From Acidobacteriota bacterium (GTDB taxonomy: Bacteria; Acidobacteriota; Thermoanaerobaculia; Thermoanaerobaculales; Sulfomarinibacteraceae), in NCBI GenBank assembly GCA_013152895.1, contig JAADFN010000047.1, positions 1,340 through 65,339 on the forward strand: 64,000 nucleotides of DNA, read 5' to 3'. Shown in pieces: positions 1-64,000 of the stretch. Under the pieces are notes generated by a model. The model had not been told where the DNA came from. It made no database searches and saw nothing but the letters and a program-made list of their open reading frames with translations. Made by a program: the position numbers and the translations under genes. Within the stretch, counting starts at the first letter, position 1. Each line of letters begins with the position of its first letter.

Positions 1-488
1 GCCGCATACAGCGAGCTCGACCTTCCGATCGACTTCGCCAAGCTGCTTCCCGCCGGGATGGCGGGCCCGATGCTCGCGATGATGAAAATGACCGCAAGCG
101 GGGCGACCAAACCAAGAAAATTGGCAAGTGGATGACCCGCCGCTGGGATGTGACGATGAATTCGTCGATGGCCAAGGTGCACCAGGTCCAGTGGGTCACG
201 AAAGACGTCAAGCTGGATCTTGCCGCATACAAACGGATGGGCGCCGCGATGATGAAGCTTCAACCCGGCATGGCGGATGCCATGGCCGAGCTCGAGAAGA
301 TCGACGGGTTTCCGGTGGCCGAGGACACGGAGACGCAGATGGCGATGGGTTCGGGCGCCAAGATGACGTCCCACACCGAGGTGGTTTCCATCACGAACGA
401 GCAGGCCCCGCCCGGAACGTACGCACCCCCGGCGAATGCGAAGGCCAAGCCGTTCAACATGATGAAAATGATGCAAAACCGCCAGTAA
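1..488 (+). CDS. 3' part of a hypothetical exported protein (DUF4412-like C-terminus, tentative). The gene enters from upstream, with an apparent frame change at G-run 100-103.
   Basis: Frame 1 is open with high GC3 from nt 1 to about 100 (AAYSELDLPIDFAKLLPAGMAGPMLAMMKMTASG). The coding signal then continues in frame 3 (TKKIGKWMTRRWDVTMNSSMAKVHQVQWVTKDV...) to TAA 486-488. Track ORF 132..488 is the distal part. Confidence 0.4.
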   Translation, partial: RIQRARPSDRLRQAASRRDGGPDARDDENDRKRGDQTKKIGKWMTRRWDVTMNSSMAKVHQVQWVTKDVKLDLAAYKRMGAAMMKLQPGMADAMAELEKIDGFPVAEDTETQMAMGSGAKMTSHTEVVSITNEQAPPGTYAPPANAKAKPFNMMKMMQNRQ

Positions 489-512
489 ACGCACCCGGCG
501 GCGTTCCCCGCG

Positions 513-1034
513 TCATCCCTGGCGTGGATGGCGCGGGTTCATTGCGCCGACCCGCCGGAGGAGGAGCATCGTCTTGTGCTCGGTGGGCCAGGCGAGCAGC
601 ATCAGGAGACCGGCGGCAATCACGTACCACACCGTCGTGTGGGGCCCCGCGCCGGCCTCGGCGTTGATCAACCCGCACACAACGATCACCTCGAGGCGGA
701 CCAGGACCGTCACGGAGACCCGGAAATGTCCCGAGAGGAGACGCTCGACGTCCTCGTGACTGTCGAAAGCCTCCCGGATCCGATGAAGCCGTTTGGCGGC
801 AAACCGGTTGATGGTGAAGGCGTACCATGCGGCGATGAGCGCCGTGATGGCAAGAACGGCCTGGGGCGATACGAAGTCGAGCCGTTGCCGGGGGAGGAAG
901 AACGCGCCCGCACCAGCAACGGGGATGGTCACGAGGAATACGGCCGTGACGACCCGCATGCGCAGCAGGTGACGGCGGACGCTCTGGACGAGGCTGAGCT
1001 GCTCACTGTTCACTTGGAGTCTCCTTTGGCGCAT
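513..1034 (-). CDS. hypothetical integral membrane protein
   Basis: 173-aa ORF with several hydrophobic helices (VVTAVFLVTIPVAGAGAFF, AVLAITALIAAWYAF, VIVVCGLINA, VWYVIAAGLLMLLAW). No recognisable domain. The start may instead be the internal Met at 959, which would remove the overlap with the upstream gene. Confidence 0.45.
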   Translation of the reverse strand: MRQRRLQVNSEQLSLVQSVRRHLLRMRVVTAVFLVTIPVAGAGAFFLPRQRLDFVSPQAVLAITALIAAWYAFTINRFAAKRLHRIREAFDSHEDVERLLSGHFRVSVTVLVRLEVIVVCGLINAEAGAGPHTTVWYVIAAGLLMLLAWPTEHKTMLLLRRVGAMNPRHPRQG

Positions 1035-2373
1035 CCCCGCGCGGGCCGTTTTTGGACCGGGTCCGTTGATCGAGCCCCCAGACGAGCCCGGCCCACGTCG
1101 CTGCCAGCAGTCCGTTCAACGGCGTCTGCAGGCCGAATCCAACGAACTCGTGGAGACCGCACGCCGTGAGCGCGAGCGCGGCAGCGGCGGCCGGATAGCG
1201 CAGGTCGAACCGGAGTACACGGGTGCGACCCGGCCGGAGGATGGCGGCAAACCCGGCCATCAGTAGCAGCAGCGCACCGAGGCCGATCGCCCCTCCATCG
1301 GCCGCCAGCTCGAGCCAGTCGTTGTGAGCTTGCTCGAGCCGGAGCGAGCCGGTCGGAGGCTTGTCGAGGCCGATAACGTCCGCGAAGGCGCCGAGGCCAC
1401 ACCCCACGGCCGGGCTTCTCTCCCAGAGAGCCGCCGTGCCGCGCCAGAGGTCGAGCCGCGTGTTCCCCTCGACGCCCCGGATGATGAACAGGTCTTCGAA
1501 CCGGTCGTGCAACGGCTGGATCCGGTTGAAGGCGAGGAACGCCGCAGCTGCGATCAGCACCGAAGCGACCAGGATCCACGGCCAGCGGAGCCCCCGGTGT
1601 CGCCTGCGCCACAGCACCAGCGTCAGGAGACCGGCAAGCGCGAGGAACAGCACGCCGCCCCGCGAACCGCACCGGACGAGGGCGGCGAGCTCCAGGATGA
1701 CGGTTGCCGAGGCGCCCAGGAAGATCACGGCCGCCTGCCGCCGGCCCTCGCCGGGGAGCCGGAGCCTTCGCGCCGCAGCTGCAAGGAGCGCGAGGGCGGC
1801 CGGAATCGTCAGCTCGATCGCGAGCGCAAAATGGTTGTGATTGACGAACGGGCCGTAGGGACCGCCCCCAGCCGTGTTTGCGCGCACCAGGAGAACCTTG
1901 GCGGGCAGGCCCTGCTCGGTGGCGAGACCGAGGATGGCGAGGAGGCCTCCAGCGGCGGCGAGCGTGGTCAAGAGGAAGGGGATTCCAGTCCGGGTGCCCG
2001 CCATGCGGGCCGCCGTCATCCCCACAATGACGGCAATCGCGATCGTTGCGGCCGCCTGCGCCGTCGCCGAAGGGGCCACGGAGAGGGGAAACCATCCGTG
2101 TGCGCCGACCGAAGCGAGACCCGGTTCGATCAACCGTCGAACCATCGCCGGAAGCGGCAGGAGCTGCACCAGGACGAGGGCCCCGAGGATGGTCACGGCC
2201 GCCCGCGAGCTCCCGGGAAGCTCGGGAACCTGCCGCATCTCGATGGCGAGGATCAGAACGAGTGCGGCCGTCAGCACACGCGTGATGGGATCGACGCCGG
2301 CGAACGCCACGACGTTGCCGAGCACGATGACGGCGAAGAGGAGCCGGTGGATGCGCAGAGCGGGTACGTTCAT
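1003..2373 (-). CDS. O-antigen ligase (Wzy_C) family membrane protein
   Basis: 456-aa polytopic membrane protein with a periplasmic loop motif, LRLEQAHNDWLELAADGG, typical of O-antigen ligase/WaaL-like proteins. Confidence 0.7.
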   Translation of the reverse strand: MNVPALRIHRLLFAVIVLGNVVAFAGVDPITRVLTAALVLILAIEMRQVPELPGSSRAAVTILGALVLVQLLPLPAMVRRLIEPGLASVGAHGWFPLSVAPSATAQAAATIAIAVIVGMTAARMAGTRTGIPFLLTTLAAAGGLLAILGLATEQGLPAKVLLVRANTAGGGPYGPFVNHNHFALAIELTIPAALALLAAAARRLRLPGEGRRQAAVIFLGASATVILELAALVRCGSRGGVLFLALAGLLTLVLWRRRHRGLRWPWILVASVLIAAAAFLAFNRIQPLHDRFEDLFIIRGVEGNTRLDLWRGTAALWERSPAVGCGLGAFADVIGLDKPPTGSLRLEQAHNDWLELAADGGAIGLGALLLLMAGFAAILRPGRTRVLRFDLRYPAAAAALALTACGLHEFVGFGLQTPLNGLLAATWAGLVWGLDQRTRSKNGPRGDAPKETPSEQ

Positions 2374-3074
2374 TCCCGGGGTTCGGGCGTGAAACGGTAT
2401 CCCACGCCGCGCACCGAATGGATGTAGCGGGGACGTCTGGGATCCGGTTCGAAGTACCGTCTCAGGCGGACGATGAAGTTGTCAATGGTTCTGGACGATG
2501 TCGAGAACCGGTACCCCCACACCCTTTCGAGAATCTCGGGCCGCGAGACCACCTGGTTCTGCCGCTCCACCAGGAGCTTCATCAACATGCACTCTTTCTC
2601 GGTCAGCTGGATCGTCCTTCCCTTGGCATGGGCTTCGAAGGTGCGAAAGTTGACCTCGTTACCGCCGAAACGGACGATCTCGTTGTTTTCCGGCGTGTCC
2701 TGATACCAGTCCTGACGCCGGAAAATGCCCTGAATCCTGAGGATGAGCTCTTCGAGGAGGAACGGCTTCGGGATGTAGTCGTCGGCGCCGACCTTGAGAC
2801 CGAGGAGCCGGTCCGCATCGGAGGACTTCGCCGTTAGGAACAGGATGGGAACCCGGCTGCCGGTCGCACGGATCCGGCGGCACACCTCGATCCCGTCGAG
2901 CTTGGGCATCATGATATCGAGCAGGATCAGATCGAACTGGATCGACGTGGCCAGGCGAAGCCCCTCTTCCCCGTCATGAGCGATCGTGGTGGCGTACCCC
3001 TCGAACTGGAGGTTGTGGGCCAGGCCTTCGGCGAGGTTCTTTTCGTCGTCCACGATCAGGATATGACGTTTCAT
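2370..3074 (-). CDS. OmpR-family response regulator
   Basis: N-terminal receiver domain (ILIVDDE...DLILLDIMMPKLDG...K) and a C-terminal winged-helix domain (RVWGY...TIDNFIVRLRRYFE...IHSVRGVGYRF). Overlaps the upstream kinase gene by 4 nt. Confidence 0.9.
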   Translation of the reverse strand: MKRHILIVDDEKNLAEGLAHNLQFEGYATTIAHDGEEGLRLATSIQFDLILLDIMMPKLDGIEVCRRIRATGSRVPILFLTAKSSDADRLLGLKVGADDYIPKPFLLEELILRIQGIFRRQDWYQDTPENNEIVRFGGNEVNFRTFEAHAKGRTIQLTEKECMLMKLLVERQNQVVSRPEILERVWGYRFSTSSRTIDNFIVRLRRYFEPDPRRPRYIHSVRGVGYRFTPEPRE

Positions 3075-4441
3075 TCGGTGCTCTCCTCAACGTTCGTCCT
3101 TTCCAGTGTAATCTGGAACACGGTTCCGTGCGGACCGGTCGAGGCCACGCCGACCGTTCCGTGGTGGGCCGTGATGATGGCCTTGACCAGGAACAGGCCG
3201 AGTCCCGTTCCGGACGCGGTCCGCGTCATCTCGTCTCCACTCCGGAAAAACTGGTCGAAAATCAAGGGGATGTCCGCCTCCGGAATACCGTGTCCGTTGT
3301 CCTCGACCGTTAGCGTGGTTTGTCGTTCACGGGCGTGAAGGCCGACACGGATGACCGGCGGGTCGCCCCCGTACTTGAGAGCGTTCTCGAGGAGATTCGA
3401 AAGTGCGATGGAGAACGCCTCCCGGTCCACGCGGGCGAAGATCCCGGGCTCAATCTCGGTACGGATGTCGACCTGCGTCGCGGCAGCCCTCCGTGTGAAT
3501 GCGGCGACGGTCTCTTCCACGATGAAGCTCAACGAATCGATGTCGAGGGTGATGGCTCTGCGGCCGGTGGCGTACCGCGTCACTTCGAGGACCTTCTCCA
3601 CGAGGTTGCCGAGCCGTTCCGTATCTTCGAGCGCGTGCTCCAAGAACCGTTTTGCCGTGGCTTCGTCCGCCCTCCGGCGGAGGAGCGTTTCCAGGGAGAG
3701 CCGTACCGAGGCCAGGGGGGACTTGAGCTCGTGCGTGATCGCCGAGAGGAAATTCTGATGCTGCCGCTCGAGCTCGAGCTCCCGCCGCAGGCTTATCCAC
3801 AGGAGCCCCATCATGACGAAGATCAGGAGCGCAAAAAAACTCCCCTCGGATACCACCATGAGAATGTGGCTCCGGGACATGGACAGGGCCTGGGCCCATC
3901 GCTGTGGCGTCGGCCGGACCTGGAACGAGGTCAGCGGCGGGGGAAGGGTGACGCCCGGAATCCGCGCCGCGTCGGAAACGCTCACGATTTCGAGCCCTTC
4001 GGGCGGGGTCATGAGCCGGTGAATCCAGGCGGCTGCTGGAATCGCGCGAACGCGTGTCTGGCCCGCGGCGACGATCAGCTGGAGGTTCCTTCCGGAGGCC
4101 GTCCAGCCGGGGGGCGCCTGCTTCCCGGACAGCGGCTCGATCCGCACGAACGGCGGGGGAAGCGGGGCGGCGAGGCCCGGTGCGCCCGCCAGCGCCGAGG
4201 CCAGGGCGTCCGCGGCGCCTGCAAGCTCTGCCCGAATGTGCTCGGCCGCAAGCCGGGAGGCGGCGGTCATCAGGCGACGTTCCAGGTGGAGTCGGACGCG
4301 GGTCTCCCGGATCGTGAAGACGATCCACCAGCTGAGCTGAGCATTGACGACGATGACAGCGAGAACGGCAACGATCAGGTGCCTCATGGTCAGCTGGCCC
4401 TGGCGGCGCATTTCAGGAGTATACCCGGTACGGCGCGTCAT
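3071..4441 (-). CDS. sensor histidine kinase
   Basis: N-terminal TM helix and periplasmic region, a second TM helix, an H-box (FLSAITHELKSPLAS), and N/G boxes (LLENALKYG, DNGHGIP, GTGLGL). The start may be the internal Met at 4387. Confidence 0.9.
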   Translation of the reverse strand: MTRRTGYTPEMRRQGQLTMRHLIVAVLAVIVVNAQLSWWIVFTIRETRVRLHLERRLMTAASRLAAEHIRAELAGAADALASALAGAPGLAAPLPPPFVRIEPLSGKQAPPGWTASGRNLQLIVAAGQTRVRAIPAAAWIHRLMTPPEGLEIVSVSDAARIPGVTLPPPLTSFQVRPTPQRWAQALSMSRSHILMVVSEGSFFALLIFVMMGLLWISLRRELELERQHQNFLSAITHELKSPLASVRLSLETLLRRRADEATAKRFLEHALEDTERLGNLVEKVLEVTRYATGRRAITLDIDSLSFIVEETVAAFTRRAAATQVDIRTEIEPGIFARVDREAFSIALSNLLENALKYGGDPPVIRVGLHARERQTTLTVEDNGHGIPEADIPLIFDQFFRSGDEMTRTASGTGLGLFLVKAIITAHHGTVGVASTGPHGTVFQITLERTNVEESTE

Positions 4442-4511
4442 GTGCTGGGGGGAGCCCCGGGGTGGTCGCCCCTGTTGCGGCGACGGTCCTGGTGGCGAGT
4501 ATTATAATTTC

Positions 4512-4539
4512 TTGACTTGAGCAATCTTTTCTATAAGAT
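4512..4539 (+). promoter_or_regulatory. putative sigma-70 promoter for the Rieske/cytochrome b operon
   Basis: An AT-rich island in a GC-rich intergenic region: TTGACT (4512-4517), 16 nt, TAAGAT (4534-4539), about 60 nt upstream of the Rieske start. Confidence 0.35.
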
Positions 4540-4595
4540 ATTGCCAATCGGTCGACGGACCCTATTACCGTGCCGGAATTCAACGGTGGGAGGAA

Positions 4596-5054
4596 GTGGC
4601 GATGGACCAGGATCCCAAGAACCTGCAACCTTCGCGTCGTTCTTTCGTGGATTGGCTTTTGGGAACCGCTTTCGGGGCGGTCGTGGTCTCGGCGTTCTAC
4701 CCGGTTTTCCGGTACGTCATGCCTCCGAAGGTCGTGGAAGCGCAGACAAACCGGGTGCTGGCCGGGAAGGTGTCGGAGATGAAGCCCAATTCGGGGAAGA
4801 TTTTCAGGTTCGGCTCCAAACCGGGCATTCTCATCGAGACGCCCGGCGGCGAGATCCGCGCCTTCACCGCCATCTGCACACATCTCCAGTGCACCGTTCA
4901 GTACCGGCCCGACCTGGAGCAGATCTGGTGCGCCTGCCACAACGGCCACTACAACCTCAACGGCATCAACGTGGCTGGCCCTCCTCCCCGCCCCCTTCAG
5001 CCGTACAAGGTGGCGATCCAGGGTGACAAGATCTGGGTCTCCCGGGGGGCATGA
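4596..5054 (+). CDS. Rieske 2Fe-2S subunit of a cytochrome bc/b6f-type complex
   Basis: Twin-arginine signal (SRRSFVDWLLG) and the Rieske boxes CTHLQC and CACHNGHY. The GTG at 4596 touches the SD GGGAGGAAG, so the ATG at 4602 is the more likely start. Confidence 0.9.
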   Translation: MAMDQDPKNLQPSRRSFVDWLLGTAFGAVVVSAFYPVFRYVMPPKVVEAQTNRVLAGKVSEMKPNSGKIFRFGSKPGILIETPGGEIRAFTAICTHLQCTVQYRPDLEQIWCACHNGHYNLNGINVAGPPPRPLQPYKVAIQGDKIWVSRGA

Positions 5055-5057
5055 AGC

Positions 5058-6140
5058 GTGCGTATTCTCGATTCGCTCTACCGTTTCCTCGACGATCGCC
5101 TCGATCTCAGCCCCCTCATAGAATTTGCGCGCCACAAGGAGGTGCCACGCCACCGGTTCAGCTGGGCCTACTTCTTTGGCGGCTTGACCCTCTTTTTCCT
5201 CTTTGTCCAGATCTGCACCGGGATTCTCCTGCTCCTCTACTACCGGCCGACGGCCGAGGCCGCTTTCGAGAGCGTCCAGTTCATCATGACCCGGGTGACC
5301 TTCGGCTGGCTGATCCGGTCGATCCACTCGTGGTCGGCGAACCTCATGATCCTGTCGGCCTTCCTGCACATGTTCTCGGTCTACTTCATGAAGTCCTACA
5401 CCAAACCGCGCGAGATGACCTGGTGGAGCGGCTTCGTGATGCTGGTCCTGGCGATGGGGTTCGGCTTTTCCGGCTACCTCTTGCCGTGGAACAAGCTTGC
5501 GTTCTTCGCGACCCGGGTGGGAACCGACATGGTGAGCAAGGTGCCGTTCACCGGCGACTGGCTGCTGCACGTCATGCGCGGCGGCGACGACGTGACGGGG
5601 GCGACGCTGACGCGTTTCTTCGGCATTCACGTCGCCGTCCTGCCGATGCTGCTGACGGCCTTTCTCATCATGCACCTGGCCCTCGTACAGCGCCAGGGAA
5701 TGCACGTCCCGGCCTCGCTGAAAGCAGAGGCGGACCGCCGGCCGGCCATTCGATTCTTCCCCAACTTCGTGTATCGCGAGCTCGTGGTCTGGCTGGTTGG
5801 CCTGGCGCTTCTGGCGGTCCTGGCCGCTTTCTTCCCCTGGAAACTCGGTGTCAAGGCTGACCCGTTCGCCTCCGCCCCGGCCGGAATCCAGCCCGAGTGG
5901 TACTTCCTCTTCATGTTCGAGACGCTCAAGAAGATCCCGGCGATGGTGTTCGGTATCGAGGGCGAGCTGCTCGGGTTGGGCGCCTTCGCGCTCGGTGGTC
6001 TTTTCTGGTTCTTGATCCCCGTCCTTGATCGCAAATCGCAACGGGGAGAACGGTCACGGTTGTTCACGGTCATCGGGATCGTTGTTCTGACGTACATCGC
6101 CGGCACGACCATACTGACGTTCCTGGGGGTGCTCTCGTGA
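5058..6140 (+). CDS. cytochrome b (fused b6 and subunit IV type)
   Basis: 360 aa with typical cytochrome b helices and heme-ligand histidines ([35 protein letters not shown]) and a PEWYFLFMF motif. Confidence 0.9.
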
Positions 6141-7432
6141 TGCGTGAAAAGGGTGATGGATTTGCTGCGGCGGTGATCGCCATCGGCCTGCTGATTGTCG
6201 CTCCCGGGGCTGCTGCCGCCGGAGGGGGCGCGGCCGGCCGGGCGAAGATCACGGTCACCTCGGGCGGCACCTGCCAGGGCTGCCATCTGGGGCTCGGTGA
6301 CGCGAAGCTCCACGATCCCGCCGTGGGCTTCAATCACGACGTCCATAACCGGCCGGGCCTGGGGTGCGTCGCCTGTCACGGCGGCGATCCGAAGGCCGAG
6401 GATCCGGAAGAGGCGATGAGCCCGCGGCGGGGCTTTCGCGGCGTGCCGAAACCTTCGCAAATTCCGAAGCTCTGCGGCTCCTGCCACGCGAACAGCTCGT
6501 TCATCAAGAAGTTCGCGCCGAACCTGCCCACGGATCAGCTGGCCCAGTACAGGACCAGCGTGCACGGGAAACGTCTCGCTGCCGGTGACACCAATGTCGC
6601 CACATGCATCTCCTGCCACGGCGTGCACGGCATCCGGGCGGTCAAGGACTCGAGATCGTCGGTGTACCCGACCCACGTGGTCGCGACCTGCGCACAGTGC
6701 CACGCGAACAAGGCGCTGATGAGCACGTACGGCATCCCCAGCGACATCGTGGAGAAGTACAAGCGTTCCGTGCACTTCGAAGCGCTCACCAAGAAGAACG
6801 ATCTCTCGGCCCCGACGTGCAACGACTGTCATGGCTCGCACGGCGCCACCCCCCCGGGAGTGTCATCGATCTCCAACGTGTGTGGGACCTGCCACGTGAA
6901 GAACATGGATCTCTTCCGGAAGTCGCCCCACGCGAAAGCTTTTTCCGAGATTGGTGTCGGCGCCTGCGACGGGTGCCACGGCCACCATGACGTCACGGTT
7001 CCGGACGATGCGAAGATCGGCGTCGGGAAGGGTACCTTCTGCGGGCGTTGTCACGATGCGTCCGATCGCGGGGGGGAAGCCGCCTCCGGAATCAGCGCTG
7101 CCCTGACCCTGGCGACCGACACCGTCGACCGTGCCCGGACCGAGGTTCAGGATGCCGAGAGAAAGGGCATGCTGATGGAAAAGGCGGAGATCAAGCTCCA
7201 GGAGTCCCACCAGGACCTGGTCGAAGCTCGTACGGAGGTTCACCTGGCCTCTGTCTGGGCCGTAACAAAGCGGGCGAACGGCGCCGTGGCGGCCGCGAAG
7301 GCCGCGCTCGACGCGGCCGCCCGGGCGCGCAAGGAGATCCGTTACCGGCGCCATGGGCTCCTGATCGCCCTGGCCCTGATCCTGATCGCCCTGGTTGCCC
7401 TGATCCTCAAGATTCGGAAGATCGAGCAGTAG
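6137..7432 (+). CDS. membrane-anchored nonaheme c-type cytochrome of the bc-type complex
   Basis: Nine CXXCH motifs (CQGCH, CVACH, CGSCH, CISCH, CAQCH, CNDCH, CGTCH, CDGCH, CGRCH), an N-terminal signal or TM segment, a C-terminal coiled coil and a TM anchor ([17 protein letters not shown]). The start overlaps the cytochrome b stop. Confidence 0.85.
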
Positions 7433-7434
7433 CC

Positions 7435-7452
7435 TGGATGATGCATCATCCG
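7435..7452. repeat. GGATGAT...ATCATCC palindrome, copy 1 of 3
   Basis: TGGATGATGCATCATCCG lies 3 nt after the TAG of the nonaheme cytochrome gene. It is related to the palindromes at 49502-49520 and 62103-62130. Confidence 0.5.
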
Positions 7453-7583
7453 TGGCGGCCGCCTGCCCGCCTGGGCCGGCCCCCGGCACGGGTGGGATGG
7501 TAAGGTGAGCTCGGGGGCGGGCGACGGAACAGTCATTTCTTGATCTGCATGCGTTCATCGAGGTTCTTCGCCGCGAGGGCGAA

Positions 7584-9329
7584 GTGACCGTGGTGCGGGC
7601 GCCGGTGGATCCACGACTCGAGGTCGCGGAGATTCACCGGCGGGTGATCGCTGCGGGCGGCCCGGCCCTGCTCTTTGAGAACCCGGTCGGGTCGAGCATG
7701 CCCGTCGTGACCAACTTGTTCGGCACGAGGCGGCGGGCCGAGCTCGCTTTTGGGACGCGGCCCTTCCGGTTCGTGGAGCGGCTGGCCTCTCTCGCGCACG
7801 AGCTGTTCCCTCCCTCGGCCCGGAAGATCTGGCAGGCCCGGGACGTCGGCCTGGACCTGTTGCGGGCGGGCACGAGGGGCGCCCGCTCCGCGCCGGTGCG
7901 CGAGATCGTGACCGATGACCCGGATCTCACGCGCCTCCCCGCGTTGACCTGCTGGCCGGAGGATGGCGGCCCGTTCCTGACGTTGCCGCTCGTCTATACC
8001 GAGGCGCCGGGCGGGGGCGCGCACAACCTCGGGATGTACAGGATGCAGGTTTTTGGTCCCCGGACGACCGGCATGCACTGGCAGATCGCCAAGGGCGGTG
8101 GATTTCATTTCGCCGCGGCCCAGGAGAGGGGTGAGCCGCTCCCGGTGACGGTGTTTCTAGGCGGACCGCCGGCCCTTATCCTGGCCGCCATCGCTCCGCT
8201 TCCTGAAAACGTTCCGGAGCTCGTCCTCGCATCGCTGTTGCTGGGGCGGCGCCTGCGGACGGTCAGCGGGATCGGCCCGCACCCGCTGATCGCCGACGCC
8301 GAGGTCGCGCTCATCGGCGAGGTACACCCCGGGGAACGCCGTCCGGAAGGACCCTTCGGGGATCATTACGGCTCCTACTCCCTGGTGCACGAGTACCCGG
8401 TCTTTCACGTCACGAGGGCGGCGCGACGGCGGGACGCCGTGTTCCCGGCCACGGTCGTCGGCAAGCCGCGCCAGGAAGATTTCTTCATCGGGGACCTCCT
8501 GCAGGAGCTCCTCAAACCTTTCCTCGAGCTCGCCATGCCCACGGTGAGGGACTTCTGGTCGTACGGCGAGACGGGATACCACGCCCTGTCGGCGGCCGTC
8601 GTGCGGGAACGCTACCGCCGCGAAGCCATGGTCTCGGCGTTCCGCATCCTCGGCGAGGGGCAGCTCTCGTTGACGAAGTTCCTGCTCATCACTGACCGCA
8701 CGGTGGACCTGAGGGATATCCGCGCGGTCCTGGAACATGTTCTCGCGCGGACACGGCCGGAGACGGACCTGTACGTCTTCGGCGATCTTGCCATGGACAC
8801 GCTCGACTACACGGGCCCTGAGGTCAACCGCGGATCGAAGGGGGTCTGGCTCGGTCTGGGGGATCCGGTCCGGGAGCTCCCCCGGACCTTCGCGGCGCCC
8901 GAGCTGCCCGTCGGTGTGGCGGACGTGCGGGTCTTCTGCGGCGGGTGCCTGGTGGTCGGAGCGCCGCGATACGCGGATGAACCGGACGCCGCGGGGCGGC
9001 TGGCGCGCCACCCGGCGTTTTCCGGCTGGCCGCTCGTGATCGTGACCGACGAGCCGGCACGGGCGGCGGCGAGCCCGATGAACTTCCTCTGGACCACGTT
9101 CACGCGTTTCGAGCCGGCCAGGGATATCCATGCAGCGTCTCTCCGTGTGAGCTCGAATCACGTCCTCCGGACGCCGCCGATCGTCATCGATGCCAGGATG
9201 AAACCGGGATATCCCGACGAGCTGTTCTGTGATCCTGAAACGGCCGAGCTCGTCGAGCGCCGGTGGCTGGAATACTTCCCGGATCGCAGCGTCGCGATGG
9301 GGGATTCAGACCGCGGTCACCTCGACTGA
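7584..9329 (+). CDS. UbiD-family (prenylated-FMN dependent) decarboxylase, quinone biosynthesis type
   Basis: Matches the UbiD N-terminus and core (VDPRLEVAEIHRRVIAAGGPALLFENPVGSSMPVVTNLFGT...). Conserved N-terminal residues (SFLDLHAFIEVLRREGE) are encoded in frame upstream of the GTG at 7584 with no canonical start codon, so the true start is upstream or lies behind an indel. Confidence 0.85.
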   Translation: MTVVRAPVDPRLEVAEIHRRVIAAGGPALLFENPVGSSMPVVTNLFGTRRRAELAFGTRPFRFVERLASLAHELFPPSARKIWQARDVGLDLLRAGTRGARSAPVREIVTDDPDLTRLPALTCWPEDGGPFLTLPLVYTEAPGGGAHNLGMYRMQVFGPRTTGMHWQIAKGGGFHFAAAQERGEPLPVTVFLGGPPALILAAIAPLPENVPELVLASLLLGRRLRTVSGIGPHPLIADAEVALIGEVHPGERRPEGPFGDHYGSYSLVHEYPVFHVTRAARRRDAVFPATVVGKPRQEDFFIGDLLQELLKPFLELAMPTVRDFWSYGETGYHALSAAVVRERYRREAMVSAFRILGEGQLSLTKFLLITDRTVDLRDIRAVLEHVLARTRPETDLYVFGDLAMDTLDYTGPEVNRGSKGVWLGLGDPVRELPRTFAAPELPVGVADVRVFCGGCLVVGAPRYADEPDAAGRLARHPAFSGWPLVIVTDEPARAAASPMNFLWTTFTRFEPARDIHAASLRVSSNHVLRTPPIVIDARMKPGYPDELFCDPETAELVERRWLEYFPDRSVAMGDSDRGHLD

Positions 9330-9403
9330 CCCGGGCCCTGGCGGGTCTTTGAGCCCGGCCGCACGCGTTGACGTTCACCCGAAACGGGACACGTGGCAAC
9401 TGC

Positions 9404-11173
9404 TCACGTCCTCGCTTCCGCGCGCCGCCGGAGGCGGCCCGCGAGCAGGAGCGCCGCTCCATAGGTGACCAGCGAAACCACCAGTGCGCCCGGGTCTCCG
9501 GCGGGAAGGTCCTGGAGGATAAGCTTCAGGCCCACTGCGGCGAGGGCGATTGTCCCCAGGATCGCCAGCTCTTTCTTGGCCGGCAGGCGGACGCCGAGGG
9601 CGGTCAGACCGAGGGCGGCCAGGCTGCCGAGCACGGTGCGAACGGCCGCCAGCGCTCCCGGCGAGGCGGTTGGTAACAGGGCCGATGTGCTGGACACGGC
9701 CACCGCCCACAGCTCTGCGGCGGCAAGCCCGGCGGCGAGCGCCTGGGGCCAGCGGGGCGCGAACCCGGGCCTGTCGTGCCGGAACCGGTCGATGAGCAGG
9801 TACAGGACGGACGTGGCGAGCGCCAGGCACACGATGAGCAAACTCGGAAGCCGTGGCTCGGCCAACAGCGTGTGGCCGAAATGCCAGAAGCACCCGGCGG
9901 CGAATCCAGCCAGGGCAACCATGATCGCCGACTGCCCGGCCAGCGATCCGCTCTTCAGGCGCCGGGCCGTCAAGACAGCGGCGAATGCCGCAACGGTCCA
10001 GATGACGGCGCGTGCAACGGCCGGCACGAGGAGCCAGGTGCCAGTGATGAACAGGATGAGGCCCTCGGCGATGAAGAGGTAGAACGCGCGGTTCTGACCC
10101 TTGAACCGGTCCACGTATGCGAAGGCGACAACGTAAGCGACGGCGGCCAAGGCCAGCGCGAGCCACGCCAGCCACGCGCAGTTGCCGCCGGAGCCCCGGC
10201 AGATCCTGACCGCGCCGGAGAAGCCGATGATGAAGGCGATCGCCGACTGCAGCGCTTCGAACCAGTTCAAGTCCCGCGAACGGAATGCGGCGCGGGATGC
10301 GGACAGCGTGACGTACCCGATAAACAACCCGAGCGTCAGGACGATCGCCACGTCCGGGGAGAGGTTGCTGTACGGTTCCGGTGGCCCGCCGGGCGTGGCC
10401 GCAAGGTTGGCGAGCTGGAAAACAGCGACGTCCACGACGAACGCCGCGGGCCACCGCAGGGCGTGCCAGTGCGCGGTATAGGCGAGCACCGCCGTTTCCA
10501 GGCCGGTCAACAACAGCACGGCGACGAAAACGCCTGCTGAATGCGTTGTTACGAGAAGCGCAAATGCCGTCACCAGGCTCGCCAGGCCCGCCGAGTTTGC
10601 CGTGAACCGGAGGCGGAACCGGACACCGACCACCATGGCGCCGGTCGTGACGAGCGCGAGAAGCGCCGCCGCCGCACCGGGGGTGAGCGAGCCGAAGCGG
10701 GTCGTCGTCTCCCAGATCAGCGGGTAGGCGATGATGACGGCAGTGGCACCGTAAAAGGCGGCCGAAAGCCGGTTCTTGACCAGACCCGAGCGGGTTGCCA
10801 TCACGAGCCACAGGAGACCGTAGACGAGCCCCAGGATCATGCCGGTCCTCGGGGTGAATGTCCCCCCTTCGGTCAGCGCCCGGAGGAGAAACGCCCCACC
10901 GAGAATGAGGCAGCTGCGCCCGGTCAGCGCGGCCGCCTCGCCGAGATGGAGATTTCGCTTGGGGCTCGGCACCGCCGTCGCTCCCCAAACATCTGCCGGG
11001 TGCTCATCGATGGTCTCCCCAGGCCAGTGTGCGGCGCCGGCGGCCACGGCGGCTTCCAGCCGCTTGACCCTCTCTTCGAGGTCGGCCACAACCTTCTCCA
11101 CGCGCTCGATCCGATCCTGCATGCGCCGGTTCCTCCGTGGGGTGACAGATTGCTGGTCTGCCCAATGCTGCAA
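9404..11173 (-). CDS. DUF2339-like polytopic membrane protein
   Basis: An N-terminal short coiled coil (MQDRIERVEKVVADLEERVKRLEAAV) followed by about 15 hydrophobic helices. The probable start is Met 11122. Confidence 0.6.
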   Translation of the reverse strand: MQHWADQQSVTPRRNRRMQDRIERVEKVVADLEERVKRLEAAVAAGAAHWPGETIDEHPADVWGATAVPSPKRNLHLGEAAALTGRSCLILGGAFLLRALTEGGTFTPRTGMILGLVYGLLWLVMATRSGLVKNRLSAAFYGATAVIIAYPLIWETTTRFGSLTPGAAAALLALVTTGAMVVGVRFRLRFTANSAGLASLVTAFALLVTTHSAGVFVAVLLLTGLETAVLAYTAHWHALRWPAAFVVDVAVFQLANLAATPGGPPEPYSNLSPDVAIVLTLGLFIGYVTLSASRAAFRSRDLNWFEALQSAIAFIIGFSGAVRICRGSGGNCAWLAWLALALAAVAYVVAFAYVDRFKGQNRAFYLFIAEGLILFITGTWLLVPAVARAVIWTVAAFAAVLTARRLKSGSLAGQSAIMVALAGFAAGCFWHFGHTLLAEPRLPSLLIVCLALATSVLYLLIDRFRHDRPGFAPRWPQALAAGLAAAELWAVAVSSTSALLPTASPGALAAVRTVLGSLAALGLTALGVRLPAKKELAILGTIALAAVGLKLILQDLPAGDPGALVVSLVTYGAALLLAGRLRRRAEART

Positions 11174-11310
11174 CTATCTTAACGCAGCCGGACGGTCTGA
11201 GGAAGGTCGGGGATTTTCCGGGCGCGCGCATCTGGCGCGCGCCACGTCGCTTCGTGGGCATAAAGGCGGGGGATGACGGGCGTCCAGCCTCCCGCTCGAA
11301 GAGATCCCGG

Positions 11311-12780
11311 CTACTGCTGCGCCATCAGGTCCTGGAACACGGGAGGCTTCGGGCTGTCCTCCTCGAGGAAGATGTGGCACGTGTCGCAATCCTGCGGAAT
11401 CGTGTGCTTCCCGTCGGCCGTGGACATCTCGTCGTCATGGCACCGCCAGCATCCTGGAAAATCCCGGTGGCCCAGGTTGTCGGGATGGGTCTTCCAGTCG
11501 GTTTTCATCGCGGGGAAATACGAGCGCCCATAGACCCGGGAAGCGGCATCTGCGGCTCGCCTCACGAGCTTCTCGCTCGCTGACCACACGGCCGGGTATT
11601 TCTGCTGGTAGTAGGTGAGGACCGCCCGCTGCACCGCGGTCATCCCCCCTTCGTGCGTCTTGTAACCCTTGTTGATCGCATCAAGAGCGATCTTCTTGAA
11701 GAAGGGAAGCTGCTGCATGTCGGGGTGCGCTGCAAGCACGTCGTCGAGGGCGTGATCCGGCTTCTTGAAGAGGTGCGTGGGCCGGTTGTGGCAGTCGATG
11801 CAGTCCATCACCCTGGCCTTGGCCTTGATCTCGGCGATCGGTGGAAGCTTGTCGCTCTTTCTCGTGTAGGTGCGGACCTGGCCGTCGGGAGTCGTGAGCT
11901 CGACCCACACGATCTTCTGCCTGTGCTTGTCTGCGGCGTAGTACATGATCTTGTTGTCCGAATAGATGTGCCACCAGTGGATGCCGCCGTGACGCCCCAG
12001 GTCCAGGCTGCCGCCACCGGTCTTGATCAGCATGGCGGTGTACGAGGCCGTGTTGTGCTCGTCGGTGTCGAAGGTCGCAAAGACCTTCAGCTTGTCGCCG
12101 TGGTGCTTCATCGGCCAGTGGCACTGTTCGCAGGTCTCTCGCGCCGGGCGCAGGTTGTGGATTGGCGTTTCGATCGGCCGGTGGTAGGTTCCCCACGCCG
12201 TTTTCCAGACCTGCCGGAGCCCGTCCAGCTTCGAGCGCACGAACCACGACGCGCCAGGACCGATGTGGCACTGGACACACCGGACGCGCGAGTGGGGCGA
12301 TTGCTGGTACGCGGTGTACTCCGGCTGCATCACTGTGTGGCACGTGGTTCCGCAGAAGCTCACCGTGTCCATCTCATCCACCGCCAGGTACGACGTGGAG
12401 CCGAGAATGATCGCGTTGACCGCAGTGAGCAACAGGACCGTCATGCCGATCTTCCGCAAGTGGGGATCGTTGAAGTCCAGTCGCGGATACACCGCGAGCT
12501 CCTCGAGGCTCGCCCCGGTGGCCAGCAGCTTCTTCCGGCGCCGCCACATGCCGATCGGCATGATGATGAGTCCGAGGACGAACAGGGCCGGAAGAATCAA
12601 ATACGCGAAAATCCCGACGTACGGGTTGCTGAAACCTCCCGAGAGCTCTGCGATCATGAAGATGATGATCGTCAACGCCGAGACCGTCGTAACGATAAAC
12701 CCGGTTATCGTGATCGGGTTGTTGGCGTAATTAAAGAGCCGCCGTATCGTGTTGTGCCTGGACCTGACCCGGTCGACCAT
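11311..12780 (-). CDS. ImcH-like inner-membrane multiheme cytochrome (NapC/NirT-type quinol dehydrogenase candidate)
   Basis: Three N-terminal TM helices, then a NapC/NirT-like segment (FCGTTCHTVMQPEY). Five CXXCH motifs (CVQCH, CEQCH, CIDCH, CWRCH, CDTCH) plus one CX3CH. A strong SD (AAGGGAGGA) precedes the ATG. Confidence 0.75.
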   Translation of the reverse strand: MVDRVRSRHNTIRRLFNYANNPITITGFIVTTVSALTIIIFMIAELSGGFSNPYVGIFAYLILPALFVLGLIIMPIGMWRRRKKLLATGASLEELAVYPRLDFNDPHLRKIGMTVLLLTAVNAIILGSTSYLAVDEMDTVSFCGTTCHTVMQPEYTAYQQSPHSRVRCVQCHIGPGASWFVRSKLDGLRQVWKTAWGTYHRPIETPIHNLRPARETCEQCHWPMKHHGDKLKVFATFDTDEHNTASYTAMLIKTGGGSLDLGRHGGIHWWHIYSDNKIMYYAADKHRQKIVWVELTTPDGQVRTYTRKSDKLPPIAEIKAKARVMDCIDCHNRPTHLFKKPDHALDDVLAAHPDMQQLPFFKKIALDAINKGYKTHEGGMTAVQRAVLTYYQQKYPAVWSASEKLVRRAADAASRVYGRSYFPAMKTDWKTHPDNLGHRDFPGCWRCHDDEMSTADGKHTIPQDCDTCHIFLEEDSPKPPVFQDLMAQQ

Positions 12781-12896
12781 AGCGTCCTCCCTTTACGAGC
12801 GCCGCCCCGTCGTCGGACGGGCGGCGGAGATTCTAGCAGGCCGGCACCACTTGCACAAACCTTCACAAATTGATGGCGTATTCGCGACGCTTCCGC

Positions 12897-12925
12897 TTGA
12901 AATGTCGTTGATGTCTGGATAGAGT
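12897..12925 (+). promoter_or_regulatory. putative sigma-70 promoter of the 23-heme cytochrome gene
   Basis: TTGAAA (12897-12902), 17 nt, TAGAGT (12920-12925) in the 195-nt divergent intergenic region. Confidence 0.4.
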
Positions 12926-12974
12926 AACGCACCGGACATGTGAAAACGTTCGACGCGAGAAAGCGAGGTGTTGC

Positions 12975-15900
12975 GTGGGGGATCCAGCCGGTAGAAAGAT
13001 GCACGCACGGCCAATTGTTACAATGAGAACTTGTGATACGCGGGCCAGGGCCGTACCTGCAATTCTGTCCGTGTTGCTTCTTTTCGCGTTGGCCGTTCCG
13101 GTTTTCGGCCAGGAGAACTCGGAGTGCATGGCGTGTCACGACGACAAGACCCTGACGGCGATGGTGGGCGGCCGGGAGGTTTCAGCGTACGTCGATATCG
13201 CGGCCTACCGGGGCTCGGTCCACGGACGTCTTCAATGTATCGCGTGCCATTCGGACCTCGAGGGCAGCGAGTTTCCCCACCCGGACACTCTGGAACCCGT
13301 CCGCTGCTCGAAGTGCCACGAGGACGTGGCGGCACAGCTCGCCAAGGGTCCCCACGGGAAGTGGGCGAAGACGCCGGGAGAGCCCTCGGCGAATTGTATC
13401 TCGTGCCACGGAACGCACCATGTGCTGGGACCGGATAACCCCGCCTCGCCGGTCAGCCCCGCGCACGTGAACCGCCTCTGTGCGCGCTGCCACGAGAGCG
13501 AGGTGGCCAAGTACCGGCGTGGGATTCATGCCGTGTCGAACGGGGCAAGACCGAATGCAGCATGCACCGATTGCCACCACGGTCACAGCATGGCGCAGCC
13601 GAAGACCGAGAGGGTGGAGCTCGAGACGTGCGGACGGTGTCACCCGGAAGAGGCGAAGCGGCAGGCGAAGAGCGTCCATGCGCGGGCGGCGTTGAAGGGC
13701 GATCCGCTGGCGCCGAGCTGTATCACGTGTCACAACCACCACGAGATCCTGCCCTCTTCGAATTCGAAGTCCCCGACCGCCAAGCTCAACGTTCCGATTC
13801 TCTGCGGCCGCTGTCACCACGAGGGATCGAAGGTTTCTTTGGAACGGAACATTCCGGAGAAGAACATCCTCAAGAACTACTCCCTGAGCATCCACGGCCA
13901 GGGCCTTTACAAGATGGGCCTTCGGGTGACGGCGGTGTGCACGTCCTGTCACAACGCGCATCTCATCCTCGACATCAACAACCCCGATTCCAGCATCAAC
14001 CCGGAGAACGTGGCCAAGACCTGCACCAAGTGTCATTCGCGCATCGAGCAGGTTCACGTGAAGGTGATCTCCGGCAAGCTGTGGGAGCAGGCGCCCCACG
14101 AGATTCCATCGTGCGTGGATTGCCATGCGCCACACAAGATCCGGCGGACGCCGGTCGATCTCCAGCGCGTGGCGAACAAGGAGTGCTTGCGCTGCCACGG
14201 GAACAAGAACCTCTCCATGACGAAGGGCGGTAAGAAGATCTCCCTGTACGTCGACGAGGCGGCGTTCAACGCGTCGACCCACGCGAAGGTGGCGTGCGCC
14301 CAGTGCCATTCCGAGGTCAGCACCGCGCTCAAACGCCCGTGCGCTGCGATCAAGCACAAGGTGGACTGCAGCACCTGCCACGCGGAGATCGTCGAGCGGT
14401 ACCAGACCGGCATCCACGGGAGGATGGCGGCCAAGGGAGATCCGAATGCGCCCACCTGCCTGACGTGCCACAGCGCCCATGCGACCCAGAGTCACGAGAT
14501 CCCGTCGTCGCCGACCTATGCCATGAACGTGCCAAAACTCTGTGGGAGGTGTCATGCGCAGGGGAAGCCCGTCGCCAAGGTTATCGAGAAACAGATTCCG
14601 CTGGCGAAGAATATCGTCAACAGCTACGTCGACAGCGTTCACGGCCAGGGCTTGCTCAAGGCCGGACTCGTGGTCGCGGCCAACTGTGGCTCCTGCCATA
14701 CGGCTCACCACGAGCTGCCGAAGAGTGATCCCGACTCGTCGGTGAACCCCGCCCACCTGGCAGACACCTGCGGTACGTGTCACCAGGGAATCGAGCGCGA
14801 GTTCAAGACGAGCATCCACTGGCCGGGCAACGCGAAGACGAAGAAAAAGCTCCCCACGTGCGAGGATTGTCACACCTCGCACACGATCAGCCGCATCACC
14901 GCCAAAGGCTTCCGGACACGAATGATGAACACATGTGGGAGGTGTCACCAGGAGGAAGCCAAGACGTACTTCGAGACGGTTCACGGGAAGGTCTCCCGGC
15001 TTGGCGACGTGGGGGCCGCCAAGTGCTACGACTGTCACGGTACCCATAACATCCTGCCGCCGGACGATCCCCGGTCGACGCTGAGCTACAAGAACGTGGT
15101 TCACACGTGCCAGAAGTGCCATCCCGGCGCGCACCGGCAGTTCGCGGGCTACCTGACGCACGCCACCCACCACAACCCGAAGAAATACCCGTACCTGTAC
15201 TACGCCTACCTGTTCATGACGATGTTGCTCGTCGGGACGCTTGCCTTCTTCCTGCTGCACACCGCGTTCTGGCTGCAGCGCTTGTGGCGGGACCGGGAGA
15301 GGTGGCGAGCCATGAAGGCGGCGAAACGCGACCGGTTCTACGTGCGGTTCAGCCTCACCCAGCGGATCATGCACCTGGTGATGCTCCTGTGCTTCTTCAC
15401 CTTGGCCATCACCGGTATGACGCTGAAGTTCTCGTACATGGGATGGGCGGTCCTGATCTCGCACCTGCTCGGCGGGTTCGCGGTGACGGGCATCCTGCAC
15501 CGCATCGCGGCCAGCATCCTCATCGCGCTCTTCGCCTTCCACATCGTCCAGATCGTCAAGCTCAAGCGGGCTTCGGGGAAGAGCTGGCTGAAGTTCATCT
15601 TCTCCAAGGACTCGATGATGTTCAACTTGAACGATGTCAAGCAGTTGTGGCAGCACTTCAAGTGGTTCATCGGACGCGGAGAGCTCCCCAAGTACGGGCG
15701 GTTCAGCTACTGGGAAAAGTTCGACTACTTCGCGGTATTCTGGGGCATCTTCGTGATCGGAAGCACGGGGCTCATGCTCTGGTTCCCGACCGTCTTTACC
15801 CTTATCTTCCCGGGATGGGTCATCAACGTGGCCACCATCATCCACAGTGACGAGGCCTTGCTGGCCGTGGCGTTCATCTTCACGATCCACTTCTTCAACA

Positions 15901-16154
15901 CGCACCTGCGGCCGGACAAGTTCCCGATGGACCCGGTGATCTTCACGGGGAGAGTCTCGCTGGAGGAGCTCGAGCACGACAAGCCGGAGGAGTACAGGGA
16001 TCTCATGGAAATGGAGCACCCGGAGAAGAAGATCGCCGGGCCGATGCCTAGCAGGAAGCTCCGTTGGATTCGCGTATTCGGGCTCACGGCGCTGACCGTT
16101 GGATTGGCGCTCATCTTCCTGATCCTCTACGCCATGGTGTTCGGGTACCGCTGA
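12975..16154 (+). CDS. 23-heme c-type cytochrome fused to a C-terminal b-type cytochrome membrane domain (CbcL-like architecture)
   Basis: A signal peptide (AILSVLLLFALAVPVFGQ), 23 CXXCH motifs up to aa 745, then about 6 TM helices with conserved His (RIMHLVMLL, ILHRIAASILIALFAFHIV, IIHSDEALLAVAFIFTIHFFNTHLRP), as in FdnI/HydC-type cytochrome b. The start could be ATG 12999 or 13023. Confidence 0.85.
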   Translation: MGDPAGRKMHARPIVTMRTCDTRARAVPAILSVLLLFALAVPVFGQENSECMACHDDKTLTAMVGGREVSAYVDIAAYRGSVHGRLQCIACHSDLEGSEFPHPDTLEPVRCSKCHEDVAAQLAKGPHGKWAKTPGEPSANCISCHGTHHVLGPDNPASPVSPAHVNRLCARCHESEVAKYRRGIHAVSNGARPNAACTDCHHGHSMAQPKTERVELETCGRCHPEEAKRQAKSVHARAALKGDPLAPSCITCHNHHEILPSSNSKSPTAKLNVPILCGRCHHEGSKVSLERNIPEKNILKNYSLSIHGQGLYKMGLRVTAVCTSCHNAHLILDINNPDSSINPENVAKTCTKCHSRIEQVHVKVISGKLWEQAPHEIPSCVDCHAPHKIRRTPVDLQRVANKECLRCHGNKNLSMTKGGKKISLYVDEAAFNASTHAKVACAQCHSEVSTALKRPCAAIKHKVDCSTCHAEIVERYQTGIHGRMAAKGDPNAPTCLTCHSAHATQSHEIPSSPTYAMNVPKLCGRCHAQGKPVAKVIEKQIPLAKNIVNSYVDSVHGQGLLKAGLVVAANCGSCHTAHHELPKSDPDSSVNPAHLADTCGTCHQGIEREFKTSIHWPGNAKTKKKLPTCEDCHTSHTISRITAKGFRTRMMNTCGRCHQEEAKTYFETVHGKVSRLGDVGAAKCYDCHGTHNILPPDDPRSTLSYKNVVHTCQKCHPGAHRQFAGYLTHATHHNPKKYPYLYYAYLFMTMLLVGTLAFFLLHTAFWLQRLWRDRERWRAMKAAKRDRFYVRFSLTQRIMHLVMLLCFFTLAITGMTLKFSYMGWAVLISHLLGGFAVTGILHRIAASILIALFAFHIVQIVKLKRASGKSWLKFIFSKDSMMFNLNDVKQLWQHFKWFIGRGELPKYGRFSYWEKFDYFAVFWGIFVIGSTGLMLWFPTVFTLIFPGWVINVATIIHSDEALLAVAFIFTIHFFNTHLRPDKFPMDPVIFTGRVSLEELEHDKPEEYRDLMEMEHPEKKIAGPMPSRKLRWIRVFGLTALTVGLALIFLILYAMVFGYR

Positions 16155-16168
16155 TGCGAAAGGTGGCT

Positions 16169-16195
16169 GCCGGCCCCGGTGTAACCGGGGCCGGC
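16169..16195 (+). terminator. GC-rich hairpin after the 23-heme cytochrome gene
   Basis: GCCGGCCCCGG-TGTAA-CCGGGGCCGGC, an 11-bp stem 15 nt after the TGA. There is no U-tract, so intrinsic-terminator function is uncertain. Confidence 0.4.
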
Positions 16196-16372
16196 CCCGC
16201 AGCGCGCCCCTTGGGCCCGGAGCAACGGGCTCCTCTCGCCGTTTTCTTCGGCTTTTCCGCCGGCGGAAGATGGTGTAGGATGAGCCCCCGGCGTGGAGCT
16301 TCGTGGCTTGACGCCCGGGCGCCGCAGCCCGTGGGACGACGTTTCCAAGGGCATCGGCAGTGTATGAGGTGC

Positions 16373-16450
16373 GACCCCATCGTCTAGCCAGGTCGAGGAC
16401 ACCGGCCTTTCACGCCGGCAACACGGGTTCAAATCCCGTTGGGGTCGCCA
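16373..16450 (+). tRNA. tRNA-Glu (anticodon UUC), CCA encoded
   Basis: The acceptor stem GACCCCA/TGGGGTC, the T-arm ACGGG-TTCAAAT-CCCGT and the anticodon loop CUUUCAC fold as a cloverleaf. Overall similarity to bacterial tRNA-Glu. Confidence 0.9.
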
Positions 16451-16470
16451 TTTTCTTCACGCGTCTCGGA

Positions 16471-17601
16471 TCACAGCCACAGCATCGAGACCGCATCGAG
16501 GAGGCGTTGGGCCATCAGCCTGTTGTGACGGTTGATCTCCTCCCGTCGCGGGATCGTCTCGTACGGATGGGGCGGGTCGTGCAGGGTGCGTGGCGGGTCT
16601 GGTCCGAGCTCCTTTCGCCATCGCTCGATCCACGCGGCGGGCAGGTTCTCGAAGATCGGGTACCCGAAGAGGACCAGGTAGAGAATCGTCCAGATGCGTG
16701 GCGTCGCCTCGAGGGAGTACCCGCCGCCGAGGGTCAGGAGGAGCCGGCCTGCCGAGAAACGGTCCGCATAGGTGAGGATCCGCCGGAAGAGAGCCTCGTA
16801 CGTCTGGGTCGTCAGGAGGAGATCGGCGAGGGGATCGGCGAAGTGCGCATCGGCGCCCGCCTGGACCACCAGGACGTCGGGCCGGAAGTACTCGAGCGCG
16901 GGCTGTGCCACCATGTCGAGGACCTCCAGGTAGTTGTCGCCCTCGGTGAACGGCTCCAGCGGGACGTTGAGCTTGAAGCCCCGGCCCATACCCCTGCCGA
17001 GCTCGTGGGTCCAGCCGGAACCGGGGAAGAGGTACTCGCCTGACTCGTGAAGGCTCAGGGTGAGAACGTGGTCGTCGTCGAAGAAGATCGACTGAACGCC
17101 GTCCCCGTGATGCACGTCCACGTCGAGGTAGGCGACGTGGAGGCCCCGCGAAGTCAGATCACGGATGGCGATGGCGAGATCGTTGAACAGGCAGAACCCT
17201 GAGGCCAGGGCCGCCCGGGCGTGGTGCAGTCCTCCGCCCATTTGCAGGACCTTGGACGCCTTGCCCTCGGCGATCATCCGCGCTCCGGTGAGCGTCCCCC
17301 CGGCGATCCGGGCCGCTCCAAGGTCCATCCCTGCCTTCATCGGGTTGTCCTGGGTTCCGAGCCCATACTCGAAGCGCGGGTCCGCGGGGGAGCGGCTGAC
17401 ATCGGCGACAGCCCCCAGGTAGGCGGAATCGTGAACCGTGGCGAGCTCGTCCTGCGTGGCGGACTCGGGTGCGACGAGCTCCACCGGCACGCCGGCCTCG
17501 TGGAGGAGATCCAGCACCATCTCGATCCGCAGGGGGCTGAATGGATGATCGGCGTCGAAGGCGTAGGCGCCGTACTCGGGATGGTAGAGAACTACCGGCA
17601 T
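16471..17601 (-). CDS. acuC: histone deacetylase-family protein deacetylase (AcuC-like)
   Basis: 376 aa with class I HDAC/AcuC motifs (GGLHHA, DVDVHHGDGVQ, GGGY). Confidence 0.85.
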   Translation of the reverse strand: MPVVLYHPEYGAYAFDADHPFSPLRIEMVLDLLHEAGVPVELVAPESATQDELATVHDSAYLGAVADVSRSPADPRFEYGLGTQDNPMKAGMDLGAARIAGGTLTGARMIAEGKASKVLQMGGGLHHARAALASGFCLFNDLAIAIRDLTSRGLHVAYLDVDVHHGDGVQSIFFDDDHVLTLSLHESGEYLFPGSGWTHELGRGMGRGFKLNVPLEPFTEGDNYLEVLDMVAQPALEYFRPDVLVVQAGADAHFADPLADLLLTTQTYEALFRRILTYADRFSAGRLLLTLGGGYSLEATPRIWTILYLVLFGYPIFENLPAAWIERWRKELGPDPPRTLHDPPHPYETIPRREEINRHNRLMAQRLLDAVSMLWL

Positions 17602-18218
17602 GACCGCTGCTGTGGCCAGACGATGGTGATGCCGGCCTTGCAGAGAGCTTCCGCCAACGGCCGGGTTTCGATCGATGCGACCCGCAGGACCAGCCTGAGG
17701 TTGCCCGACTCGTCGGGGTAGCTCAGGATCGACTGGATGTTGACGTCGCGCTCGCTGAGCAGTCCCGTCAGGCGCGCCAGCTCGCCCGGTCGGTCCGCGA
17801 GACTCACCTCAAGCCGCCCGGATGGACGGTGGACCCCTGTGAGGCGGATCATGGCGTCGAGAAGATCGATGCCGGTGAAGATGCCGACCAGCGCGTCCTC
17901 CTCCAGCACCGGCATGCAGCCAATCTTGAGCTCGCGCATGGTGTGGGCTGCGACCTCCACCGGGTCCAGCGGGTCTGCCGTGGTCACGGGGGATTTCATG
18001 ACCTCGCCCACGGTCGCGGAAGGCGGAAACGGTCTCGTGGCGAGGGAGCTGGTCGCGAGCCGGAGGTCCCGGTCGGTGACCAGGCCCACGAGGCGTCCCT
18101 CGCGGAGAACGGGCAGATGCCTGATGTTCCTGTCGTTCATCAGCCTGTATGCATCCTGCAGCGAAAGGTCCGGCGATGCGGTGATCGGGTTGCGATGCAT
18201 GATCTCTCGTACAAGCAT
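17592..18218 (-). CDS. acuB: CBS-pair and ACT domain protein (AcuB-like)
   Basis: Two CBS motifs (MHRNPITASPD...IRHLPVL, MKSPVTTADP...IGCMPVL) and a C-terminal ACT-like segment. Overlaps acuC by 10 nt. Confidence 0.75.
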   Translation of the reverse strand: MLVREIMHRNPITASPDLSLQDAYRLMNDRNIRHLPVLREGRLVGLVTDRDLRLATSSLATRPFPPSATVGEVMKSPVTTADPLDPVEVAAHTMRELKIGCMPVLEEDALVGIFTGIDLLDAMIRLTGVHRPSGRLEVSLADRPGELARLTGLLSERDVNIQSILSYPDESGNLRLVLRVASIETRPLAEALCKAGITIVWPQQRSCR

Positions 18219-18231
18219 CTGACCTCCAAGC

Positions 18232-20700
18232 TCAGGGCCCTGAACCGGCCGCAGAGAAGCCGGCCGGGCTCAGGCCGATCCGGACATCTTCGTGGACGAC
18301 CGAACATGTGCTCGTGCTCCCGTCCAGGGGAGCGCGCAAGGTGGCGCGCAGTGCGGCCAGCCACGGGACCTCCTCGATCAGCTGGGAAATCCTGCCGAGA
18401 AGCTCGGCGACGTCCTCACCGTCCCGGATGCCGGCGGCCGCCACGGTTTCCTCGATATCCTGGTCGGTCAAGGGTGTGATCCGGATAACCGGTCTCGTAC
18501 CCGGGACGAAAAGCTCGATCAGCGGTCCGAAGTACGGGTCCGGACGCACGGTGAGGGTGATGGACGGATCCTCCTTCTCGAAGCCGGCCACCGGGATGCC
18601 AAAGCTGGCGAGGATCGTGCGGGCACGTTCGCCCTGCACCCAGACCAGCCCGTCGCTCTGGCCGGCGTCCTCCAACGCCGCCTTGGCCTCGGCCCTGGCG
18701 GCCGCGGCATCCGTGCCCTCGTACCACGCCAGCATGCCGGCCTTCCGCCGGCGGAAGGCGGCGTACCGGACGGCCTTGCCCAGCGCCTTGGGCGCCGATT
18801 CGGGGAAGAGGTACGAGGGAAAGACGTACGCCGAACTGTCCCCCCGATCTGCGGGAACGGGCCGGAGAGCGCCCTGGAGCCCCATGAAGCAGAGGAGCGT
18901 AGGTTTGGGAAAACCGATGTTCTTTTCGGCCTCCACGTAGCCACGGTGGATGGCCCGTGCGATAGGCTCCCCGGCGCGTTCGCCGACGCAGACAAAGCTC
19001 ACGAGAAGGCTGTCGACCTCCTCGTTTTCGAGCGCCATCTTGACGGCGCCTTCGTAGGCTTCCGGGGTTGCCAGTGGGCCGAGATCGAGAATTCCTGGTC
19101 CCGAAATCTCGAGGCCCTGCGCCTCGCTCGCATCGGCGAAGAGGGTGGCAACGCCGCGCGAGTTGCAGACGATCGCGACCCGGTTGCCCCGGGGGAGAGG
19201 CTGATGCGTCAGCAGCACGGCTACGTCGAACATCTCGTCCAGCGTCTCGGCCCGGATGATCCCGGCCTGGCGGAAGAGAGCCTCGACTTCAAGCTCGCTG
19301 CCGAACGTGCCCCGGGTTCTGCCCGACGCGGCGACCTGCCCGGCGGCGCTGCGGGCGCTCTTGACGCAGAGGATCGGCTTGCGGTGGGCGAAGCGGCGTG
19401 CGATCCGGGCGAACTTGCGGGGGTTGCCGAAAGTCTCCAGGTACAGGAGAGCCATGTCGGTGTTGGGATCCTCTTCCCAGTACTGGAGGATATCGTTTCC
19501 GGAAACGTCGGCCCGGTTGCCGGCGGAGACAAAGCTGGAAAAGCCGATCCCGCGTGCGGCGGCGTGCTCGAGAATGACGAGTCCAAGCCCGCCGGAATGA
19601 GAGAAAAACCCGACCCGCCCACAGGGAGGCAGCTCCGGCGCCAGGCTGGCGTTCAGGTGAACTTCGGGGTCGGTGTTGATGATCCCCAGGCAGTTCGGCC
19701 CGACCAGCCGGATGCCGCGGCGCCGCACGAGCTCGACCAGTTGCTGCTGGCGTTGTGCACCCTCGGGACCCGTTTCCGCGAAGCCGGCGCTGACGATGAC
19801 CAGCCCCTTGGCCCCGGCGGCCGCCGCGCTTTCGGTGACGCCGGCGACGGCCTTCGCGGGCACGGCGACAACGACCAGGTCGACCGGCTCGGGGAGATCT
19901 TGGAGGGAGGGGTACGCGCGGACGCCATGGACCGACTCGGCGTGGTTGTTGACCGGGTAGACCGTTCCTTCGAAGCGCGCGTGGAGAATGTGCCGGAAGA
20001 TCATGTTCCCGATGCTGCTCGTCTCCCGGGAGGCGCCAACCACGGCGACCGTCCTCGGCCGCAGAAGCGGCATGAGAGAGTTGGCAGTCGCGATGCGTTC
20101 GCGGATCTCTCCCCGTTCCCGCAGGGCGCGGGGAGCGTCCACCGGGAACTCCACGTGGATGACCCCGCTGTCGGCGCCCTGGTGGAGGTCAAAGCCCGAT
20201 GAGCGGAAGACGTTGATCATCGCCCGGTTTTCCCAGAGCACTTCAGCCTCGAACTCCACGTATCCGAACGCGGCGGCGATGCCCGCCAGGCGTTCGAGGA
20301 TCAGGGTGCCGATGCCCCTCCCCTGGTACGAATCATCCACGAGGAACGAGACTTCGGCCGTGCGGCCGTCGCCGTACCCGACATAATCGCCAAGGCCGAT
20401 GACACGTTCGTTTTCTTCTTCTGCGGCGATGGCGAGCAGGCAACCGCGCTGGGTGAAGTCGCCGCTGCACATCTCCACGACCATCTCGTGGGGTACCTCG
20501 GAGATGGTGGCCATGAATCGCATCTGCAAGCTCTCGCGGGAAACCCGGCCCAGCAGGTCCTTGACCAGGGGAACGTCCTCGGGCGTGGCCGGCCGGAGCA
20601 GGACCCCCAGCCCATCCTTGAGCAGGACGTGCTCGCGGAACCCGGTGCCCTCGGTAATGATCCTAAACATCTTCGAACGCCCTTCCCCAAACGGTACCAT
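18232..20700 (-). CDS. GNAT acetyltransferase fused to an ADP-forming acyl-CoA synthetase-like region (Pat-type protein acetyltransferase candidate)
   Basis: An N-terminal GNAT domain (QGRGIGTLILERL...ENRAMINVFRSSGF), a CoA-binding domain (PRTVAVVGASRETSSIGN), a succinyl-CoA-ligase-like flavodoxin domain and an ATP-grasp-like C-terminus. The probable start is Met 20670. Confidence 0.85.
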   Translation of the reverse strand: MVPFGEGRSKMFRIITEGTGFREHVLLKDGLGVLLRPATPEDVPLVKDLLGRVSRESLQMRFMATISEVPHEMVVEMCSGDFTQRGCLLAIAAEEENERVIGLGDYVGYGDGRTAEVSFLVDDSYQGRGIGTLILERLAGIAAAFGYVEFEAEVLWENRAMINVFRSSGFDLHQGADSGVIHVEFPVDAPRALRERGEIRERIATANSLMPLLRPRTVAVVGASRETSSIGNMIFRHILHARFEGTVYPVNNHAESVHGVRAYPSLQDLPEPVDLVVVAVPAKAVAGVTESAAAAGAKGLVIVSAGFAETGPEGAQRQQQLVELVRRRGIRLVGPNCLGIINTDPEVHLNASLAPELPPCGRVGFFSHSGGLGLVILEHAAARGIGFSSFVSAGNRADVSGNDILQYWEEDPNTDMALLYLETFGNPRKFARIARRFAHRKPILCVKSARSAAGQVAASGRTRGTFGSELEVEALFRQAGIIRAETLDEMFDVAVLLTHQPLPRGNRVAIVCNSRGVATLFADASEAQGLEISGPGILDLGPLATPEAYEGAVKMALENEEVDSLLVSFVCVGERAGEPIARAIHRGYVEAEKNIGFPKPTLLCFMGLQGALRPVPADRGDSSAYVFPSYLFPESAPKALGKAVRYAAFRRRKAGMLAWYEGTDAAAARAEAKAALEDAGQSDGLVWVQGERARTILASFGIPVAGFEKEDPSITLTVRPDPYFGPLIELFVPGTRPVIRITPLTDQDIEETVAAAGIRDGEDVAELLGRISQLIEEVPWLAALRATLRAPLDGSTSTCSVVHEDVRIGLSPAGFSAAGSGP

Positions 20701-20811
20701 GGCCGCGTGGAAATCGACAAAAACGGGGGCGGGAACCGGAATCCGGTCCCGCCCCCCACTTCGTTCGATGGGATCACACGGAGCGACCCATCGACGCTGG
20801 ATGACGATGCA

Positions 20812-22831
20812 TCAGCTCATTTCGCGAATTTTCTTGACCACCTCCGGGTTGGCCAGGGTCGTGATGTCGCCGTCGGGTTGGCCATTGGCGATGGCCGAGA
20901 GCACCCGGCGCATGATCTTGCCCGACCGCGTCTTCGGCATGTCGGGGACGATCCAGACCCTCCCCGGCTTGGCGATGGGCCCGATCTGCTCGGCGAGGGC
21001 ATCCGACACCTTCTGTTGAACCTCGGCACTCGGTTCGATGCCGGGTTTCAGGGAGACGAAGATGTGTGGCACCTTGCCCTTGATCGGATCGGCGACCGGA
21101 ACCACCGCGGCCTCGCCGATCTCGGGAACGACGAGAGCGGCCGATTCGAGCTCCTTCGTTCCCAGCCGGTGGCCGGCGACATTGATGACGTCGTCGATGC
21201 GGCCGAGGATACGGAAGTAGCCGTCCGGCGCCTCCACCGCGCCGTCGCCGGCGAAGTACGGCCAGTCGTGCCAGTCGGTGCTGTTCTTGTCCTTGCAGTA
21301 CCGCTCGTAGTAGACCTTGACGAACCGCTCATCATCCCCCCAGACGGTCTGCATGAGCCCCGGCCACGGGTTCCGGATGATGATGTTCCCGGCCTTGTTG
21401 GATCCGGCGGGAAGAGGCTGGCTGTTGTCATCGAGGATCGCGGGATAGATGCCCGGAACACCGGGGCCGGCGGAGCCCGGCTTCATCCTGTGGATCGCCG
21501 GAACGGTGGAGCAGAGGAACCCGCCGGTTTCGGTCTGCCACCAGGTGTCGACGATGACGGCCTTCTTCTTGCCAACCACGTTGTAGTACCAGCGCCAGAC
21601 CTCGGGCTCGATCGGCTCGCCGACGGTGGTCATGTGCTTGAAGTGATAGTTGTACTTGGCGGGCTCGTCCGGCCCAACGCGGCGCAGGGCCCGGATGGCG
21701 GTTGGCGAGGTGTGGAAGATGTTGACGTCGAGCTCCTCCGCCACGCGCCACGGGCGGCCGGCGTCAGGATACGTTGGAACGCCCTCGAAGATCACCGAGG
21801 AGGCGGCCAGGGAGAGCGGACCGTAGACGATGTAGGAATGGCCGGTGATCCAGCCGATATCGGCCATGCACCAGTACACGTCCTCGGGATGGATGTCCTG
21901 GATGTACTTGGAGGTGCCCGTCACGTAGGCCATGTACCCACCGGTGGAGTGCTGGGCGCCCTTCGGCTTGCCCGTGGTTCCGGAGGTGTACATCAGGAAG
22001 AGAATGTCCTCCGAAAGCATCTTCTCGGGCTCCACCTTGACGCCGCGGTACTGCGGCAGAAGATCGTTGACGATGAAGTCGCGTCCCTCGACCAGGGGCG
22101 TCTTGGCGGAGTACTTGCCGGGATAACGCTCCCAGATCAGCACCTTGTCGACCTTCTGGCCGTCCTTCTCAGCCTCGGCAACGGCGATCTCGACCTTCTC
22201 CTTGTGGTCGAGGAGCTTGCCGCTACGGTAGTAGCTGTCCGCGGTGATCAGCACGTGGCTGCCCGAGTCGACGATCCGGTCGGCGCACGCCTTGCCGGAA
22301 AAGCCCGAGAACACCTGGGAGTGGATGATCCCCAGGCGCGCGCACGCCAGCATGGTAACCGGGAGCTCCGCGATCATTGGCATGTGGAGGGTCACGCGGT
22401 CGCCGCGCTTGAGGCCGCAGAAGTCACGCAGGAGAGCTGCAAACTCGTTGACCTTGACGTACAGCTCCTTGCTCGATCGCCTCGTTCTCGGGCTCGGGCA
22501 CGAAGTGCAGCGCGGCCTTGTTCTTGTACTTCGGAAGGTGGCGATCGACGCAGTTGTAACAGGCGTTGAGCTTGCCACCGGCGAACCACTTCCAGAACGG
22601 CGGCCTGCTCGTGTCGAGCGTGGTGTGCCAGTACTCGTACCAGTCGAGCATGTCTGCATACTCTTTGAAGCAGTTGGGGAAGTTCTCCTCCCCGAACCGC
22701 TCGAGCACGTCCTCGTCCGTCAGGTTGGCCTGAGCGATGAACGAGGTTGGAGGAGCATAGGTCTCCTCTTCTTTCCAATGGACGGCGATCTGTGCCTCTG
22801 TGACATTCTCGCCGCTCTTGTCGTCAGGCAT
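20812..22831 (-). pseudogene. acs: acetyl-CoA synthetase (AMP-forming), reading frame interrupted near 22471
   Basis: The N-terminal 120 aa lie in ORF 22424..22831 (WFAGGKLNACYNCVDRHL...ALHFVPEPENEAIE). The rest lies in ORF 20812..22659 from KELYVKVNEFAALL onward (YTSGTTGKPKG, TWWQTETGG, GRIDDVINVAGHRLGT, KTRSGKIMRR). The 2020-nt span is not a multiple of 3. Confidence 0.85.
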
Positions 22832-22852
22832 GTCGTTGCTCCTTTCTGAGTC

Positions 22853-24268
22853 TTAGAATTTGTAGAGGGCGCTGAGAGCGATCTGGTTGCCCTTGGTCTG
22901 CGTGGAGTCGGGGCCGGTCTCGAGCTTGTCGTGGAGCCACTCGATGCCGAACCAGTAGGGTCCGACGGCATAGCGCAGATGCAGGTTGTACATCGTGTTC
23001 TTCACGCGGCCGTTGTTACCGACCCAGGTCAGGACGTCGGTGTCGTTCGGGTTGTCCATGCCGTAGAACCCGTAGAGGCTCCAGTGCTCGGTCAGGTCAT
23101 ACCCGAGCTGCATCCAGCCGCCCGTCGTCGAGATGTCCCCGAACTGGGTGATGGCTGCAAACTGCTGCCCGATGCCCTTGCCGTGGTAGAGATTCCCGTG
23201 GATCAGGAACCGCCCGATCTTGATCTTGCCGCCGATCTCCGCCGCCGTCCCGGTGATCTTGTTGTCGATCGCCGGATTGGGATTGATGTTATTCACACCC
23301 TTGAGGTCTTTCTGGTCCCAGTGGCCCACGATGTAGAGCTTCCACGGATATCCCGCGGACGTCTTGCCGCTGAAGTTCAGCCGTGCCTCGACCTGGGGAT
23401 GGAAGCCAACGTTCGCGGCGCTCAAGGTCTTGATTGGGCTCCCAGGGCCGTTCCACGACCCCTCGAACACGCCCGCCTGGAACTGCACTTTCACCGGCGC
23501 GTCCTCGCTGCTGAGCCCCTGCCAGAGGTAGATGCCGGGGAAACGCCAGCCGACGTACCCGGCGCCTCCGTAACCCAGGGGAAACGCGATGTGCGACGTC
23601 GAAATCGGCCACTCACCAAACAGCGGGCTCCAGTCCTGGCCCATACGGATCTTCGTCTGTCCCTTGGTCAACTGGATATAACCCAGCCGCATGCGCAGGT
23701 GCGTTTGCTGGTGACTGAAGGGACCCCCCCCGTTGAACCCGCCGAAGAAGTCGGTTTCGATCAGTCCTCCAACGGTCCAACTCTGCAACTGCGGACCCTT
23801 GAAGCCGATGTCGAGCCGCGTGTTGCGAACATCACCCCCGCTGAACCAGCGGTTGTGCTCGTACTCCGGCGGCGCCGGGAATTCGGCGTCCTGCCCGTTT
23901 CCAAACACAAAATTCTGGTCCTGCATGTAAAAGGACGAGCTGATGAACCCTTTGATGAAAATACTTTCCTTGCCGAGCGGCTTCACACGCGATTCAACCT
24001 TCAACGCCTTCGGCAACCGCTCGATCTTCTTCCCCTGCGCTGCCTGTGTTTTCGTCAACCCGGCCACAGCCGCTGAAAGCTGCTGGAGCTGCTGCTCCAA
24101 CCGCTGATTCGCCGCGCGCTGCTGAGCCAGCTGTTGCTGCAATGTCTGAATCTTCGTTTGTAAATCTGCCGCGCTACCCTGCTGGGCGAGCGCCGGACCG
24201 GCGAGCATTCCAAGAATGACCAACGTGGCCACAGCCAGGGGAAGAAATCCTCTCGATTGTTTTCCCAT
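22853..24268 (-). CDS. outer-membrane porin with an N-terminal coiled coil (DcaP-like, tentative)
   Basis: A signal peptide (LPLAVATLVILGMLAGPALAQQ), a Q/L-rich coiled coil, alternating beta-strand pattern and a C-terminal ...LSALYKF. The SD GAAAGGAAAGG precedes ATG 24268. Confidence 0.65.
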   Translation of the reverse strand: MGKQSRGFLPLAVATLVILGMLAGPALAQQGSAADLQTKIQTLQQQLAQQRAANQRLEQQLQQLSAAVAGLTKTQAAQGKKIERLPKALKVESRVKPLGKESIFIKGFISSSFYMQDQNFVFGNGQDAEFPAPPEYEHNRWFSGGDVRNTRLDIGFKGPQLQSWTVGGLIETDFFGGFNGGGPFSHQQTHLRMRLGYIQLTKGQTKIRMGQDWSPLFGEWPISTSHIAFPLGYGGAGYVGWRFPGIYLWQGLSSEDAPVKVQFQAGVFEGSWNGPGSPIKTLSAANVGFHPQVEARLNFSGKTSAGYPWKLYIVGHWDQKDLKGVNNINPNPAIDNKITGTAAEIGGKIKIGRFLIHGNLYHGKGIGQQFAAITQFGDISTTGGWMQLGYDLTEHWSLYGFYGMDNPNDTDVLTWVGNNGRVKNTMYNLHLRYAVGPYWFGIEWLHDKLETGPDSTQTKGNQIALSALYKF

Positions 24269-24356
24269 GGGACCTTTCCTTTCTATTCCTGTGGCGAGGG
24301 GCCATGCCTCGGTACGTGGAGCGCTGGGGCGTGATCCGCTCGTCACGTCGTTTGAC

Positions 24357-24944
24357 TCAACCGATCGGCATGACCGTCTTGCCATAAATCTCGTTCAAGA
24401 CCTCTGCGAGGCCGACGTAGACGGCGGAGAAGCCGCAGAACATGCCTTCCCAACCGGCGACCGCGGTGATCGTGGCACTGCCCGTGGCTTCACCGATGGC
24501 GAGGAGCCAGAAGAGGATGAACAGCGTGAAGAACACGACCTGGAGTCCCCTGTTGAGCTTGAGAGTGGCGATCCACATGACGAAGGTAAAGAGCCCCCAC
24601 ATGAACAGGTAGGCCACCATTCCACCCTTGGAGGCGCTGGTGAACCAGCCCCAACCTCCCTTGCCCATGAGGATGAGGAAAACCAGGGTTTCCCAGAAAA
24701 GACCGTAGGAAAGGAACGCGGTCAAGCCGAAGGTGTTGCCCTTCTTCCACTCCATCCAGCCTGCGAAGATCTGTGCCATTCCGCCGTAGAACAGGCCCAT
24801 GGCGAGGATCCCCGTTCCAAGCACGATCAGGTGTGCGTTGTGGACATTCAAAAGAACCGTCGTCATGCCGAATCCGAGGAGCCCAAGGGGCGCCGGATTG
24901 GCGGATTGATCGGTTAGCGTCACAGATTGCGCCATATCGGTCAT
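24357..24944 (-). CDS. satP: GPR1/FUN34/YaaH-family acetate/succinate channel
   Basis: [11 protein letters not shown] signature and six TM helices. The SD GAGGAGG lies 8 nt before ATG 24944, so the longer track start at 24977 would include the SD. Confidence 0.85.
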
Positions 24945-25299
24945 GATCGAAACCTCCTCTATAACATCATTGAGCAATCATCAAAAAAAGACACATTGCG
25001 TCGTGGGATGGCGCCTTCCGTTACGGGAATCCATGGGTGTGCCACAGAGAGAGCCAAAGCCGGCGGGACCCTGGGAAAGGTGCTTGCGTGGCCGTCGCCG
25101 TTTCCTCCCTCCGATTGCTGCGATCATCTGCCATGAGCGGACGACCTCTTTCAACTGGTAAAAGTAACCTGGGTACACCGTACTGCGTGATTTCTGCCTT
25201 GTCAAGTGGCCCTGTGGTCCGGGCAAAGAGGTTGGCTTCAGGCCGCCGGCCGCCCGGTGGGCTGCTGGTCGCGGGGTCGCCAATGGGTACAATGGGGCG

Positions 25300-25545
25300 A
25301 TGGGATTGGAAAACCGGGCCATGCGGGTGGACACGCATGTGCGGCGGGTAGCGCGGCGGCTTGGATTGACGCGCCATGACAATGCTGTGAAGATCGCACA
25401 GGATCTGGAAGCACGGATTCCGCGGGAGGAGTGGGTGGATTTTTCGCTTCGGATGGTTCTCTTTGGGAGGCGGGTCTGCACAGCGTGGAAGCCGCGGTGC
25501 GCCGGCTGCGCCCTGCGAGAGCCCTGTCAACGGGTGGACGCCTGA
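25300..25545 (+). pseudogene. nth: endonuclease III (Nth) C-terminal remnant
   Basis: Only the last approximately 80 aa are encoded (VDTHVRRVARRLGL...FGRRVCTAWKPRCAGCALREPC, the Fe-S cluster loop). A degenerate HhH-like stretch (AAGRGVANGYNGAMG) continues in frame back to the stop at 25165. The remaining upstream space is too short for the missing N-terminal approximately 90-130 aa. Confidence 0.65.
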
Positions 25546-26108
25546 TGCGAGTGGCGGTTGGCACCGTGCGGCGTGCAAAGGTCGAGGCCGTGCGCCTGGC
25601 ATGTGAGCGGCTCGCAGGAATCGGCGTCTTTGCGAAGGATGGAGCCGATGTGATTCCGGTTGACGTGCCGAGCGGCGTGGCGGCGATGCCGATGAGCGAG
25701 GAGGAGGGAATTGCCGGGGCCCGGAACCGGGCACGGCGCTGCTGGGAAGCCCTTGATGTCGACGTGGCCTTGGGACTCGAAGGCGGCGTTGTCGTGATAC
25801 AGCATGACCCTGCGATCGTCATCTTGCGGAACTGGGCCGTTGCGTGGAATGGGAGGACCGAGTGGATCGGGAGCGGCCCAGGCATCCAGCTCCCCGCCAG
25901 GCTTGCCAACGCCGTTCTGGATGGGATCGAGCTTGGCGACGCCATCGACGTGTTTGCCGGAGAACGTGACATCAGGTCGGGACGCGGGACGTTCGGGGTC
26001 CTGACGGTAGATGTGTTGGATCGTTCAAGCGCCTTTGCCGATGCGGTGGTCGCCGCGTTGGCACCGTGGTACAACCCACTCGTGCTCGATGAGGAGGCTC
26101 GACGATGA
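25545..26108 (+). CDS. inosine/xanthosine triphosphatase-like NTPase (YjjX/DUF84 family)
   Basis: [16 protein letters not shown]...[23 protein letters not shown]...LGLEGG. The start ATG overlaps the nth-remnant TGA (TGATG). Confidence 0.7.
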
Positions 26109-26722
26109 GTTTTTTGCGTCCCGGCGCCGGTTGGATCGAAGTCATCACCGGGCCGATGTTCTCTGGAAAATCGGAAGAGCTGATCCGGAGATTGCGGCGT
26201 GCGGCCATCGCGCGGCTCCGTCTCCAGGTTTTCAAGCCGGTCGTCGATGACCGGTTCAGCGTCGACGAGGTGGTTTCCCATTCGCACTGGCGGGTTCCAT
26301 CCGAACCGGTCAAGACGTCCGAGGAGATTCTCGAACGTATCGATCCAAGAACCGAGGTGGTCGGCATCGACGAGGCGCAGTTCTTCGACGGCGAGCTTCC
26401 TCGCGTCTGCTCCCACCTGGCGGATCTCGGCAAGAGGGTGATCGTGGCCGGGCTCGACACCGATTACCGTGGCGTGCCGTTCGGTCCCATGCCGGAGCTT
26501 CTCGCGGTCGCGGAGCAGGTTCAGAAAGTCACCGCCATCTGCGCACGCTGCGGGGCGCCGGCAAGCTTTACGCAACGACTCTTTCCGTCCGATGAACGGG
26601 TTGTCGTGGGGGCCGGGGATCTCTACGAGGCGCGGTGTCGGCGTTGTCACGAGCCGGATGGGCCGGTTCATATCGATGAAAGATGGCTCTTCACGCCCGA
26701 GGGGAGCCAGGAGTCATGTTGA
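26105..26722 (+). CDS. tdk: thymidine kinase
   Basis: A P-loop ([14 protein letters not shown]), DEAQFF, and a C-terminal zinc ribbon (CARCG...CRRCH). Confidence 0.9.
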
Positions 26723-26749
26723 ATTTCTCAATGGATGGCGGCCGCATGG

Positions 26750-26777
26750 TTGACAAGCATGTGAAATTATGTACATA
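26750..26777 (+). promoter_or_regulatory. putative sigma-70 promoter of the 11-heme cytochrome/cytochrome b pair
   Basis: TTGACA (26750-26755), 16 nt, TACATA (26772-26777), followed by the SD GGTGGAGGAGG and ATG 26797. Confidence 0.45.
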
Positions 26778-26796
26778 TGCAGGGTGGAGGAGGCCG

Positions 26797-28023
26797 ATGA
26801 GAAAATCCGCAGCTGTAGCGGTCGTATTCCTTGCCGTTTCCGGAGTGGCTCTGGGACAGTCGCTGAACTGTTCCCAATGCCATTCCGATCCCCAGGCGCT
26901 TGCAGCCGCCGGCCAAGCCATTGGCAAGACGTTCACCAAGACGCAGGTCAACGCGATGATCATCCACCTCGAGGGATGCCCGACCCACATGGACCTCACG
27001 TGCATCTCCTGCCACGCCGACATTGACAGGTTCCCGCATCCGCAGGAAACGCATCTGGCCAACCCGTGCGTCGCCTGTCACCCGGACGTTGCCAAACAGA
27101 TGAATCACTCGGTACACCGGGACCCTCTTGGGGGAACGAGCTATGTGCTCCAGTGCTGGGACTGCCACGGGGCCCACCACATTTATCCTGCGAACGATCC
27201 GCGTTCGCCGATGTACCCGTACAACGTGAGCGGCGTGTGCCTGAAATGCCATAACCAGCAGAAGTACCTCAACGGTGTCCACGGCCAGGGGGTCGAGCTG
27301 GCGGGATTGACCGCGGCAGCGACGTGCATCTCCTGCCACGGGTACCACACGATCAAGTCTGTCAAGGCCGTGGGATCGCGGACCTCCCGGAGGCAGATTT
27401 CGTTTACCTGTGGCACGTGCCACGCGAAGATCGCCGAGGAGTACAGGAAGAGCGTTCACGGTGCGGCCCTGATGGCCACCGACAACCCGGACGTTCCAAC
27501 GTGCGTGGACTGCCACCAGGCTCACCAGACCGCTGATCCGCGGAGTCCGAAGTTCCGGGCTGAGAGCCCCAGGCTCTGTGGGAAGTGCCATGCGAACGCC
27601 AAGCTGATGAAGAAGTACGGGATCTCGACCGACGTCTTCCAGACCTACGTGACCGACTTCCATGGAACGACGGCTGAGCTTTTCGAGGACGTCACGCCGG
27701 ACCAGCCGTTCAACCAGGCGGTCTGCTACGACTGCCACGGATACCACGATGTGTCCAGGGTCACCGGCGTGGGCAAGAAGAAAATCGAGGAGAACCTGCT
27801 CAGGCGGTGTCGCCGTTGTCATCCGGGGGCGACGACGAAATTCCTGGGGGCATGGACGGGTCACTTCATTCCAAGTCCGACGAAATACCCGTGGATCTAC
27901 TACGTGAAGCTGTTCTACAGGGTCGCGATCCCGAGCATCATCGGGTTCTTCCTGCTCTTCATTGCCACCGACGTCTACCGGAGTTATCGACGACGTCATC
28001 GTGGCGGGGGAGGTGCGTCATGA
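26797..28023 (+). CDS. undecaheme c-type cytochrome with a C-terminal TM anchor
   Basis: A signal peptide (AAVAVVFLAVSGVALGQ), 11 CXXCH motifs, and a C-terminal helix (YPWIYYVKLFYRVAIPSIIGFFLLFIA). Clearly paralogous to the c-type units of the 1059-aa protein. Confidence 0.85.
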   Translation: MRKSAAVAVVFLAVSGVALGQSLNCSQCHSDPQALAAAGQAIGKTFTKTQVNAMIIHLEGCPTHMDLTCISCHADIDRFPHPQETHLANPCVACHPDVAKQMNHSVHRDPLGGTSYVLQCWDCHGAHHIYPANDPRSPMYPYNVSGVCLKCHNQQKYLNGVHGQGVELAGLTAAATCISCHGYHTIKSVKAVGSRTSRRQISFTCGTCHAKIAEEYRKSVHGAALMATDNPDVPTCVDCHQAHQTADPRSPKFRAESPRLCGKCHANAKLMKKYGISTDVFQTYVTDFHGTTAELFEDVTPDQPFNQAVCYDCHGYHDVSRVTGVGKKKIEENLLRRCRRCHPGATTKFLGAWTGHFIPSPTKYPWIYYVKLFYRVAIPSIIGFFLLFIATDVYRSYRRRHRGGGGAS

Positions 28024-28808
28024 TTCGCCGTTTCCAGCGACATCATATCGTTGGCCACCTGATCATGCTGCTCACCTTTACGGGCCTGGTCATTACCGGT
28101 TTTCCACAGATGTTCCCGGCGGCTGGCTGGGCGCACGGGGTCGTCCTGCTCTTCGGGGGCGTTTCGAGGATGCGCTTCGTCCATCACCTGCTCGGGACGA
28201 TCATGGCGATCCAGCTCGTCTACCATTTCCTCGAGCTGCTGTGGTTCCAGTGGATTCGCAAGTACCCCTGGACCATGATTCCGACCCTCCAGGATGTCAA
28301 GGATTTCCGGCAGCAGATCTTCTACAACTTTGGGCTCGTTTCGCATGAGCCGCAGTACGATCGGTACTCGTGGCCCGAAAAGCTCGAGTATCTCTCGCTC
28401 GTGTGGGGCACCTTCTTGATGGTTGCGACCGGCCTGATCATGCTCTTCCCGATCCGGTTCGCCGAGTTCTTCCCCGGCCAGTTCATCCTGGCCGCCAAGG
28501 CGGCTCATGGAGGGGAGGCGACGCTGGCGGCCCTGGCCATCCTGACGTGGCACTCCTACTTCGTGCATTGGAAGCATTTCAACACGTCGATGTTTACGGG
28601 GGGGCTCTCGCGCGAGCAGTATATCGAGGAGCATCCGAAAGAATTCGCCCGCCTGTGGGGGGGCGATACCCCTGAGCCTGCCGAGATCAACACGAAAAAG
28701 TTCGCCGCTTTCGTCGCAATCGCGGTGGTCGTCGTGCTGGCATGTGTTGCCTTCGTGGTCTGGCTTCGCGCGGTGCCGACGGTTCTCCCGACGATTCGTC
28801 CTTCGTGA
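28020..28808 (+). CDS. b-type cytochrome membrane subunit (FdnI/HydC-like)
   Basis: The ATG overlaps the upstream TGA (ATGA). About 5 TM helices with conserved His (HHIVGHLIMLL, FVHHLLGTIMAIQLVYHF, AAHGGEATLAALAILTWHSYFVHWKH). Colinear with the C-terminal domain of the fusion protein at 12975..16154. Confidence 0.8.
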   Translation: MIRRFQRHHIVGHLIMLLTFTGLVITGFPQMFPAAGWAHGVVLLFGGVSRMRFVHHLLGTIMAIQLVYHFLELLWFQWIRKYPWTMIPTLQDVKDFRQQIFYNFGLVSHEPQYDRYSWPEKLEYLSLVWGTFLMVATGLIMLFPIRFAEFFPGQFILAAKAAHGGEATLAALAILTWHSYFVHWKHFNTSMFTGGLSREQYIEEHPKEFARLWGGDTPEPAEINTKKFAAFVAIAVVVVLACVAFVVWLRAVPTVLPTIRPS

Positions 28809-28856
28809 CCGCGGCGCCTTGGACAGGTCCGGGCCGGAGGGCCTACAATCGGAAAC

Positions 28857-29978
28857 ATGGTACGCCGACTCGGTGAGATTCTGCTTGATCGGGGCTTGAT
28901 CACTGTCGAGGAGCTTCACGTCGCCCTCGAAGCGTGTCACCGTACCGGGGGACGTCTGGGCACGCAGCTGTTACGCCGGGGTTTCATCGACGAGCCCGGA
29001 TTATTAGAAGCGTTGTCGGACCAGTTTCATCTTCCCTCTGTACCGGCCTCGACCCTTCGTGAAGCCGGGAAACAGATCCGTTCGGTCATTCCCCTGGATC
29101 TGCAACGGAGGTTCCTGGCGGTCAGCTTCGAGCGCCGCGCCTCGGGTCTTTCCGTCGCCATGGTCAATCCTCGCGATCTCGAAGCACGGGAAGAAATAGA
29201 GGAGGTCACCGGCCTCCCCGTGCGCCTGTACGTGGCGACGGAGGTTGCGATCCTCGAGACGTTGGAGATCGAGGCCGGGGAGGTCGATAACTTCTCGTCT
29301 CAAACGGCGCCGGATCAGGCGCAGATCCCGGCTCCCCATGAGTGGGATACGCTCTGGCTGCGGCCACGGTTCGAGCCGGCCCGTTTGATGAGCATCGCGG
29401 GAAAGCGGCAACGCTACCACCGGAATGCCGCCGGCCTCGCAGCATTCCCGGAGCTGACGCCTCTTCTGGCGGTGCACGCAATGGGGGACGATCACGCGCT
29501 CGATTCGTCGAGCTACCGGGCCGGCCTGTTGAGAGCGCGCCACCGGGACGAGGTTGGACGCCTCCTGGTGGAACATGCCCGGCGGTACCTCGACCGGGTC
29601 CTGTTGCTGTCGTTGCACCGGGGCGCGGCTCGCGGGTGGATGGCCAACGGGGAGGCTCTCGTCCCGGAGGATGTCCAGACGTTGGAAATCCCCTTGCATC
29701 GTCCCGGAATCCTGGCGGACCTCGCCGAGGCGCCGGGCGTGCACGTCGGACCGATTCCGGACGTCGGGAGCAACGCGACGCTTCTTGAAGCTCTTGGAGA
29801 GCCCGCGCCCGTGGAGGCCATGGTTCTTCCCGTCCGGGTCAAGGACCGCGTCATCGCGTTCGTCATGGGAGATGTTCCAGGCGAAAAGGTCCGGCGCGAG
29901 ATCGTCGGGGAGCTGACAGATGCGGCCGAGCGGGCCGGCGTCGCGCTGGAGATCCTGATCCTCAGACGAAAGATTTGA
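28857..29978 (+). CDS. MshEN (T2SSE_N)-domain protein with an uncharacterised, GAF-like C-terminal region
   Basis: The N-terminus RLGEILLDRGLITVEELHVALEAC-HRTGG-RLGTQLLRRGFIDEPGLLEALSDQ gives two copies of the 24-residue MshEN motif with a 5-residue spacer. The remaining approximately 310 aa carry no ATPase motifs. Confidence 0.7.
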   Translation: MVRRLGEILLDRGLITVEELHVALEACHRTGGRLGTQLLRRGFIDEPGLLEALSDQFHLPSVPASTLREAGKQIRSVIPLDLQRRFLAVSFERRASGLSVAMVNPRDLEAREEIEEVTGLPVRLYVATEVAILETLEIEAGEVDNFSSQTAPDQAQIPAPHEWDTLWLRPRFEPARLMSIAGKRQRYHRNAAGLAAFPELTPLLAVHAMGDDHALDSSSYRAGLLRARHRDEVGRLLVEHARRYLDRVLLLSLHRGAARGWMANGEALVPEDVQTLEIPLHRPGILADLAEAPGVHVGPIPDVGSNATLLEALGEPAPVEAMVLPVRVKDRVIAFVMGDVPGEKVRREIVGELTDAAERAGVALEILILRRKI

Positions 29979-30067
29979 CATGGGCTCAGCTCGCCTTTCG
30001 GACGAGATTGTGCGTATAATCACAAGGGCATCGTTCGCGATGATGATGTTGCCGAGGGGAGGTGCTG

Positions 30068-30939
30068 ATGAGGTCACATGATCGTTACACCGAGGTGTTT
30101 CTGGAAATGCTCCAGCGGGCGTCGACACAACTGCCGGACGATGTTGTTGCCGCACTCCGGAGGGGGCGGGACCTGGAGGAGGATGGAAGTCTCGCGCAAA
30201 AGGCACTGGATACCATCCTGATGAACGTTGATCTTGCCCGGGAACAAACCGCGCCGATCTGCCAGGATACGGGCACGCCGGTCGTATGGGTCCATCATCC
30301 GGTCGGCGTGAGCACCAGGCTCATCGAGAACAGCATGATCGAGGCCGTTCAACGGGCGACGGCGCGCCAGTACCTCAGGCCCAACGCCGTGCATACCTTG
30401 ACGGGGAAGAACACCGGTACCGGCTCGGGCGCCGGGATTCCATCCCTGCATTTCCAGGAATGGGATCATCCAGAGGTCGAGGTCCGGCTGATCCTCAAGG
30501 GCGGCGGTTCCGAGAACGTCGGGAGCCAGCACAAGCTTCCGGACAACCGGCTTGGGGCCGGGCGCGACCTGGAGGGTGTCCGCCGGGTGGTTCTCGACGC
30601 CCTTGTTCAGGCTCAGGGGAAGGGCTGTGCGCCGGGGACCCTCGGGATCTGCATCGGCGGCGACAGGGTTTCCGGCTACGAGGAATCCAAGCGGCAGCTT
30701 CTCAGGCGTCTTGAAGATACAAACCCTATTCCCGAGCTTGCCCGTCTTGAAGAGCGGATCTTCCGGGAAGGAAACGAGCTGGGCATCGGGCCGATGGGCT
30801 TCGGGGGGAAGACGACCCTCCTGGGGGTCAAGATCGGCACGCTGGACCGCCTGCCAGCCTGTTACTTCGTCACGATCAGCTACATGTGCTGGGCCGGCCG
30901 GCGTGCGGGCGTCAGTATTTCGGAAGGGGGTGATGTGAC

Positions 30940-30952
<13 letters not shown>
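30068..30952 (+). CDS. class I (Fe-S) fumarate hydratase / tartrate dehydratase family, alpha subunit
   Basis: ICQDTGTPVVWV and the typical hydro-lyase alpha motifs. The SD GGGGAGG lies 6 nt before ATG 30068. Confidence 0.85.
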
Positions 30953-32503
<1,551 letters not shown>

Positions 32504-32656
32504 GTGTGCGTCACGACGTCGGGTGGACGGGTCAGTCCGCTGATGTGTGGCTGGCTCGTCCACCATTTCCATGACCTCTCGTTGATATCGGGCTAGGCAC
32601 TTGACAAGCGGTCATCGTACGACCTATTGTAAAGGAGAGATAAGGGGGTCCGAGCG

Positions 32657-33100
32657 ATGAAAAAGGTTGTGTTTGGCATGGTCGCCCTGTTGGTTTCGGG
32701 GGTGATTGTAGCTGCAGGGAGCTCACAGGTCGTGAATGTGACTCGTGGACAGTTTGCGCAGCTCCTGCTCAACGCTTTGGCAACCAAGGAAGCTCCCCAG
32801 CTTTCCCCGGCCAAGGCGATGAGCAAGGTCCAGGAGCTTGGGCTCATGCCCGAAAGCTGGAAAGCCGCGACGTTGATGAACCACGCCGACCTCGCGCTGG
32901 TGTTTCACACGATGGGGATCAGCTACGTTCCCAACGACCCCGAAGCGCCGCTTTCTAGGCTCTTTGCCGAAGCGCTCCTGAGGCGGTACCGCCGACAGAT
33001 CGTGCATCAGCGCGGATGGGTGCTCGGACACGGTTTTTCGCCGGACAATTACCTCGACGGAGACCATGGCGAGGGAGTGCTGAGCCCGTCGAAGTTCTAG
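32657..33100 (+). CDS. hypothetical secreted protein (SLH-like motif, tentative)
   Basis: A signal peptide (MKKVVFGMVALLVSGVIVAAG) and VTRGQFAQLLLNAL, which resembles S-layer-homology repeats. Confidence 0.5.
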   Translation: MKKVVFGMVALLVSGVIVAAGSSQVVNVTRGQFAQLLLNALATKEAPQLSPAKAMSKVQELGLMPESWKAATLMNHADLALVFHTMGISYVPNDPEAPLSRLFAEALLRRYRRQIVHQRGWVLGHGFSPDNYLDGDHGEGVLSPSKF

Positions 33101-33127
33101 CCTGAAAAGACGTCGTACGTTGTTTGA

Positions 33128-33156
33128 TGGACCACGCCTGGCGTGGTCCATTGTTA
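33128..33156 (+). terminator. rho-independent terminator
   Basis: TGGACCACGC-CTG-GCGTGGTCCA, a perfect 10-bp stem followed by TTGTTAT, 28 nt after the stop at 33100. Confidence 0.6.
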
Positions 33157-33223
33157 TGATCTCTCGCCTACATGTTGCCAGCTATCTGCCGCGAGAGGGA
33201 TGAACCGCACGGGCCGGGTGGCC

Positions 33224-33252
33224 TTGACATCCCGGGCAGAGTATCCTATTTT
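33224..33252 (+). promoter_or_regulatory. putative sigma-70 promoter of the porin-cytochrome cluster
   Basis: TTGACA (33224-33229), 17 nt, TATTTT (33247-33252). This leaves a 5' leader of about 155 nt before ATG 33414. Confidence 0.4.
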
Positions 33253-33413
33253 GAAGTTATGAGCGACCATTCAAAGGTGACGAGAAAATCATGTGGAGTT
33301 CCCGGTTGCACGCTTGTGAAGAGAAGCTCAAGGCATTTTATAAAGGCGTTGTCTCAAGATTTTGTGGCGGACCACTCCACGTGGTTCGCCCGTTGGCGGA
33401 AGGGGCTGGGGCG

Positions 33414-35267
33414 ATGGGCCGGTTGAGATACGTGGGCGCTGCTCTTGTGGCGGTCGTGCTCGCCGTGTCGCCGCTCGCTGCGCAGACGTGGCACGGCGAG
33501 ATCGGGCTCGGTTACGCGTGGCAGAACGCGGCGGGGAGCGAAAACAGCTTCCGGAGTCAACAGGCGCTGGACCAGGGTTTCGTGCTCGAGAACCTGGATC
33601 TCGCGATGAAGACCGGGCAGCGGCGGCGCTTCCATCTCCAGGCGTGGGGGTTCGGTCAGGCCGAGCCGACCGAGCACGGCCGCCTGAGCTTCGCGCCGGG
33701 AGAGAATTGGTCGATGGCTGTGAGCTACGACCGGCGGGACACTTTCTTTGGACTCTCCGGGTCTGACCTGGGAGCCAGGACCGACCGCTGGAACATCACT
33801 CGCTGGGGTGGCAGGGTCACGTGGACCGGCTGGAGCGCGGCGAAGCTGACGCTAAACGTCCGTCACGTCGAGCGCAACGGCACGGTCTTCCGGCCTTTCT
33901 ACGGCCTCAACAACCTCTACCCGCTGCGCGTTGGGCTCGACGAGACGATGGATCAGGGGAGTCTGCGGCTCGTGACCAGGAGCCTCCCCGTGGTGCTCGA
34001 TGTCGAGGCGATCTACTCGACCTACGACCGGCGGAATCGCTGGTCACCGGCGGGGAGCTTCTCTCTCGACCCCACCGACCTCGACCGCCTCACTGATGTG
34101 GGAACCACGATGCATGAGAGCCAGGACGTGCCCTCCGGCCGGGCTACGGCGAGCTATGCACGGGGCCGTGTCGAGACGGTTTTCTCCGTCCTGTGGAGCT
34201 CGGCGGACCTCGATGCGACCGGGGCGGGGTGGAAAGACTTCGCCGTGGACGAGGGACGGGTCGGTACGATCCAGTTCCTGGATGACCTGGTGGGATCCGC
34301 GTCAACGGACACGCTGGCCGGCGCCTACCGCCTCGCGCTTCGGCTCGGCGGGCCCTGGAGACTCCGTTTCTCGGCGGATTATCGCGACGCCAGCTCCGAC
34401 TCAAGCCTGCTCGGGGAGCGGCTGCTCAAGGCCCTCAACCCGACCGGCGCCGCGCTGGAGCTGAGCACGCCGATCGACGACACCGGGCGGTTCGACACGA
34501 CCGACACGAGCGGCCGCCTCGAGGTCGAGTACCGCACAGACCGGTGGTCCGTCTGGGCTGGCGGATTGGCGGCGAGCCGCGATGTCACCTGGCGTCTCAC
34601 GAAAGATGGAAACCGGGTGGATGTCAGCCGGGACTCCGGCGGGGCCGTGGCCGGGGCCTCGATCAACCTCGGGCGGTGGTTGAGGGGAAGCGTCGAGTAC
34701 GAGCATGGGTCGTTCCAGGAGTACGTCTTCCGGACGGACCCGAACACGGTCAACCGGGTGACCGTCAGGATCAGCTCCCACCTCAACAAGACATGGGTTC
34801 TCAACGTCCACGGGCGGTACGAGGGTTCGGACAACCCCCGCAGCATTTCTGATCTTTCGACCAACTCGACGGCCATCGGCGCAGCCCTGATGTGGTCGCC
34901 GGCCGGGGGAAACGGGGCGTTCGGCGTGGATGCATCGATCCTCGATCTCTCAACTGACACCGGCCTCATCCTCCCGACCGGGGATCATGGGACCTCGCTT
35001 TACGACACGTCGGTCCGGCGGCTGTCCACGTTCGCGAGGATCGGTGACAAATCACGGCGGCTGACCTGCCGGTTGGCGTGGCTGACGGACCAGGGGGAAA
35101 CGTGGCCGGTGGACGCGTGGAACGCGGCCGTGCGTTTCGATTTCACGGTGTTCGGCCGGCTCATGGCTGGCGTTTTCGGGCAGTACTGGTCGTACGATGA
35201 GAAACGGGCCCGGGTGGACGACTTTAGCGTCACCCGGTACGGCCTCGCTCTGCACTGGAGCTTCTGA
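33414..35267 (+). CDS. outer-membrane beta-barrel protein, MtrB/PioB/OmbB-like cytochrome-associated porin candidate
   Basis: A signal peptide (AALVAVVLAVSPLAAQT), a 617-aa alternating-strand composition rich in G/S/D/R/Y/W, and a C-terminal ...YGLALHWSF. The stop overlaps the start of a decaheme cytochrome gene. Confidence 0.65.
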   Translation: MGRLRYVGAALVAVVLAVSPLAAQTWHGEIGLGYAWQNAAGSENSFRSQQALDQGFVLENLDLAMKTGQRRRFHLQAWGFGQAEPTEHGRLSFAPGENWSMAVSYDRRDTFFGLSGSDLGARTDRWNITRWGGRVTWTGWSAAKLTLNVRHVERNGTVFRPFYGLNNLYPLRVGLDETMDQGSLRLVTRSLPVVLDVEAIYSTYDRRNRWSPAGSFSLDPTDLDRLTDVGTTMHESQDVPSGRATASYARGRVETVFSVLWSSADLDATGAGWKDFAVDEGRVGTIQFLDDLVGSASTDTLAGAYRLALRLGGPWRLRFSADYRDASSDSSLLGERLLKALNPTGAALELSTPIDDTGRFDTTDTSGRLEVEYRTDRWSVWAGGLAASRDVTWRLTKDGNRVDVSRDSGGAVAGASINLGRWLRGSVEYEHGSFQEYVFRTDPNTVNRVTVRISSHLNKTWVLNVHGRYEGSDNPRSISDLSTNSTAIGAALMWSPAGGNGAFGVDASILDLSTDTGLILPTGDHGTSLYDTSVRRLSTFARIGDKSRRLTCRLAWLTDQGETWPVDAWNAAVRFDFTVFGRLMAGVFGQYWSYDEKRARVDDFSVTRYGLALHWSF

Positions 35268-36118
35268 TGATGCGGCGGACGATAACGATGCTGGTTGGAA
35301 TCTTGGTTGGCCTGACGGCCCTGATCGTGGTCCCCCCGCTTCGGGCTGGCGAGCCGGTCACGAGCGAAACCTGCGCAACCTGCCACGTCGACGTGGCAGC
35401 AACATTCCTCGCCGGGCCCCACGGCCGGGCGATGGCGAGGGTCTCTCACAAGATCGTGGAGCGTGCGTGCGTCGCCTGTCACGGCCCCGGTGCAGCCCAT
35501 ATCAACGATCCGTCCACCACGAACATCGTACGGCGGCCCACGAGCACGGTCTGCGTGCAGTGCCACGCGGATCGCCAGGCCGGCCTCGAGCTTGCCACCC
35601 CGGCCCACGTTCGCAACGGGGTGGCGTGTCTGGACTGTCACCAGCCGGGCCATACCCCGTCCAACGTGGCCCACATGCTCAGGGCCGAGCCGGTCAAGCT
35701 CTGCGGAAGCTGCCACACGACCGAGGCGGCGTCGTTCAACCTCCCGTACGCTCATCGTGAGGGGGCCAACCGACCCTTCGCGTGCACCGAGTGCCATGAT
35801 CCTCACGGGCAGAGCGAGCGCGGCCGCCTGAAGATGCTCTCCAACGGTGGCGTCTGCATCAGGTGCCACACGGGGAAAGCCGGGCCGTTCGTGTATCCCC
35901 ACCCACCGCGAGAGGTGGACGGGTGCGTGGCCTGCCACGAGCCGCACGGTTCGATGAACCCGTGGCAGCTCACGAGGCGCAACGTCAGCGACCTCTGCCT
36001 GGAGTGTCACGCCGATGTGGCCGCGTTTCATGACCTGACCAAGGCGCGCTACCGTGCGTGCCAGACATGTCACCAGGGGATCCACGGCTCGAACCGTGAT
36101 CCAAGACTTTTCGAGTAA
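35267..36118 (+). CDS. periplasmic decaheme c-type cytochrome (MtrA/DmsE-like)
   Basis: 283 aa with 10 CXXCH motifs (CATCH, CVACH, CVQCH, CLDCH, CGSCH, CTECH, CIRCH, CVACH, CLECH, CQTCH), about one heme per 28 aa. Has a signal/TM segment. The ATG overlaps the porin TGA. Confidence 0.85.
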   Translation: MMRRTITMLVGILVGLTALIVVPPLRAGEPVTSETCATCHVDVAATFLAGPHGRAMARVSHKIVERACVACHGPGAAHINDPSTTNIVRRPTSTVCVQCHADRQAGLELATPAHVRNGVACLDCHQPGHTPSNVAHMLRAEPVKLCGSCHTTEAASFNLPYAHREGANRPFACTECHDPHGQSERGRLKMLSNGGVCIRCHTGKAGPFVYPHPPREVDGCVACHEPHGSMNPWQLTRRNVSDLCLECHADVAAFHDLTKARYRACQTCHQGIHGSNRDPRLFE

Positions 36119-36145
36119 CCCCCCTACGGGAAAAAGGAGGAAAAG

Positions 36146-37957
36146 ATGAGGCGTGTCACGATTCTTTCAACCGTTATGGTCCTCGGTATCGCCGCGGCCG
36201 CCTCGGCTGGCGGGCCCCAGCTGCGCAGCAGCCACAAGGTTCGGGCGGTGAAGCTGGTCCGTCCGGTGACCGCCGCCGCCGTCGCCCAGGGGGTGCAGAG
36301 GCTCGAATCCGTATACACGACCCAGCAGCTGGAAAAGGGCGTCTACGTCGGCGCGGAGTTCTGCCTCGCCTGCCACAATAAACCGGGTTTGCGCAACACG
36401 AAGCACTTCGAGGCGCTCCGCCGGCCGATGGTTCAGTACTCGCTGATACCGGGGAGGGGAGTGGTCGCGGACTACGACCAGAACGGTGTTGACGACTTCG
36501 AGCAGGGACTGGACTTCAATACGATCTCCTCGGTCTTCGATCCGTACAAACCCAACGCGCCGATCCTGTCCGTGGAAAACGGAACCTATTACATCACGAT
36601 CGGGCAGGACAAGATGCCGGTGGTGGCAACCCAGGGTGGAACGGGTGACTGGAAGCAGCGCTTCCTGGTTCGCGTCCCGGTGTCTGATACGGCCGACGGG
36701 TACTCCGTCGATAACTATGTGTCGCCGATCCAGTTCAACGAGAAGACCCACCAGTACGTGCTGTACCACGCCGAGGCATGGTACGACAGCAATCACCAGC
36801 CGAAGTTCAACCCCTCGACGACCGCGTCCGAGCTCGCGGCCGGGAACTCGCGCCAGTACTCTGAAAAGTGCATCGGCTGTCATACGACGGGAATCAAGAA
36901 TCTGCAGAAAACGGCCAGCGGCGAGTGGAAGTACACCCCCTACATCGCGGTGCTGTACAACCAGGACGACCCGAGCTACTTCGACTACGATCACGACGGC
37001 AACGTCGACATCCTCAACATCCAGTGCGAGGCCTGCCACGGCCCGGGCTCCGCCCACATCCTTGGCGGTGGCGATCCCTCCAAGATCGTCAACCCGGCGA
37101 AGCTCGACCGCCAAGGTCAGGACGAGATCTGCGAGCAGTGCCACGTACGGGTGAAGTCGGTGCCCAACGGGACCCACGACTGGCCGTACAACGACGCCAC
37201 GAACACCCAGTGGTATCCCGGCATCGGCCAGCCGCTTTCCGACTTCTGGACCGATGCGGCCGGCCGCTGGCCCGATGGAAAGACCTCGAAGCAGCATCAC
37301 CAGCAGTTCCAGGACTTCTCGACGAGCGCGATGTTCGCGAGCACCGACGACGAGGTCACGTGCATCACGTGCCACGATGCTCATGGAAGCTCGAACGAGC
37401 ACATGATCGTCGAAGAGCGGGTGGACGATGGGGTCACCTTCAAAACCGCGGCGGACAACGACACGCTGTGTCTCTCCTGCCACGCCGACGACTTCGGCAT
37501 CGAACCGGAAATGGTTGCCGATTATGCCAACAACGTCGAGGCGATTGGCGAGGCGGTGAGCAAGCACACGCATCACCCCTATGCCCCGGACCGGAAGATG
37601 GGGCTTTCGCGGTGCACCAAGTGCCACATGCCGAAAGTGGCCAAGTCGGCCATCAACTTCGACATCCATTCCCATACCTTCGAGGCGATTCCACCTGAAA
37701 AGACCCTCGCCTACCAGGACCAGGGCGGGATGCCGAACTCGTGTGCAGTGAGCTGCCACTCGCTCAAGGTCAACCTCTGGGGCTTTGGGATCACCCCCAA
37801 CATCGGGGTGTGGAACAGCGTCTTCGAGGTGAATAACGCGAACGAGCTGATGGAGTACTACGGTCCAGGCGGCGCCTGGTGGGACACGGACGAATCGTCC
37901 GAGCAGAGCCAGACCGAGGCGCACGCGAAGATCATCGAGCAGCTCAACCAGAAGTAG
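36146..37957 (+). CDS. secreted multiheme c-type cytochrome (7 CXXCH plus 1 CX3CH)
   Basis: A signal peptide (STVMVLGIAAAASAGG). CLACH, CIGCH, CEACH, CEQCH, CITCH, CLSCH, CTKCH and CAVSCH. Long heme-free stretches between hemes 1 and 2 suggest an extra non-heme domain. Confidence 0.8.
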   Translation: MRRVTILSTVMVLGIAAAASAGGPQLRSSHKVRAVKLVRPVTAAAVAQGVQRLESVYTTQQLEKGVYVGAEFCLACHNKPGLRNTKHFEALRRPMVQYSLIPGRGVVADYDQNGVDDFEQGLDFNTISSVFDPYKPNAPILSVENGTYYITIGQDKMPVVATQGGTGDWKQRFLVRVPVSDTADGYSVDNYVSPIQFNEKTHQYVLYHAEAWYDSNHQPKFNPSTTASELAAGNSRQYSEKCIGCHTTGIKNLQKTASGEWKYTPYIAVLYNQDDPSYFDYDHDGNVDILNIQCEACHGPGSAHILGGGDPSKIVNPAKLDRQGQDEICEQCHVRVKSVPNGTHDWPYNDATNTQWYPGIGQPLSDFWTDAAGRWPDGKTSKQHHQQFQDFSTSAMFASTDDEVTCITCHDAHGSSNEHMIVEERVDDGVTFKTAADNDTLCLSCHADDFGIEPEMVADYANNVEAIGEAVSKHTHHPYAPDRKMGLSRCTKCHMPKVAKSAINFDIHSHTFEAIPPEKTLAYQDQGGMPNSCAVSCHSLKVNLWGFGITPNIGVWNSVFEVNNANELMEYYGPGGAWWDTDESSEQSQTEAHAKIIEQLNQK

Positions 37958-38246
37958 GGCGACGGCGGCGAGAAACCCCGGGGAGGCCTTTCCGGCCTCC
38001 CCTTTTTCTCGCCTTTGAAGTTGCCGGGACGTGTCGCCGGGCAGCCTTCAGGAGCTGGCCAGACGGCGGAGCTCTTCGAGCAGGTTGAAGATCCGTGATG
38101 CCCTTTTCCGCCGCGAGCTCCTCGAGCGTCCCCCAGTACGGCTCGCCACACCTGATGCAGACGATGCCGCGTTCCGAAAGTGCCCTGACGCTTTCGGGAA
38201 GCTCCCTGACCAGATCTTCAATGAGAGTTTTCTCGGTGATCTCCAT
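37944..38246 (-). CDS. DUF1858-like small protein, with a probable 1-nt frame error near 38093
   Basis: MEITEKTLIEDLVRELPESVRALSERGIVCIRCGEPYWGTLEELAAEKGIT matches the DUF1858 layout. The called frame then runs through the terminator hairpin as an Arg-rich tail, while the -1 frame gives IFNLLEELRRLASS and a stop at 38048-38050. Confidence 0.6.
   Translation of the reverse strand: MEITEKTLIEDLVRELPESVRALSERGIVCIRCGEPYWGTLEELAAEKGITDLQPARRAPPSGQLLKAARRHVPATSKARKRGGRKGLPGVSRRRRPTSG
37980..38007 (+). terminator. rho-independent terminator (possibly bidirectional)
   Basis: GGGGAGGCC-TTTCC-GGCCTCCCC followed by TTTTT, 23 nt after the TAG at 37957. Confidence 0.8.
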
Positions 38247-38357
38247 GGCAGCCCTCCACGTGGCGGCGCTCGCTGGCCACGAGCTTGGAACCACGTTAGA
38301 CTTTCAGCGCCCCGCTGTCTACCGCACTCCAGGCGGGGGACGGAAAGGAGGATGAAC

Positions 38358-39209
38358 ATGAAAATCGAGAAGGTGGGCGTTGTTGGCTGTGGGCAAATGG
38401 GGGCTGGAATCGTGGAAGTCACCGCCAAGGCGGGCTATGACGTGGTGGTTCGCGAGATCGATGAGGATCTTCTCGCCAGGGGTATGAGCCGCATCCGGAA
38501 GAGCCTTGACCGGGCGGTGTCGAAGGGCCGGCTCGAAGCATCGGCGCGGGATGCGGCGCTTGACCGGATCACGCCAACGGTCTCACTGGAGGACTTTGCA
38601 TCCTGTGATCTCATTATCGAGGCCGTGATCGAAGACAAGGACCTCAAGATGGGCCTGTTCCGCGAGCTCGATGGGATGTGCAAGCCCGAGGCGATCTTCT
38701 GCACGAACACATCCTCGCTCGTTGTGACCGAGCTGGCCATGGCCACCGGCCGGCAGGACCGGTTCGCATGCCTCCACTTCTTCAACCCGGTTCCGGTCAT
38801 GAAGCTCGTTGAAGTTGTCAGGACGATTCTGACCTCCGATGAGACGTTTGGTACGATCTTCGAGTTCGCAAAGTCCGTCGGGAAAACGCCGGTCGCAGCG
38901 GTGGACAATTCCGGGTTCATCGTGAACAGGTTGTTGATCCCCTACCTTCTGGACGCGATCTCGGTCTACGAGCACGGGCTGGCGTCGCGCGAGGACATCG
39001 ATACCGGGATGAAGCTCGGATGTGGCCATCCGATGGGACCGTTGACGCTCTGCGATTTCATCGGGCTGGACACGATGTATCACGTCGCCGAGATCATGTT
39101 CGATGAATACCGCGAGCCACGATTCGCTCCACCGGGGCTGCTCAAGAGAATGGTCCTGGCAGGACGCCTCGGACGCAAGACCGGCAAGGGCTTTTACGAC
39201 TACGAATGA
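38358..39209 (+). CDS. hbd: 3-hydroxybutyryl-CoA dehydrogenase
   Basis: VGVVGCGQMGAGIV Rossmann motif and FFNPVPVMKLVEV. The SD AAAGGAGG lies before ATG 38358. Confidence 0.9.
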   Translation: MKIEKVGVVGCGQMGAGIVEVTAKAGYDVVVREIDEDLLARGMSRIRKSLDRAVSKGRLEASARDAALDRITPTVSLEDFASCDLIIEAVIEDKDLKMGLFRELDGMCKPEAIFCTNTSSLVVTELAMATGRQDRFACLHFFNPVPVMKLVEVVRTILTSDETFGTIFEFAKSVGKTPVAAVDNSGFIVNRLLIPYLLDAISVYEHGLASREDIDTGMKLGCGHPMGPLTLCDFIGLDTMYHVAEIMFDEYREPRFAPPGLLKRMVLAGRLGRKTGKGFYDYE

Positions 39210-39261
39210 CCCTGGACGTCGCGGCGCTCGGTTGCCGGACGCCAGGCGGGGAGGTGATGGT

Positions 39262-40044
39262 ATGAGGTACGAGAACCTGAAAGTTTCGAATCGCGACGGC
39301 ATCCTCTGGGTCACGATCGACCGTCCGGCGAAGCTCAACGCGCTGGATATCGCGACGATGGCCGAGCTCGATCACGCCATCGGTGAGGCTGGTGCCGATG
39401 ATCGAGTCCAGGCCGTCGTGATCACCGGGGCCGGCGACAAGGCGTTCGTCGCTGGAGCCGACATCGCCGAGCTGAACACGCTTGGCCCCGAAGAGGCGAA
39501 GGAGTTCTCGTTGCGGGGCCAACGGATCTTCAGGCGGATCGAACGGCTTCCCAAGCCCGTCGTCGCCGCGGTCAACGGCTTCGCCCTCGGCGGCGGGTGC
39601 GAGCTGGCCATGGCGTGCCATCTCAGGATCGCCGCCTCGAACGCCGTCTTCGGCCAGCCCGAGGTCAAGTTGGGCCTGATTCCCGGGTATGCGGGCACGC
39701 AACGACTTCCCCGGCTGATCGGGAAAGGACGCGCGCTGGAGATCCTGCTGACGGGGAGGAATGTTTCCGCCGATGAGGCCGAGAGGATTGGCCTGGTCAA
39801 CCGGGTCGTCGAGCCGGTCGAGCTGACGCGGGCGGTGACCGATCTGCTCGGTACGATCCTCCGTAACGGTCCGCTTGCCGTTGCCCACTGCCTCGAGGCT
39901 GTCCAGTACGGCCTGGAGATGTCGATCGATGACGCCAGCCTGCTGGAGGCCACGCTGTTTGGGCTTTGTGGCGCCAGCGATGAAATGACCGAGGGGACCG
40001 CGGCGTTCCTTGAGAGACGCAAGCCGCAGTTTAGGAGTGAATGA
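39262..40044 (+). CDS. enoyl-CoA hydratase (crotonase)
   Basis: ITGAGDKAFVAGADIAEL, AAVNGFALGGGCELAMACH, GQPEVKLGLIPGYAGTQRL. Confidence 0.9.
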   Translation: MRYENLKVSNRDGILWVTIDRPAKLNALDIATMAELDHAIGEAGADDRVQAVVITGAGDKAFVAGADIAELNTLGPEEAKEFSLRGQRIFRRIERLPKPVVAAVNGFALGGGCELAMACHLRIAASNAVFGQPEVKLGLIPGYAGTQRLPRLIGKGRALEILLTGRNVSADEAERIGLVNRVVEPVELTRAVTDLLGTILRNGPLAVAHCLEAVQYGLEMSIDDASLLEATLFGLCGASDEMTEGTAAFLERRKPQFRSE

Positions 40045-40045
40045 C

Positions 40046-40720
40046 ATGGTCCGGGCACTCGTAGGATTGTTCGCAAAAAGTCCATTCAAGCCGTTGCAGG
40101 CTCACATGGACAAGGTGATCGGCTGTGTGGAGATGATCCCGACATTGATGGAAGCGGTTGTCGAAGGCGATGCCGTGCGGATCAAGGAGCTGAGGAAGGA
40201 AATCACGCGTGCCGAGCACGAGGCCGATATCGTGAAGAACGAGCTGAGGGAAAACCTGCCCAGAACGCTCTTCATGCCGGTATCCCGGGCCGACGTGCTC
40301 CAGCTCCTTCACGACCAGGATGATATTGCCGATGGCGCTGAAGATGCCGCGATCCTCGCGGATCTCAAGATCCTCGACGTCCCGGTTGAGCTGAGGAGGC
40401 AGGTGATCGACTACGCCGAGATCTGTGTTCAGGCGGCCCGGTTGGCGGAGAAGGTGGTTGGAAAGCTTGGAGAGCTCCTGGAAACCGGATTCACCGGCCC
40501 GGAAAGCGGCGAGGTCATGAAGCTCATCGACGCGGTTGGGGAACAGGAATGGGAGGCGGACAAGGCGGCGTTCAAGCTGCTCAAGGCGCTGTTCAACTCC
40601 CCGGAAAGTATTCATCAGCCGGACCTCTGCGTCTGGATGAAGCTCTCCGAGGCGCTCGGCGACATCGCAGATGCGGCCGAGCAGGTTGCAAACCGCCTAC
40701 GTCTGATGCTGGCGCGGTAG
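40046..40720 (+). CDS. DUF47 (PhoU-like, TIGR00153) protein associated with a PiT transporter
   Basis: FAKSPFKPLQAHMDKV...RAEHEADIVKNELRENL... helical-bundle pattern. Lies immediately upstream of a PiT gene, the usual pairing. Confidence 0.8.
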   Translation: MVRALVGLFAKSPFKPLQAHMDKVIGCVEMIPTLMEAVVEGDAVRIKELRKEITRAEHEADIVKNELRENLPRTLFMPVSRADVLQLLHDQDDIADGAEDAAILADLKILDVPVELRRQVIDYAEICVQAARLAEKVVGKLGELLETGFTGPESGEVMKLIDAVGEQEWEADKAAFKLLKALFNSPESIHQPDLCVWMKLSEALGDIADAAEQVANRLRLMLAR

Positions 40721-40729
40721 GGCCCGGTC

Positions 40730-41971
40730 ATGATGACGGCGCTTTTCATCGTGGCCGTTGTGGGTGGTTTCTACATGGCGTGGAACATTGGCGCCAACGA
40801 CGTGGCCAACGCGTTTGGAACGAGTGTCGGCTCGAAGGCGTTGACGTTCAGGCAGGCGGTGGTGGTCGCCGCGGTCTTCGAATTCGCGGGCGCCATCCTC
40901 GTCGGTTCTCACGTGACGGGGACGATCCGGTCCGGCTTGTTTGATCCGAGGTTGCTGGTTGGGCGAGAGATGACGCTGGGTATCGGTATGGTTGCAGCGT
41001 TGCTTGGCGCGGGGATCTGGCTCCAGATTTCGACGCACCTGGGCTACCCGGTTTCGACCACCCACTCGATCGTCGGCGCGATCGTCGGGTTTGCGCTGGT
41101 CGTGTTGCCCTTTCACGCCATCAAGTGGGGATTGGTCGGGCGGGTGGTCGCGTCATGGATCGTCTCGCCGATCGTGGGAGCCTTGCTTGGCTGGCTGATC
41201 TTCATGCTGCTGAAGGGCCTGATCTTCAACCGGGCCGATCCGCTGGTTCAATCCCGGCGCGCGGCGCCTTTCCTGCTCTTTTCAGTGTTCTTCATCCTGT
41301 GCATGAGCTTCCTGTACAAGGGGCTCAAGCAGCTCCACCTCGACTTTGGCCCGTTTCACGCCATCCTGATCTCTTCAGCCGTGGGCTTTGTGGCGGGCCT
41401 GGTGGGCTGGGCGCTCCTGAAGGGTACGAACGGGACGGCGGCGCCGTACGGCGAGCGGCTCGACGCTGTCGAGGAGCTCTTTCGGCACCTCCAGATCGTG
41501 ACGGCGTGCACGGTGGCCTTTGCCCATGGCGCCAACGATGTGGCGAATGCCGTTGGGCCGCTGGCTGCCGTCGTGGCACTGGTCAAGAGTGGCCAGGTCA
41601 TGTCGAAGGTTCCCGTCCCGGTCTGGGTTCTCGCGCTCGGAGGCGCCGGGATCGTCACGGGTCTGGCAACGTTCGGATACCGGGTGATTCGGACGGTCGG
41701 CACGAAGATCACCGCCATGAACCCGTCGCGGGGATTTTCTGCGGAGTTCGGCGGGGCTGTGACCGTTCTATTTGCCTCGCGTCTTGGCCTGCCGATTTCG
41801 ACGACACACGTCATCGTTGGGGCGGTCATCGGCGTGGGCCTCGCACGGGGCGTGGTCGCCCTCGATTTGAAGGTCATCAAGGAGATCGTTGTGACCTGGG
41901 TGGTTACGGTACCGGCGGCTGCGATCGTGAGTATCGCGTGTTACTACATCTTGCGATTGGTGTTTCTTTGA
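40730..41971 (+). CDS. inorganic phosphate transporter, PiT family
   Basis: Duplicated GANDVANA motifs (WNIGANDVANAFGTSVG and AHGANDVANAVGPLA) and about 10 TM helices. Confidence 0.9.
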   Translation: MMTALFIVAVVGGFYMAWNIGANDVANAFGTSVGSKALTFRQAVVVAAVFEFAGAILVGSHVTGTIRSGLFDPRLLVGREMTLGIGMVAALLGAGIWLQISTHLGYPVSTTHSIVGAIVGFALVVLPFHAIKWGLVGRVVASWIVSPIVGALLGWLIFMLLKGLIFNRADPLVQSRRAAPFLLFSVFFILCMSFLYKGLKQLHLDFGPFHAILISSAVGFVAGLVGWALLKGTNGTAAPYGERLDAVEELFRHLQIVTACTVAFAHGANDVANAVGPLAAVVALVKSGQVMSKVPVPVWVLALGGAGIVTGLATFGYRVIRTVGTKITAMNPSRGFSAEFGGAVTVLFASRLGLPISTTHVIVGAVIGVGLARGVVALDLKVIKEIVVTWVVTVPAAAIVSIACYYILRLVFL

Positions 41972-42064
41972 TGGATCGCGGTGCGGGAACGCGGGCGCGC
42001 CGTACGGTGGCGATTGTGCACGGGAAGGGATGACGTTCGGAGGCAGAGCCTTCAGCATGGGATC

Positions 42065-42093
42065 TTGCTTCCCGGTTGAGGGACACGTAAGAT
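42065..42093 (+). promoter_or_regulatory. putative sigma-70 promoter
   Basis: TTGCTT (42065-42070), 17 nt, TAAGAT (42088-42093), 34 nt before GTG 42127. Confidence 0.35.
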
Positions 42094-42126
42094 ACTGGCA
42101 GAGATTGGGACAGCTGGGGGGCCGGT

Positions 42127-42594
42127 GTGGCTGACGAAGAGAAATCTCCAAAGCCGATCAAGGTTGTCGATCGCCGGTGGTTTACGGGCACCGGTGAGCC
42201 GCGTGAAGGTCGTCAACCGCTGAAGAGACCCGAGCCGCGCCGCGACAGCGGCGTGGCGGCCGGCGCTGAAAGCCGTCCGCGGGAATCCGCTCGGCCGGAG
42301 GCACAATCGCACAGCGATCGGAAACCCGTTCGAGGCGAAGGCGCTGCCAGCGGCCAACCGGGCCGCGGCGGTGTTTCTTTCGCCGCGCTGGTCGAGTTTC
42401 TCGCTCAGCAGGCGATCCTGTTGCTGACCGGATCCGAGGGTGTCAAGCCCAACCGGAGCCAGGCCAAGGTTTTTATCGATTTTCTGGGCGTTCTCCAGGA
42501 GAGAACCGAGGGGAACCTCACGAACGATGAAAAGCAGATGCTGGATGACGTTCTCTTCCAGTTGCGGGCGGCGTTCGTGCAATCGGGGCGATGA
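42127..42594 (+). CDS. DUF1844 domain protein
   Basis: A C-terminal FAALVEFLAQQAILLL...AKVFIDFLGVLQERTEGNLTNDEKQMLDDVLFQLRAAF matches the DUF1844 pattern. The N-terminal half is disordered. Confidence 0.75.
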   Translation: MADEEKSPKPIKVVDRRWFTGTGEPREGRQPLKRPEPRRDSGVAAGAESRPRESARPEAQSHSDRKPVRGEGAASGQPGRGGVSFAALVEFLAQQAILLLTGSEGVKPNRSQAKVFIDFLGVLQERTEGNLTNDEKQMLDDVLFQLRAAFVQSGR

Positions 42595-44408
42595 GAAACC
42601 GCCTTCTTTTTTTCCTGATCGTGACCGTCACGTGGGCCCTTCCTATCTCCGCCGGTCCGGTTCTCGGGGAGCGGTGGTTTGAAGTTCAGAAATCATTGAA
42701 CGCAAAGGATATCCAGTCCCTTCGATCCAACGTTGCCGAGGTGGAAAAGCGCGCCCGTCAACTTGGCGTGAGGCACCTGACGCCGTATGCCCGCGCTCTC
42801 GCCACGTGGGCGGCCCACGAACCTGGAGAGATCGGTGATGTCGCGGCCCGGCTGGCGCGGCGCCTGGACCCGGAAGAGCCGTCCGTGTGGTTTGTCCTGG
42901 CGGGCAAGGCGTGGTCGGGCGGGAAATATGGGAAGGCGGTCGTGTCGTACTGCAGGGGGTGGGTCGCAGCCGCGGCGAATCGTCTCGTGCGGCGTGATGT
43001 CCTCGGTTCGCTTGTGCCCTTCTTGTTGATGGCACTGGGGGGGATGTTGTTCGTTGGCGTCGTGCTGATCGCGGCGCAGTTTCTCCCGAGGATCTACCAC
43101 GATGCGCACGAGCTGGGCTTGATGCTGTTCAAGGGGCCGGATGCGACGGTATTCGCCATCGTAATCCTGATCTTGCCAGTTTTTGCGGGCCTCGGCCCCG
43201 TCTGGCTCGTCGCGTATGTCTTCGGCCTGAGCTTCGCGTACCTGTACGCCCGGCAACGAATCGCGAGCGCCGTTGTGTGGCTTCTCCTGATCAGTATCGT
43301 TCCGTGTCTCAACCTGTGGGAACATTCGGGGTTGCGAGACACGCCGCTGTCCGTGCGGGTCCTGGCGTCGCTGAAGGATAAGCGCCTGGATCCATCGATG
43401 GTCCAGGAGTTCGCGGGCCTCGGGCCGAAGCTCAAGAATCAGCCGGAATATCACCTGCTCCTCGGCGCCCTGCTCCGGCTTCACGATGATGCTCCAAGCG
43501 CCAGGATCCAGTTTCAAAAGGCTGCGGTGGAAGCGCCGGGGGATCCACGGCCCCTGATCTTCCTGGGGAACCTGTCCTTTAACAACGGGAATCTCCCCGA
43601 GGCCATTCAGAGCTATAGCTTGGCCATCAAGAGAAATCCCGCAGAACCGTTGGCCTACTATGATCTTTCGTTGGCGCTTGACCAGAGTTATCGCTTCCAG
43701 GAGGCCGACAGGATGAGGAAGAAGGCGCGGCAGCTCGGGGGCGAAAGGCTTACGCGAATGATCGACGCGAGCCCGGCTGCCATGCCTCTCGATCCCCCGG
43801 CCGGTCCCCGCGATCTTCGTCGTCTTTCCAAGAAGATTCCTCCAGCCGAGCTGGTTGGATTGGGGATGGCCTCGGGGATGACATGGTCGTGGAAATGGCT
43901 GTTTCATTCTTTCTCGTTGGTGTTCCTGGCGACCGGACTGCTGGGTGTGGTGCTCGCGGTGCTCAGGAGGCGATGGATGTGGACCGCGCGCTCGTGTACG
44001 AGGTGCGGAAAAGTTTTTTGTGCGCGGTGTCATGACGCAGCTCAAAGCGGGGCGTACTGCAGCCAATGCGTATCGGTTTTCTTGAAACGTGGTCAGGTCG
44101 CGATTGAGCAACAAGCCGCCAAGTTGGATCAGATCCGGAAGCGACAGCAGCGGATCACGTGGACGCGCAGGATCGTGTCTCTGTGTGCGCCGGGCGGTGG
44201 GGCTGTTCTGCAGGGGCGATGGGCGCAAGGACTCTCCTGGGGTTTCGTGGCGGCGGCCGCCGGTTTCCTCGCGTTCGGATGGCTCCCTCACGTCCTCACC
44301 GAGATCGAGCCGCTGGGGAACATCTTCCCCCTGCAAGTCGTGGCCGTCGTCGTCCTTGGAGCGAGCTGGCTCTACACGATCAGTAGCTCATGGGGAGGAG
44401 GGACGTAA
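42591..44408 (+). CDS. TPR-repeat polytopic membrane protein with a cytoplasmic zinc ribbon
   Basis: A signal/TM segment, several TM helices, TPR repeats (GNLPEAIQSYSLAIKRNPAEPLAYYDLSLAL) and a Cys4 ribbon (CTRCGKVFCARCHDAAQSGAYCSQC). The start overlaps the upstream stop (ATGA). Confidence 0.6.
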   Translation: MRNRLLFFLIVTVTWALPISAGPVLGERWFEVQKSLNAKDIQSLRSNVAEVEKRARQLGVRHLTPYARALATWAAHEPGEIGDVAARLARRLDPEEPSVWFVLAGKAWSGGKYGKAVVSYCRGWVAAAANRLVRRDVLGSLVPFLLMALGGMLFVGVVLIAAQFLPRIYHDAHELGLMLFKGPDATVFAIVILILPVFAGLGPVWLVAYVFGLSFAYLYARQRIASAVVWLLLISIVPCLNLWEHSGLRDTPLSVRVLASLKDKRLDPSMVQEFAGLGPKLKNQPEYHLLLGALLRLHDDAPSARIQFQKAAVEAPGDPRPLIFLGNLSFNNGNLPEAIQSYSLAIKRNPAEPLAYYDLSLALDQSYRFQEADRMRKKARQLGGERLTRMIDASPAAMPLDPPAGPRDLRRLSKKIPPAELVGLGMASGMTWSWKWLFHSFSLVFLATGLLGVVLAVLRRRWMWTARSCTRCGKVFCARCHDAAQSGAYCSQCVSVFLKRGQVAIEQQAAKLDQIRKRQQRITWTRRIVSLCAPGGGAVLQGRWAQGLSWGFVAAAAGFLAFGWLPHVLTEIEPLGNIFPLQVVAVVVLGASWLYTISSSWGGGT

Positions 44409-45700
44409 TGGCCCTTGAAGGCACCCTCCGCGACTTCAGCTTTGCGGATATCTTGCAGCTGATCTCGTTGCAACGTAAGACGGGCGTCTTGACCGTGAAG
44501 AACGAGAATGACGTCGTCACGATCTCGTTTCTCGAGGGGAAGATCGTGGCGACGAGCTCGTTGAGCCAGAGGGCCGAAGACCGGCTCGGGCTGATCTTGC
44601 TCAAGCAGGGAGCGCTCTCGGAGGCCGACCTGGAGGCGGCGCTCCGGAAGCAGGAGGAGACGCTCCAGAGGCTCGGCAGGATCTTGATCGATGCCGGGAT
44701 GGTGTCGGCGCAGACCGTTCGAAATGCGCTCGAACAGCAGATTCTCCAGGTCGTCTACCGCGTCTTCCAGTGGAATGACGGTGAATACCACTTCTCGCAG
44801 GAAACGGGTATCGACTTTGACCGGAACCTGATGACCCCGCTGGCCGTGGACTCCATCATCATGGAGGGCGCCCGGATGACGGACGAGTGGCCGTTCATCA
44901 ACCAGCGGATTCCAGATCACCAGATGATCTTCAGGAAGGTCGATCCGGGGAAAAAGCTCACGGTTCTCGACGAACCGAAAGAAGAGGAGGATCTCCTCGG
45001 GTTTTCCTTTACAGAAGTTCCTCAGAAAGAGACGCAACCGGAGAGGTCCCCGGATCAAATCACACCCAAGAACATGGCCGTGTATCAGCTCGTCAATGGT
45101 CATGACACGGTCAACGAGATCATTCTCAAGAGTGAGCTGATCGATTTTGAAACCTGCAAGGCTCTTGCGGAGCTCCTGGATCATGGCCTGATTCGTGAGG
45201 CGACGCCGGAGGAAGTGGCGCAGGAGCTCAGCCGTGCGCAGGAGCCGGTGCGCACGGGCGGTCTTGCCAGGGGCGTCATTCCCTGGTTGGTCGTTCCCTT
45301 CCTCGTTCTGTTGGGATTCTCGCTCTCTGTCATGCCACAAAACCCGATCAACCCGGCGTTTGACATGAAAAGCCGTCTCTGGGACAGGTTCGTCGTCGAG
45401 AGCGTCTCGTGGTACCGGCTCAAGCGCATGCTTGCGGGAGCTGAAACGGCCTATTTCCTGAGGGGCGTCTATCCAGAAGCGCCGCAGGACCTCGTGCGAT
45501 CTTCCATTCTGCGTCCCAGCGATATCGTCGATCCGTGGGGACGCTCCTACGTGATGGTGGTTCGTGGCCACAAGCTGCTCGCGGCGGGGACGGACGCCAG
45601 GGGAGAGCCCATCTCGAAGCTTCTGCTCTCGCGCGGGTTGGCGTGGGAGAGCTCGTCTGAACGTACGCCGAGCGGTCCAGGAGTGGTTCTTCTCGAATAG
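44408..45700 (+). CDS. DUF4388 domain protein with a GspG-like C-terminal segment
   Basis: The N-terminus LEGTLRDFSFADILQLISLQRKTGVLTV is the DUF4388 signature. There is a TM helix near aa 290 and a C-terminal DIVDPWGRSYVMVV...AAGTDARGEP resembling the type II secretion pseudopilin G C-terminus. The ATG overlaps the upstream TAA. Confidence 0.7.
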   Translation: MALEGTLRDFSFADILQLISLQRKTGVLTVKNENDVVTISFLEGKIVATSSLSQRAEDRLGLILLKQGALSEADLEAALRKQEETLQRLGRILIDAGMVSAQTVRNALEQQILQVVYRVFQWNDGEYHFSQETGIDFDRNLMTPLAVDSIIMEGARMTDEWPFINQRIPDHQMIFRKVDPGKKLTVLDEPKEEEDLLGFSFTEVPQKETQPERSPDQITPKNMAVYQLVNGHDTVNEIILKSELIDFETCKALAELLDHGLIREATPEEVAQELSRAQEPVRTGGLARGVIPWLVVPFLVLLGFSLSVMPQNPINPAFDMKSRLWDRFVVESVSWYRLKRMLAGAETAYFLRGVYPEAPQDLVRSSILRPSDIVDPWGRSYVMVVRGHKLLAAGTDARGEPISKLLLSRGLAWESSSERTPSGPGVVLLE

Positions 45701-45773
45701 ACGCAGCCTGCCCGGAGACTGTCATCCGTGCTTCGGTGCCGAGAGAGCGAGACGGAGTGTCCCTTTTTCAATA

Positions 45774-45803
45774 CTTGACAAGCGGACGCTCAGGTTCTAT
45801 ATT
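45774..45803 (+). promoter_or_regulatory. dnaK promoter (TTGACA-17-TATATT) with an overlapping HAIR-like imperfect inverted repeat
   Basis: TTGACA 45775-45780, a 17-nt spacer and TATATT 45798-45803. CTTGACA-AGCGGAC-GCTCAGG (45774-45794) matches the HspR operator consensus CTTGAGT-N7-ACTCAAG at 5/7 plus 5/7 positions. Confidence 0.55.
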
Positions 45804-45838
45804 GCTCTATGGTAATGAAAACTGAGGAGGTTCCTATC

Positions 45839-47770
45839 ATGTCCAGAATTATCGGCATCGACCTCGGGACGACGAACTCGGTTGTCGCCGTGATGGAAGG
45901 CGGCAAGCCAACCGTGATCCCGAACCAGGAAGGCAGTAGAACGACACCATCCGTGGTCGCGTTTGCGAAGAACGGTGAAAGGCTCGTCGGACAGGTCGCC
46001 AAACGCCAGGCGATCACGAACCCGGAAAACACGATCTTTTCGATCAAGAGGTGCATGGGCCGCCGGTACGACGAGATCTTGGATGAAATCAAGAACATGC
46101 CCTACAAGGTCGTCAAGGGAGAGAATAGTACGGCGCGGGTCGAAGCCCAGGGCAAGATCTTCTCTCCACCCGAGATTTCCGCCATGATCCTCCAGAAGCT
46201 CAAGGCGGCGGCGGAGGACTATCTTGGCGAGAAGGTCGAGAAGGCGGTGATCACCGTCCCGGCGTACTTCAACGATTCTCAGCGCCAGGCCACGAAAGAC
46301 GCGGGTCAGATTGCCGGCCTCGAGGTCGTACGCCTCGTCAACGAGCCAACGGCGGCCGCGCTGGCGTACGGGCTGGACAAGAAGAAGGACGAGACGATCG
46401 CCGTGTACGACTTCGGCGGCGGCACGTTCGACATTTCCATCCTGGAGGTTGGTGAAGGCGTCGTCGAGGTGAAGTCGACGAACGGCGATACCCATCTGGG
46501 CGGCGACGACCTGGACCAGGTCATCATCGATTGGATGGTCTCGGAGTTCCGGAAGGATCAGGGCGTCGATCTCTCGCAGGACAAGATGGCGCTGCAACGG
46601 CTCAAGGAAGCGTCCGAAAAGGCGAAGATCGAGCTCTCGTCGACGATGGAGACCGAGATCAACCTGCCCTTCGTGACGGCGGATGCCTCGGGACCGAAAC
46701 ACCTCACGATGCGGCTGACCCGCTCCAAGCTCGAGCAGATGATCGATCATCTCGTCAAGCGGACGATCGAGCCATGCCGGTTGGCGCTCAAAGATGCAGG
46801 TCTTGAGGCCAAGGACGTTGACGAGGTCGTCCTCGTTGGCGGTTCGACCAGGATCCCGCTGGTACAGAAGCTCGTCGGGGATTTCTTCGGGAAGGAGCCC
46901 CACAAGGGTGTCAATCCCGACGAGGTCGTCGCGATCGGAGCTGCGATCCAGGCGGGCGTGCTTGGGGGCGAGGTCAAGGACGTCCTGCTCCTCGATGTCA
47001 CGCCGCTGTCCCTCGGTGTCGAGACCCTTGGAGGCGTCACCGACATCGTGATTCCTCGCAACACGACCATCCCGACACGGAAATCGAAGGTCTATTCAAC
47101 GGCGGAGGACAACCAGACCCAGGTGGAGATTCACGTGCTTCAGGGTGAGAGGCCGATGGCGAAGGACAATCGCACCCTCGGCCGTTTCCATCTCATGGGG
47201 ATTCCCCCTGCGCCGCGGGGCATCCCGCAAGTCGAGGTCACGTTCGATATCGATGCAAACGGCATTCTCCACGTCGCCGCCAAGGATCGTGCGACGGGCC
47301 AGGAGCAGAAGATCCAGATCACGAGCTCGTCCGGCCTGAGCGATGAAGAGATCGAGAAGATGGTCAAGGAGGCTCAAACGCACGAGAGCGAGGACGCGAA
47401 AAAACGCGAGGAGATCGATGCCCGCAACAAGCTCGACGCGCTCGTGTACTCCACGGAGAAACTGATCAATGACAACAAGGAGAAGCTGCCCGAGGCGGAG
47501 CTCGGGACGATCAACGACGTGCTGGCCGATGCCAAGCGAGCCCTCGAAGAGGGCGGCAAGGAACGCCTTGAAACGGCGTACGAACACCTGACGCAGGCCA
47601 GTCACCAGCTCGCCGCCAAGCTGTACCAGACGGCGGAGCAGGGTGCCTCCACCGGTGCCGGGGGGCAGGGTGCTTCGACGGGGGCGCCTGGGCCTGAAGC
47701 TGGCGCCCCGGAGGAAGACGAGGTCATCGACGCGGAATACGTCGATGTCGATTCTGACGGGAGTAACTGA
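45839..47770 (+). CDS. dnaK: molecular chaperone DnaK (Hsp70)
   Basis: [33 protein letters not shown] and a C-terminal acidic tail. The SD GAGGAGG lies 8 nt before the ATG. Confidence 0.97.
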
Positions 47771-47784
47771 CGTCATGATAGAGT

Positions 47785-47810
47785 GAAGGGGTGGGGGTGC
47801 CCACCCCTTC
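47785..47810 (+). other. 11-bp GC hairpin between dnaK and hsp20
   Basis: GAAGGGGTGGG-GGTG-CCCACCCCTTC with no U-tract. Lies 15 nt after the dnaK stop and 20 nt before the hsp20 ATG. Confidence 0.5.
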
Positions 47811-47829
47811 GCCGGCTGTTGGGGGGAAG

Positions 47830-48270
47830 ATGACCGTATCGTGGCCCATCATCAAGGAGCTCATGACGTTGAAGGAAAGGCTGAATGAGCTCTTCGACGA
47901 GGCTGTTGTCGGCAGCACGTTCGGGGTGAGGGAACCGTCGAGCGGCCCGTTTTGTCCCGCCGCCGACCTGTACGAGACGGACGAGGAGATCGTGGTCATT
48001 CTCGAAATCCCCGGGGCGGATGCAGGGTCCATCGACCTCCAGCTCAACGGGGACAGGCTGCGAGTTTCCGGGGAGATCGCACGCGAGGCCGAAGGCCGGT
48101 ACGTTCGAATGGAGCGGCCGTGCGGGTCGTTCTACCGGGATTTTGCGCTTCCGTCAGCCGAGCTGGCGGGCTCGCCGCGCGCGGAGCTGGAGCGGGGCGT
48201 CCTGACGGTTCGCCTGCCCAAGGCACCCAGATCCAGGCGGAAGGTGACCATCGTGGAGGATGAGGCATGA
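47830..48270 (+). CDS. Hsp20/alpha-crystallin family small heat-shock protein
   Basis: PAADLYETDEEIVVILEIPG...LRVSGE...GSFYRDFALP...GVLTVRLPK. The track start GTG 47791 lies inside the hairpin, so ATG 47830 is preferred. Confidence 0.85.
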   Translation: MTVSWPIIKELMTLKERLNELFDEAVVGSTFGVREPSSGPFCPAADLYETDEEIVVILEIPGADAGSIDLQLNGDRLRVSGEIAREAEGRYVRMERPCGSFYRDFALPSAELAGSPRAELERGVLTVRLPKAPRSRRKVTIVEDEA

Positions 48271-48641
48271 CATCGGAACCCAGGTATCGAATGATCTCGT
48301 GGGTCGCCGAAAAGTACGGCGTCCATCCGCAGACCCTTCGACTCTGGGAGAGGGAAGGATTGCTGCGTCCCAGACGGTCAGAGGGCAACACGAGGTTGTA
48401 CGACGAGGAAACCTGTGAGCGGCTCGAGACGATTTTGACGCTGACGCGGGATCTTGGCGTCAATCTTGCCGGCGTCGAGATCATTCTCAACCTCCGCGAA
48501 CAGGTCCAGGAGCTGCAGCGGGAGATGGAGCTCCTGACCAGGTTGCTCCGCAAGAAGCTCGAAGAAGAACAGGGAGTGCCTCACTATCACGCCATTGTCC
48601 GGGCGCGCTCGGGAATGATTCTGCCGGTTGAAGGCGAATGA
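48267..48641 (+). CDS. hspR: MerR-family heat-shock repressor HspR
   Basis: An HTH (YRMISWVAEKYGVHPQTLRLWEREGLLRPRRSEGNTRLYDEE) followed by a coiled coil. Sits in dnaK-operon context, and the start overlaps the hsp20 stop. Confidence 0.8.
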   Translation: MTSEPRYRMISWVAEKYGVHPQTLRLWEREGLLRPRRSEGNTRLYDEETCERLETILTLTRDLGVNLAGVEIILNLREQVQELQREMELLTRLLRKKLEEEQGVPHYHAIVRARSGMILPVEGE

Positions 48642-49501
48642 CGGGCCAGCGGCAAGGCTCCGACAGCGAGGCGGCGACGCTGAGGCAATACCTTCGGGAG
48701 ATTTCCCGGTACAAGACGTTGACCCACGAGGAGGAGCTCGAGCTCGCGAGGCGAATCCAGGAGGGCGACGAGGAAGCTCTCAGGAGGCTTGTGGAGGCCA
48801 ACCTCCGCTTCGTCGTGGCCTACGCCAAGCGGTACCGGAATCCGAACATCCCGTTCCTGGATCTGATTCACGAGGGGAATCTCGGTCTGATTCAGGCCGC
48901 CAAGAAGTACAACCCGTTCAAGAAGGGCCAGGATGTCAAGTTCATCACCTACGCGGTGTGGTGGATCCGTCAGGCGGTTCTCCACGCCTTGGCGGAGCAG
49001 GCCGGCACGTTTCGTCTCCCTCAAAAACAGGCCAATACGCTCTACCGCCTGGAGCGGGTTCGTTCCGCGTTGACCGAACAGCTTGGCCGTCCTCCAACGG
49101 TCGAGGAGCTGGCCGATGAGCTCGGGTTGAGCCGCGAAGATGTCTCCGTGCTTTCACGGGTGGGCCTGAGCTCGCTTTCGTTGAACGAACCGGTCGATGC
49201 GAATGGGGATTCAGAGCTGGGCGATCTCCTCGAACAGAGCGTACTCCCGGACACGGATGAACGCATCCTGCGGGAGTCCTTCGTCAGCGTGCTCGAAGAC
49301 GCCCTGTCGGATCTTCCCGAACGCGAGAAAAAGGTCCTCGAGCTCCGGTTTGGCTTTTTCGACGATCAGCCCAAAACGCTCCGTGAAATCGGAAGGATTC
49401 TCGGGCTCTCGCGCGAACGGGTGCGCCAGATCGAGAACCGCGCCCTGGCCAAGCTGCGCCACAGCCACAAGCGTGAAGCTCTCTCGGGGTACCTGAGCTA
49501 A
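48638..49501 (+). CDS. sigma-70 family RNA polymerase sigma factor (regions 1.2-4, no region 1.1)
   Basis: Region 2 (ANLRFVVAYAKRY...FLDLIHEGNLGLIQAAKKY...FITYAVWWIRQAV), region 3, and a region 4 HTH (TLREIGRILGLSRERVRQIENRALAKLR). The start overlaps the hspR stop. Confidence 0.85.
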   Translation: MTGQRQGSDSEAATLRQYLREISRYKTLTHEEELELARRIQEGDEEALRRLVEANLRFVVAYAKRYRNPNIPFLDLIHEGNLGLIQAAKKYNPFKKGQDVKFITYAVWWIRQAVLHALAEQAGTFRLPQKQANTLYRLERVRSALTEQLGRPPTVEELADELGLSREDVSVLSRVGLSSLSLNEPVDANGDSELGDLLEQSVLPDTDERILRESFVSVLEDALSDLPEREKKVLELRFGFFDDQPKTLREIGRILGLSRERVRQIENRALAKLRHSHKREALSGYLS

Positions 49502-49520
49502 CCCGGATGCATCATCCGGG
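49502..49520. repeat. GGATG...CATCC palindrome, copy 2 of 3 (likely bidirectional terminator)
   Basis: CCCGGATG-CAT-CATCCGGG sits directly after the sigma-factor TAA, between convergent genes. Confidence 0.5.
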
Positions 49521-49541
49521 CTCGTCCGCATGTCTCATCTG

Positions 49542-51950
49542 TCATGGTTCATCGAAGAACGTGCGAAGAGCTGCCTGGGGGTCTTCGAAGATCAGGCGCG
49601 CCGGGTCATCCTCGTCGACCCAATCCTCGGGTAGCAGCTGAAGGTACTGCGGCCGCAGGAAACGCCTGCCGAGCAGGATGATCGTTCCGCGATCCTCGGC
49701 CGAGCGGATCAAGCGTCCAGCCGCCTGGACGACGCGCGTCATCCCGGGGATCAAGTAGGCGTAGGCGAAACCGTGGCCGTACGTGCGACGGTAGAACTCC
49801 CGGAGGAGCTCCCTCTCAGAGTTGAATTGGGGGAGACCCGGGGAAACCACCATCACCTGGGAGAGCATCTCGCCAGGATAGTCGACGCCCTCGGCGAACA
49901 TGCCGCCGAGGACGGCCAGCACCACGGTCGGACGGTGGCCCTGGAGGGCTCGCAAGATCTCGGCCTGCTGTGCCACCGTCGTACCCGGACGTTGAACCAG
50001 CACGGTGTGGGGCACGGGAGGGAAGCGGCCGTGCACCTGGGCGAGAAAACGGTAGCTCGGAAAGAGAACGAGGGCGTTTTTCCCCGGGTGTGAGAGCCGT
50101 GCAATCCATCCCGCGATCGCATCGGCGTTGGCGTTCCGGCGGCGGTACGTCGTGTCGACGTCCGGGATCACCATGACCAGGCGGTTTTCGGGCGGAAACG
50201 GTGAGGGGAGCTCGACGGTGTTCGTGAGCTCGTCTGGAAAACCGAGCATGTGGCGGAAGAACTCGGGAGGTCTGAGCGTTGCCGACATCGCGATGGCGCC
50301 GGCACTTTTCGAGATGACGGCGCCGAGGAATCGGGACGCATCGAGGCAGAGGATCTTGAGCGCCTGGCCTCCGTCAGGCCTGCTTCTGCCCAGGAACACG
50401 AATTCATCGCCTCCCAGCCGGAGAACCTGGTGGAAACGGGTCAGCTCGAGGAAGACGTCCATGACCGGATCGTCCGCGAGCCACAGCGTGTGCTCGCGTT
50501 TGTACATCCAGTAGTCCAGGATGGTTGCGTCGAGGCTGATACGGAACCCGGCGACGTCCCGTTCGGGGACGTCGATGATCGCTTCGGGTTGACCGGTGAT
50601 CCCCGTGGCCTCGGTGACACGCCGGCGTATGAAAGCCTCGAGCTCCCCGAGGATCTCCCCAACCGCGTCAAACACGGCGCCGTCGTGCCCGCGTACGTAC
50701 TCCAGCGCCCGCTCCACTGTGCGTGTGTCGAGCTCGGGCGAGTAGTACTCCCGGCTTCGGGCAACGAGATTGTGAGCCTCGTCGATAATCAGGATGGCCC
50801 GGCTCAGCGCGTTCTTGTCGAGCAGTACGTCCAGCCCGAGGGCCGGATCGAAAACGTAGTTGTAATCGCAGACGACGGCGTCCATCTCGCCGAGGGCTTC
50901 GAGACTGACCTCGAACGGGCACACCTCGTGGGCGGTGGCCCGTGTGAAAATGTCGTCCGGATCCAGGTGGGGGGCGCCCGTGAGCAGGGATGACAGAAGG
51001 CCGGACCGGGTCATTTTGAAGCCGAAGCTGTCGGCATACGGACACAACTCTTCGTGGCAGATCATTTCCGAGCTCGCGCACATCTTCTGCTTGGAACGCA
51101 GCTGCATGCTCGAAAATGGAATCGTGTGCATCGCGCGGAGCGTGTCCACGGCGATCCGTTGTCCCAGCGTTTTCGCGGTCAAGAAGAGCACCCGTCGGCC
51201 GTTTTCGAGCGCATGCCTGAGCGCCGGGTACAACACGGCGGCCGTCTTGCCCGTTCCAGTCGGGGCGGAAAGGAGGAGGTGCCTCCCCTGGCTCAAGCTC
51301 GTCTGCACGGCCTCGATGATCGTGGCCTGCACCGGCCGTGGCGAGGTGTGTGGGAAGCTGAGCGAGCTTGCAGCCGCCCTCAGGCGCTCCGTTCTCTTCA
51401 CGTGGCGCCGCTCGATCGCCAGGAGCCTGTGGACCTGTTGCCTGATGAAGGCGCCGGCGGATGCGGCGGTCCACGGGATCTCTTCAACCCGCACCTCGTG
51501 GGTGACGATGTCGACGAGCAGCAGGCGGGCCTGGGCCGGCTCCGCAGGGTCCGACAGGAGCGCCGCGTAGACCATGACCTGCTGACGGAACGTCTCCGAG
51601 AGCTCCTGGAAGTAGAGCGTGTGCAGGTCAACTGCAAAGTGAAGGCTCTTGATCTCGTCCACGCGGACCGCACGATCACCCGAAAACACGACGCCGTCCG
51701 CCCTTCCGGAAAGCCGGACCTGCCATCCGTCGATGTCGAGCGTGCGGCTCACGGGGACCTCCGCGCGGTACGCGGGTTCCTCCGCCGCGGAAGCTTCCTG
51801 GACTGCACGATGGATTTCCTGGCCGAGCCACATCCGGCTCAACCCGGTTCCGCCGAGACCGATGGCCCGGCGGCCCGGACCTTCGATGAGCTCGCTGACC
51901 GAGAGCTCGATTCGATGTTGGTCGGGGGAGATCGTGGCCATCTGACGCAT
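49542..51950 (-). CDS. DinG/XPD-family Fe-S helicase with an N-terminal PD-(D/E)XK nuclease domain
   Basis: N-terminal nuclease motifs (GQEIHRAVQ, SGRADGVV, VDEIKS, QQVMVYAALL). A helicase Walker A (APTGTGKT), a 4-Cys cluster (CASSEMICHEELCPY...HEVCPFE), a DEAH box (IIDEAHNL) and C-terminal helicase motifs. Confidence 0.85.
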   Translation of the reverse strand: MRQMATISPDQHRIELSVSELIEGPGRRAIGLGGTGLSRMWLGQEIHRAVQEASAAEEPAYRAEVPVSRTLDIDGWQVRLSGRADGVVFSGDRAVRVDEIKSLHFAVDLHTLYFQELSETFRQQVMVYAALLSDPAEPAQARLLLVDIVTHEVRVEEIPWTAASAGAFIRQQVHRLLAIERRHVKRTERLRAAASSLSFPHTSPRPVQATIIEAVQTSLSQGRHLLLSAPTGTGKTAAVLYPALRHALENGRRVLFLTAKTLGQRIAVDTLRAMHTIPFSSMQLRSKQKMCASSEMICHEELCPYADSFGFKMTRSGLLSSLLTGAPHLDPDDIFTRATAHEVCPFEVSLEALGEMDAVVCDYNYVFDPALGLDVLLDKNALSRAILIIDEAHNLVARSREYYSPELDTRTVERALEYVRGHDGAVFDAVGEILGELEAFIRRRVTEATGITGQPEAIIDVPERDVAGFRISLDATILDYWMYKREHTLWLADDPVMDVFLELTRFHQVLRLGGDEFVFLGRSRPDGGQALKILCLDASRFLGAVISKSAGAIAMSATLRPPEFFRHMLGFPDELTNTVELPSPFPPENRLVMVIPDVDTTYRRRNANADAIAGWIARLSHPGKNALVLFPSYRFLAQVHGRFPPVPHTVLVQRPGTTVAQQAEILRALQGHRPTVVLAVLGGMFAEGVDYPGEMLSQVMVVSPGLPQFNSERELLREFYRRTYGHGFAYAYLIPGMTRVVQAAGRLIRSAEDRGTIILLGRRFLRPQYLQLLPEDWVDEDDPARLIFEDPQAALRTFFDEP

Positions 51951-52142
51951 TGTAACGATCCCCGCCCCGCCGGTGCGCCGCAGGATCAGGAGCCTGCCCG
52001 GTTCACCGCCTCCCTCCTCCGGCCGGCGACGTGCCGCGCGCCGCGGCCGCTGCGTTACAATCCCTGTGCAGTGCCCGGCGGCGTGCCGGGGAGTTTTCGG
52101 CTCCTTCCGGCAGTGTGACGGCCGGGCGCGGGGAGGTGGCGT

Positions 52143-53312
52143 ATGCGGAGAAGACAGTGGATCGTGGTTTCAAGCGTCTTGGCCATGGGAGTTGCCGTCG
52201 TGGCCGCTCAAACGCGGGGGACATCGCCCGCGAAAGTGGCGCCGTCCCTTCACGTCGATCACGAGGTTCTCGACGTTGGCCAGGTGTTGGCCGGACAGGA
52301 CGTCGTTGGGACCTTCGTTTTCACGAACACCGGGAAACGGCCCATTCGGATCCTGCGAGCGGCCCCTTCTTGAGGGTGCACAGTCGCCGAGCACGACTCG
52401 GTGATCCCGGCAGGTGGGTCGGGAAAGCTCGTAGCAACGGTTCACACGCACGCCCAGGAGAATGGACATATTTCCAAGACGATTCGCGTCGTCACGGACG
52501 ATCCCGGTCTCAAACAGCTTCTCCTGAGGCTCAACGCGACCGTCATCGCGCCGATCGAGGTACGCCCATCGTCACGGATATGGCTCAGTACCTGGGAAGA
52601 TGTCCCCGCCAAGGTGCACCTCCTGCTTCACAGGCAGGATGGGAAGCCGTTGAAGATCATGGCGTTGCAGGTTGAGCCCCCGGGGCTTATGAAACTGACG
52701 TGGTCCAGCGTGACCTCGGCCGAGCGCGTACGCGGATTGCGGGCGGGGCCCGGTGATGTTTGGCTGACGGCCAGCGTGCAGGCGGTTCCGCATGCGATCT
52801 CCCGGAGTGGGAAGGTCCACATCACGACGAACGATCCGCGTCAGAAGACGTTCATCCTGCCGCTCTTTGTCCAGGTTCGGCCCACGCTGGAGGCCGTCCC
52901 GCCCCAGTTGCGGTTCTTCGTTGGGGACAGGGGTCCTCAAGAGTACTGGAGGGTCGTCGAGCTGCGGGCGCACGGAAGCACTCGTTTCCATATCCGGTCG
53001 GTTCAAACCGATCGTCCCGCCCTCTTCAAGGTCGTGATCATGCCGCCAGGACTGGGAACATCCGAAAAGATCAGGATCGGTCTCGATCGTGATGCTGCGT
53101 TGAAGGTCGCCGCCGGTACGTTTCGTTCCACGATGACCATCAAGACCGATGACGCGAAACACCCCGTGATGACCATCCCGGTCATTGTCACGCGCCAGCG
53201 GGCGATGCGGGTGCGGCCCACATTCCGGGTGCTTCGGCCGAAAACGGCGCCGGCCCAGAAAAAACCGGGCGAGCCGCAGCTTCCGCCGCCGGGATCGGGG
53301 CCGGGGTTTTGA
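52143..53312 (+). CDS. secreted DUF1573-repeat protein with an in-frame TGA (52371-52373) at the first Cys of the SCGCT motif. Either a candidate selenoprotein or a disrupted gene.
   Basis: Track ORFs 52143..52373 and 52401..53312 share one frame. The read-through product is ...FVFTNTGKRPIRILRAAPS-[TGA]-GCTVAEHDSVIPAGGSGKLVATV..., which is the DUF1573 core. It has a signal peptide (VVSSVLAMGVAVVAAQT), and two further Ig-like repeats follow. Confidence 0.6.
52384..52404 (+). promoter_or_regulatory. SECIS-like stem-loop downstream of the in-frame UGA
   Basis: UCGCCGAG-CACGA-CUCGGUGA: an 8-bp stem with one G-U pair, starting 11 nt after the UGA. The apical loop lies at positions +22 to +26 from the U of UGA. 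Confidence 0.3.
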
Positions 53313-53345
53313 CGCCCGGCATCGCATACATGAGGAGGATGCACC

Positions 53346-54542
53346 ATGCGTGAACCATCGATCCGCCGTGAAGATCTGGAAACGTGGGCCGGGTATCTCC
53401 TGGATCATTCGCTCGGCGGCATCACTTCGAAAGACCGGGTCATGATCAAGGGCGAGCGGATTGCATGGCCATTGATGGAAATCCTGGAAAGACGGGTCGT
53501 CGAGGGGGGGGGTATTCCGGACGTGTACGTGGTCGCTCCCAACAATGAGCGGGGACGGGTGTGGTCCGCCGCAATGGCGCGTTGGGGGAGCCCGGAGCAG
53601 GTGGAACGGATTCCCGAATGGCACAGGCTGCGCTACGAGAGCATGACGAAGTATGTCGAGGTGCTGGGCGCGGAGGATCCTGAGAGCTTCATGGGATTGA
53701 CGGCGGAGCAGGCCCAGCGTCTTGCAGCAGCCGACAAGCCATTTTCGAGCATTCGCCTGAGCAAGCCGTGGGTCATCACGCTGTACCCGACGCCGGCAGC
53801 GGCGGCCATGGAAGGCATGGATCTCGAAGAGTACATCCAGTTCATCGTTCAGGCTTCGACCTCCGATCCCACCGAGCTCCGTCGTGCCGAGGAGGCCATC
53901 GCGCCGGTTATCGACGAGGGACGTGAGATCAGGATCGAAACCGAGCATCCCGCCGATCACCGGAAGCTCCAGTTGACGATGGACCTCGCTCCAAGCCGTG
54001 CGGTCCTGTCATACGGACTTCGCAATTTCCCGGATGGCGAGGTCTTTACGAGCCCGGATGCCCGTTCGGTCTCCGGCGAGATTTTCGTCGACCTTCCCGT
54101 GAACTACGGCGGCAACGATATCCAGGCGATCTACCTGAGGTTCGAGGGTGGGCGGATCGTCGAGTACAGCGCCGGGACCGGCATGGAGCACCTGACAGCG
54201 ATTATCGAGACGGACGATGGCTCGCACCGGCTCGGAGAGGTGGCCCTTGGCATGAACCCCGGCCTCGACCGGGTTCTCAAGCATCCGCTCTTCGTGGAGA
54301 AGGTGGGTGGGACGCTTCACATCGCCATCGGTGCGAGCTACGAGGAATGTTACGTCGAAGATCCATCCTCGGACGAGGGGAAGGCACGGGTTCATGAGCT
54401 CGAGGAGTCGGGAATCCTGAACCGGTCTGCGCAGCACGTCGACATCGTGACGGATTTTCGTCCTGGAGGATGCGGGCGGTCGGTGACCATCGATGGCATT
54501 CGCTTGGTTCCCAGGAATCGAGTGTGGATCCGGGAGGCTTGA
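53346..54542 (+). CDS. M29-family aminopeptidase (AmpS/PepS-like)
   Basis: 398 aa with the typical M29 layout (EVFTSP, GGTLHIAIGASY, HVDIV). Contains a G9 homopolymer at 53504-53512. Confidence 0.8.
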   Translation: MREPSIRREDLETWAGYLLDHSLGGITSKDRVMIKGERIAWPLMEILERRVVEGGGIPDVYVVAPNNERGRVWSAAMARWGSPEQVERIPEWHRLRYESMTKYVEVLGAEDPESFMGLTAEQAQRLAAADKPFSSIRLSKPWVITLYPTPAAAAMEGMDLEEYIQFIVQASTSDPTELRRAEEAIAPVIDEGREIRIETEHPADHRKLQLTMDLAPSRAVLSYGLRNFPDGEVFTSPDARSVSGEIFVDLPVNYGGNDIQAIYLRFEGGRIVEYSAGTGMEHLTAIIETDDGSHRLGEVALGMNPGLDRVLKHPLFVEKVGGTLHIAIGASYEECYVEDPSSDEGKARVHELEESGILNRSAQHVDIVTDFRPGGCGRSVTIDGIRLVPRNRVWIREA

Positions 54543-54543
54543 A

Positions 54544-55713
54544 ATGAGCGGGGAGGCTCGGGAAACGGTGATCGATGGGCAGACGCGCGACGCGGTCAAT
54601 CCCCGGCCGCTCGCGGAAATCAAGCCGCGGGAGATATTCGACGAGCTCAGACGTGGCGTTTTGGGCCAGGACCGGGCGCTCCGCTACGTGTCCGTGGCCG
54701 TCTACAAGCACGTGACGGGAAAAGTTTCCGGCAATATCCTCCTGATCGGGAACTCCGGAACCGGCAAGACGACGATCATGAACAATATTCAGCGCCTGTA
54801 CCGTGATGTGCCGGAGTACCGGCCGTTCCGGGCAATGACCATCATCAACGCCAACCTCCTCGTCGATTCCGACCGGATGGAGTTCCGTCCCGACCGTCTC
54901 CTGACGGCGGTTGAACAACGTGCCCGGACGTTGCTCGGGTCGAAGGTCACGTCCGAGGAGCTCAAGGCCGCCATGGAAAGGGCGACGATCTGTATCGACG
55001 AGGTGGACAAGATGGCCGCCGTCGTCGCCGGGAAGCCCAACGCCATCGGCGTGGTGCTGCAGCAGGGGCTTCTGACATTGATGGAGGGTGAAACGGTTTC
55101 CTACCGGACCTACGCCATCGTGGACGGCGAGGAACGGCAGGTGACCATCGACGTTGACACGAGCCACATGATGTTCATCTGTGGTGGCGCTTTTGAAGAG
55201 CTCTACGACCAGGTCTACTTGAGAGTGATCAATCCCGGGAGCGGGGAAAAGCTCAAGTCCCAGGCGATTCGTTCGGCAGACGGCACGGTTCATATCGAAA
55301 CCCGGTTCACCCTCGGAGATTTTCTCAAGGACGAGGATCTCTTCACGTATGGGATGGTGCCGCAGTTCATGGCGCGTTTCGACAACATTGTTCTTCTCAA
55401 CGAGCTCAGTGGCGATGTGCTCAAGCAGATCCTTCTGGAATCGTTGGATTCTCCATTCATTCGTTCAAAGAGCTATTTCGAGGTCATGGGTATTTCCCTC
55501 GAGATCGAAGATCTCGCTGCGGCGCTGATCGCGGAACAGGCGCAAAAACACACGCGGACGGGAGCACGCGCGCTCAGGATGATCTTCGGCAAGATTATCA
55601 ACCGGGTGGAATTCGATCCGTTGGAAAGCCGCGCTTTGGAAGAGCTCCCCGGGGGCGGACATCGTATTATGATCTCGGCAGCCATGGTCAAGCGGGAGCT
55701 TGGGCTCGCGTGA
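54544..55713 (+). CDS. ClpX-like AAA+ ATPase lacking the zinc-binding domain, the GYVG pore loop and the IGF loop
   Basis: Colinear with the ClpX AAA+ module: VLGQDRALRYVSVAVYKH, Walker A (GNSGTGKT), Walker B (ICIDEVDK), VVLQQGLLTLMEG, MFICGGAF, MVPQFMARFDNIVLLNEL, GARALRMIF. The segment equivalent to TEAGYVGEDVE is NLLVDSDRMEF. The start lies 1 nt after the M29 stop. Confidence 0.8.
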   Translation: MSGEARETVIDGQTRDAVNPRPLAEIKPREIFDELRRGVLGQDRALRYVSVAVYKHVTGKVSGNILLIGNSGTGKTTIMNNIQRLYRDVPEYRPFRAMTIINANLLVDSDRMEFRPDRLLTAVEQRARTLLGSKVTSEELKAAMERATICIDEVDKMAAVVAGKPNAIGVVLQQGLLTLMEGETVSYRTYAIVDGEERQVTIDVDTSHMMFICGGAFEELYDQVYLRVINPGSGEKLKSQAIRSADGTVHIETRFTLGDFLKDEDLFTYGMVPQFMARFDNIVLLNELSGDVLKQILLESLDSPFIRSKSYFEVMGISLEIEDLAAALIAEQAQKHTRTGARALRMIFGKIINRVEFDPLESRALEELPGGGHRIMISAAMVKRELGLA

Positions 55714-55795
55714 GGCGCATGATGAGGCTTCGGGTCGTCGTGGAACCGGGTCCGCCTATGAAGATGGTGGCGAGAATTCGAGGTAAACTCTCATC

Positions 55796-57613
55796 ATGGC
55801 ACACTACCTGTTGATCTATTTTCATCCCGAGCTCGGCGAGCAACGTTTCGAGCTCCACAATCACCGGACGTACCGTATCGGCTCGAGGCGGGGCAACGAC
55901 ATCGTTATCCCCCAGCCCGACGTCTCCAGGGCGCACGCGATTCTTGACGTCTCGGACGGGACCTTCCACATTACAGACCTCAAGAGCAAGAACGGTACCC
56001 GTCTGAATGGGAGCCCCGTTGCATCGGCTGAGGCGCATTGTGGCGACGAGATCATGTTGTCGTCGGCCCGGCTGGTCATTGTCGAGGTTTCCTCCGGCAC
56101 GTACAGCCTGGCGCCCGAGATTCAACCGACCGGCAGCATCGATCTCCCCGAGTCCAGCGATGACACGGGACGTTTCCAGCCGATGACCGATCTTGACGAT
56201 ATCGTTGCCCTGCTCGAGATGACGGCGCGCTGCGCTGAAAGCTGCTCGGTTTCCACGCTGTTGCGATGGATCATCGAGAGGTTCCGGTTTGAGGGCGGCA
56301 TGATTCTGTACAACGGTGCTCGCGGTGGACTGGCCTTGATTGCCAGTGCTGGGGATATCGGTCTGAACCCCTCGGACCGTGAAACTCTGACGAATCTCAC
56401 TCGTATCGGGAACGAGCTCTTGCAGAAAGGGAAGGCTGTCGTTCAGGACACGGATGAGTTTGGTGCACGATTCCTGGCCAGCGCGCTGGACAGCCACCAT
56501 GTCCTGGTGATCCAGTACGGTGCGACCCCGCCTGCGGCCTCGGATTTATCGGCGATCATCGCGTCGCTCCGGGTGGCATTGCGAGCGGCGTTGCACGCCC
56601 CCGCGTCCGGACCAACGGGTGTCGCCGGACGGCGGGTGGGACACGAGGCCGGCTTCAACGGGATCCTGGGGAGCTCTCCCTCGTTGAAAAAGTGCAAATC
56701 ACTGGCCGAGCGTTATGCACTCCAGGAAGAACCGATCCTCATTACCGGCGAGAGCGGAACGGGTAAAGAGCTTTTCGCCCGGGCCGTGCACGCGCTGTCG
56801 GTCCGGCACGATGGACCGTTTATCGCCGTCAACTGTGCGGCGATCCCATCGGAGCTGATCGAGGCAGAGCTTTTCGGCGTCGCACCGGGGGCGGCAACGG
56901 GAGTGGGCGAGAGGAAGGGGAAATTCCAGGCCGCGCTTGGTGGGGTTCTCTTCCTGGACGAAGTCGGGGACCTGCCCCTTGGTTTGCAGGGGAAGTTGTT
57001 GCGCGTGTTGGAGCTTGGCGAGTATTACCGCGTGGGCGACGATGCTCCGACAAAATGTGACGTCAGGATCATCTCGGCGACCAACCGGGATCTCGAAGCC
57101 GAGGTCAAGGCGGGGCGTTTTCGTGCGGACCTCTATTATCGCTTGCACGTGTTGCGGATACATATCCCGCCGTTGCGCCAACGACGCCAGGACATTCCGA
57201 TCCTGGTCAACGCCTTCATCGAAGAAACGGCCTCCAAGATGCACAAGCCGGTCGGGGGCCTCACCGTTCGCGCCCTGGAAGCGATGACCTCGTACGACTG
57301 GCCTGGGAATGTGCGTGAGCTTCGGAGTGAGATCATCCGGGCGGTGGCCTCTCTCTCGCCCGGCGCCGTGATCGACCAGATCCACCTTTCAATGACTCCG
57401 GGTGGAGGAACCGCGGGTGCCAAGATGGCCCTTGATCTGGCGCTGTTCCAGGGCATGGCACTCTCGGAGGCCAGGGATATGTTTGAACGTATTTTCATTC
57501 GGGCCCGCCTCGATGAGCATGGTGGCAACCGTACCCGGGTTGCAGAGGAGCTCAAGATTAGCCGCGCCGGCCTTTTCAAAAAGATGAAAAGGCTCAACAT
57601 CCAGCCAGAGTAG
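55796..57613 (+). CDS. FHA-domain sigma-54-type enhancer-binding protein with a degenerate GAFTGA loop
   Basis: An N-terminal FHA domain (YRIGSRRGNDIVIPQPDVSRAHAIL...DLKSKNGTRLNG), a central GAF-like region, an AAA+ domain (GESGTGKELFARAVH, LFLDEVGDL, WPGNVRELR) and a C-terminal Fis-type HTH. The GAFTGA position reads GAATGV. Confidence 0.85.
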   Translation: MAHYLLIYFHPELGEQRFELHNHRTYRIGSRRGNDIVIPQPDVSRAHAILDVSDGTFHITDLKSKNGTRLNGSPVASAEAHCGDEIMLSSARLVIVEVSSGTYSLAPEIQPTGSIDLPESSDDTGRFQPMTDLDDIVALLEMTARCAESCSVSTLLRWIIERFRFEGGMILYNGARGGLALIASAGDIGLNPSDRETLTNLTRIGNELLQKGKAVVQDTDEFGARFLASALDSHHVLVIQYGATPPAASDLSAIIASLRVALRAALHAPASGPTGVAGRRVGHEAGFNGILGSSPSLKKCKSLAERYALQEEPILITGESGTGKELFARAVHALSVRHDGPFIAVNCAAIPSELIEAELFGVAPGAATGVGERKGKFQAALGGVLFLDEVGDLPLGLQGKLLRVLELGEYYRVGDDAPTKCDVRIISATNRDLEAEVKAGRFRADLYYRLHVLRIHIPPLRQRRQDIPILVNAFIEETASKMHKPVGGLTVRALEAMTSYDWPGNVRELRSEIIRAVASLSPGAVIDQIHLSMTPGGGTAGAKMALDLALFQGMALSEARDMFERIFIRARLDEHGGNRTRVAEELKISRAGLFKKMKRLNIQPE

Positions 57614-57668
57614 TACGCGCGCCCAGCGCGGGGCCTGTGACCTGGGATGTTTCCGCAAGGATACGTCT

Positions 57669-57688
57669 ATGTTAACGCTGGTTAACAT
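57669..57688. promoter_or_regulatory. perfect palindrome, candidate upstream activator sequence
   Basis: ATGTTAAC-GCTG-GTTAACAT lies about 75-90 nt upstream of the -24/-12 element and 56 nt after the activator gene stop. Confidence 0.45.
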
Positions 57689-57760
57689 GTGGTCGAGGCA
57701 CAGGCCTGCTCCCGCGTGACGAAACTCTTTGTATCCAGAACTTCTTGAGGTTGCCGAAAG

Positions 57761-57776
57761 TGGTACAGAACTTGCT
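57761..57776 (+). promoter_or_regulatory. sigma-54 (-24/-12) promoter
   Basis: TGGTAC-AGAAC-TTGCT has the consensus GG-N10-GC spacing of TGGCAC-N5-TTGCW. It lies 37 nt upstream of ATG 57813, with the SD GGAGGG at 57804-57809. Confidence 0.65.
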
Positions 57777-57812
57777 TGAGATGCTGGCAGTGTGCCACAG
57801 AGTGGAGGGTTG

Positions 57813-58415
57813 ATGGAAATACAAGCGAGGGTCGAGAGTTCCAAAGACACGCGTTTCAATGCAGAAGCTTCCCGCTCCATCCTTCTCCTGGGCCGGGGCC
57901 TGCTCACCGAGCTGGGAGAACCGGTTTCGACCACGGGGAACGGTCTGAGCTCGGTCGTGTTACCCGCGGGCGCCCTCAACCTCCTCGTGTTGGGCATTCC
58001 GATACCGGTCTTCGGATATATCGGCGACGATGATCAGGAAATCCAGGCCTCGCTGACCGCCTTCCTGAGGAGTTTCTCCCAGACCCTGTTGGAGCGGGGC
58101 CACAAGGTTGTGCTTCGAGCGTTTAGCAATTGCCAGGGCTTCTCAAGGTCAGACGAGATACTGAGCTGGTTGCCACGGTTCAGAAATGCCTCGTTGCAGG
58201 GCGAGCCCGCATTCCTGGGTACGGAGCTCGTGACGTTATACCCGTTTTCGAACGAAGAGGTTTCCAAGTGGCCACTCGGTCCGGAGTATCTCGTGAGAGG
58301 TGCGCGCCTGATCGAGCTGGCCGTTCCAGAGCTGTATCAGAAACTTGACGATCTGTTGGCGGAGAAAATATCAGAAGCTGCATACGCGGAGCATGAACGT
58401 TTCCTCCTGGGATAA
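57813..58415 (+). CDS. hypothetical protein (no recognisable domain), the likely sigma-54-dependent target
   Basis: A 200-aa ORF with a good SD. Codon usage is visibly less GC3-biased than in neighbouring genes (ATA, TTA, AGA and AGG codons are present). Confidence 0.55.
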   Translation: MEIQARVESSKDTRFNAEASRSILLLGRGLLTELGEPVSTTGNGLSSVVLPAGALNLLVLGIPIPVFGYIGDDDQEIQASLTAFLRSFSQTLLERGHKVVLRAFSNCQGFSRSDEILSWLPRFRNASLQGEPAFLGTELVTLYPFSNEEVSKWPLGPEYLVRGARLIELAVPELYQKLDDLLAEKISEAAYAEHERFLLG

Positions 58416-58438
58416 TTAGGACCCTCCATCCTTTTTTC

Positions 58439-58481
58439 GGCCGCGGACCCGTCCTCCCTCGACGCCGCGGCCACCTTTTTT
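58439..58481 (+). terminator. putative rho-independent terminator
   Basis: GGCCGCGG...(18-nt loop)...CCGCGGCC followed by ACCTTTTTTCTT, 24 nt after the TAA at 58415. Confidence 0.45.
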
Positions 58482-58880
58482 CTTCCCGCGTCGACACCGG
58501 TTGTGAGTGGGACAAGGTTGCCGGTTGGAATGGAGCCCGCGATTTTCACGTACTTTCCGCCGCCACTGCGGGTACGCCATCGTTGTGGCGTTTCTCGATG
58601 CATCGTCCCCGCCGACGTTCCTCGGGCACCGGACCCCCCTCGGTCGAGACACCACTCTGACGGGCGCCGCCACGGCCTCGCGACGAAAGCCCGTGAGAAT
58701 AGCGGGGTCGTGCTGCCCGCCGCCCAGCTCCGTAGCTTTCGCTCCGGATGTCGATCGTGACGCCGTGGGATCTGTCTGGACCGACGGTCACGATCTTTCG
58801 GGCATCGCGGGTCGTCCAGAGCTGCCTCTCCTCCCCGCCGTGGCTTGCCGCTCGTTCGGGGCCGCGTTACCATGCAAGAC

Positions 58881-58956
58881 GGGCCCATAGCTCAGCGGTT
58901 AGAGCCGCCGGCTCATAACCGGTCGGTCCCGGGTTCGAATCCTGGTGGGCCCACCA
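58881..58956 (+). tRNA. tRNA with a CAU anticodon: elongator tRNA-Met or lysidine-modified tRNA-Ile2. CCA is encoded.
   Basis: A 76-nt cloverleaf: acceptor GGGCCCA/TGGGCCC, a D-arm (AGCTCAGCGGTTAGAGC), the anticodon loop CUCAUAA and the T-loop TTCGAAT. It is not initiator-like, since it has no C1-A72 mismatch and no GGG/CCC anticodon stem. Confidence 0.9.
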
Positions 58957-58987
58957 GATGGAACATGGGGCCAAGTGAGGAGAGCAT

Positions 58988-59737
58988 GTGGAAAACGTAC
59001 GCCGAGATTTGATACTGATGGTTCGTCTGCAGAAGATCTATGACAGGATCGCCGAGTTGCTCGTCGACCAACGGACGCCTCCGACGGAGATTCGTGAGCT
59101 GCACGAGGAAAACGTTCGCCGGAAGCAGGAGCTCGAGGCGATGGAGGAGCAGATCGAGCAGCTTCGGGCAGAGGAAGAAGAGGTTCGCGCCAAGGAGGTC
59201 GAGAGTCAGGCGGAGCTGGAGCACTTCCAGAAGCAGAAGGCGACCGTAACGAACGAACGCGAGTTCACGGCCGTCATCAACGAGATCGATTTCGCCACCA
59301 AGTCGGTCGAAGAGGCCGTGGCCCGCCGCAAAGAGATCGAAGAGGCCGTCGCACAACTGGAGCGCGAGATCGAACAGCGGCGCCAGTCTCGGCCCGAGGA
59401 GGAAGCCTCCCACCGGAAAGTCGTCAAACAATGGGAAGACCGGAAACACGAGCTGACCGAGAGCATCCATGCACTGGCCCACGAGGCCCGCGCCATCGAG
59501 GATAGGCTCCAACCGGCCAGCCGGTCGCGCTTTCTACGCCTGCTCAAGAGCCGGCAGGGCAAGGCCGTCTCGGTTGTGGTCGATGGATCGTGCTCCCTGT
59601 GTCATTTCGAGCTGCGGCCCCACGTGCAACAACGGGTCTACCGCGCGGAGGAAATCATCACCTGTGAGCACTGTCGCCGGATCCTGGTTCTTCCGAACAT
59701 CGAAGAGCTCTTCCCGGACGAGGCCGCGTCCGGGTGA
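58988..59737 (+). CDS. coiled-coil protein with a C-terminal C4 zinc ribbon (DUF164/COG1579 family)
   Basis: A long heptad-rich region and CSLCHFEL...CEHCRRIL. The SD GAGGAG lies 6 nt before GTG 58988. Confidence 0.75.
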   Translation: MENVRRDLILMVRLQKIYDRIAELLVDQRTPPTEIRELHEENVRRKQELEAMEEQIEQLRAEEEEVRAKEVESQAELEHFQKQKATVTNEREFTAVINEIDFATKSVEEAVARRKEIEEAVAQLEREIEQRRQSRPEEEASHRKVVKQWEDRKHELTESIHALAHEARAIEDRLQPASRSRFLRLLKSRQGKAVSVVVDGSCSLCHFELRPHVQQRVYRAEEIITCEHCRRILVLPNIEELFPDEAASG

Positions 59738-59768
59738 GCGTCACAGCGTACGAAAAGCCGAGACGGGT

Positions 59769-60458
59769 ATGAGTATTGCCACGCGAGTCCACGAGGTGCG
59801 ACGGAGAATCGCCGGAGCCGCCGAACGGGCGGGACGGGATCCTCGGAGCGTGACGCTCGTCGCCGTCGGGAAGACCCACACCGCCGAGGCGATTATCGAG
59901 GCACTGCGCGCCGGCGTCACCGATCTCGGGGAGAACCGCGTCGCGGAGGCTGCATCCAAGAAACCTCACATTCCTCCGGCTACGTGGCATCTGATCGGCC
60001 CGCTCCAACGGAACAAGGCACGGTTGGCGCTGGACGTTTTCGATATCATCGAGACCGTGGACCGTCCAGCGCTCGTCGAACGTCTCGCCGCCTTGCTCGA
60101 AACCCACTGGCCAGACCGCCGGCTTCCGGTCCTCGTGGAGGTCAACGTCGGCGGCGAGCCCCAGAAGGCGGGTGTGAGCCCGGCAGGGGCCGCCAGCGTG
60201 GCCCAGGAGGTCCTCCATCACCCGCAGCTCGATCTTCGCGGCCTGATGACGGTGCCCCCGTTGGGCGCCGGCGCTGAATCGGCGCGCCCGTTTTTCAGGG
60301 AGCTCGCCACGCTGGCCGAGGACCTGCGGCAGCAGCTCGGTGTGCCGCTGCCGTGGCTGTCGATGGGGATGAGCCACGACTTCGAGATCGCCGTGGAAGA
60401 GGGGGCGACCCACGTGCGCGTCGGGACGGCGATTTTTGGCCCGCGGGAGGCACAGTGA
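59769..60458 (+). CDS. yggS: YggS-family pyridoxal-phosphate homeostasis protein
   Basis: VTLVAVGKTH (the PLP lysine), GENRVAEA, HLIGPLQRNK, LSMGMSHDFEIAVEEGATHVRVGTAIFG. Confidence 0.9.
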   Translation: MSIATRVHEVRRRIAGAAERAGRDPRSVTLVAVGKTHTAEAIIEALRAGVTDLGENRVAEAASKKPHIPPATWHLIGPLQRNKARLALDVFDIIETVDRPALVERLAALLETHWPDRRLPVLVEVNVGGEPQKAGVSPAGAASVAQEVLHHPQLDLRGLMTVPPLGAGAESARPFFRELATLAEDLRQQLGVPLPWLSMGMSHDFEIAVEEGATHVRVGTAIFGPREAQ

Positions 60459-60754
60459 GATTCGTGCAGCTCTTCGTATTTCCGTTCATCGCTGTGCTCC
60501 AGCTCGTGCTGAGCCTGACGATGTGGGTCGTCATCATCCAGGCGCTGATCTCGTGGGTCGAGCCGAACCCGTACAACCCGATCGTGAGGACGCTCCGTCT
60601 CCTCACCGACCCGATCCTCCGGCCGTTTCGGAGGTTGCAGTGGAGGCTCTTTCGCAGGTCGATGGCGGTCGATCTCTCGCCGTTGTTCGTCATCCTGCTG
60701 ATCTGGGGCCTCAAGGTGTTTCTCACGCAGCTCCGATTTGCGCTCCTGTACTGA
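60455..60754 (+). CDS. yggT: YggT-family membrane protein
   Basis: 99 aa and two TM helices, with ISWV.PNPYNPIVRTLRLLTDPILRPFRR. The GTG overlaps the yggS TGA. Confidence 0.8.
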   Translation: MRFVQLFVFPFIAVLQLVLSLTMWVVIIQALISWVEPNPYNPIVRTLRLLTDPILRPFRRLQWRLFRRSMAVDLSPLFVILLIWGLKVFLTQLRFALLY

Positions 60755-60850
60755 CTGCTACCTCGCCCTGTGAGCGTGTGTGCCTCGCTGGCGCGGGGCA
60801 ATTGCATTCCTGGAGCGCTTGTGAAAAAATGCTCACATGAGGAACTTGCT

Positions 60851-62086
60851 ATGAGCCACAACACCATCTCTCACGAGCTTGAATCCGAGATTCTTCAGCT
60901 TTCCGAGAGTGAGATGGAGGCGTGCACGCGCTTTCTCCACGACCTGATCACGGTCCCATCGCCCTCCGGGGGGGAGCGGCTGGCGTGCGAGCTTGTCATG
61001 CGGGAGATGGAGAAGCTGGGGTTTGATGAGATCGTGCTCGACGACATGGGGAACGTTCTCGGCAGGATCGGGTCGGGGCCGAGGGTGATCGCCTTCGATG
61101 CGCATGTGGACACGGTTGGCATCAGCAACCCCTCCCGTTGGAAGGTGGATCCGTTCAAGGGCGTCATCGAGAACGGGATCCTGTACGGTCGTGGCGCGTC
61201 GGACCAGAAGGGCGGGCTCGCGGCCATCGTGCACGGCGCAGCGCTGGCGGCGCGTGCCGGGCGGCTCGACGATGTCACGTTGTGGGTGACGGCGACGGTC
61301 AGCGAGGAGGACTGTGTCGGCCTGGCGTGGCAATACTTGGTGAGAGAACGTGATCTTCATCCCGAGGTCGTCGTCATCGCCATGCCATCCGGGCTCGAGG
61401 TGTGCAGGGGCCAGCGCGGCCGGATGGAAGTCCGGGTGGAAACGCGCGGCGTCTCCGCGCACGGCTCGCAGCCGGATCGCGGCGACAACGCGATCTACTC
61501 GATGATGCCGATCGTGTTTGCGGTCTCAAGGCTGCACGGGGAGCTTGACATTGAGCACCCGATGCTTGGACGCGGCTCGATCGCGGTGACGCGAATCAGG
61601 TCTCGATCCGCCTCCTTGACCGCTATTCCGGACGCGTGCACGATCGATATCGACCGCCGGATCACCATAGGTGAAACCAGGCAGGCCGCTCTTGAACAGC
61701 TCGAACAACTTCCCGAGGTGCGTGCGGCCGTTGCGTCCGTCGAGCTCAAGCAGTATGCCGAGCCGTCATGGCGAGGGGTGACCTACCCGACGGACAAGTT
61801 CTTCCCCGCGTGGGAAACCTCCCAGGAAAGCCTGGCTGTCGCGGCGGCTCTCGATACGGCGCGCCACGTTCTTGGCCGCGAGCCCAAGATGCACCACTCC
61901 AACTTTTCCTCCAACGGCTGCGCGACCGCCGGGATGTTTCACATCCCGACCGTGGGCTTTGGCCCGGGAAACGAGATGTACTCCCACTCGGTGAACGACC
62001 AGATCGAGCTGGCCCAGCTCGCGCCCGCGATGGCGTTCTACGCCCTCTTTCCCGGGGTCTACCTCACGAGCCAACGCCGGGCCTGA
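60851..62086 (+). CDS. M20-family metallohydrolase (ArgE/DapE/YgeY-like; YgeY subfamily suspected)
   Basis: AFDAHVDTV, YGRGASDQKGG, SEEDC and GVSAHGSQPDRGDNAI are the M20 metal and catalytic motifs. The subfamily assignment rests on recollection of the YgeY layout only. Confidence 0.75.
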   Translation: MSHNTISHELESEILQLSESEMEACTRFLHDLITVPSPSGGERLACELVMREMEKLGFDEIVLDDMGNVLGRIGSGPRVIAFDAHVDTVGISNPSRWKVDPFKGVIENGILYGRGASDQKGGLAAIVHGAALAARAGRLDDVTLWVTATVSEEDCVGLAWQYLVRERDLHPEVVVIAMPSGLEVCRGQRGRMEVRVETRGVSAHGSQPDRGDNAIYSMMPIVFAVSRLHGELDIEHPMLGRGSIAVTRIRSRSASLTAIPDACTIDIDRRITIGETRQAALEQLEQLPEVRAAVASVELKQYAEPSWRGVTYPTDKFFPAWETSQESLAVAAALDTARHVLGREPKMHHSNFSSNGCATAGMFHIPTVGFGPGNEMYSHSVNDQIELAQLAPAMAFYALFPGVYLTSQRRA

Positions 62087-62102
62087 AGTGGGCTGCGGCT
62101 TG

Positions 62103-62130
62103 ACCCGGATGATTCATGAATCATCCGGGT
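62103..62130. repeat. GGATGAT...ATCATCC palindrome, copy 3 of 3 (likely bidirectional terminator)
   Basis: ACCCGGATGATTCA|TGAATCATCCGGGT is a perfect 14-bp-arm palindrome between convergent genes. It contains the rsgA stop codon. Confidence 0.5.
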
Positions 62131-63031
62131 TGAGGATTCCAGCGGCCAGGACCTGGTAGCTGCGGAACCGCTCGGCATCGATCTCCCCGGCGCGAACGGC
62201 ATCCCCAACGGCGCAGTCGGGTTCGTGGAGATGGGTACAGTCTTGGAAACGGCAGGCATTCGCCCGCTCGGCAATCTCGGGGAAGGCTGCCTTAAGGTCT
62301 TCGAGCGTCAGATTCCAAAACCCAAACTCCTTGAGCCCGGGGGTGTCGACGACGAATCCGCCGCCGGGGAGGGGCTGAAGCTCGGCCCGGCTCGTGGTAT
62401 GGCGTCCCTTCCCGGTCGCCTCGGAGATCGAGCCCACCCGGAGCCGGAATCCGGGATAGACGGCGTTGAGCAACGATGATTTCCCGACGCCGGATGGACC
62501 ACAGAAGAGGGTGGTTCGTCCGAGGAGCGTTCGCTTGACCTCGCCGAGTCCCCGTCCCGTTCGTGCCGAGGTCAGGATGACCGCGTGGCCGAGGGCCCGG
62601 TAGACGTCGATCCACGGGCCGATCGTGTCGAGCCCGAGATCGGCCTTGTTGAAGATCAGGACCGGATCGATGTCCGCGTGGTGACAGGCGACCAGGAAAC
62701 GGTCGATCAGGCCCCTCTTGGGCTCCGGCCGTTGGCAGGCGAACACGATCAGGGCCTGGTCGACGTTGGCTGCGAGAACCTGCGCGCGCCGTTCGCGCCC
62801 GGCACGCCTGTAGAGCGCCGTCTGGCGCTGACGTACGCCCTTGATCACTCCTTCGCCTCGCCGCATCTCGATCGTGACCCGGTCTCCAACGACCAGGCGT
62901 GGAACCTCGGGCATCCCACCTTCCCATTGCAGCCGTCTCCTGGCGGCGACCACGAGCGTTTGACCCTCGACTTGGACCCGGACCAGTGGGCCATGGGTCG
63001 CGATGACGGTACCCTCAACCAATTCTGCCAT
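62114..63031 (-). CDS. rsgA: ribosome small-subunit-dependent GTPase A
   Basis: An OB-fold N-terminus, a circularly permuted GTPase (NKADL...GPSGVGKSSLLN...DTPG) and a C-terminal zinc site (CRFQDCTHLHEPDCAV). Confidence 0.9.
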   Translation of the reverse strand: MAELVEGTVIATHGPLVRVQVEGQTLVVAARRRLQWEGGMPEVPRLVVGDRVTIEMRRGEGVIKGVRQRQTALYRRAGRERRAQVLAANVDQALIVFACQRPEPKRGLIDRFLVACHHADIDPVLIFNKADLGLDTIGPWIDVYRALGHAVILTSARTGRGLGEVKRTLLGRTTLFCGPSGVGKSSLLNAVYPGFRLRVGSISEATGKGRHTTSRAELQPLPGGGFVVDTPGLKEFGFWNLTLEDLKAAFPEIAERANACRFQDCTHLHEPDCAVGDAVRAGEIDAERFRSYQVLAAGILNPDDS

Positions 63032-63055
63032 GACGTCAGTATACCCTTCGTTCCA

Positions 63056-64000
63056 TCAGTGTCCTTGTGCAATGAGCCGGAGAGGGCTCACCATGATCTC
63101 GTCGACGGCGTGGCAGAAACGGACAAAGTCGGGGTACTGCGCCGTCGTGATGACGCGGGCCGGGATCTGGAGGGTGGTCACGGTGCGAACCGAACGTCCC
63201 TTCGTGGTGACGGCCCGGTCCACGTGGCCCCAGGGAGCAGTATATGTCCGGGATTTCATGTCGACCGCCCAGCCTGGGGGCGGAATCAGGTTGAGCTCGA
63301 TCCGCTGCTCGATCGGCAACTGCAGCACGAGCGGGAACTTTCGCGAGGGGAGCGAGGCGAGCCTGGGGGAGAGCGGCCTGGCCGTGGTAAGGGCCCGGCA
63401 TTCCATGGCGTCTCCGGATGGCGTGCACGCCTGGGGAAGGTGCAAACGAAGATCGAGAGCGACACCCCCGTCTTGACGAACGATGTCGCCGGTGACCTTG
63501 TCGGCGCCGGGGAAGATCCTCGCGGCGATCTGCTCATAGATCGCAGGCACCCGGTCGACCGGGACGGTGGAGACCAGCTTGAACAGGCGTTCCCCCTGGG
63601 CGCCGCGGAGCAGGATTTCATACGTGAGGTCCGCGGCGCCGGAAGCGTCGACCTTCGCCCTGAGGCTGACGTCTTCTTCGAGCCCTGGGTTCGGGAAGCG
63701 CGGGAGCGGATCGAGGTACCGGACCGGCTGCGACGGCGAGGTCAACGGCAGGACATACCCGTCGCTGCCCTGCAGGATGGCGCGGATGTGGCCGATCCCT
63801 TTGCGGCCCTCGTTCATATCGATCCAGAAGGTCTTCCCCCCGTGGCTGACCCGGAGCACGGGGATGACGAAGGCGCTGAACCCTGGCACCTTCAGGGACG
63901 TGTGGGAAAAGGCGAGAGGACGCGTCATGACGAGGTCGACGTTCCACCCCGCGTGTTTCAGAATGGCGATGAGAATGGTGAGGCGGTTACCCTTGCCACG
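63056..64000 (-). CDS. C-terminal part of a large hypothetical protein (transglutaminase-like region suspected at the window edge); the 5' end lies beyond the window
   Basis: The frame stays open to nt 64000 (...RGKGNRLTILIAILKHAGWNVDLVMTRPLAF...). The track Met at 63928 is internal. No firm domain assignment. Confidence 0.55.
   Translation of the reverse strand, partial: RGKGNRLTILIAILKHAGWNVDLVMTRPLAFSHTSLKVPGFSAFVIPVLRVSHGGKTFWIDMNEGRKGIGHIRAILQGSDGYVLPLTSPSQPVRYLDPLPRFPNPGLEEDVSLRAKVDASGAADLTYEILLRGAQGERLFKLVSTVPVDRVPAIYEQIAARIFPGADKVTGDIVRQDGGVALDLRLHLPQACTPSGDAMECRALTTARPLSPRLASLPSRKFPLVLQLPIEQRIELNLIPPPGWAVDMKSRTYTAPWGHVDRAVTTKGRSVRTVTTLQIPARVITTAQYPDFVRFCHAVDEIMVSPLRLIAQGH

What the first reader, a model, noticed from the sequence alone, without database searches (positions are those of the whole stretch)
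52143..53312. In-frame UGA at the first Cys of the conserved SCGCT motif of a secreted DUF1573 protein, with a SECIS-like hairpin
**What the sequence shows.**
- ORFs 52143..52373 and 52401..53312 are in the same frame.
- They are interrupted by a single TGA (52371-52373).
- Read-through gives ...NTGKRPIRILRAAPS-[UGA]-GCTVAEHDSVIPAGGSGKLVATV...

**Family context.** As I recall the family (PF07610), DUF1573 domains have the core ...NtG..PL.I..v..SCGCT......i.PG..g.I.v... The stop therefore replaces the first Cys of a C-G-C pair. A Cys/Sec pair at a conserved column is the classic signature of a selenoprotein.

**Supporting structure.**
- The 939 nt downstream stay open and domain-like, with two more Ig-like repeats.
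- A stem-loop UCGCCGAG-CACGA-CUCGGUGA begins 11 nt after the UGA.
- Its apical loop sits at +22 to +26, similar to the geometry of the E. coli fdhF SECIS.

I am not aware of DUF1573 being a described selenoprotein family.

**Alternatives.** A recent TGC-to-TGA nonsense mutation, or a base-call error. This assembly shows other defects, although those are indels rather than substitutions.
Basis: partly seen in the sequence, partly recalled or inferred. Interest (0 to 1): 0.72.

Follow-up and report, generated by a model that had tools for sequence, protein, structure and literature searches.

The report
Mis-annotated selenocysteine protein (DUF1573/OS_HP2 type)
The apparent stop codon inside this gene is almost certainly a selenocysteine codon in an exported protein of unknown function; the protein family has been listed as a predicted selenoprotein since 2007, so this is a real gene that databases cut short, not a new kind of selenoprotein.

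Summary
A single in-frame TGA (52371-52373) splits one 389-codon gene (52143-53312).

The selenocysteine reading is strongly supported:
- All 122 orthologous loci examined (28-73% identity, mostly Acidobacteriota MAGs and marine-sediment metagenomes) have TGA in this column, with an open, conserved upstream frame.
- More distant homologues, and one orthologue in the same gene neighbourhood, have Cys there.
- Synonymous sites are nearly frozen across codons +5 to +18 after the UGA. This span holds two conserved hairpins, and the Cys orthologue has lost both the constraint and the hairpins.

The novelty claim is wrong. DUF1573 with a U-G-C motif is already listed as a prokaryotic selenoprotein family (OS_HP2, Zhang & Gladyshev 2007; NCBIfam NF041425).

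New points:
- This three-domain Acidobacteriota clade scores below the NCBIfam cutoff and is truncated in public annotation.
- Its recoding element is a tandem hairpin, and neither half meets every criterion of the bacterial SECIS consensus.
- Sec77 and Cys79 are the protein's only Sec/Cys residues.

Sec machinery could not be checked for this genome, and function remains unknown.

The parts
52132..52136 (+). Shine-Dalgarno-like GGAGG, 6 nt upstream of the ATG at 52143
   Evidence: Read directly from the sequence. It supports 52143 as the true start, not the GTG at 52401 used in the public annotation.
52143..53312 (+). Complete selenoprotein gene: 389 codons including Sec77, stop TGA at 53310-53312
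   Evidence: Searches give the frame. One search shows DUF1573 spanning the TGA. Searches show the same split gene in 122 loci.
52143..52208 (+). Predicted N-terminal signal peptide (MRRRQWIVVSSVLAMGVAVVAA|Q). Inferred; the cleavage site was not computed.
   Evidence: Basic n-region followed by a hydrophobic stretch. 77 of 78 full-length orthologues have a hydrophobic segment (at least 10 of 12 residues) N-terminal to the domain. No signal-peptide predictor was available.
52251..52538 (+). DUF1573 (PF07610) Ig-like domain 1, residues 37-132, containing the U-G-C motif
   Evidence: 64.8 bits. (NF041425 OS_HP2_seleno, 83 bits, residues 43-134). (beta-sandwich in the homologue model).
52371..52373 (+). 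In-frame UGA = selenocysteine codon (Sec77)
   Evidence: TGA in 120/120 motif-retrieved loci and in 2/2 loci retrieved independently. Aligned with Cys in P0045, P0056, P0113 and others. TGT in the positional orthologue.
52377..52379 (+). Cys79 (TGC), the partner of Sec77 in U-G-C and the only Cys in the protein
   Evidence: 60 of 78 orthologues contain only this pair. The codon is TGC in 76 and TGT in 2 of 78.
52384..52404 (+).
   Evidence: -12.8 kcal/mol, z -3.3. 96.3% of cells paired across 92 distinct sequences. Covariation at two pairs: 15-33 (GC 51, CG 15, unpaired 26) and 20-28 (AU 89, GC 3, with E->G and S->P amino-acid changes). Codons GCC, GAG, GAC and TCG are invariant.
52405..52424 (+).
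   Evidence: 98.3% of cells paired, almost no variation. (-11.7 kcal/mol, z -3.2). Codons CCG, GCA, GGT, GGG, TCG and GGA are almost invariant at four- to six-fold degenerate sites. Shares GCAGGU with the E. coli fdhF SECIS loop.
52551..52877 (+). Ig-like domain 2 (about residues 137-245)
   Evidence: Boundaries transferred from the AlphaFold model of Cys homologue P0056 through alignment A3. Approximate.
52881..53192 (+). Ig-like domain 3 (about residues 247-350)
   Evidence: Approximate.
53193..53309 (+). Basic, proline-rich C-terminal tail (residues 351-389), poorly conserved
   Evidence: variable length and sequence among orthologues.

Best explanation
window:52143-53312 is one gene for an exported selenoprotein of about 389 residues. 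It has a signal peptide, three tandem Ig-like beta-sandwich domains and a basic tail.

The UGA at 52371-52373 is decoded as selenocysteine (Sec77). Together with Cys79 it forms a U-G-C motif in a loop of the first (DUF1573) domain. These are the only Sec/Cys residues in the protein, so the motif is most likely a single redox-active or chalcogen/metal-binding centre that cycles through a selenenylsulfide.

Recoding is directed by an RNA element embedded in the next 18 codons, made of two adjacent hairpins:
- H1 is at nt 14-34 from the U of UGA, with its loop at 22-26, the same position as in E. coli fdhF.
- H2 is at nt 35-54 and has an fdhF-like A-G-G-U loop.

Shown here: the conserved UGA, the Sec/Cys pairing, the RNA-level constraint and its loss in a Cys orthologue, and the domain architecture.

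Inferred: that SelB/tRNA-Sec do the decoding, which hairpin binds SelB, export from the cytoplasm, and the redox or sulfur-related role.

The gene belongs to the already-described DUF1573/OS_HP2 class of predicted selenoproteins. It represents an Acidobacteriota clade that current annotation models miss.
For: 1. TGA is conserved at this column in 120/120 loci retrieved by motif and in 2/2 retrieved independently by exact protein look-up, one of them fully syntenic with the window. These sequences are 28-73% identical to the window protein, and the upstream frame is open and conserved in all of them.

2. An exhaustive, motif-independent search with the C-terminal 303 aa found that 91 of the 94 representative clusters with E <= 1e-10 lack the N-terminal domain, i.e. 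they are truncated by gene callers at the TGA or are fragments.

3. Cys occupies the column in full-length homologues (KPSCGCTVAEL and similar). It also does in P0113, which sits in the same neighbourhood as the Sec forms (LarA_N, cupin, Fer4 upstream; cytidylate kinase, S1, HIT downstream) and has TGT.

4. Normalised synonymous-codon entropy is 0.25 over codons +1 to +18 against 0.76 elsewhere (Mann-Whitney P = 1e-6). The collapse runs from codon +5 to +18 and ends sharply at +19.

5. Both hairpins are conserved: 97.2% of cells paired against 24-53% when partners are slid by 1-3 columns. H1 has two covarying pairs, one of which changes two amino acids to keep the pair.

6. In the Cys orthologue the invariant codons have drifted (GCC->GCT, GAC->GAT, GCA->GCG, GGT->GGA) and the hairpins are degraded (H1 5/8 pairs, H2 5/7). 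Four other Cys forms show no common hairpin and free synonymous variation.

7. TGA is the normal stop in this genome (36 of 53 crude gene calls), so a local signal is needed for recoding.

8. The family is already catalogued as a selenoprotein with motif UGC, and the protein hits NF041425 'OS_HP2 family (seleno)protein'.
Against: - No selA, selB, selD or tRNA-Sec is present in the 64-kb window or in 1.08 Mb of flanks of related loci. These cover only a small fraction of each genome, so this is absence of a test, not a negative result.
- No second selenoprotein gene was found in the flanks.
- Neither hairpin alone meets all four criteria of the published bSECIS consensus. H1 has its conserved G at loop position 4. 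H2 lies 37-38 nt from the UGA, at or just beyond the 16-37-nt limit.
- No Rfam match.
- The NF041425 score (83 bits) is below the curated cutoff (100 bits).
- There is no experimental evidence of Se incorporation for any member of the family in the papers read.
- Most loci were retrieved through the VIPAGGSG peptide, which overlaps H2. That set was therefore biased towards Sec forms, although mitigate this.
Confidence: 0.92

Rival explanations
1. The TGA is a recent nonsense mutation or a sequencing/assembly error, and the gene is a pseudogene or was mis-read.
For: A single-base change from TGC or TGT would produce it. The public annotation treats the downstream part as a separate hypothetical protein.
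Against: The same TGA is present in 122/122 independent assemblies across sequences only 28-73% identical. Both halves remain under purifying selection. An RNA-level constraint follows the codon.
Confidence: 0.01
2. The UGA is a genuine, conserved stop. The locus would then make a peptide of about 76 residues plus a separately initiated protein of about 300 residues, and the conserved hairpins would serve termination-reinitiation coupling or another regulatory role.
For: Gene callers find GTG/ATG starts shortly after the TGA in many orthologues. No Sec machinery could be shown for these genomes.
Against: The split would cut the DUF1573 beta-sandwich in the middle and separate U/C from its G-C partner. 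The downstream 'starts' vary in position and codon (VIPAGG, MAEYDS, MIAKVH). The stop aligns with Cys in continuous homologues, including a positional orthologue. The exported downstream part would lack its signal peptide.
Confidence: 0.03
3. The UGA is read through as a standard amino acid (Cys, Trp or Gly) by near-cognate or suppressor decoding stimulated by the downstream structure, without selenocysteine.
For: Stop-codon read-through stimulated by downstream structure exists in other systems (general knowledge). The hairpins do not fit the bSECIS consensus perfectly. Sec machinery is unverified here.
Against: The column is Cys in homologues, and this family is catalogued as Sec/Cys. H1 has the fdhF position and H2 the fdhF-like GGU loop. 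TGA is the main ordinary stop in the window, so there is no code reassignment. If Cys were wanted, TGC would do the job, as in P0113, without a 42-nt constrained element. Acidobacteriota are documented Sec users.
Confidence: 0.04

Closest known systems
OS_HP2 / 'DUF1573 domain-containing protein' selenoprotein family (Zhang & Gladyshev 2007, PMC1976440; reviews PMC9312934 and PMC13188914; NCBIfam NF041425)
   Same: DUF1573 (PF07610) domain with Sec as the first residue of a U-G-C motif and Cys homologues at that column. Best NCBIfam hit, matching profile positions 6-97 of 98. Predicted only by computation, with unknown function.
   Different: Scores 83 bits against a cutoff of 100, so it lies outside the curated family boundary. 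The original family was two deltaproteobacterial symbiont sequences with no Cys homologue known at the time. This clade is Acidobacteriota (Thermoanaerobaculia, Sulfomarinibacteraceae, Holophagae), has three Ig-like domains, and is truncated in public records. I could not obtain OS_HP2 sequences to compare architecture or SECIS directly.
E. coli fdhF bacterial SECIS
   Same: The element lies in the coding sequence directly after the UGA. The H1 loop is at nt 22-26 against 22-25 in fdhF, and H1 starts 10 nt after the UGA. The H2 loop region GCAGGU is identical to the fdhF loop region.
   Different: Here the fdhF-like position and the fdhF-like loop sequence are on two separate, adjacent hairpins. 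No bulged U is evident. SelB binding was not tested.
Consensus bSECIS model (bSECISearch; summarised in PMC13188914, Fig. 2)
   Same: Loop sizes (5 and 6-8 nt), stems (6-8 bp) and stabilities (-12.8 and -11.7 kcal/mol) fall within the model. H1 spacing is 18 nt. The H2 loop has G at position 2 followed by G and U.
   Different: H1 has its invariant G at loop position 4, not position 1-2. H2 is 37-38 nt from the UGA, at or just beyond the 16-37-nt window. The review notes that a subset of bSECIS elements do not fit the model.
Cys-form three-domain DUF1573 proteins encoded with rhodanese and MauE/DoxX (e.g. P0056, P0065)
   Same: Same signal peptide plus three-Ig-domain layout, with S-C-G-C-T at the same place. 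In P0056 the mature protein has only the two motif cysteines.
   Different: Only 22-25% identical. They carry Cys, not Sec, and have no hairpins. They sit in an overlapping-gene operon with a rhodanese and a MauE/DoxX membrane protein, which is absent around the Sec forms.
SelD (selenophosphate synthetase) N-terminal G-x-G-C/U-G-C-K loop
   Same: The same C-G-C spacing occurs in E. coli SelD (HGAGCGCK). From general knowledge, the first Cys of this loop is the position occupied by Sec in Sec-type SelD/SPS2 enzymes, so it is another U-G-C/C-G-C Sec/Cys pair, one that handles selenium.
   Different: Unrelated fold and a cytoplasmic enzyme. This is a resemblance of motif only and was not tested.

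Membership tests
Pfam PF07610 (DUF1573) | HMM score at or above the gathering threshold | tested here: met
   64.8 bits against 26.1, residues 37-132, profile positions 2-96 of 98 (with U replaced by C).
Pfam PF07610 (DUF1573) | Conserved S-C-G-C-T core motif | tested here: met
   S-U-G-C-T in the window. S/T/G-U-G-C-T/A in all orthologues, and SCGCT in the Cys homologues.
NCBIfam NF041425 OS_HP2 family (seleno)protein | Score at or above the curated cutoff (100 bits) | tested here: not met
   83.0 bits. The Cys orthologue P0113 scores 68.4 and P0056 scores 54.3. This is a relative outside the curated boundary.
NCBIfam NF041425 OS_HP2 family (seleno)protein | Sec (or Cys) as the first residue of U-G-C in the DUF1573-type domain | tested here: met
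Bacterial selenoprotein (comparative-genomics criteria of Zhang & Gladyshev) | In-frame TGA conserved in at least two different homologous sequences | tested here: met
   122 loci and 92 distinct downstream sequences.
Bacterial selenoprotein (comparative-genomics criteria) | Cys-containing homologues aligning with the TGA | tested here: met
   P0045, P0056, P0057, P0061, P0067, P0113, P0158, P0160 and others. P0113 is a positional orthologue with TGT.
Bacterial selenoprotein (comparative-genomics criteria) | SECIS-like stem-loop immediately downstream of the UGA | tested here: met
   Two conserved hairpins within nt 14-54, with covariation in H1, synonymous-site constraint, and loss in the Cys forms.
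Bacterial selenoprotein (mechanistic definition) | selA, selB, selC (tRNA-Sec) and selD present in the same genome | not testable with these tools
   None in the 64-kb window or in 1.08 Mb of related flanks. The phylum includes Sec users.
Bacterial selenoprotein (mechanistic definition) | Selenium actually incorporated at the UGA position | not testable with these tools
   Needs 75Se labelling or mass spectrometry. No such data for this family appear in the papers read.
Consensus bSECIS model (PMC13188914, Fig. 2) | Apical loop of 3-9 nt and upper stem of 4-16 bp | tested here: met
   H1 has a 5-nt loop and a 6-8-bp stem. H2 has a 6-8-nt loop and a 5-7-bp stem.
Consensus bSECIS model (PMC13188914, Fig. 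2) | At least one G in the first two loop positions | tested here: inconclusive
   Not met by H1: its loop is usually Y-N-Y-G-A (one of 92 sequences has GUCGA), with the invariant G at position 4. Met by H2: loop A-G-G-U-G-G.
Consensus bSECIS model (PMC13188914, Fig. 2) | 16-37 nt between the UGA and the apical loop | tested here: inconclusive
   18 nt for H1 (met). 37 nt for H2 if the loop is taken as 8 nt, or 38 nt if the C41-G48 pair closes it (borderline).
Consensus bSECIS model (PMC13188914, Fig. 2) | MFE of -7.5 kcal/mol or lower | tested here: met
   H1 -12.8 and H2 -11.7 kcal/mol.

The most novel reading that the evidence does not exclude
The recoding signal is a bipartite bacterial SECIS that the current consensus model does not describe. 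H1 sits at the ribosome-proximal, fdhF-like position and acts as a spacer or pause element. The SelB-recognised GGU loop is carried by a second hairpin about 40 nt from the UGA. The product would be an exported Ig-fold protein whose single U-x-C centre acts as a periplasmic or cell-surface carrier or reductant for sulfur, selenium or metal species. It would be the selenium counterpart of the Cys-form proteins that are encoded with a rhodanese and a MauE/DoxX membrane protein.
Probability: 0.2. Interest if true: 0.55.

Novelty: new member of a known kind. Interest (0 to 1): 0.38.

Why it matters
- **Annotation.** At least 120 genes in Acidobacteriota MAGs and sediment metagenomes, including the deposited record for this window (NOZ78277.1), are split into a discarded N-terminal fragment of about 75 aa and a 'hypothetical protein' of about 300 aa with no domain hit. 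The curated NCBIfam model misses the clade by 17 bits. Lowering the cutoff or adding a sister model would fix this.
- **Sec decoding in the lineage.** The data indicate that Thermoanaerobaculia and Sulfomarinibacteraceae, which are abundant in marine sediments, decode Sec. I found no paper saying so.
- **SECIS biology.** The tandem-hairpin element and its natural Cys-orthologue control give a clean system for asking what a non-E. coli bacterial SECIS needs.
- **Function.** A protein whose only redox-capable residues are one Sec and one Cys, on a simple secreted Ig scaffold, is an attractive minimal model for Sec-versus-Cys chemistry.

None of this changes the picture of what selenoproteins are.

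Tried and rejected
- **Sec machinery.** ARAGORN and Rfam on the window, and ARAGORN on 42 genome loci, found no tRNA-Sec. Pfam scans of 53 crude gene calls in the window found no SelA, SelB or SelD. tblastn of E. coli SelA/SelB/SelD against 1.08 Mb of window plus loci found nothing. These cover too little of any genome to count as negative evidence.
- **A second selenoprotein.** Scans for other conserved in-frame TGAs in the window and flanks returned only out-of-frame shadows and adjacent gene pairs.
- **Known RNA family.** Rfam at a permissive threshold around the site gave only chance-level hits.
- **Solved relatives.** No PDB sequence match. The fold search returned only generic tandem Ig/ASH proteins (HYDIN-type ciliary proteins, S-layer proteins, cadherins) and one P. 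gingivalis protein of unknown function, so there is no functional transfer.
- **Structure of the window protein itself.** I modelled the Cys homologue P0056 instead.
- **Genomic context as a guide to function.** Neighbours of the Sec forms are variable and mostly housekeeping. The rhodanese/MauE-DoxX partners of the Cys forms are not near the Sec forms.
- **Literature.** Searches for Sec use in Thermoanaerobaculia or Sulfomarinibacter found nothing relevant. The supplement of the 2026 hydrogenase paper is not held. Liu et al. 1998 is not held.
- **Folding energy as evidence.** The 66-nt region is not significantly more stable than shuffles (z = -1.2), so I relied on conservation.
Full report
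**1. The observation**

- An ATG at 52143 is preceded by GGAGG six bases upstream. It opens a frame that runs to 53312 and is interrupted only by TGA at 52371-52373.
- The read-through product is 389 residues: ...KRPIRILRAAPS-U-GCTVAEHDSVIPAGGSGKLVATV...
- With the stop replaced by Cys, the protein matches Pfam DUF1573 (PF07610) at 64.8 bits against a gathering score of 26.1, over residues 37-132. It also matches the related HYDIN/VesB-like Ig model. The domain therefore spans the stop, and cutting the protein there would cut a beta-sandwich in half.
- The hairpin UCGCCGAG-CACGA-CUCGGUGA is at 52384-52404.

**2. Is the TGA real and conserved?**

A protein search gave the first strong sign. The 24 closest relatives (100% down to 31% identity) all cover only about 70-78% of the query, are about 300 aa long and carry no Pfam domain. 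Their sequences begin VIPAGGSG..., MAEYDSVIPAGG... and similar, just after the motif. The more distant full-length hits read KPSCGCTVAEL.

I then fetched DNA for 42 loci from species-representative genomes and 78 from metagenomes.
- The genome loci are almost all Acidobacteriota MAGs: Thermoanaerobaculia, Ca. Sulfomarinibacteraceae and Holophagae.
- In all 120 loci the codon ten codons upstream of the IPAGGSG anchor is TGA. The frame upstream is open and encodes the conserved first half of the DUF1573 domain.
- The 78 distinct full-length sequences are 28-73% identical to the window protein, median 34%.

That retrieval used the VIPAGGSG peptide, which could favour Sec forms, so I ran three checks that do not depend on it.
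- An exhaustive HMMER search of 1.84 billion representative proteins with the C-terminal 303 residues found 94 clusters at E <= 1e-10. Of these, 91 lack the N-terminal domain.
- Two orthologues were fetched by exact protein identity. One has an IPPGG variant that the motif cannot match. The other is fully syntenic with the window. Both have TGA, and in both the gene caller had produced a separate upstream ORF of 74-76 aa.
- The window's own gene is deposited as NOZ78277.1, 'hypothetical protein GXP48_03665 [Acidobacteria bacterium]', in the truncated 303-aa form.

A recent mutation or a base-call error is excluded.

**3. The Sec/Cys pair**

Full-length homologues with the same signal-peptide plus three-domain layout have Cys at the column (alignment A3; further examples).

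The most informative is P0113.
- It scores E = 1e-23 among the Sec forms.
- It reads KPSCGCTVADYDRVIPAGGTGEL.
- It lies in the same neighbourhood as the Sulfomarinibacter-type Sec loci: rhomboid, AMMECR1, LarA_N, cupin and Fer4 upstream; cytidylate kinase, S1, HU and HIT downstream.
- It is therefore a positional orthologue in which TGA is TGT.

**4. The RNA element**

An alignment of 92 distinct 66-nt segments starting at the UGA is 90% identical on average, far more than the proteins would require. RNAalifold and my own pair counts give two adjacent hairpins.
- H1 is columns 14-21/27-34, loop 22-26.
- H2 is columns 35-41/48-54, loop AGGUGG.
- 97.2% of cells are paired. When the 3' partners are slid by 1-3 columns, 24-53% are paired.

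H1 has two covarying pairs.
- Pair 15-33 has G-C in 51 sequences, C-G in 15 and is unpaired in 26. Both positions are third bases of Val codons.
- Pair 20-28 has A-U in 89 and G-C in 3. The change turns Glu into Gly and Ser into Pro, so the protein changed while the pair was kept. This may represent only one or two evolutionary events.
- H2 hardly varies, so it offers no covariation for or against.

The clearest evidence is at synonymous sites.
- For columns with a conserved amino acid, normalised codon entropy averages 0.25 over codons +1 to +18 and 0.76 elsewhere (P = 1e-6).
- The collapse begins at codon +5 (GCC in 68 of 68). It runs through GAG, GAC, TCG, ATC, CCG, GCA, GGT, GGG, TCG, GGA and AAG, and ends abruptly at +19, where Leu uses four codons.
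- Codons -14 to +4 vary normally.
- The H1 codons lie outside the peptide used for retrieval, so their invariance cannot be a search artefact.

Controls:
- Four Cys-form genes show different predicted folds and free synonymous variation in the corresponding codons.
- The Cys positional orthologue differs from the Sec consensus at exactly the frozen sites (GCC->GCT, GAC->GAT, GCA->GCG, GGT->GGA, TCG->ACC). It keeps only 5/8 pairs in H1 and 5/7 in H2.
- That is a single sequence, but it behaves as expected if the constraint exists only to serve the UGA.

Each hairpin is stable on its own: -12.8 and -11.7 kcal/mol, z about -3.2. The 66-nt stretch as a whole is not unusual for this G+C-rich sequence (z = -1.2).

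**5. Comparison with known SECIS elements**

The published bacterial consensus asks for four things:
- a 3-9-nt loop on a 4-16-bp stem;
- a G in the first two loop positions;
- 16-37 nt between the UGA and the loop;
- MFE of -7.5 kcal/mol or lower.

H1 meets all of these except the G position, because its invariant G is the fourth loop base. H2 meets all of them except that it lies 37-38 nt from the UGA, at the limit.

I confirmed the E. coli fdhF sequence against more than 5,400 genomes. Its loop is at nt 22-25 from the U of UGA. The published minimal element is ATCGGTTGCAGGTCTGCACC.

H1 therefore has the fdhF position (loop at 22-26, stem starting 10 nt after the UGA), and H2 has the fdhF loop sequence (GCAGGU). 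Which one binds SelB cannot be decided by computation. I treat the pair as one conserved unit. Rfam has no model that matches.

**6. The protein**

An AlphaFold model of the Cys homologue P0056, built on alignment A3, is confident (pLDDT 88.8). It shows three tandem beta-sandwiches, with the C-G-C in a loop just before a strand of the first domain.

Fold relatives are structural Ig/ASH proteins: ciliary HYDIN-type proteins, S-layer proteins, cadherins, and one P. gingivalis protein of unknown function. No enzyme is among them, and there is no PDB sequence match.

Other features:
- Sec77 and Cys79 are the only Sec/Cys residues in the window protein.
- 60 of 78 orthologues have only this pair.
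- 77 of 78 have an N-terminal hydrophobic segment.

From this I infer an exported protein with one selenenylsulfide-forming or ligand-binding centre.

A functional hint comes from the Cys-form homologues. They are encoded in an overlapping-gene operon with a rhodanese and a MauE/DoxX membrane protein, which suggests sulfur or thiol chemistry. These partners are not near the Sec forms, whose neighbours are variable and mostly housekeeping. The hint is therefore weak. The literature says nothing about DUF1573 function.

**7. What is already known**

Two reviews list 'DUF1573 domain-containing protein, PF07610, motif UGC' among prokaryotic selenoprotein families and cite Zhang & Gladyshev 2007. 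In that paper it is OS_HP2: two sequences from Olavius symbionts, with no Cys homologue known at the time.

NCBIfam holds NF041425, 'OS_HP2 family (seleno)protein'. It is the window protein's best hit, but at 83 bits against a cutoff of 100.

The family-level claim is therefore not new. This clade is a close relative outside the curated boundary, which explains the truncated annotations.

**8. What could not be tested**

No Sec machinery is in the window or in the flanks I hold. The rest of these genomes is out of reach with the tools.

The phylum does include Sec users: Occallatibacter riparius has three selenoproteins, and Acidobacteriota MAGs carry Sec-type hydrogenases. I found nothing specific to Thermoanaerobaculia.

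TGA is the commonest ordinary stop in the window (36 of 53 crude gene calls), so there is no code reassignment and a local signal is required.

**9. Verdict**

This is a genuine selenoprotein gene (confidence about 0.92) of an already-catalogued kind, in a clade that databases mis-annotate. Interest is moderate to low for the family claim. The unusual tandem-hairpin recoding element and the natural Cys control add some value.

Noticed in passing
L127:7001-9044 (also L123, L126): Cys-form three-domain DUF1573 homologues are followed, with overlapping stop/start codons, by a rhodanese (PF00581) gene and a MauE/DoxX membrane-protein gene. This looks like a conserved small operon and suggests sulfur or thiol chemistry for the C-G-C motif.
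   Followed up: partly
window:52401: The GTG used as the start of the deposited 303-aa 'hypothetical protein' (NOZ78277.1) lies inside the 3' arm of hairpin 1. Gene callers also emit a separate 74-76-aa upstream ORF in related contigs (L129:695-919, L130:5716-5946).
   Followed up: yes
window:4596-7429, 11314-16151, 26683-28020, 35267-37954: The window holds many multihaem c-type cytochrome genes. Several have MtrC/MtrF-like domains, and one 1059-aa protein is fused to a cytochrome b561-like domain. A Rieske/cytochrome b pair is also present. This points to anaerobic respiration or extracellular electron transfer in this Acidobacteriota MAG.
   Followed up: no
window:30953-31465: A gap of about 510 nt with no credible ORF follows a class-I fumarate hydratase (Fumerase) gene.
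   Followed up: no
L011, L020, L029: Three loci with typical Sec-form genes are labelled Deltaproteobacteria, Chondromyces sp. and Ca. Methylomirabilota, while all the others are Acidobacteriota. This could be mis-binning, mislabelling or horizontal transfer.
   Followed up: no
L122:6966-8009 (E. coli selD): E. coli SelD begins ...HGAGCGCK, the same C-G-C spacing as the DUF1573 motif. From general knowledge, the first Cys of this loop is the residue replaced by Sec in Sec-type selenophosphate synthetases.
   Followed up: no
L004, L005, L008 and their metagenome counterparts (L044, L052, L060, L120): In these loci hairpin 1 carries CCGGG/CCCGG in place of CCGAG/CUCGG. This is a compensated A-U to G-C change that alters the protein (AEHDS to TGHDP or AGYDP).
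   Followed up: partly
Sulfomarinibacter-type loci, about 0.2-1.3 kb upstream of the gene (e.g. L056, L059, L115): In 34 of 57 loci the gene immediately upstream, on the same strand, encodes a 4Fe-4S (Fer4/AF_0155-like) protein of about 255 aa, itself preceded by a small cupin. The window and its closest relatives (L001, L130) instead have a DinG-type helicase upstream and an M29 aminopeptidase downstream.
   Followed up: partly
L034:10811-11108: ARAGORN calls a tmRNA with an unusual short tag peptide (APAHRPPA*) near one orthologue. This may be a mis-call.
   Followed up: no
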